Positions 1 to 33,091 of a stretch of 33,091 nucleotides of DNA are shown here, piece after piece. Every line of letters begins with the position of its first letter. Position 1 is the first letter of the stretch. A program made the translations under genes and the position numbers. Source of the DNA: Aduncisulcus paluster (taxonomy: Eukaryota); NCBI GenBank assembly GCA_024181965.1, contig BQXS01010833.1, positions 1 to 33,091 on the forward strand, given 5' to 3'. The notes below the pieces were generated by a model that was not told the origin of the DNA, searched no databases, and worked only from the letters and a program-made list of their open reading frames with translations.

Positions 1-1
1 G

Positions 2-616
2 AAAATTGAATTCCGTGAACAAGTCATTAATGTTACGAACATGAACTTCTCATACTTTGATGATGGAGCCACTTATGATGAGGAGGAATTGAGTAGTCTG
101 ATGGGTGGTCAGCTTGATTTGGAATGGGAGTTGTCTGACACTTGTACTGACTGTATCGCTAATGTGTATTTGGTACCTGTGCAGAAAAAACTGTTTGATC
201 TCGTTTGGTCAGAGGAATCATTCGACAATTATCTTGATGATGAACCAGAATCCATCCTCGTCCGTTCCAGTTATGATATTAACAACCTTATCTTGACAAT
301 TAATTTACCTGATAAGTTCGCTCTCTTGGAGTATTCATGGAAAGTAATGTTTATTCCAGCCGAAAGTGATCCAATTCACCCTAATTCTTCTCTCACAGCT
401 ACCGATGATACTTCATCTGATCAGTTCACAGATACAGCAATGGGACCTTCATATTTCGAAGTTCTGCCCTCATATGGGTCAAGTATGTCTACACAATGGA
501 TGTACGGAGGGGATGATGAACCAAATGACGATGGAAACACCGTTCTTCTCGTTCTTCTTGTTGGGTTTGGAGTCTTGGCCCTGCTCGCTATCGGATTGAT
601 CATCATCTTGGTGTAG
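2..616 (+). CDS. 5'-truncated hypothetical acidic protein ending in a hydrophobic segment (tail anchor or GPI signal)
   Basis: Frame is open from base 2 (KIEFREQVINVTNM...) so the start is probably outside the window; ends VLLVLLVGFGVLALLAIGLIIILV*; followed by AT-rich DNA. Confidence 0.75.
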   Translation, partial: KIEFREQVINVTNMNFSYFDDGATYDEEELSSLMGGQLDLEWELSDTCTDCIANVYLVPVQKKLFDLVWSEESFDNYLDDEPESILVRSSYDINNLILTINLPDKFALLEYSWKVMFIPAESDPIHPNSSLTATDDTSSDQFTDTAMGPSYFEVLPSYGSSMSTQWMYGGDDEPNDDGNTVLLVLLVGFGVLALLAIGLIIILV

Positions 617-896
617 AAACTGACTCACATTTAAGTTTAAGATTTTATTTCTTTGACTTGCATTGAATCTTAAAATAATCTATCGAAATTGCAACTTGGG
701 ATATTAATCATTATTCGGAAATATAGTCTATTTACAGTGTCGTTTACTTCTCACCATTCTATTTTTAGAATATCACCCACATTTTTTTTTATAAATTTGA
801 AGTTTTCCTTCATATTTTTTTAATTTACTCAACAAAAATGTAAGTTGGATACTATCCATAAGCATAGCGATTCGGTTCGTTTTTCTATTAAATTAC

Positions 897-2321
897 TTAA
901 GGAGCCAATCTAGTTGGAGTTCTACAGAAGAAACTGGTCATCTGACAGTTAGGCAAGTCGAGGAAGAGCATGACAACTCTTTCAAGACCAATTCCAGCTC
1001 CACCATGGGGAGGACAACCGTAAGCAAAGTTGTCAAAGTATGCCCCAAGACTCTCGGGAGTGACTCCCTTTTTGAGAGCACATTCGGCCAACAACTTCTG
1101 AACGTGGATTCTCTGAGCACCACTGGTAATCTCTTGTCCTCTCATGAAAATATCGTAACTGTTGGAATATTTGGGGTTTTCAGGGTCAGGCATGGTATAG
1201 AAGGGACGAACAGCCATGGGGAACTTGTCAAGCATGTAAAAGTCAGTCCCGAATTTCTCCTTAACGAGTCTTCCGAGAGCCTTCTCTTGTTCAGCGGCAA
1301 GATCTTCCTCATCAGCTTGTTCATATCCAGCCTCTCTGAGCATCTTTACACCTTCAGGGAAAGAGATTATGACGGGCTTTTCAGTAAAGACAAAGGGTTC
1401 AAATGGATATTGCTCATCAACAGCCTTTAATTCCTTAGCAAACACAGTGTTGAGTCCCTTGAAGATATGAAGGAAAAGGTTGTGGTACAAGGTCAAAATT
1501 TCATGGTAATCCTCTTCAATTTCCATCTCAAAATCGAGTCCAGTAAATTCACACAAATGTCTGTGAGTATGACTGTGTTCAGCTCTAAAGACTGGCCCGA
1601 TCTCAAAAACACGTTTCATATCGGCACAAATGGCAGCTTGTTTGTACAATTGGGGGGATTGGGCAAGACAGGCCTCAGATCCAAAGTAGTCTAACTTGAA
1701 CACATCACAACCACCTTCAGAGGCACCTCCAATAATCTTGGGAGAGTGGATTTCGGTAAAACCTTCACCAATAAGATATTCGCGGAAGAATCTACAAACT
1801 CCACTTTGGATACGGAAGATAGCCTGGTTAGCAGGGGTACGGAGGTCGATAACACGGTTGTCAAGACGAGTGGGCTTGGTAACAACAACAACAGTGGCTT
1901 CATCCTTTCCCTTCTTTTTAGCTTGTTCGATGAGTCTCTCGATTTCTTTGTCAGAACGAGAAGCATCTTCAACAAGAAGAGGAAGCTGTGGAGTAGCAGG
2001 GGAGAGTACCTTAACTTCACGAATGGCAATCTCAACATCCTTCACACTGCAAGTTAAAACAGGACGGGGGGTCTTATTGACAACACCAATGAGTTCAATC
2101 ACAGTTTCCAAAGTGAGACCTTTCAATTGTTGCAAAACCTCCTTACTAATGGAATCATCGGGATCCTTGGCAAAAATACAAGCTTGGAGAGTTTCCATAC
2201 CTTTTCTGAGAACAATAAATCCAGCTTTACCTTTCACTCTTACACGGTGAACACGACCCCTAATAAGAACGGTCTCTCCGACATTCTCGGCGAGAAGAGA
2301 TAATTCTTCGACACGACTCAT
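897..2321 (-). CDS. DARS1: Cytosolic aspartyl-tRNA synthetase (class IIb), 474 aa
   Basis: OB-fold anticodon domain (IRGRVHRVR), RLDNRVIDLRT, LAQSPQLYKQ, motif 2 FRAE...RHLCEF, motif 3 GGAGIGLERV. First ATG at 2321 (MSRVEEL); the ORF track's upstream extension is T-rich UTR-like sequence. Confidence 0.96.
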   Translation of the reverse strand: MSRVEELSLLAENVGETVLIRGRVHRVRVKGKAGFIVLRKGMETLQACIFAKDPDDSISKEVLQQLKGLTLETVIELIGVVNKTPRPVLTCSVKDVEIAIREVKVLSPATPQLPLLVEDASRSDKEIERLIEQAKKKGKDEATVVVVTKPTRLDNRVIDLRTPANQAIFRIQSGVCRFFREYLIGEGFTEIHSPKIIGGASEGGCDVFKLDYFGSEACLAQSPQLYKQAAICADMKRVFEIGPVFRAEHSHTHRHLCEFTGLDFEMEIEEDYHEILTLYHNLFLHIFKGLNTVFAKELKAVDEQYPFEPFVFTEKPVIISFPEGVKMLREAGYEQADEEDLAAEQEKALGRLVKEKFGTDFYMLDKFPMAVRPFYTMPDPENPKYSNSYDIFMRGQEITSGAQRIHVQKLLAECALKKGVTPESLGAYFDNFAYGCPPHGGAGIGLERVVMLFLDLPNCQMTSFFCRTPTRLAP

Positions 2322-2827
2322 TCTTTCGAGAAAAAAAACGATTACAAAAAAAAAAAAAGATTGATTCCAACTATTCAAAATTACTCATGTTCCATTTGGT
2401 AAGATTTTTTTTTAATACTCGTAATTATTAATTTTATTTGACTTTTTTTAGCTCTGTATATTCAATATACAGCAGAATAATTTAATTCTCATGATGATGA
2501 ATACACGATGCTTAAAATAACATTTTCACAGGGTATAACCACTTAATAAACTGTTGAGTCTACAGGGACACTTCATTTTTGTTGATATAGCGACGACAAG
2601 CTTCAAAATTTTAGCAGCAGTGAAAAGTACTAATTCTAATGGGTGTTTGTGAATGTAAATGGCAATCTATTAATGAGTGGTTCTAACGGGCATCCATACT
2701 GGTAAAAATTCGATATGGCACGCTTATTTTGGCAAAAGTGCAATGAACTTTTTTTTTTCTCGATTGTGAAGGCTTGGAATATTTTTTTTTATTCTACAAT
2801 TTATATTTGCAAAATATTACAGCTAAT

Positions 2828-3703
2828 ATGTTAAAATCTTACATTAGAGAGAAAGATTCTTTGTTTAATTCCCGTATTGTATTCATTTCGAAGCTTTGTG
2901 CCGATACTGATGAGAAAAAACTAAAATCTGGTCTCAAAGCTATTAACTCCCTTCTTAAGAATGGCGATGAAAAACAAGCCAAAATGGTTCCTGCCATTCT
3001 TTCAATTATTACTGGATCCTACTCTATTTCAATGCTTGAGGGAGAATATTCCAATATCATTCAATACTTAACTTTATTGCAAGCTCTTATTAATATAAAT
3101 AAGGATGAATTTAAAGAAGAGGATCAAGATGCGCCTCCCACAGCAGGAGAATCTTTCGACATGGCTATGGATGGTACATTTAACTTAGATTTATCTCAAA
3201 CAACTATGTTGGCATCAATGCTCACACTTCCCTTGTCAGAAATCGCCACTACATCTCTTTCGAACATCCCCTTTCGAAAAGTCGCTGTCATTGTGATTCA
3301 AACACCTGCTAAATTATTATTGCCATCAGAATCAATAATGTGCGGTGCCGTTCCGAGTTATGCCCGTAGTGTTGGAGAAGTTTCTCTTCCGCCACACATT
3401 ATTGGCGCAAAGTTATCTGTCATTATGGCGGAAATAGCTGAGAGATCAAAAAGACAAAAAATTGACGCTGCAGGAGTGTTGGCGAGTTTTGGACATTTGC
3501 AACCATCTAAGGAAGAAGTTGAAAAATTATTACGCTGTGCATATGGGGATAGTTCTGATGAAACAACTGAAGAAGAACTCAAAGAGGATGAAATTGGTTC
3601 TGTTTTCCCGTTGGATGAACTCTTGGAATTTACTCATCCTTCTTCTGGGAGCTCGATGCTGCTTGATGAAGAATCTGTATATCCTCTTGTCCCAGCTCTA
3701 TAA
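2828..3703 (+). CDS. Hypothetical protein, 291 aa
   Basis: Long ORF with coding-like composition between AT-rich spacers; first ATG at 2828; no motif recognised. Confidence 0.75.
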   Translation: MLKSYIREKDSLFNSRIVFISKLCADTDEKKLKSGLKAINSLLKNGDEKQAKMVPAILSIITGSYSISMLEGEYSNIIQYLTLLQALININKDEFKEEDQDAPPTAGESFDMAMDGTFNLDLSQTTMLASMLTLPLSEIATTSLSNIPFRKVAVIVIQTPAKLLLPSESIMCGAVPSYARSVGEVSLPPHIIGAKLSVIMAEIAERSKRQKIDAAGVLASFGHLQPSKEEVEKLLRCAYGDSSDETTEEELKEDEIGSVFPLDELLEFTHPSSGSSMLLDEESVYPLVPAL

Positions 3704-3870
3704 TTACCATCTCTCTTGATGTCTAAAAATAGTAAGTATTTCAACGAGAAAATAGCAATAAATATAATCATTATCTTTTGTTTTACTGATAATATTCCGA
3801 TATTGCAGGATTTATCGGATAAATACACGTTCCAGCTGAATTTGATAGAAACCTCGTTTTGATCGAGCAT

Positions 3871-6333
3871 ATGAAGTATACTTCACTTCCAAATGTTGAA
3901 TGTGATGATTTATTTAAAGATAAAAGGTTTGTGCTAACAGGAGAACTTGAATTACTCTCCAGATCCGAAGGCAAATCATATCTCATGGCTCTTGGTGCAA
4001 GGGTGACAACTGGTGTCAGCGGAAAGACTAATTTTCTTATAACTGGTACAGAACCGGGTCCCAAAAAAATAGAAAAGGCGAAATCTTTGGATTGTCAAAT
4101 ATTATCAGAAGAAGAACTTTATGACTATATTATTAAATTATCAAAGGCTAAAGGAATATGGGATGGGGATGAAACAGAAATTACAGCAACTGTAGATGAT
4201 GCTTCTGCGGAGGAACCAGCGACGTTTGGTGGATTCCGAATGGAAACTACTATCCACCGAGTTTCTTCAAGAACCACTGATGTCATGCCAAAATTACAAC
4301 CTAGTGCTCCAAAAATTGAACAAAAACCCGAAGAGAAACCCAAACGCTCCACTAAAAAAGCTGCAAAAAAAGAATCTGAAGATAAATTGTTAAGTTCTGC
4401 ACATAAAACCTCGACTGGCCCACCATTGAGTGAAAGGATGAGACCCATTGACTCGGCTGATCTTATTGGAAACAATACGGCCATTATCATTCTTCAGACA
4501 TTTTTGTCCCATTGGTATGATGTTTTTCACCGGGGAGCAGATCCCAATGAAGTATGTGCCGGTGTGAAGATGGGAACGACAATGACTCCTGAGCAACTGT
4601 TTGCCCACAGAGCGATCCTTCTCTCCGGTGTTCCTGGGATTGGTAAAACAACTGCTGCCCATGTGTGTGCTAAAGAAGCTGGATTAAGGCCTCTTGAGTT
4701 CAATGCCAGTGATGTGCGTTCTGAGAAAATGATTAGGACAAAAATAGGTTTCGCCGCAAACAATGATACCATCACGGAGCATTTTGGAATCGTCAAACGA
4801 GGTGAACAACCCCCATCTTTCCCAGATGAAGAGGAAGATGAAGAAGATGGAGATGAAGAGTTCGAAGAAGAAGAAGAGTCAGAGGAAGAGTGGATTGATG
4901 TTGATGATGAAGAGTTTGAATTAGAAGAGGACGATTCATATATCCACTCTTCCTCTGGGAAACGGAGATCTTCTAGAATTAAAAGCGATAAGAAATCTCA
5001 GAAGAAACACTCGAGTGGAAAAAAGACAACAAACAAGAAGAACAAACCAAAGAGGAAACCAACAAAAGGTCAGTCTAAGACTGTCAAGCCAGTATCTGTA
5101 ACCTCTGATGATGATACCCCACGTTCTTTGTTCAATCCCTTGTCATTCTCCACCTTTGGAGCCCCTGTAATCATTTTTGACGAAGTTGATGGTCTTTCTG
5201 GTGGTGATCGTGGTGGTGCTGGTGCTATCGGCAAGATGATCGATGAAACAAATGTTCCAATTATTCTCATATGCAATGATAAGTATAACGACAAGGTAAA
5301 GACATTGCTTCGAAGGGCAGTGGATATTGTCTTTAGAAAACCAACAGCAGCAGCGGCAAAGAAAAGAATCACTCAAATTGCTGAATCCCAAGGACTTGAG
5401 TTCGGCCCTGGGGTTGTTGAGAGTTTGATTGAAGGCACTGGACATGATATTAGACAAATATTGAACACAATCGAAGTGTGGGCTCTTGACGTTCCTGAAG
5501 GAAGCACCAAGAAAATCGGCACGGGAGATGCCCGGAAAGCACTTGAGATTGCCGGAAAATCGATAAATGTCAATAGTTTCGAGATTGTTCCTCGTGCATT
5601 TGCACATGGAACTGCCAAAAAACCTTATTATGAACGGGCTTCTGAATATTTTGAAGATGACATTCGTGGTGATTTCATGTTTGAGAACTATCCTAAAGTG
5701 TTCCCTTCTGCTCCAACAAAAGAAACTGAATGTTTCCGTCGATATTTGGCAGCTGACAGTTTCTCAAGGGCCAATGTCTTCCAACAACTCATTTATTCTG
5801 AACAGGCTTGGTCTCTCATGCCAAGTGTTGCTCTGTGTTCATATGTTCTTCCGGCATTCTACATGAGGGGTGCCATGCGGTCTCGTGTTGATTTCCCAGC
5901 AATTCTTGGTAAGACGAGTAAGGAAGGTGCTTCGTTCAGGAAGCTTCGTTCCGTAGTGATGGCGCCTTTGTACACTTCTCTTCATTCACAAGATGCAAAA
6001 GATTTTGTGTGCGACAATGCTTCACAAATTACAACATCGGTATTACATGACGCTGCTTCTATTTTGGATATTTCGAACAAGAAAGAACGGTCGGAGAAGA
6101 TTAAAGGATATGCCAAGAAACTTGTTGCTTCTGGAATGGACAAAGAAATGCTTGATGAGATGGTTGAGATGAATTGCACATTCTCAAGACTTCAACGGCC
6201 AAAAGGTCAGAAAAAGTCAAGCTTTGCCACTGTTTTGACAAGTGGACAGAAGAGAATGTTGACTTCAGCTCTTAATTCAGCATCAAAGGCCTTCGAAGAA
6301 GTGAAATCCAAAGGAAGGAAATCCAGAAAATAA
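3871..6333 (+). CDS. RFC1: Replication factor C large subunit (BRCT + AAA+ + RFC1 C-terminal domain)
   Basis: BRCT (FVLTGEL...GARVTTGVSGKTNFLITG..PGPKKIEKAK), Walker A GVPGIGKTT, EFNASDVRS, Walker B IIFDEVDG, PIILICND, DIRQILN, QAWSLMP and FPAILGKTS. First in-frame ATG is 3871; a short upstream exon (3719-3731) is possible. Confidence 0.95.
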   Translation: MKYTSLPNVECDDLFKDKRFVLTGELELLSRSEGKSYLMALGARVTTGVSGKTNFLITGTEPGPKKIEKAKSLDCQILSEEELYDYIIKLSKAKGIWDGDETEITATVDDASAEEPATFGGFRMETTIHRVSSRTTDVMPKLQPSAPKIEQKPEEKPKRSTKKAAKKESEDKLLSSAHKTSTGPPLSERMRPIDSADLIGNNTAIIILQTFLSHWYDVFHRGADPNEVCAGVKMGTTMTPEQLFAHRAILLSGVPGIGKTTAAHVCAKEAGLRPLEFNASDVRSEKMIRTKIGFAANNDTITEHFGIVKRGEQPPSFPDEEEDEEDGDEEFEEEEESEEEWIDVDDEEFELEEDDSYIHSSSGKRRSSRIKSDKKSQKKHSSGKKTTNKKNKPKRKPTKGQSKTVKPVSVTSDDDTPRSLFNPLSFSTFGAPVIIFDEVDGLSGGDRGGAGAIGKMIDETNVPIILICNDKYNDKVKTLLRRAVDIVFRKPTAAAAKKRITQIAESQGLEFGPGVVESLIEGTGHDIRQILNTIEVWALDVPEGSTKKIGTGDARKALEIAGKSINVNSFEIVPRAFAHGTAKKPYYERASEYFEDDIRGDFMFENYPKVFPSAPTKETECFRRYLAADSFSRANVFQQLIYSEQAWSLMPSVALCSYVLPAFYMRGAMRSRVDFPAILGKTSKEGASFRKLRSVVMAPLYTSLHSQDAKDFVCDNASQITTSVLHDAASILDISNKKERSEKIKGYAKKLVASGMDKEMLDEMVEMNCTFSRLQRPKGQKKSSFATVLTSGQKRMLTSALNSASKAFEEVKSKGRKSRK

Positions 6334-6440
6334 TGATTTATTTACAACGCTTCAATAATAAATTTCTGTTGTCTGGTCGAGAACATGGTTATTTGAAATA
6401 ACTTATTTCGAAATTCTTAAAATGGCCCATTATGGCATAT

Positions 6441-9400
6441 TTAGATAATATTTCCACAGCAAAATGTCCGTATCATGTCTTTGCACTGCTCTATTGATGA
6501 ACATTTTGAAGGATTCCACTTCAAAAATCTTTTCATTTGGAGAATTCTTTCCTTTTCCTTCTTCTCTTCTTCCTTACGAATATCGTCTTTGCCACAGGCC
6601 AATAAATGTTCAGCACGATCAACAACCATTGGACTCACCCCAGCACACACAGCACAAGAAGTGGCGAATGAACATGGTGAAATTCCAGGCTCGACGTGAT
6701 ATAAAAATGATATTTTAGGTGCTTTGGATGGAGCCTGTGAAGATTTAATTCTAGAATCAAATGAAATATCCATTCTTTTTCTCCCTTCTTCTTCCTCTTC
6801 CTCCTCTTCTCTTTGTATTTGGACGGACATTCTCATTCTTCTGATTCCTATCATTTCCCAGACATCAGGGGTCATTTCTCTGGACATTCTTGATCTAAAA
6901 ATAGATCCGTTCGATGACGACANNNNNNNNNNNNNNNNNNNNTATTTTAGGTGCTTTGGATGGAGCCTGTGAAGATTTAATTCTAGAATCAAATGAAATA
7001 TCCATTCTTTTTCTCCCTTCTTCTTCCTCTTCCTCCTCTTCTCTTTGTATTTGGACGGACATTCTCATTCTTCTGATTCCTATCATTTCCCAGACATCAG
7101 GGGTCATTTCTCTGGACATTCTTGATCTAAAAATAGATCCGTTCGATGACGACACTGATGTTGAATTCCATCTCATATCGTCCTTCCATGAACCAAACCC
7201 ACTCCCATCTATCCTGCTTTCGATGAGATCTGCACAAAGATCCTGGGCATGTTCTTGAAGCAAAGACATGGAATAGTGAGTAGTAATAAAAGAATAAACA
7301 CCACCATACGGAGAATCAGAACTCTGGCCAAGAGAGGAAGAGGAGGAAGAGGAGGAGTGATCATGAATCCCCATAAAACGTACAATCGAACTAAGAAGAC
7401 ACTCTCCATCAATTCCTTGTGTTGAAGTACCAAATTCATCAGCAAATACAAGTAAAGGATTGATTTGATTACCTATAGATGCATGATCAAAGGATGACCC
7501 GTCAAGAAGAGAAGAAGAAGAAGAGGAAGAAGAAGAGGGGGAGTGAATGACCCTCTCTTTCCGCTCTGATATTATTTGAAGGGCAGCACACATACGTGTC
7601 AATGCAGCTGTGAAAGAGGACTGGGCAGTATGTGTTGAAGGAGATAAGGAAGAGAGAGAAACGAATAGACGATCGGGTAGAGCATTGATATATCCTTGGG
7701 ATGACAACATTGGGGAAAAATTCAAGGAACTGCCGTCCCCTGTTTCCAAACCCAAGGTTACACAGCCTCGCCCAGGAAGACCTATTCCTATTCCACACAG
7801 GGCGATATTGAGCACAGCGCTTGTGCATAACTGTGTTTTCCCACTCATGTTTGGCCCAGATAGCATAAATATCGGTCTAGATGCACCAATATTGATAGAA
7901 GAAGGAGAATATGGCGTGTGAATGAGAGATGCAATCGGATGAATGATATTATTGAGATCCAGAGAAGGAGGACAAACATATGGGGATCTACCAATTAGAG
8001 AATCACCTTCTCTCACAGATCTACTTGAGTCTTTGTTTATCTTCACTTCACCAGCCCAACCATATTCCATGACAGCCACACAAAGTCCACAAATGGCATC
8101 CAACTGAATTACAGTCCGCCATACCTTTCGGATCAAGGAAATTCCAGACATAATGCTCGAAAATGTTGGAGCTCTACTACTTTTATCTATTTCTGAATGG
8201 GATAACGATTCTTTCGTTGTTTCGATAATACTTCGTTGAAGCTCTTTAACAGCCGCCACGACACTTCCATCGCAACACTGTGCGCGTGATTGGTCTGATG
8301 TCTCAGTGGTATCAAAACAATTCGACATATGCATGGGATCAGACATAGCTTCAGGCAACATTCCAGATTTATCAACCCATGGGGTATCAATATCATTATT
8401 ATGTCCAAGGGGTGATTTGAACTCACAACCTTCATCGACGTGGCAATGATCTCGCCCATGAATTGGAAGCATACCGTCCTTCACAACTCGTTGTACTTCT
8501 CTTTTGACCTCATCTTCGACATCTCCCATTCTTCTTTCAACATCCCCAAGCTGTTCATCCATCTCCGCCATTCTCGAACTCTTAAGGAAAGCATGAGACT
8601 TTGTACAGAAATGGAGCGAAAGACAAGCTCTCAGGGCTGAAATAGAGTGGATAAGGGGTACCAAGAGAGGAATAATCGATGATGGGGGCGCAGGAAGTTG
8701 CTCTGTATTATAAGCAGTATGAGTTTGAACTCTGCTATGTGAGGTTCTTGCAACTTTCTTCATCTCTCCATACCACAGATCACGGTACCATTTGGTCCCG
8801 TCGACACGAGAGATATCCATAGTTCCTCCGTCGTAACGATTGAAAAGCTTTTGCAAAGGATGCTCTTCTTCTTCTTCTTCTTCCTCTTCTTCCTTATGAA
8901 TTTCATTTTTACCATGTTTCTTGAGTGAGTGCCTCTTTTTCTCATGCAAAACTCCTTTTCTCTGCTCTTCTCTCGTGTCAAAATGAACGCAAACACAATA
9001 TCCAACCTGAGGGATGTACACAACAGACAGAGATCTAATCGAAGGTGGCAGCAAATGGTCCAGCATTTGAGGTAGTATCTGTGGAAAAGAATAGCGAGTG
9101 CTGGTGATAGGGGCTGTTTTAAGACCCATGATGGATGTTAAACTCTCTGATTCAATGCGAATGATCTCATTTCTCCATTGAATCACTTCTCTCCACTTCA
9201 TTGTGACTTCTCTGAGAACATGCTCTCCTTCTGTGGCCAGAAGAGTTGGAAGGGAGGTATGGAGCGAATGTAAGGAGTCGAGAAAAGGGAAGAAACCGGC
9301 TCGAATGGTCAAGATGGAGGCAGGAGTGCTCTGGGACGTGTCATTGGGAACAGTGGAAGTTCCTTTTTTATCCCTTTTAACCTGTGAGGACCCACTAACA

Positions 9401-10758
9401 TCGAATACGGCAGTAAGCAAAGATAAGAGGGGAAGGGCTTGGGGAAGCAATGACTTGAGTGAGGAAAATAGAGGAAAAGAGTCTGAATGTGGCAATAGAA
9501 GGGCAGTATTATGTTCGTCCTCTTTCGTGGAACCGGCAAAAGTTTTTTGTTTAGGTTTTCTCTTATTATCAAGTCCAAATCTTGCCGAACGCCCATCATC
9601 TATGTCTTGTACAAGGCGACAGCACCGACAAACTGAACCAAACATCATTATTAGCATTCTCCATTCTTTGTCTGTCAAAATATGGGTGCAAATGGAAGAA
9701 ATGAGAGAGTGCGAGGGAGAAAGCCCTTTAAGGGGACGAAGAGCTTGTCTCAAGGCAGATAATAGCGACGGGTGGTCCTTGAAATAGCACATTATGGCAT
9801 ATCTTGCACGAATAACGCCAATATCAAGGCTTGGACGACAGACCCAGAGCCTAATCAGATCACTACCGGCTTTTGTGATAGCCCTGTCAAGAATAGTGCA
9901 TAAAGACAGAGATTCTCTCGATGTTCCATGTGTTAATGAAGGATTGGGAACAACAGAAGAGGTTATTCCGAGCATTTGGGCACTTTTAGGATCAATGTGC
10001 ATGAAGGAAGGCACTGTCGTGATATGGATATGCATTGGAAGCCCATGTAAGACCTTATGATGAGATTTAGAAGAGTGTTTGGAGGCTAAAGGCGTTGAAA
10101 TAGGGGCATATTGATGTCGAGAAGGATGGCTTGAATGTGCAGAGGATGACCAATTATCATTGGGATTACCAACTCCATTAATTGCATTCGTTGATGCATC
10201 TCCTCGCAAAAATAGACAAAGTGCCCCTGCCGCACGGACTGCTACATCTGCACACAACTCTGTCAGGATGGCACGAGTACAAGTCAGAAGATGTTGCTGT
10301 TCGTTATCTTTTGAGAGCGTTTTCAAATCTAAAATGTCAAACATCTTGGAGGAATCCGTTGCAGAAGAGGGAGAATATGGAGTTAAACTTGATAAAGCGG
10401 GGAAGGCATTATCAAAATTAAATAATGATGAAGGAACCAATGTGATACAATCACCACCAAAAGCAAGCTTAATGAAATCAATAAGCTGGTGGGAAGCTGC
10501 TTTAGAGAGAATAAATTGTTCAGGATTGACCGGACGAAAAAATTGAACAATGGAAGACAAATCCATAATAAGATCAGGAATATCTGTTAAATGAATCACC
10601 CCATCACCGGGGGTATAATAAGCCAGACCAATCCTATTTGCATGGAAAAAAACAGAGGCAATGGCCTTATGACAAAACAAAATCAAGGTAAACAGGTAAG
10701 TAGTGAAGAAAATATTGTTGCAAATATTAAAAACTAGTAAAAAACCTACATCACTCAT
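6441..10758 (-). CDS. MSH5: MutS homolog, most similar to meiotic MSH5; about 1333 aa after removing an 84-nt intron and the 232-nt gap/duplication
   Basis: N-terminal IGLAYY...IHL; SLCTILDRAITKAGSDLIRLW..RP; VVYIPQVGY; Walker A SGPNMSGKT; QSSF; Walker B FADEFG.ST..IDG; TTHY; C-terminal FLYHVEPG...SFA...A..AG. ORFs 6895..10776 and 6441..6992 join once the duplicated segment around the N-run is collapsed. Confidence 0.87.
6711..7154. repeat. 212-nt exact direct repeat (6711-6922 = 6943-7154) flanking a 20-N gap (6923-6942); assembly overlap artefact
   Basis: Both copies run from TATTTTAGGTGC to TCGATGACGACA and abut the Ns; the 232-nt offset shifts the frame, and collapsing it restores the MSH5 ORF. 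Confidence 0.92.
10666..10749 (-). other. Spliceosomal intron (84 nt, phase 0) after codon 3 of MSH5
   Basis: ATG AGT GAT|GTAGGT...T-rich...CATAAG|GCC ATT GCC; removal gives MSD-AIASVFFHANRIGLAYY and eliminates an F/L/I-rich 28-codon stretch. It is in-frame and stop-free, so it is inferred from composition and splice sites. Confidence 0.75.
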
Positions 10759-11182
10759 AGATATGAATTCTGCCAAAATTGTTTAAGACTAAAATAGCTG
10801 GAATTGGGATTCAAGGATAATTCCACCAAACTAAACTCCACACAATTGGCGAAGAGTGTTAAATAAAATGGTCAAGTCACGGAATGCAAAATAAATATAA
10901 CATCACTTTCTTGAAAGTTGGATTAGGGCGAAATAAGGATGATTCAGAAGTTCCTGCCACTGGCAGAAAGTTGAAGTTCCGATTTGAAATCAGCCCAATA
11001 AAGACCCCCAAGTTTATTTTATTTTATTAAATAATTCAAAATAATATATTATTATCCTCCATTATACCGAGAACATAACATACTATGTTGCATCGGCTAG
11101 TAGCCTGCGACAAGAAATGATACAAGGAATTCTCTGACAAATAAATTTGATATAAATATTTTTATTGAACTATGCTTTACTA

Positions 11183-12550
11183 TTACTTCTTCTTCTTGTC
11201 AGCAACCTTGGTGACTTCACGGACGATACCAACAGCAACGGTACGACGCATATCACGGATAGCGAAACGACCGAGAGGAGGGTATTCAGCCATGGTCTCA
11301 ACACACATAGGCTTGGAAGGCTTGATGAGAACGAAGCAAGAGTCTCCCTTCTTAACAGCACAGGACTTGTTGCCCTCTCCAACCTCGTACTCCTCGGTAA
11401 CCTTACCAGTACGCTTGTCCATCTTCTTGAAGATCTGAACGAAACGGCAGGCAATGTGAGCAGTGTGGCAATCGAGAACGGGGGTGTAACCGGCGTGGAT
11501 CTCTCCAGGGTGGTTGAGGATGATACACTGAGCTTGGAAAGTCTCGGCACCCTTGGGGGCATCGTTCTTGGTGTCACCAACAACGTAACCTCTCTTGATC
11601 TCCTTAACGGAAACGTTCTTAACGTTGAAACCAACGTTGTCACCGGGGTTAGCGGCCTCGACCTGCTCGTGGTGCATCTCGACAGACTTAACATCAGTCT
11701 CAAGACCAGAAGGAGCGAAAACGATCTTCATGGCGGGCTTAAGGACACCAGACTCGACACGACCAACGGGAACGGTACCGATACCAGAGATCTTGTAGAC
11801 GTCCTGGATGGGAAGACGAAGAGGCTTGTCAGTGGGACGGGTGGGGGGCTTAACAGCGTTAAGAGCCTCGATCAAAATGGGACCCTTGTACCAGGGCATG
11901 TTGGCAGATCTCTCAATCATGTTGTCACCCATCCAACCGGAAATGGGGACGAAAGCGATGTTCTTGGGACGACCACCCTTGGCCTTGGGCTTCTTACAGT
12001 AACCAGTCTTGGCCAAGATACGGATCATCTCATCAACAATCTCGTTGTAACGAGCCTCACTGTATTTGACAGAAGGATCATCCATCTTGTTGAGACCAAC
12101 AATAAGTTGGTGAACACCAAGAGTGTAAGCAAGAGTAGCGTGCTCACGAGTCTGACCCTCAGCGGAGATACCAGCCTCGAACTCACCCTTACCAGCAGCA
12201 ACGATAAGGAGAGCAACATCGGCCTGAGAGGTACCAGTGATCATGTTCTTGATGAAATCTCTGTGTCCAGGGGCATCAATGATGGTGAATTGGAAGACAT
12301 CAGTCTCGAATTTCCAGAGGGCGATGTTGATGGTGATACCACGTTCACGCTCGGACTTCAGTTTGTCAAGAACCCAAGCGTACTTGAAAGAACCCTTACC
12401 GATAGCGGCGGCTTCCTTCTCGAACTTCTCGATTTCACGGGGGTCGATACCTCCACACTTGTAGATCAAGTGTCCGGTGGTGGTACTCTTACCAACATCA
12501 ACGTGACCAATAACAACTAAGTTAACATGGGGTTTCTCTTTAGGGGCCAT
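11183..12550 (-). CDS. EEF1A: Translation elongation factor 1-alpha, 455 aa
   Basis: [76 protein letters not shown]; strong codon bias; ATG at 12550. Confidence 0.99.
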
Positions 12551-12717
12551 TACAACTCTTACGCGATCCAAAATCTTGAAGGTAGAATACTCATCAACGT
12601 TCCAAAAATATCCATCTTTCTCATGCTGAATAGTTATTCAAATGACAGAAGTTCAATAATCATAGAAATTATTTTGGGTTCAGACTTATTTTTTTTTCTT
12701 ATTAATATTCCTCTTTC

Positions 12718-12866
12718 ATCCTCTTTGTCGGGCGTCAATACGATTTTCCGCCGGTGGACTATCATGACTCCCGTCTGGCGCCGGCATGTGCTGAACTGTA
12801 CTACAGTCATAGTAGTACGATATTTTATTTTTATTCGAATTGGGTTTTAAATATATTGTAATCCAA
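12718..12866 (+). ncRNA. Candidate structured non-coding RNA between the divergent EF-1alpha and adenylate kinase genes
   Basis: GC-rich island in an AT-rich spacer with several complementary segments (12750-56/12779-85; 12758-69/12805-16; 12798-804/12812-18) whose G.U pairs favour the + strand; no convincing ORF. Confidence 0.3.
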
Positions 12867-12987
12867 ACTTCAGATCCTGTGATATCGATGTGAGGACTGA
12901 AAGTCATCATCATCAAAAATGATTTTTGTAATTAGTGTAATTCTTTGCGTGTTGGTGTATTCCAATTTTGAGAATCAATCAAAATAC

Positions 12988-14634
12988 ATGTTGTCATCGA
13001 AATTTGAGTCGTTTTTTACTAAAAATCATGAGATTGTAAGAGTGGATTCAAATGGTTTGGCCCAGATTGGATTTACCAAGTTTGCGCTTCAAGGAAGTGA
13101 AGTTCCAAGTCAGCTCCTTTTTTCTAGGATTCCAGAGTATGCTTTTAAGGACATTCCATTTTCTGAACTTTCTTTTTCGTCTGGTAATCACACTCGTTTC
13201 TCAATTCCTGTTTCAGGACACGTTACTAATGTGAACAAAGGTCTGAAAAAGAATCCAGACGCTATTTTGAAGAGGATGATTGGTGGATCTCTGGATTCAG
13301 CATTTCTTCTCTCCGTTCAATTAGAAGACAGGAGTGACTTGGAATCCTTAATGTCTCAGGAAGAGTATGATCATTTTATTTCTTCTGGTGAAGCCATTTC
13401 ACAATCCAAGAAACCCCTTCTCGATATTATTGATGAGACAAAAGGTTCATCCATTGATCATGGGTTGGCTATTGCTTCTCACACAGCGTCTCACGATGCT
13501 GCCCAAAGTATGTTTTCATCAGTTATTACTGATCTAGAGAAGGAACTTGGTCCAGAAAAGGTTCTTTTCCCCCGAGAAATTATTTGGCTTGGTGGGGCTC
13601 CTGGTGCTGGAAAAGGTACGAACACTCCATTTATCTCCAAAGCCCGTGACATCTCCGCAAAACCAATCGTGATGTCCGATTTATTCAAGACTCCAGAGAT
13701 GCGTCGTTTGATGGATCAGGGTTTGTTGATCAACGATGGAGTTGTCCTCCGTCTCCTCATGAAAGAGCTATTAAAACCTAAATATAGAGATGGTGTGATC
13801 GTTGATGGTTTCCCACGTACTGCCACTCAAGGTGCATGTGTTGAATGCCTCCACCGTTACATGACTGAACAAAAGATCAGATATGAGGATACAGACATGG
13901 CTTCTTCCTTCGCTCAGCCCTTGTTCCGTATCGTTGTTCTCTATGTTAGTGAACATGTTGCCGTCGAGAGACAGTTAGGACGTGGAAAGAAGCAACTTGC
14001 TCACAATAAGCGTGTCGAGGAGACAGGAATTGGAGAGATACAAAAAGTTCGCGCCACTGATCTCGAACCCGAGTTAGCAAAGAAACGTTATCGGGTGTTT
14101 GAAGAAGAAACCCAGGAAGCTTTGTCATGTTTCCGGGAATTGTTTGATTACCACGTGATTGATGCCAACAGACCCATTGATCAGGTTGAAAAGGCCATTG
14201 AGGAGGAATTTAAGTATCAATCTTCACTAGAACTTGATGCTATTACTTTCGACTCAATCAGAAATATTCCTAGGAGTGTTGATCTCACCCGTCATGCGAG
14301 ACAACGCCTCGTGCGTCGTCTCGACACTTACCAACGAGACTTTAAGGGTGTATTCTCAAAAGTTATTTCGGTTATTGAGAATGAAATAGTTCCTACACTT
14401 CAAATTCATGCATTCTCTGGATGCGCTCGTGTCCGTGTGCGTGATACTGTTCTTGCAAAAGATTTGGCCGTCCAGATGCTTGTTGACATCATGGCTGATC
14501 GAGGATTTGCTGTGAAAGTTGATCGGAGAACAGCTCGTGATCCATCTCGCGTCAATATTGAGAGTGGTACCATTATTACTGATTTTAGAGATGAGTATAT
14601 CATGGATATTGAGTGGGCTGCCCCAACCCTGTAA
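12988..14634 (+). CDS. Fusion protein, 548 aa: glycine-cleavage H-protein-like domain + adenylate kinase with C-terminal extension
   Basis: N-part follows the GcvH pattern (FTKNHEIVRV..AQIGFTKFA...PVSGHVTNVNKGLKKNPDAI...LESLMSQEEYDHFI); C-part has P-loop GGAPGAGKGT and VDGFPRT. Likely start at ATG 12988 (MLSSKF); an upstream in-frame ATG exists at 12919. Confidence 0.88.
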   Translation: MLSSKFESFFTKNHEIVRVDSNGLAQIGFTKFALQGSEVPSQLLFSRIPEYAFKDIPFSELSFSSGNHTRFSIPVSGHVTNVNKGLKKNPDAILKRMIGGSLDSAFLLSVQLEDRSDLESLMSQEEYDHFISSGEAISQSKKPLLDIIDETKGSSIDHGLAIASHTASHDAAQSMFSSVITDLEKELGPEKVLFPREIIWLGGAPGAGKGTNTPFISKARDISAKPIVMSDLFKTPEMRRLMDQGLLINDGVVLRLLMKELLKPKYRDGVIVDGFPRTATQGACVECLHRYMTEQKIRYEDTDMASSFAQPLFRIVVLYVSEHVAVERQLGRGKKQLAHNKRVEETGIGEIQKVRATDLEPELAKKRYRVFEEETQEALSCFRELFDYHVIDANRPIDQVEKAIEEEFKYQSSLELDAITFDSIRNIPRSVDLTRHARQRLVRRLDTYQRDFKGVFSKVISVIENEIVPTLQIHAFSGCARVRVRDTVLAKDLAVQMLVDIMADRGFAVKVDRRTARDPSRVNIESGTIITDFRDEYIMDIEWAAPTL

Positions 14635-14775
14635 AACTACTCTGTTATATACGTATCAAAAACAAATGTGTCATTGTGTTCATATGGATCTTAGATTAAA
14701 CTCTAATAAAACATATATATTATATATAAGATATTAATACGCATCTATTTCCTGATCATCCAATTTAGAATTATT

Positions 14776-15432
14776 CTATAATACATCATCTTTTGATATT
14801 TTCCAAGGCAAACTGGATAATCGATTAGACACAACCGACTCACAGTCTTCCGGCAAAGTAAAAACTAGTGAGCAGATCTGGAAACATCGACTATTATTTT
14901 CATCCAACTTTTCATGCTCGCCTGGGCGACCTCTCCATCTTCAATCTCGCACAATTCAATATTCATCAAATCAATAGGAAGGAAATACAATTCATTTTTA
15001 AATCCTGGGTTTTCCAATTAATATTTCTTGAATGTTTGCTATCCATCAGAATCAGTGACAGTGAAGAGAAGAGATCGAGAAGACTAGGTATAATGGGCTT
15101 GAATTACGTATTAAACAGATATACGCACCTTTCATTGTGGGAGATGAAGAGAAAGGAATGGAGATCATCTCCATATGATATGGGTAAATAGTCCAGGAAA
15201 GATTCCATTATTCTCTCCTTTCATCATCTTTTGAGGTTCAGAACTCTGATCGTACTTTTCACTTCCTTTTTGTTTGGTTTCATTTCTTCCTTTGATAGAA
15301 GGAAACTCTGGATTCATAATATTGAGGGAATCCCCCAGGAATTGGACAGCAATGGGGATTTCCTTTGCAAATAAACTCTGGTTTAATAATTTGAACAGCT
15401 GCTAATGATTTCATTTTGGCAAGCCTTGCCAT
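14776..15432 (-). pseudogene. Degraded single-domain copy of the repeat-domain family of gene 24503..25591
   Basis: Minus-strand translation across frames gives IIKPEFICKGNPHCCPIP/DSLNIMNPEF...YDQSSEPQKMMKG...FTHI/SIPFSSSPTMKGAYICL...LLFTVTDSDG*QTFKKY*L...YFLPIDLMNIELCEIE...FQICSLVFT; in-frame stops at 15039-41 and 15018-20, frameshifts near 15334 and 15170. Confidence 0.85.
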
Positions 15433-15925
15433 ATTGAATATGTAGAGGCAAGATCAAAATAAGATCTAACAACCATAAAAAAATATGATATTTAATGGAC
15501 GTAATATGTATTATTAAAATATAATATCAAACAAAACAAGTAAGCTTGAAAAGAGACGAAACGATCATGGAAGAGATTGAACATACAACAAAAGTATTAT
15601 GGAAGTATACCGGATCAAAATAGAAGAAAATCCCCAGCAAAATGTATGTTTTGGTATTGGAGAATACCGAGCTGTGACCAAAAACGAAGTCAGAGGGCTT
15701 AGCCTCCTCATGGGTTAAATACAGTTCAATTCATGTTATAAAACCAATATTGATAGGATTCAATCCATAAATTACAGAAGATTTTTTGTTTTATTTCGAA
15801 CCGGTGAATATATATTAAAAAAAAAAACAATTTTCCAATGACACTATCAGTGATAGAGAAATTTATTCGTAAGATATTGCCCGAATCACTTGAAGCATTC
15901 CAACAATGGAATAACGTAGTCATTC

Positions 15926-17662
15926 CTATTCTTCTTCAGATCGTATAATTTGTCCTCGTTTCAAAAGAGTATATAATTGAAGGATATCATGAGAATCAAA
16001 GCTATTTCCAGAAATGATCAATTCCTTGAGTTTCTTAAATTGCTGAAGGATCATCCGAATGTATATTATGGAATCTTCTGAGAACAGATTGTTGGACAAA
16101 TTGATAACTTTCAAACCGTTCACCCTTGAAAGAATCTCAAAGACATTTCTTCGAACACTCGTACGATTACCAAGAGCATTCCCAGAGAGGTCAAGAGTCT
16201 GAAGGCTTTGAAAGGATTCCCAATGGATGGAACTTAGATGAGACAAACACAAACCGAGTCCTTTGAAGTTAAGAGAAACAATATTGGGCATTTTCTTGAG
16301 TAAGGGGACCAAAATAGCAACAAACCGAGTCAAAATTGTGCGTGAAGGAGCAACAAAACCTTCAAAGGACACAGATTCCACACGATTCCATCCATTCTTC
16401 TCAACATGAGAGAGAAAACCTTTATATAGAACCATCTTATTCGAAGCTGACTCAGATTCAAAGAACTTCACAAATCTCCTCCGATCCCGTGACCAATCAT
16501 CCATCTTGACTTTCTTTGACTTTCTCATACTGGTTTTTTGTGGAGCATTCACAGTGGATGTTGTTTGTCTTCTTCGAGATGTTATCACAGAAGGCGACAT
16601 TATCAATGATCTTTGTTTCCCTTGCGTACCTTTCTCGTGCTTTTTCTGAGTTATTGGGACATCTGACTCTTTTCCTTCAGCCAACGATTCCAAATAGATA
16701 CACAAAGAATCTCTCTTCTTGCGAAGCTCTTCTCTTCTCTTCTTCTCTTCCTCTTTCCATTTAACTTTCAATTCATCATTCAGACTTGTCCACTTACCAA
16801 TTATAGCAGTCCTTCGTTTTCCACATATTTTCCCCTCTTCTTCTTCTTCTTCTTTCTCGTCTTCCTCATCTTTCCCATCTTTCTTGGCCCTGGTCAAAGC
16901 CTTTCTCCTTTCTCTCAAAAGGAACAATTTCAGTTCTTCTTCTGCCATCTTCTCTTCTGCGCCGCCATCGCCAAGCCATACCCAAGGATGTTTGCGATGA
17001 ACATGAAGAACCATGTCATCCACGCTCAGGCATTGGAAAGTGCATGTAACAACGGGGCACCGAATATGGGAAAAGTGTGGCGCGAAAGGGAAGAGAGGAG
17101 AGAGCAATGAGGAAGGAGTATGGAGAAAGGAAGAACATTGGGGACAAAACGAGGAAGAAAAAACAGGTTTAGAGTTGCTGAGAGAGGATTTATCAATACA
17201 ATCTCTGAAATATTGAGATGATTTTAAGACTCGACATTCGTCATGTCTCATTTCTCTCTCACGATCGCTAGAAATTGAGGAAGCATCAGCAACAACTTTG
17301 GGAGGGCAATGGACAATTCTAAAATGATTAACATTAAGACAGAGTAACATCCACATAAAAATGGGCACCGAATAATGAGGTAACCTTGGCATGGGTGAGG
17401 GGGCAGTCGGTGAAGTTTTCGATGAATCATCATTTCTAAAAATAGAATTTCTAAAAATAGTTCGGAATGGTACAATCAATCGTTTATCTGATGTATTTCC
17501 TTCAACACACAATGATACAGTGGGACTTCCGTCAAGAACACGTTGAGGAGAAATTGATTGAGATTTGTGAACTGGCAGTCTCTCACCAAATGGCATTGGA
17601 GTTGTCGAGTATATATATGGATTCGTACTTCCAGATATTCTTTGTTCAGAAGCAGAAGTCAT
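15926..17662 (-). CDS. Protein with C2H2-like zinc finger, coiled coil and C-terminal leucine-rich repeats (possibly 3' half of one gene with 17667..19340)
   Basis: CPVVTCTFQCLSVDDMVLHVHRKH; LRR consensus LQTLDLSGNAL, LKVINLSNNLF, LKELIISGNSF. ATG at 17662 lies 4 nt after the stop of the upstream ORF. Confidence 0.75.
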   Translation of the reverse strand: MTSASEQRISGSTNPYIYSTTPMPFGERLPVHKSQSISPQRVLDGSPTVSLCVEGNTSDKRLIVPFRTIFRNSIFRNDDSSKTSPTAPSPMPRLPHYSVPIFMWMLLCLNVNHFRIVHCPPKVVADASSISSDREREMRHDECRVLKSSQYFRDCIDKSSLSNSKPVFSSSFCPQCSSFLHTPSSLLSPLFPFAPHFSHIRCPVVTCTFQCLSVDDMVLHVHRKHPWVWLGDGGAEEKMAEEELKLFLLRERRKALTRAKKDGKDEEDEKEEEEEEGKICGKRRTAIIGKWTSLNDELKVKWKEEEKKRREELRKKRDSLCIYLESLAEGKESDVPITQKKHEKGTQGKQRSLIMSPSVITSRRRQTTSTVNAPQKTSMRKSKKVKMDDWSRDRRRFVKFFESESASNKMVLYKGFLSHVEKNGWNRVESVSFEGFVAPSRTILTRFVAILVPLLKKMPNIVSLNFKGLGLCLSHLSSIHWESFQSLQTLDLSGNALGNRTSVRRNVFEILSRVNGLKVINLSNNLFSEDSIIYIRMILQQFKKLKELIISGNSFDSHDILQLYTLLKRGQIIRSEEE

Positions 17663-17666
17663 TCCT

Positions 17667-17727
17667 TCAAGACCATTTAGCTGACATAGACGTCTTCTTC
17701 TCAAACGCTGTCTCCTCACAGGTTGAA

Positions 17728-17759
<32 letters not shown>

Positions 17760-19340
17760 AGAGGAAGACTCTTCATCATCTGGCGAAAAATCATCGGAAC
17801 CATCACTTTTTTCTTCCTCTTTCCCTTCCTTATCTCCATTTTTATCACCAACATGGGCAGTGGGGGATTTGGAAAGGTCATCACCTCGTCTAACATCACT
17901 CTCAGAGGACTCAGCTTCAATGTCATCAATGTTTGTCTTTCTATGTTCAATTTCTCGCTTTCTATCTGCATATTTCTTCAAGTATTCAATGATATTCGCT
18001 TCTTTTGAAAGGAATTGAGATCTTTTTCTTGAACGAACTTCACAAAGAAGGCTTTGAGAGTCTTTGTCTGAATGATTTTTAACATGTTGTCCTCCCGACA
18101 ACGAATTAATTTCCCCACTAGAAGCTCCTTTTAGATCCTTGGTAACTTTAACTTTAGCTTTTTGGGATAGTGATGGATATGACAGGCTCTTTCGAATGGT
18201 ATCTAATTTATCTCTCAAAGATGAATGCTCAAGGGAGAGTGCATCGATGTCCTCACTATCTAAACTCAATGTAATGAAAGGGAATACTTTCTCAAACGAA
18301 CTATTAATAACCTTTTCTGGAACATCACTCATCCATCCTCCACATATCCAACGATTTATGAACATTTGGACGTGTTCTTCGATGTGTAGTTGGAACGTAT
18401 ATAAAGAAGGGAGAGAAGGGAGAGGAAAAGACAATGAACAAATTGGACACACAATATAAGGCTCTGACGCATGGCCCAATGTGTGAACACTCTCATAGGA
18501 ATAGGATCTAACCACTTGGTGTGAAATGGAATGAAATAAATCTTGAGAAAGTGCAATGAATTGATACAGAGATTCGTTGAGATAAGACCCGGATAAATTC
18601 TCAGTTGAAGGCTTTTTATGCCGATTTAACTCATCAATAAACATGATACACGCGATATTATCACACATTCTTCGGATCTTTGCTGACCACACGGTGGTGA
18701 ATCGTTCAAAGTTAGAGGCAATATTGTGAGCAAGTGAAATAACACATGGAATATGAGCATTAATAAGATCAAAAGCTGGTTTATCAATATAAGAGCGAAC
18801 CATACTAAGCTGATGAGCCAATCTTTCGCCAATAAACTGTGTATTCCGAGTGTAGCTCAGTGGAATCTTTGTTTCTGCAAAATGAGGGAATGGATCATCA
18901 ACTGAAGTTTCATCCGCATCGTACCTCGAAGAGTCATTATCTATTTCGACTGTAGAATCTGAATAAGCGTTATATACGGGAATATTTGAAGGGGTAGCAA
19001 CCGGAGGAGATGAAGAGGAATATGTAGCACCTTTTTGCCTATGTTTACGCTTTTGACCCTTTTTCCTGACACGGCTATTCATAGGAGTCGGAGTGGAAAG
19101 CCTTGATAAATCAGATGAATCTAGAGATGGATCAATACGATAAATATCGTGAACAAGTTTTTCTTCAGGTAATAATAGGGAAGATGATATACATGATAAT
19201 ATTTGTTTTGTTTCCTCCTTTGAAACTAGAAAATAATACGAAAGTTTTTCCAATAAAGCATCAGAATAGATAACTCGCGGTGGAGCCTTTTTAGTCTTGG
19301 GTATAGTGATATCTGGAAGATGACTGAAACTTTTATCCAT
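17667..19340 (-). CDS. Hypothetical Ser-rich protein with a C2H2-like zinc finger (possibly 5' half of one gene with 15926..17662)
   Basis: 557-aa ORF; CPICSLSF...FQLHIEEH; acidic/poly-Ser tail; start uncertain. Confidence 0.72.
17725..17766. repeat. (GAA)n/(TTC)n microsatellite encoding poly-Ser on the minus strand
   Basis: About 14 GAA/GAG triplets; similar tracts encode poly-Glu or poly-Ser in MSH5 (e.g. near 8865-8892, 7504-7536) and the cullin. Confidence 0.9.
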
Positions 19341-19621
19341 AAAATATGATATAACAATATGGATATGTCTTCAAAACTAGTGTATACAGACGAATCTTTT
19401 TTATAATTCGAATAATTGCTCATTATTCAAACAAATAATGAAGATGGGATATCAAAGTGACTGGTTGGTTTTTTTATTGTATTTAAATTATTATATTTAC
19501 TTGGATCACGGTAATAGTGGAAGCCACCAATCGAATCCAAATCCACGAGTAAAACAGAACAAATACAGGATTTCGTCAAATGAAATATTATTTTCTTATA
19601 CAAATAATAAATAATATTGTT

Positions 19622-22600
19622 TCATTCACCATAAGCAAACCCATTTTTACCTCTGATAATAAATTCTCTTCCAAGTAGCTTATCGACGGCTTTCTTGACA
19701 AATTTCTTCCCTTCTTCTCCATATTTTAACTTGACAACACTTATTAACTGGGTCATAGGTATTGAATTCCCTGTATTCTTTTTCAATAAATTCATAATAC
19801 ACGCTTCAACACAGCTCTGTCCAAGACAAGGGTAAATCTTGCTCGCTGACGATGAATCGGCGCTTATCTTATCTATTTCCTTGCTAAATAATGATTTTCT
19901 CTGGATATGCGAATCTCCTTCCTTCATTTTCTCTTTCGTTTCCTCTTCTTTTTCAAGTTCAAACGTCTGAGGAGGACTTTGGATAATTCTGACTTGAGAA
20001 AGTCCAATGTCATCATTAAAACCATACCACATAAATGCTGGGGCATCATGACTCACACGATCCTCCTCCTCCTCTTCTTCTTTCTTTCCTTCTTTTAAAA
20101 CGATGCATTGAATGACATTATTATATAATAAATCATTTAAAATCGATGGAAGCTCGTCATATGATATTCCTGTGGCACGAGATAGATCCTGAATGGACGA
20201 TACATGCTCAATATGCATAAGAACAAGAGCGAAAAGAACATTACAAACAATGGATATTGGTTTCCCTGTCTTTGGAATATACCTTTCGAGAACAACAGTT
20301 CCGAAATCCCAACATACGTGTAATCTCTTCTTTTTCCATTTCTTATGCATCCCATTGGCTATTATACTCTCTACTTTTCCTTTAACAGCATGTGGAATCC
20401 TAAGACGATCGGCAGAGGGAGATATACCCATCCACGCGGCACTATTCAACACCCGAAGGTCAACCTCTTCATTTCCGTCTCCCTCTCTCTTCTCCTCTCC
20501 TTTCTCTTCGTCCTTTTGCTTGGATACTACCTCTGATTGTGACCATCTCTCTTCCTTTTCTTGAATATCGGCTAACATCCTTTCCTCCTTAGTAATATAA
20601 GTTCCGCCACAAATATCTTTAATGCAAGCAATAACTCTCTTCTCTCCTTCCAGAGCACATCCGTCAAGTAATCGATGAGCAAGGAAAATTCGGTTGCATT
20701 CTAAAAATATCTTCTTTGAACCCAGCATCTCGAACAGTTTCATCAGAATAAACAAACGGGCACCGGAAGTGGGTTTCCCATGGCGCAATGATTGCTCACG
20801 AAGCTCAATGTCAAGATGTGCAGCAAAACATGCAGCCAGGGAGTCAGGTCGTTCTCGAAGTATTGACGAAAGTGTCCGATTGACTTCTTTCAAGGCATTT
20901 CGATCGACTATAGATCCCGTGGAGGTGGTGAGTGAACCACTAGAACCTCCAGAGCTCAGGAAAGACACTCGAACATGTCTTAAAGCAGCCGTCGCAAGAC
21001 GAATGATTGTTGCACTCACAATTCCTGGCGTAGTCTGACTGGAAGCAGGGGAAGAGAGCGAAGAATAGGGTGATGATATGGTTGGAATCTCTCCAGAAGA
21101 ACCATGGAAATAAGAGCCAGATGTTGGGTTGAAAGACGAAGAAGCAGAAGAAGCGGAGCCACTCGTTATGATATCATCCTTGGAGTCGTAACCATTAGCA
21201 TTGAATGATTTTCTGGAGTGTGGTAACGTAAGTTGAGTTCGGAATAATGAGCGGGCACTATTGGTCTTCTTCACAGTTTCAGCACAATTGGGAGGAAGCA
21301 AACACACAACCGAGAGAAGGAGTTTTTTGAGTAGAATACAGTATAACGATAAGGACTCTCCATAACCATGATAAGCAACAGATACATGAGAATAAAATGC
21401 ATGAAGTTTCTCATATCTAAAAATAGAACACAATGAATCGTCACCACTGCTTGTTAACATTGAAGAAGAGCCTGAAGCTGAGGCTGTTTGGCCGATAGAT
21501 GCAGCCCTTTTTCTCTCCTTCTCAGCTCTGATCATTCCCTGTACAGCCGTGAGGGGAGCGTATTGCATTGAAATGCATATGGATTTGCACAAACAGATGT
21601 CACACAGAGGTGGAGGTGTCAACAAAGCCAGCGAGACAGCCAGAGAGAGGGGGAGAGAGAGGTGAGGGAGGGTCAGTAATGAGAGATGAATGGAAGAGAA
21701 GAGTGACGGAGCAAGAGAAGAGAGAGAAGAAGGGAAGGATTCAGGACTTGGGGGGGTCATAAGAAAACGATCTTCTGAATCATTCGAATCTGAGGACTTT
21801 GTTTCTGATAGAGGGCGACGTTCTCCAATCATAAATATCATCAATATGTGTGCGATTGTGCAAAGAAGAAGAATCGTACGGTCGATACATTGTAATGTCA
21901 AAAATATTGATTCCTCGTCCGATGAAGGATTTGGATTGATCTTAGGTCTTGGAATTGTCGAGTCTTTATGCAGTTTTTGCAGGCGTAACTTCTCAATCCT
22001 CTTTGCTTCCTCTTCTTTTTGCCTTGCTTCGACGTAATTGGTCATTGGAGTGTATCCTCGGATCACTTTCGAAGAGATCACTTTCGCAACTGACGTGAAC
22101 CATCCTTCTTTTTGCTGTTTTTGTTGCATTTTCTTCTCGGATGTGGCATGCACATCTTCTCCAGTAACTATTGTGAATATGGGATTAATATGGGCTTCAA
22201 TGAATTTTTTACAATACCTATCGAGGGACTTAGCTAAAATAGCAATGGAAGGTGATAGAGCATTCATTTGAGAGAGAATAATGAAATAATGGGGCAATAT
22301 CTGAAATTCTGGACTTTCAACCTCTTTAATAAATGATGGATAATCAACATTGGCGTAATATTCCAATTTATCAAGAGTATTACCAAGAATAGCATTGAAA
22401 AAGTTGCAAATGGATATCTCTCTCCCGTCGATCTTTTCACTCGCTAAATATGTCTTCTCTCCAAATACAGAGAGTAAATATGCACATGATATCTGAGGAT
22501 AGGCAGTTCCTGCAATGACTTCAAATAATTTGGCTGTTTTCTTGAATGTAAAATAAAATGAAACGAGAAACTGGTATATTTCTTTCTTCGAAAAGATAGA

Positions 22601-22705
22601 TATGTCAGTAGTGGTTGTCATGAGTTTAGAAACTTTGTTTCTAAAAGTTTTACCGATTTGAACACAAAGATTATCAACCGATGTTAAATTAAATTTACGA
22701 TTCAT
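19622..22705 (-). CDS. Divergent cullin-family protein, about 1027 aa
   Basis: Cullin homology motifs KKIFLECNRIFLAHRLL, EKRVIACIKDICGGTYITKEERMLADI, LRVLNSAAW, RLHVCWDFGTVVL, and C-terminal winged-helix/neddylation region VEACIMNLLKK...KKAVDKLLGREFIIR. First in-frame ATG 22705; frame is open further upstream so a 5' exon is possible. Confidence 0.85.
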   Translation of the reverse strand: MNRKFNLTSVDNLCVQIGKTFRNKVSKLMTTTTDISIFSKKEIYQFLVSFYFTFKKTAKLFEVIAGTAYPQISCAYLLSVFGEKTYLASEKIDGREISICNFFNAILGNTLDKLEYYANVDYPSFIKEVESPEFQILPHYFIILSQMNALSPSIAILAKSLDRYCKKFIEAHINPIFTIVTGEDVHATSEKKMQQKQQKEGWFTSVAKVISSKVIRGYTPMTNYVEARQKEEEAKRIEKLRLQKLHKDSTIPRPKINPNPSSDEESIFLTLQCIDRTILLLCTIAHILMIFMIGERRPLSETKSSDSNDSEDRFLMTPPSPESFPSSLSSLAPSLFSSIHLSLLTLPHLSLPLSLAVSLALLTPPPLCDICLCKSICISMQYAPLTAVQGMIRAEKERKRAASIGQTASASGSSSMLTSSGDDSLCSIFRYEKLHAFYSHVSVAYHGYGESLSLYCILLKKLLLSVVCLLPPNCAETVKKTNSARSLFRTQLTLPHSRKSFNANGYDSKDDIITSGSASSASSSFNPTSGSYFHGSSGEIPTISSPYSSLSSPASSQTTPGIVSATIIRLATAALRHVRVSFLSSGGSSGSLTTSTGSIVDRNALKEVNRTLSSILRERPDSLAACFAAHLDIELREQSLRHGKPTSGARLFILMKLFEMLGSKKIFLECNRIFLAHRLLDGCALEGEKRVIACIKDICGGTYITKEERMLADIQEKEERWSQSEVVSKQKDEEKGEEKREGDGNEEVDLRVLNSAAWMGISPSADRLRIPHAVKGKVESIIANGMHKKWKKKRLHVCWDFGTVVLERYIPKTGKPISIVCNVLFALVLMHIEHVSSIQDLSRATGISYDELPSILNDLLYNNVIQCIVLKEGKKEEEEEEDRVSHDAPAFMWYGFNDDIGLSQVRIIQSPPQTFELEKEEETKEKMKEGDSHIQRKSLFSKEIDKISADSSSASKIYPCLGQSCVEACIMNLLKKNTGNSIPMTQLISVVKLKYGEEGKKFVKKAVDKLLGREFIIRGKNGFAYGE

Positions 22706-22906
22706 GGTCAATACGCACAAAATGTTTGAATGATCGATGATGCTCTTGTCTAGCAAAAGTATCAATTAAAAAAGTTACACTTACTAATAAAATATAATAT
22801 TTTTCTTTTGGATCTATTTTATCGTGAGGTTTTGATACCCAAAAAAAACGACTCGTTTTTTCCGTTCGGAACGGCTTTTTGGTGCATCCAGAACATAAAA
22901 ATACAT

Positions 22907-23962
22907 ATGAGATATAATTTATTTAAATTGGTTGTTTTTGGTTTCATTATAACCCTTGTAATGTGCGATTTGCGGACTATTTCAAACAATATCATGATAG
23001 TCGCTCCCGGTGGTCAATTTAACTCTGAAGACACTTCCTCCGCAGATGAAAACACTTCAGAAGCCATTTATAATTCCGTTGTTGCCGGTATTGATTCCGT
23101 ACAGGTTGATATTAGGATTACACGTGATAAAGTTCCTGTTCTCTTTCGTTATTCAGATCTTTCTTATGGATCAACTTGTAGTGGTGCCGTTGAAGATACT
23201 AATTATGAAGATTTGGAAAATTGCCTTACTCCTAAACAGAAATTATTCATTCCTTCTTTTGCTGATGCTATCACTCAAATCAATGCTGGCATCAGCGATG
23301 GAGGTGAAAATGTCACAGCCATTAGTATTGTCATGAATTTTCCTGAGAAGAATGAAGATGTTTACAACGCTGTCGCCGATGTGATCAAAGATGCCGATTA
23401 TGATGTCCAATATTTCTTGGCTATCTTCCAAGATCTTGATGACATTGATTCAGCTAAAGATCTGCTCCCTAAGAGGTGCTCTTTCCAAATTTATTCGGAT
23501 ATTTCGTTTGATTCCTCTTTCATGGACAAAATTAGTGACGATCAAGTCAGAGGAATTGTACTCGATGCCAATGGTATTACTTTCGATTTTCTTACCATTG
23601 CCCATCGTAATGGGTTCTCTCTTTGGGCTAATAATGTCAGTGATGAGAAAATTGCCAATCAGATGATTGATCTTGGAGTTAACGGTTTGATTTCTACAAA
23701 TTGCCAACGTACAATGGAAACCGTCGAAAGTCTTAGATATTATATTAATTCAGATGATTACTCCCAGTCTCAGGGCCGTACTATTACTCTTCTGGTCATT
23801 GTTTCAATAATTACTGCATTTGCTATTGCTTTCTTGGTTATTTCCATGATCAATTTCTTTTCTGCCTCCACAGAGGGTAAACAAAACAAAATTGAGATTG
23901 AAACTGAAACTTCTCCATTAGTTGAACAAGAAAAGGAAGTTTCTGGTGATGAAGCTGTGTAA
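22907..23962 (+). CDS. Glycerophosphodiester phosphodiesterase (GDPD)-fold type I membrane protein, probably catalytically inactive, 351 aa
   Basis: Signal peptide MRYNLFKLVVFGFIITLVMC; GDPD pattern ENTSEAIYNSVVAGIDSVQVDIRITRDKVPVLF, IPSFADAI, AHRNG...LGVNGLISTN; C-terminal TM ITLLVIVSIITAFAIAFLVISMI with acidic tail. Confidence 0.85.
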   Translation: MRYNLFKLVVFGFIITLVMCDLRTISNNIMIVAPGGQFNSEDTSSADENTSEAIYNSVVAGIDSVQVDIRITRDKVPVLFRYSDLSYGSTCSGAVEDTNYEDLENCLTPKQKLFIPSFADAITQINAGISDGGENVTAISIVMNFPEKNEDVYNAVADVIKDADYDVQYFLAIFQDLDDIDSAKDLLPKRCSFQIYSDISFDSSFMDKISDDQVRGIVLDANGITFDFLTIAHRNGFSLWANNVSDEKIANQMIDLGVNGLISTNCQRTMETVESLRYYINSDDYSQSQGRTITLLVIVSIITAFAIAFLVISMINFFSASTEGKQNKIEIETETSPLVEQEKEVSGDEAV

Positions 23963-24502
23963 TTCATTAATTATTAGGCTGGGCTTTCCTCTTCCTCTTT
24001 CAAAACAAAATGCGAGTGAATTGATGACTAAATTCTATTTTCATACCCCAAACTAAGAAAAGAATAAAAAATAAGGTGGTTCTATGACTTTTAAACAATG
24101 TTTAATAAACATGACTGTGCAAAATCTGTATTTAATGAATAAAATTTCAATGTGCACAAGGAAATGGATAAATAGAGTATAAACGTTACAAAATGACAAA
24201 AGAGCCATCTCAACACTTTTCAAAATAAGATCCAAATTGAATAGGCAAATTTGGACATTTCGTTACATTAGATACAATATTTGGATTGAATTCCTGATTT
24301 CAAGTATGTTCTTCTATCTTAAGTTGTATTTTTTTTTTATAATTCATTATTTTATACCTTTTTTAATGGCAAATATCTCGAATCGATCTCAAAGCTTTCT
24401 TTCATAAGTCCACATCCAATTGTACCTTTATCGCTCATTACTTTCAATTTGTAGCTTCAATTAATTGGTTTTCATCCGTATTTTTGATAGAATATCATTA
24501 TT

Positions 24503-25591
24503 ATGGGAAAGAGAAAACATAAATCGAGATACAAGCCTAAAAAAGACACCAAGAATTCCTCTTCTGCATCTAATTTGATACTAACTAATTTGATTCCAGA
24601 GTATGTTCTTGCAGGAAATCCACACTTCATTCCAATCCCTCGAGATATCCCAAGTATAAAGAATCCAGACTTTCATAAAATCCAAGCAAGGAATACTACC
24701 TTGGATGAAACTGACATATGGTATGATCAGAGTTCTTATGCTCAAGATATGATGAAAGGAGGATACAATTTTGGACAATTTACTCATATTTCCATTCCAT
24801 TCTCCTCATCTTCTCCAATTAAGGGTGCTTATATCTGTCTATTTTGGCTGAAATATCTTGAGTTATCATATCCATCACATCTTATCTTCACCTTTACATC
24901 GTTAGAGGAGGAAATTATTTCATTCAAATATGAGTTTCTCCAGTTTCGTGATTATAACTGGTTCCTCCTTCCCATTGATCTTTCTGATGTTGTTTTTTGT
25001 GAAATTACTGGAAAAGGATGTGTTACAGAATTTTTTAAAATATCTTCTCTGGTGTTTTTCCAGGAACAAAGCCCAGAAGAAATGATATTACGAGAAGAAA
25101 TTGAGAAATTATGGTGTAGAGCTCCAATTGTAACGCCTGAGTTTATTAAGGAAGGAGAGATAGAATCTATTCCCATTTCTCGAAAAGATCCAAGCATTAT
25201 AAATCCTTTTTTCACAATGGTTATGGGAAAAGATGATACATATTGTAAGGAATCTAAACAGTATGATCAAAGCGTCAATGTGCAAGAAATGTTGAAAGGA
25301 AAAGATTTTGTCCAATTGACCTATATTTCCATCCCTTTCCCGCCGAGTCATCTAAAAGGTGCGTATATATGTGTATATAATGATTTTTTCCCGTCTCTTC
25401 TCTTCACTTTCACCGATTGCAGTGGTAAAAAAATATACAAGAAGTATGAACTGAGACCAAAACATGAATATGAATGGTTCTTCCTTCCTATTGATATTAT
25501 GAATATTATAATGTGTGAAATTGAAGTGAAGGAAATATGGGAAGAAAGGTGTCGAAATTTCTGTATCCATTCCCTTGTTTTTACCTCTTAG
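24503..25591 (+). CDS. Hypothetical protein with two tandem copies of a ~160-aa lineage-specific domain
   Basis: Internal repeat: PEYV..G...IPIPRD..I.NP.F / PEFI..G...IPISRKD..IINP.F; YDQS...Q.M.KG; ISIPF...KGAYIC; L.FTFT; WF.LPID...CEI..K; F.I.SLVF. Confidence 0.85.
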   Translation: MGKRKHKSRYKPKKDTKNSSSASNLILTNLIPEYVLAGNPHFIPIPRDIPSIKNPDFHKIQARNTTLDETDIWYDQSSYAQDMMKGGYNFGQFTHISIPFSSSSPIKGAYICLFWLKYLELSYPSHLIFTFTSLEEEIISFKYEFLQFRDYNWFLLPIDLSDVVFCEITGKGCVTEFFKISSLVFFQEQSPEEMILREEIEKLWCRAPIVTPEFIKEGEIESIPISRKDPSIINPFFTMVMGKDDTYCKESKQYDQSVNVQEMLKGKDFVQLTYISIPFPPSHLKGAYICVYNDFFPSLLFTFTDCSGKKIYKKYELRPKHEYEWFFLPIDIMNIIMCEIEVKEIWEERCRNFCIHSLVFTS

Positions 25592-25977
25592 ATGATGTTC
25601 TTGTTGCTGACTATTTATCTCTTCTTCCTTGGGAAGATGAAGAGGAGGATGAAGAAAATAGCGAATAATAATAATTTGCATATTACCATGATAAAATATC
25701 GGTTCGAGCCCTTAGAGAGAGCTTTTATTGTTATGGTGTCTGATAAAATGTCTCCAAATGGTTTTATACCAGGCATATTACCATTGGAATTGGCCAATTA
25801 AAGAGACATGATATCGGACTCCAATCCAATATATATTATAAACGTAAAATGGACACTTATTTACTAAAAGACAAAGTATAACTCAGTTAACTTTCAAATT
25901 CTAACTTTGAAAGAAGTTCTAGAGGAAAAAGTTCTAGAGATTTTTCGAATTGATTTGATTATGATTGTTTGTGATGA

Positions 25978-26890
25978 TCACATGACAATGGTTGGAGAAA
26001 CATTCTCGCCTCCTGGTCCATGAACGGCTTCTTTGACATATTTGAGACACCTTTTCCTTTCAACGGCACTGGGTGGTTTCACTCCTTCAAGAATATACTC
26101 CAGGCCCATTTCCTTCCACTTTTTCTTTCCAAGAGTATGGTAAGGCAATAATTCTACTCTCTGGAAATTCTCATTTCCCTTATTTTTCAATATATACTTG
26201 ACCATTAAATCTAAACTCTCATCATCTGTTGTATAACCTGGAATAAGGACATATTGTAACCATACTTTGACACCACGGGAGATGCAGAGCTCAATAAACT
26301 GAAGAGACCTGTCAAGACCATCTGCACGGGCAAGTTTCTTGTACATATCACGATCAAAATGCTTAACACACACGATAGCAAAATCTGAGTGAGGGATAAC
26401 ACTTTCCCAGGAAGCACGGCTTCCAATTCCACTTGTGGCAATACAAGTGGTTAAGCCAATATCGTGAACTCGTTGGAAAAGCTTGGCCACAAATTTATGT
26501 TGCAACAAAGGATCACCACCAGACACAGAAACTCCACCTGGATAGGTCTTCAAAAAGGGCTTTTTACGTTCAATATCTTTCATGAGGTGATCAACTGTGG
26601 TTTCTTTTCCTGAAGTTAAACATAAAGTATCAGGATTGCAACAGAATATACAACGGAGAGCACACCCTGTAAGGAAAATTAAGTAACGCATACCAGGTCC
26701 ATCAACAGCTGACATACTTTCAATAGAATGGACATATGCAGCATCACCAGTAGAAATAAGACTCTTTGTTTTTGGTTCTTGTCTTTCTACCCTGCAGAAT
26801 GAAATATGAGAATACATTCAATATATAAAATAAAGAAAGGCATTAATCCACATACACAACTTCTTCCACATCATAGGAACTAATTTCCAT
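25978..26890 (-). CDS. pflA: Pyruvate formate-lyase activating enzyme (glycyl-radical enzyme activase, radical SAM), 282 aa; exons 26890-26856 and 26791-25978
   Basis: VHSIES..AVDGPGMRY.IFL.GC.LRC.FC.NPDT (CxxxCxxC), GGVSVSGGDPLLQ, YVLIPGYT, VELLPYHTLGKKKW...Y.L..VKPP, collinear with bacterial PflA. Splicing gives MEISSYDVEEVV-VERQEP in frame. Confidence 0.93.
26792..26855 (-). other. Spliceosomal intron (64 nt, phase 2) in the PFL activase gene
   Basis: GT|GTATGT...AT-rich...TTCTGCAG|G; removal joins ATG 26890 to the PflA frame. Confidence 0.85.
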
Positions 26891-27412
26891 CAATTTTTTC
26901 TGCGTACAAAGTTTAAATAACGCTGATCTTTTTTGATTGTGATTCAAATAGAATCAGGTTGAAATATGAAATTAGAAAACCACAAATTCAGATGGAAAAA
27001 CAGCAATGAAATCTTTTTAAACTTATTTTATTATCAGATTTTATGTGTAAAATCCAACTATAAATTCATTAAACAACGAGATTGGAGGAGAAACATCTCT
27101 GAGGCGGAAAAAAAAGATTTACCATCAGTTATGGGATTTTATCAAGTTTTCATTTGAATGAAAAGCAAAAAAGCTTGATTGATATTGTTATTATAGAAAC
27201 AAAAGGGGATATTTGAAGAATTTCTGGATTGTTGGGTTTGGATAAAATAATAGCTTTGTTACTTGTTTCATATGGATTTATTCTGAATAAATAGTCGTCG
27301 AACGATTTCAATTGGATGATTTATTAATGGATTATTGCTTTAGATTTTGTTCTATCTTTAGATCTCGAGAAAGAAGTAGAAAGGAAAAAGCTCTAATTGT
27401 CTCAAGAGCAGG

Positions 27413-27831
27413 ATGAGTGTATGTTATATTTATTAAATTGTTATTGTAGTTCTTGTGTTTGTATAATTATCCCTTTATTCATTGTCTATATCTCTTTGTA
27501 CTTTCTTCTATGATTATTCGTCTTTTCTACTGTTTTCTTAATGATATTCTTATTTATCTTGTCTTTACATTGATTATTTTTTCGTGGGATATATAAAATT
27601 TTATTATTTTACTTTTTGATTATGCTATTATTATAGGACGAGTCTGAAGCCAAGATTGCCCGTGTTACTGACGTTTTCAACCGTACTGGTTCTCGTGGTG
27701 GTGTTACTCAGGTTAAAGTTGAGATCGTTGACACCCAGAGATCCCTCATCAGGAATGTTGTTGGTCCCGTTCGTGTTGGTGACTCCCTTATTCTCATGGA
27801 ATCTGAGCGTGAGGCCCGTAGATTGCGGTAA
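27413..27831 (+). CDS. RPS28: 40S ribosomal protein S28 (eS28), 66 aa; exons 27413-27418 and 27637-27831
   Basis: [66 protein letters not shown]; eS28 signatures [28 protein letters not shown]. Not in the ORF track. Confidence 0.97.
27419..27636 (+). other. Spliceosomal intron (218 nt, phase 0) after codon 2 of RPS28
   Basis: ATG AGT|GTATGT...very T-rich...TTATAG|GAC; exon 2 has no N-terminal ATG of its own. Confidence 0.88.
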
Positions 27832-28087
27832 ATAAATATCTCCTGATCAATTTTGATTTTGTGAATAATACATATATGCTAGTAAACTTAGACCCAATAC
27901 TATTCTCTGAATCCAGGCCAGCCAACATCACACCTGTGATGATCAAAATGATTCTTTAAAACTTTCACAAATATTTTTAATTTTTTTTCTATTCTCAATT
28001 GCACTTTAACGTTGAAATCATGTTTGAATTGCAGTAATATCTTCCAGGTTATGAGCCACGAAAAATTTCTTTATTTCTTGACCAACA

Positions 28088-29566
28088 ATGTCAGACTCAG
28101 CAGAAAGACCTTGGATAACTACTTTAAAACCCATTTTAAAACTTCTTCCTGAGGTTGAAGCTCCAACTAAACAAGTGGCATTAATAGAGAGATGTATTTG
28201 GACTTTAGTCACTCTACTGATTTATTTAATTGCTGGTCAAATCCCATTATATGGTGTTTTGAATACAGATAAAGATTATTTACAGTGGCTCAGGACGCTC
28301 ATGGCTGCCAATCGCGGGACGCTGACTGAATTAGGTATGGGTCCACAAATGATGGGTCAAATGTTTACAACTGTCCTATCTAGACTTGGAGTCATTGGAG
28401 TTAATCGTCATATTCCTTCAGAACGTGCTGCTCTCATTTCATTGAACAAACTGGCTTCATTGGGTTTTACAACTATTCAAGCTTCTGTCCAAGTATATGC
28501 TGGAATGTATGGTCCTTTCGCATCCATTGGTATTGGAAAAGCTTGTTTAATTGTTGCTCAACTGGTTTTTGCTTCCTTGTTAGTTATGCTCCTATCAGAG
28601 ATCTTGGAGAAAGGTTGGGGTCTTGGAAAGATTATTGGAGCTTCATTATTCCAAACTGCAAATGTATGTGAGCAGATTATGTCCAAAACTGTTTCTTTTG
28701 CATACCAGAGTGGAACTGAAAGAGGTACTGAGTATACTGGTTGTCTCATAAACCTTGGTCACAAGTTAATGACACAGAAAAACTGGAAACATGCTCTTCA
28801 TGACGCCTTTTTCCGGTCTCACTTGCCAAATATGACTGAGTTTGTGTGCACCGTTCTTTTGTTCGGTTTAATTATCTTTTTCCATGGTATGCAATCCTCA
28901 ATTCGTCTCAAGAAGGCCAATGCTCCCGGAAGAAGTGGTTTAATATCATATCCCATTAAATTATTGAGCGGAACGGGTACTCCTGCCCTTATTTACCAGA
29001 CCATCACCACATACTTCCTTTCCTTCTCTCAGAGGCTCTTCCACCAGCTTGGAACCTCCTCTTCTTCTGCCTCTCGGTTGGTCGCCTCTCTTGTTGGAAC
29101 ATGGGAACAAGCTGAAGATACAATTGGCTCAAAACCCATGGCCTATCCCACTGGTGGTCTTGCTTATTTCATTACCCCGCCTTCATCAATCCACTCTGCA
29201 ATCATGCACCCTCTTCACTTCCTCGGATATCTTGTTCTTACTTGCATTTGTAGTGCCTATCTAAGTAAGTTTTGGGCCAAATTCCAGGGACAAGATGTCA
29301 ACAATGTTCGCAGAGAATTGAGTCAAAGTGGTCTGATGATGCCTGGAATGAGGCTTCAAATGTTCACAAAGGTGCTTTCAAGATACATTACACCCGCTAT
29401 CATTGTTGGAGGTGGACTCTATGGTCTAATCACAACTCTCTCAGGTGTATGTGGATGTTTTGGTGGTGGTAGTGGATTGTTTATAGCCACAAATACAATT
29501 CTTAAGTTGTATGAGGAGGGTATGGAAGTTCATAAGGCTGATCTCAAGGAGAGGAAGGCTATATAA
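28088..29566 (+). CDS. SEC61A: Sec61 alpha subunit (SecY family), divergent, 492 aa
   Basis: LLPEVEAP, QIPLYG, ANRGTLTELG, LLSEILEKGWGLG, TERGTEYTG, FFRSHLPN, YPIKL, PTGGLAYFITPP, LSRYITPA; about 10 hydrophobic segments. Confidence 0.93.
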   Translation: MSDSAERPWITTLKPILKLLPEVEAPTKQVALIERCIWTLVTLLIYLIAGQIPLYGVLNTDKDYLQWLRTLMAANRGTLTELGMGPQMMGQMFTTVLSRLGVIGVNRHIPSERAALISLNKLASLGFTTIQASVQVYAGMYGPFASIGIGKACLIVAQLVFASLLVMLLSEILEKGWGLGKIIGASLFQTANVCEQIMSKTVSFAYQSGTERGTEYTGCLINLGHKLMTQKNWKHALHDAFFRSHLPNMTEFVCTVLLFGLIIFFHGMQSSIRLKKANAPGRSGLISYPIKLLSGTGTPALIYQTITTYFLSFSQRLFHQLGTSSSSASRLVASLVGTWEQAEDTIGSKPMAYPTGGLAYFITPPSSIHSAIMHPLHFLGYLVLTCICSAYLSKFWAKFQGQDVNNVRRELSQSGLMMPGMRLQMFTKVLSRYITPAIIVGGGLYGLITTLSGVCGCFGGGSGLFIATNTILKLYEEGMEVHKADLKERKAI

Positions 29567-30101
29567 TCCTGTAAACCATGATTTATTCTTCCATTTCTTT
29601 TTGCTATTTCAATTGTTTTTAAATTGAATGGTTCTTTTTAAAATCTAAAAATAGCAACTTCCTTTCAAAGATCTCACATTAAATCATAGAATTTCAAACT
29701 CACTTTGATGCTGTTTTGAAAGGGAAGGAATGGGTGTAAACATGTTATATCTCGTTGTATTGGGTTAATTTACTAGAGAAAAGCATATATTACCACTTAT
29801 TTTCTAATCTAACACAGGATTTGAATGAATTTTTAAATCTTAAAAAATGATTGAAAAAAAAAAATACACAACTTTGTCATACAAATAAAAATGATGTTTG
29901 AAATGTCAATTCAGTAAAATCCCGTCAAAGTAGTGTCAAGTTGACAAGTTGTCACAGCCAATGAGTCTCTCAGCATCCGTCTCTCGGTTAAGTTTGAGAC
30001 TCAAAAAGTTGCTATAATAAGGTTCATAAGCCAATAATATAAGCACTAAAATATGATTAATAAAGAGTAAAATTGGTTAAAAGTGTTGAATACATCTATT
30101 T

Positions 30102-33091
30102 CTACTTCTTCTTTGTTTTGTTGTTTGCAATCTTTGGAAGTCTGACAGGCCGAGGATTAACGCCAAATATACTTCCAACCTTTGGTTTTGCACTCCCCAA
30201 AGAAGATCTATTTTGGGACGATCCTGAGTAAGTTCTATCTCCACTTTGATGGCCATCTGAAGTAAGCTCTCTATCTCCTTCTTCTTCCATAATAACGGTT
30301 GATATCAATGATGTAGGTTTGCTTGCGGACATTGGTTTGATTCTTCCTGATGCCCCTAACGAATGGTGTGGAGAATGATACGGATTAGATCCATGAACAC
30401 TCACTTTAAGATTACTGTTCCCACTTGAAGCATGTGAACTACCTTTCAAGGCACCATCGTCCAAGTGAATACCTTTGGTGACAGTCCGGGATGAACGTTC
30501 CAAGAGAGCCTCCTGTTCCATCGTGGCAAACTCACCAGATGGACTACTACAAATCCCACGTGAAGATGAAGGGAGTTGACCATGGGCACGAGAAGAGGTG
30601 AAATCGGTCAGAGAATTAATAGTAAGGTCTTCCTCTTTCCCAAGTAAATTCTTCCCGCCACCAGAGTCAAAAATACTCAAAAGAGGTCTATTTTTAGCCA
30701 CACTACGTTCGGTCATGGATGTTCTTGTCTTAGAGTCCATTCCAACCCCTACAACGTACGGTAATCCATCGTTATTACTGTAAACATCATGGATACTTGA
30801 AGTGCGAGTTCGATCAGCATACGAGGAACTTGAAGAAGAATATGTCATAGGCCTTGTCCCATTGCTTAATCTTGCATGGATGCTGCTGATATGAGATGTT
30901 CCGGGCTGGTGGGATTGAAAAGAAGAACCTGAAGAATCTAATTGAAGGTTGGGAGGAGGCAAAAACCTAGAATATACATTGGGAACAGTCGATTTGAATC
31001 CACATCCCATGACTCGTTGTCTCTTTGGCGATTGAGAGGATAGGACATTGGATCCACCGTACAATAGAGGGTAAGAAACGTTCGAAAGCACAACAACTTG
31101 GTCAAGAGCCATCAATAAGAGTCTAATCCTTGTCGACCGAATGGCTGCAATTCGACGGTTCCAAAATGAGGCCTTATTCAAGTGTGCAGCTTGGAGCCTT
31201 TCAAAAGTTGATACGATATTTTGTTTTGTTGAGGCATACTTCAATTTGTGACCACGTTCATTCATATTCTCATTTGCTTCACAACATATTCCCCTGAGCT
31301 TTTCTTCATCATTGAGCATATTTGAAATCATTGCCGCTTCTCTTAAATGGTCTTTCTTTTTCTTTTCGGTATCAGAAATCAATTTTACGAGTTGTCCATC
31401 ACTTTTATAAACTCTGGCAATATAACTAAATATATTCCAATGATGGGACTGACCCTCTGGCACATAAGCTGAGGACGACAATGATGGAACCTTCATGTGA
31501 GTGAAACCATGTGATATGTTGCCATCTTCAGGTATTGTAGGATGTGTGACACTCAGAATATGCTTGTTCATCAGACCGGTCTCGAAGGAATGTATGCCTT
31601 GCTCACCAGATGCACCTGTTGATGGAGCTCCTTCTGCAACCATCTTAAGCATTCTGTCAGCATCCCATTCTCCGTCACTCTCGCTTCCTCTTCTCCTCAT
31701 TGTTCCTTCCAATAAACCCTCAGCAAATGAAATCAGATCACTGCTGAAATGCATAATTTGTGGATCAACTGATTCATCAGATTCTTCGCCTCTCTCTCGT
31801 TTTCCCTCAATTTCTAACTTCATCTCCCGGACACGCTGTATCTTTTCAAGAAGGGACATAACGACGGCTTGGGCATGCTGATACTGATTGTGTGCAAGCT
31901 TAGTAACAAATACAAGCCCATCATTGAATGCATGGATATTATTAGCACCTTGAGAAACTCCAGGCCCCATGACGCCACGTTGAAAGCCATCATCTCCCAT
32001 TCCACCCATTCCATGACCAGTAGCTCCATCAAGATCATCTCTCCGAGGCGTGTTATATTTGAATGAGCCAAATTGATTGGGAACCTGTTCCCCAGAAAGC
32101 GAATTACCATCCATATCCATCGATTCTCCTTGTTGTGGAATAAATTGAGATGATGTCAAATGGAAAGAAGATGAATGGTGATCACGGAACGAATCGGGAC
32201 GACCGCTTCTGTGATCATATGCTTGACGAGATTGAGAAGATCTGACACTGTCGCTCCCACGACTCCGCGTCGAAAAGCCACCATTTCTCTGGCTGGAACC
32301 TGAATTCCTACTACGTCTTCGTTTAGCATCTTCCATCCATTCATGATGCTCCAAATTTCTCTCCATCACATCTTCATCACTCACGGTGGCAAGAGATTGA
32401 ACCTGGGAATTCAGAGAACTCAATAGACGGCGAACAGACGATGCTGCACCCGATGTTCTACTTGCTTGAGCAGACCTTTGTGAACTACGAGCACCTTTAC
32501 GGCTGCTACCGGCAGATCCACCGGTTCCACCCCGTGACTTGACACGAGCTTGAGCTCTGGATATGGATTGTGACAATTCCCTTTGTTTCTCTCTTAATTC
32601 TTGTTCTCGCACCCTCTTAGCCTCTTCTCGCTCTTCTTTCAAGTGTTGCATCCGACGTTTGACCTCGTCTTCATGCAATTTCTTCTGTTTAGCTCTTTCT
32701 TCTCTCTCTAATTCCCTCTTCTTCTTCTCTTCCTCTCTCAATTTTTTAGCAGCTTCTTCTCTCTCACGCTCTTTTTCTCTTCGTTTTTGACGTTCTTCAC
32801 GGGCCTTAATAACAGCCTGGCGTTCAAGATCTTTTCGTTCCTTTTCGGCAGAATCATCGGTTTCCGCCGGGACCAATTGTTCGAACTCTTCGGCTTTCTT
32901 CTCCAAATCCAATATGGCATCCCGTAATTCTTGGTTTTTCCCTTCAAGATCAGCCAAAGCCTTCTCAAGTAAATCAATTTCTCTTTCTCTCGCCTCAACT
33001 TCTTGTTCCACCATTCGCATTTCCTCTTGAGTAAGTTCTTTCTCCTTCTCATATTCAAGTTCTCTGGCCTTTTCTGCATGTTCTCTCATAT
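30102..33091 (-). CDS. Large hypothetical protein with E/K/R-rich coiled coil and Ser-rich disordered regions; probably 5'-truncated by the window edge
   Basis: 995-aa ORF running to the window end; first ~180 aa charged helical; no family recognised. Confidence 0.85.
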   Translation of the reverse strand, partial: MREHAEKARELEYEKEKELTQEEMRMVEQEVEAREREIDLLEKALADLEGKNQELRDAILDLEKKAEEFEQLVPAETDDSAEKERKDLERQAVIKAREERQKRREKEREREEAAKKLREEEKKKRELEREERAKQKKLHEDEVKRRMQHLKEEREEAKRVREQELREKQRELSQSISRAQARVKSRGGTGGSAGSSRKGARSSQRSAQASRTSGAASSVRRLLSSLNSQVQSLATVSDEDVMERNLEHHEWMEDAKRRRSRNSGSSQRNGGFSTRSRGSDSVRSSQSRQAYDHRSGRPDSFRDHHSSSFHLTSSQFIPQQGESMDMDGNSLSGEQVPNQFGSFKYNTPRRDDLDGATGHGMGGMGDDGFQRGVMGPGVSQGANNIHAFNDGLVFVTKLAHNQYQHAQAVVMSLLEKIQRVREMKLEIEGKRERGEESDESVDPQIMHFSSDLISFAEGLLEGTMRRRGSESDGEWDADRMLKMVAEGAPSTGASGEQGIHSFETGLMNKHILSVTHPTIPEDGNISHGFTHMKVPSLSSSAYVPEGQSHHWNIFSYIARVYKSDGQLVKLISDTEKKKKDHLREAAMISNMLNDEEKLRGICCEANENMNERGHKLKYASTKQNIVSTFERLQAAHLNKASFWNRRIAAIRSTRIRLLLMALDQVVVLSNVSYPLLYGGSNVLSSQSPKRQRVMGCGFKSTVPNVYSRFLPPPNLQLDSSGSSFQSHQPGTSHISSIHARLSNGTRPMTYSSSSSSYADRTRTSSIHDVYSNNDGLPYVVGVGMDSKTRTSMTERSVAKNRPLLSIFDSGGGKNLLGKEEDLTINSLTDFTSSRAHGQLPSSSRGICSSPSGEFATMEQEALLERSSRTVTKGIHLDDGALKGSSHASSGNSNLKVSVHGSNPYHSPHHSLGASGRIKPMSASKPTSLISTVIMEEEGDRELTSDGHQSGDRTYSGSSQNRSSLGSAKPKVGSIFGVNPRPVRLPKIANNKTKKK

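Follow-up and report, generated by a model that had tools for sequence, protein, structure and literature searches.

A lysine-less H-protein-like domain fused in frame to a long adenylate kinase-family protein in an anaerobic protist

The fusion gene and its surroundings

The window (the whole 33,091-nt stretch analyzed here) carries on its forward strand a gene for a 548-amino-acid protein, P0001, which combines an H-protein-like N-terminal domain, a short linker, a kinase core of the adenylate kinase (ADK) family, and a further C-terminal domain (Table 1). The reading frame is open from 12919 to 14634, and from the ATG at 12988 it runs for 548 codons with no stop between the H-like and kinase domains. 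An alternative in-frame ATG upstream, at 12919, would add 23 residues, which are hydrophobic; the start at 12988 is favored because a homologue from Aduncisulcus paluster (P0164, described below) begins at the equivalent position. The neighboring genes are clearly eukaryotic: EF-1alpha is found 416 bp upstream, on the opposite strand, and the contig also carries RFC1, a cullin, and Sec61alpha. GC3 is 0.32–0.41 in the four parts of the fusion gene and 0.315–0.39 in its neighbors, with EF-1alpha at 0.565.

Table 1. Features of the fusion gene, in window coordinates, with P0001 residue numbers.
Feature	Position	Strand	Residues	Remarks
Fusion CDS	12988–14634	+	548 aa plus stop	Protein P0001
GcvH-fold domain, pseudo-carrier without lipoyl lysine	13015–13383	+	10–132	Pfam and PDB matches, AlphaFold2 (AF2), Foldseek
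Hairpin turn SFSSG replacing ESVK	13171–13185	+	62–66	One residue longer than in H-proteins
Linker	13390–13503	+	135–172	Poorly conserved relative to P0164
ADK-family kinase core	13504–14202	+	173–405	Pfam ADK, PDB adenylate kinases, invariant columns of alignment A7
P-loop GGAPGAGKGT	13591–13620	+	202–211
DGFPRT	13804–13821	+	273–278
C-terminal domain	14203–14631	+	406–548	Alignments A4 and A7; common to a bacterial family of ~400 aa

Neighboring H-like and kinase genes could conceivably have been merged by annotation or assembly, and a shorter alternative gene model exists in A. paluster (P0002, 460 aa, whose start falls inside the H domain, level with residue 86). Against this, both halves lie in one frame of 1,647 nt without a stop, the only run of Ns in the window (6923–6942) is far from the fusion gene, and the same colinear fusion recurs at a second locus, whose product has a full-length EukProt entry with a name that looks transcript-derived. 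An artefact is very improbable, and already close to refuted. The in-frame joining of an H-like domain to a kinase through a linker, as proposed in an earlier sequence-only reading of this DNA, is borne out by the uninterrupted frame and by GCV_H and ADK profile matches in its two halves. The gene encodes a three-part protein and is almost certainly one genuine gene, belonging to a fornicate-type anaerobic protist. The fusion itself is genuine, and rare.

The H-protein-like domain

Pfam GCV_H matches residues 10–132 over profile positions 3–120 of 122, with 38.9 bits in the whole protein and 43.9 bits for the domain alone (cut-off 22.2). The NCBIfam gcvH equivalog model, TIGR00527, also gives 38.9 bits, below its cut-off of 115.85. 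When the N-terminal 140 amino acids were compared with PDB sequences by phmmer, 10 of the 12 matches at E ≤ 1 were H-proteins, the best from mouse (2edg, 1.6e-9) and cow (3klr, 2.1e-9). From these mammalian E-values the series weakens to 2.9e-5 for E. coli and 0.015 for pea, and it does not discriminate between a host paralogue and a transferred gene. A word-based search with this domain alone gave zero matches. A search of representative sequences gave 44, five of which (P0121–P0124 and P0147) were judged false, being tandem-repeat or low-complexity proteins matched in seven to nine short stretches; the other 39 are P0002 and 38 GcvH-type proteins of 113–242 aa. The 34 closest single-domain GcvH relatives were aligned (alignment A2), with P0129, P0151, P0162, and P0163 excluded.

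Structure predictions were made with AlphaFold2 for the N- and C-terminal domains separately, and two composite alignments (A3 and A5), in which GcvH rows had fallen on kinase columns, were set aside. The model of residues 1–140 has a mean pLDDT of 88.1, and Foldseek gave it 22 PDB matches at E ≤ 0.001, every one an H-protein or GcvH-L, led by 3klr (TM 0.78/0.87, rmsd 2.2 Å over 128 columns). Profile and structure thus both uphold the earlier proposal that the region resembles GcvH over its whole consensus. The fold of the entire domain is shared with H-proteins (bovine 3KLR, human 8UGO chain E, E. coli 3A7L), and the H-protein columns H14, G28, P49, P74, G77, N83, and Y127 are conserved. In contrast to H-proteins, the domain is joined to a kinase, and F stands in the W106 column, otherwise nearly invariant, with a four-residue insertion preceding it.

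A further difference is at the lipoyl site, where the ESVK motif is replaced by SFSSG. The column of the ESVK lysine corresponds to S64/S65 in the HMMER alignment and to G66 in the MAFFT alignment, and there are no lysines between K54 and K84; both the location of the replacement (13171–13185) and the absence of lysine from the turn are therefore as first read. FSSG is identical in P0164. Within A2, the lysine column holds K in 24 of the 34 relatives and in 10 it does not, so that by alignment GcvH-like proteins lacking this lysine are not rare.

Without a lipoyl-lysine, the shuttling of aminomethyl groups between the P, T, and L proteins is chemically impossible. The N-terminal domain lacks this lysine, the glutamate preceding it, and the tryptophan of the GW motif, and therefore should be neither a lipoyl nor an aminomethyl carrier; it is very probably an H fold free of lipoate. 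The H fold has likewise been recruited outside glycine cleavage in GcvH-L of Streptococcus and Staphylococcus (5A35, which is among the Foldseek matches at E 3.2e-6) and in LbpA of sulfur oxidizers. Both of these, however, are described as lipoylated carriers (PMC12440151, PMC6067878), whereas the domain in the fusion has no acceptor lysine.

The kinase core and C-terminal domain

Residues 203–381 match Pfam ADK with 48.6 bits (cut-off 26.8), and adenylate kinases in the PDB are matched over residues 200–408 with E-values of 9e-11 to 1e-9. The P-loop, DGFPR, and the arginines of the LID (R328, R332, R355, and R367) align with those of Aquifex Adk, and are invariant in an alignment of the wider family (A7). 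None of the 20 NCBIfam adenylate kinase models listed reaches its cut-off, however, nor does that for UMP-CMP kinase; the best is TIGR01351, with 72.8 bits against 168. The description of this half as an intact adenylate kinase therefore stands as regards its motifs (P-loop at 13591–13620, DGFPRT) and its Pfam class, but not as regards the NCBIfam adk models, whose cut-offs are far above its scores. As a plain adenylate kinase it was misread: that account overlooked some 140 residues beyond the kinase core.

Compared with canonical adenylate kinases (Aquifex 2RGX/4JLO, human AK2 2C9Y), the fusion kinase agrees in its P-loop, its DGFPR, and its arginine-bearing LID of the long type, but is longer by about 30 residues at the N-terminal end and about 140 at the C-terminal end, and has a shorter NMP-binding segment with no GDxxR arginine. 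The arginine of GDILR in Aquifex Adk aligns with M230, and none of the 46 rows of A7 has R in that column, so the acceptor of the phosphoryl group could be other than AMP. Judged by its motifs, the kinase half probably has adenylate or other NMP kinase activity.

The additional C-terminal domain, modeled with a pLDDT of 87.6, consists of helices followed by a beta-alpha-beta-beta unit, and is marked by the motifs YQSSLEL, RxxLVRRLD, and (E/D)RG. Twelve of its positions are invariant in A7: Y410, S412, E415, L416, R438, V442, R444, L445, G478, D500, R505, and G506. No Pfam match falls in this domain. Foldseek found nothing in the PDB at E ≤ 0.001, the best match being Alba/SpoVS-like at 1.4e-2, and a wide VIA-align search gave a best Z of 6.8 (an R3H domain), in a range common for unmatched models; neither is a clear match in fold.

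A bacterial family of long ADK-like proteins

From about residue 172 to its end at 548, the fusion protein is colinear with bacterial proteins of ~400 aa, at 45–50% identity over some 370–380 residues. All 118 matches listed besides P0001 and P0002 are 373–444 aa in length. By sequence, this half is a member of a distinct, uncharacterized bacterial family with an extra C-terminal domain, and not a canonical adenylate kinase. The family is found mainly in Verrucomicrobiota and Planctomycetota; the 30 full-length loci collected (L001–L030) are from these two phyla, Latescibacterota, Acidobacteriota, and one gammaproteobacterial bin. Family-invariant columns of A7 include (in P0001 numbering) GxAPGxGKGT, DGFPR, R328, R332, R355, D358, and R367. 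Bacterial members (e.g., P0011 and P0003) share with the fusion an N-terminal helix, the kinase core, the LID arginines, and the C-terminal domain; they differ from it in having a C-terminal ...IRRG tail, and in that none of the 44 aligned has an H-like domain.

At the bacterial loci, the commonest neighboring gene is an M29 peptidase (5 of 30), and others seen nearby are LpxK (4), a pseudouridine synthase (3), and adenosine deaminase (3), with no conserved operon around the family members of L001–L030. In a survey of 15 bacterial genomes with a family member, mostly metagenome bins of unknown completeness, it was the only PF00406 match above the cut-off in eight, one of them a 7.3-Mb single-chromosome assembly; six also had a strong canonical match, one was ambiguous, and a control search was positive in 14 of 14. 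This distribution fits a long family that would perform the housekeeping job of adenylate kinase.

Clustering of ORFs recovered the family ORF in 24 of the 30 loci, and those 24 entered the family tree. In it the two eukaryotic rows form a sister pair (SH-aLRT 100) on a long stem (1.3), and a branch with 97% support separates this pair and 11 bacterial-length matches from the 32 other rows. Because the tree is unrooted and the stem long, it does not prove that the eukaryotic pair nests within the bacteria. A bacterial origin for the kinase module is nonetheless likely, and the most likely direction of transfer would be from bacteria to protist.

The atypical NMP-binding segment raises a further possibility: that the FSSG hairpin is itself an acceptor, modified (for example phosphorylated) by the fused P-loop kinase, with the H-like domain acting as an intramolecular substrate or switch. 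The hairpin is exactly at the position of the swinging arm, and is the same in both fusion proteins. The bacterial family has this atypical segment too, however, although its members carry no H domain, and no ADK-family enzyme is known to phosphorylate proteins. Modification of this kind is highly improbable.

The second fusion protein

The A. paluster protein P0164 (GKT27693.1, annotated generically as a “putative multi-domain containing protein”) has 546 aa and is 61% identical to P0001 from end to end, with the same three-part architecture. Its Pfam scores are 29.8 bits for GCV_H and 48.2 bits for ADK. The identical sequence is present both at NCBI, derived from the genome, and in EukProt (entry Carplike_NY0171...p1); according to the genome announcement, the earlier data for strain NY0171 were from a transcriptome only. 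A search with the Sec61alpha of the window found as its best other match a sequence 36% identical, and none labeled A. paluster; one genome may therefore carry both P0001 and P0164 as paralogues, in which case they are not orthologues from two species. The fusion is known from these two sequences only. No paper on a GcvH-kinase fusion was found in a literature search that had supplementary tables outside its scope, in keeping with the earlier remark that no described protein of such architecture was known to its author, although the same fusion is already in the databases as GKT27693.1.

Divergence between the two proteins is uneven. Identity is 50% in the N-terminal domain (67/133), 71% in the kinase (166/233), and 65% in the C-terminal domain (93/143), and falls to 33% in the linker (11 of 33 aligned positions, with 7 gap columns), which differs in length as well as sequence. 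These values bear on whether the H-like domain is a by-product of gene capture: the transferred kinase gene could have been inserted in frame downstream of a duplicate of the H-protein gene, taking over its promoter and start codon and leaving the H part as a slowly decaying passenger, useful at most for folding or solubility. Every hallmark of a carrier is gone, the N-terminal domain is the least conserved of the folded parts, the P0002 gene model starts inside it, and the bacterial homologues function without it. Both copies nevertheless remain above the GCV_H cut-off despite about 39% overall divergence, FSSG and long identical runs (QLLFSRIPE, ISSGEA) are kept in both, and the frame is intact in both while the adjoining linker has diverged and acquired indels. 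A mere passenger is for these reasons rather unlikely.

Possible roles of the H-like domain

The sequence on balance somewhat favors the view that a long ADK-type kinase, acquired laterally from bacteria, became fused to an H-protein paralogue that has degenerated but remains under constraint. A bacterial gene encoding the kinase core and C-terminal domain would have been acquired by lateral transfer, most likely from a PVC-type lineage, and would since have shifted to the base composition of its host. The kinase half, with its P-loop, DGFPR, and LID arginines, would most likely catalyze ATP + AMP <-> 2 ADP, or the phosphorylation of an NMP in a closely related reaction. Selection would hold the H-like half as a folded, non-catalytic part, which most likely serves the kinase as a module for protein binding or regulation. 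That it binds a partner or regulates the kinase, rather than being a neutral relic, seems slightly the better supposition; if so, a partner from glycine cleavage or lipoylation is doubtful.

Such a partner is what a docking model supposes: the lysine-less domain would still recognize lipoate ligase or one of the P, T, and L proteins, so that adenylate kinase is tethered in a mitochondrion-related organelle and the turnover of AMP/ADP/ATP is linked to glycine cleavage or lipoylation. The domain has kept the H fold, at high model confidence, and is more conserved than the linker, and the organellar setting has published precedents: the glycine cleavage system and SHMT are placed in the organelles of non-diplomonad fornicates (PMC11316075), and lipoate ligase in the Paratrimastix organelle (PMC9746703). 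The lysine hairpin has however been rebuilt, with E, V, and K replaced and one residue inserted, and the W106 column is F. The lysine-bearing hairpin is recognized by the partners of H-protein. Moreover, both fusion proteins begin no more than eight residues ahead of (F/Y)TKxHE, the conserved motif with which the H fold opens, unlike seven of the 34 aligned GcvH proteins, which have extensions of tens of residues before it; since neither fusion protein has an N-terminal extension, import into an organelle is not evident. Docking of this kind is unlikely.

A full-length Atlas structure model has a pTM of 0.47. A complex prediction for the N-terminal domain with the kinase module, made without controls and without the alignments described here, gave a score of 0.00, which counts neither for nor against contact between them.

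A more elaborate version, in which the domain is a pseudo-carrier that has kept the H-protein docking surface and has the FSSG loop in place of the lipoyl arm, would have the kinase either plugged into the glycine cleavage or lipoate ligase machinery, where it recycles AMP or ADP, or controlling a switch formed by the loop serines. This is quite improbable; if true, it would be the first case in which the H-protein fold has been put to new use as an adaptor, serving the nucleotide homeostasis of an anaerobic organelle. A working adaptor would imply that a cofactor carrier which has lost its function can be turned into a docking module, and that a laterally gained bacterial enzyme can be wired into reduced mitochondrial metabolism by gene fusion. 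Confined as it is to one fornicate lineage, the fusion is a curiosity worth a bench test and not a major surprise. The bacterial family is large and unstudied, and in roughly half of the sampled genomes it appears to stand in for canonical Adk.

Gene structure and genomic context

The lysine-less GcvH-like domain and the ADK-type kinase of P0001 are encoded by one gene: they lie in a single open frame, as the sequence-only reading had claimed. An in-frame upstream ATG would, if used, add 23 hydrophobic residues resembling a membrane anchor; this stretch is probably untranslated, since the Aduncisulcus paluster homologue begins at the downstream methionine. The contig is eukaryotic. Besides EF-1alpha, it carries genes for a class II aminoacyl-tRNA synthetase, RFC1 with a BRCT domain, a MutS-like protein, a cullin, a GDPD protein, a radical-SAM activase-like protein, and Sec61alpha. 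GC3 is 0.32-0.41 in the four parts of the P0001 gene and 0.315-0.39 in its neighbours (0.565 in EF-1alpha), and the only run of Ns is distant from the gene. Given the eukaryotic contig, the matching GC3, and the remote N run, contamination or a chimeric join is unlikely.

Features of the window discussed in the text (forward-strand positions)
Position	Strand	Feature	Remarks
6895-10776	-	1,292-aa frame	MutS domain III is the sole Pfam match
6923-6942		20-base assembly gap	Only N run; near 3' end of the 1,292-aa frame
	opposite to P0001	EF-1alpha	416 bp upstream of P0001 gene
12919-14634	+	Open frame containing P0001	
12919-12987	+	In-frame upstream stretch	
12988-14634	+	P0001	548 residues from ATG 12988
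13171-13185	+	Turn S62-F-S-S-G66 of P0001	
15926-17971	-	Long frame	Overlaps next frame by ~300 nt
17667-19340	-	Long frame	
25978-26817	-	278-aa product	Fer4_12 and Radical_SAM domains
28088-29566	+	Sec61alpha	Strongly divergent

The H-like N-terminal domain

Residues 10-132 of P0001 match almost the full Pfam GCV_H profile (38.9 bits for the whole protein, 43.9 for the domain alone, cut-off 22.2), so the likeness first noticed by eye holds in a profile search. H-proteins make up 10 of the 12 PDB sequence matches at E<=1, mouse and bovine being best (~2e-9). The structure predicted by AlphaFold2 from 34 GcvH relatives (mean pLDDT 88.1) agrees: Foldseek gave 22 matches at E<=0.001, every one an H-protein or GcvH-L, and bovine H-protein 3KLR superposes with TM 0.78/0.87 and rmsd 2.2 A. 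An Atlas search was likewise consistent with this fold.

The replacement of ESVK by SFSSG was also read correctly. The turn exceeds ESVK by one residue, S or G stands in the lipoyl-lysine column of every alignment, and there is no lysine in the K54-K84 interval. A glutamate found in 28 of the 34 relatives is serine here, the nearly invariant tryptophan of H-proteins is F106, and the score is far below the NCBIfam gcvH equivalog cut-off (38.9 vs 115.85). The domain therefore has the H-protein fold yet is unable to act as a lipoyl carrier. It is not unique in this: among the 34 single-domain relatives closest to it in a library of 1.84 billion proteins, 10 likewise lack the lysine, several of them with long acidic C-terminal tails. 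These small metagenomic proteins (P0126, P0128, P0130, P0141, P0148, P0150, P0153, P0159, P0160, and P0161) are an unstudied class.

The kinase and its bacterial relatives

The sequence-only reading called the second half an intact adenylate kinase. The Pfam ADK match (residues 203-381, 48.6 bits), the P-loop, and DGFPR support this, as does alignment of solved adenylate kinases with residues 200-408 (E ~1e-10); "intact" does not cover the extra C-terminal domain, nor scores far from any NCBIfam adk cut-off (best 72.8 vs 168), which are poor because the nearest homologues belong to a long bacterial family. Apart from one eukaryotic sequence, the 118 other matches listed for P0001 are 373-444 residues long, and those with names are annotated as bacterial "nucleoside monophosphate kinases." Their colinear match to residues ~172-548, at 43-50% identity, includes ~30 residues ahead of the P-loop and ~140 beyond the kinase core.

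Invariant across the family are the P-loop, DGFPR, R328, R332, R355, D358, and R367 (P0001 numbering); we take the conserved arginines to be the catalytic ones of textbook adenylate kinase. The NMP-binding GDxxR arginine of Aquifex Adk, in contrast, is M230 in P0001 and never arginine in the family. P0001 thus contains a long kinase of the ADK type that retains catalytic hallmarks, and its kinase half would probably interconvert adenine nucleotides. The C-terminal domain, modelled with confidence (pLDDT 87.6), keeps the family-wide motifs YQSSLEL, RxxLVRRLD, and (E/D)RG; neither Foldseek (best E 1.4e-2, Alba/SpoVS-like) nor VIA (best Z 6.8, R3H) yielded a convincing structural relative.

Thirty full-length bacterial loci come from Verrucomicrobiota, Planctomycetota, Latescibacterota, Acidobacteriota, and one gammaproteobacterial bin, with no conserved gene neighbourhood among them (commonest neighbour cluster, 5/30). 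Neither Pfam nor NCBIfam has a model specific to the family. In 8 of 15 host genomes scanned, one of the eight being a 7.3-Mb single-chromosome assembly, the long protein is the sole PF00406 match above cut-off; six have a strong canonical match as well, and one is ambiguous. The control was positive in all 14 reference genomes, and a TIGR01351 scan concurs for the first five genomes. Since adenylate kinase is near-universal, this suggests that the long form can serve as the housekeeping enzyme, as far as bins of uncertain completeness allow, and it may replace the canonical one in those eight.

A rapid maximum-likelihood tree with 45 rows places the two eukaryotic sequences together as sisters (SH-aLRT 100), joined to the rest by a long stem (1.3), and a 97% branch separates this pair plus 11 unnamed bacterial-length matches from the 32 other rows. 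The tree is unrooted. The argument for transfer of the kinase module from bacteria is one of distribution, with thousands of members in bacteria and two sequences in protists.

A second gene with the fusion

The best match to P0001 is P0002, a 460-aa A. paluster gene model starting at the position of residue 86, within the H-like domain. Its 90% cluster includes P0164 (GKT27693.1, 546 aa), which is 61% identical to P0001 along the full length, starts at the equivalent methionine, exceeds the GCV_H (29.8 bits) and ADK (48.2 bits) cut-offs, and keeps the FSSG hairpin. The identical sequence is in NCBI and in EukProt (Carplike_NY0171...p1), the ".p1" form presumably marking a TransDecoder peptide from a transcriptome. 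The A. paluster genome announcement describes strain NY0171 as previously known from transcriptome data only; together these give indirect support for a single fused mRNA.

All three folded parts are conserved between the two genes, which may be either orthologues from two species or paralogues within a single genome: the N domain is 50% identical (67/133), the kinase 71% (166/233), and the C domain 65% (93/143), with 33% in the linker (11/33, 7 gap columns). The H-like domain is thus constrained, though less than the enzyme part; it may well be a non-catalytic binding or regulatory appendage, and a neutral relic seems improbable. Docking of the domain onto organellar enzymes of glycine cleavage or lipoylation, as first proposed, is unlikely: the hairpin is rebuilt, and neither fusion protein has an N-terminal extension ahead of the H fold, although import would be possible, short or internal targeting signals being known in metamonads.

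P0001 is a fusion of two known folds, one degenerate, and is confined to one fornicate lineage. No further fused form appeared: PF01597 was found in P0001 alone among the 120 matches listed in the full-length search, and P0002 is the sole kinase-bearing match among the 44 obtained when all representatives were searched with the N domain. The earlier remark that no described protein with this architecture was known holds for the article texts searched, where we found neither the fusion nor the bacterial family, though an earlier listing may exist. The same fusion was already public as P0164; both sequences are publicly deposited, with generic names only.

Other frames in the window

The 278-aa product has the domain architecture of a glycyl-radical-enzyme activase and may be a further bacterial-type anaerobic-metabolism gene of the protist. 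Sec61alpha had no labelled close orthologue among 5.8 billion proteins, its best other match being 36% identical. The 1,292-aa frame could encode a MutS homologue that is divergent or incomplete. The two overlapping minus-strand frames, one with weak LRR matches, could belong to a single gene interrupted by an intron or a frameshift, or to two genes whose limits are wrongly drawn.
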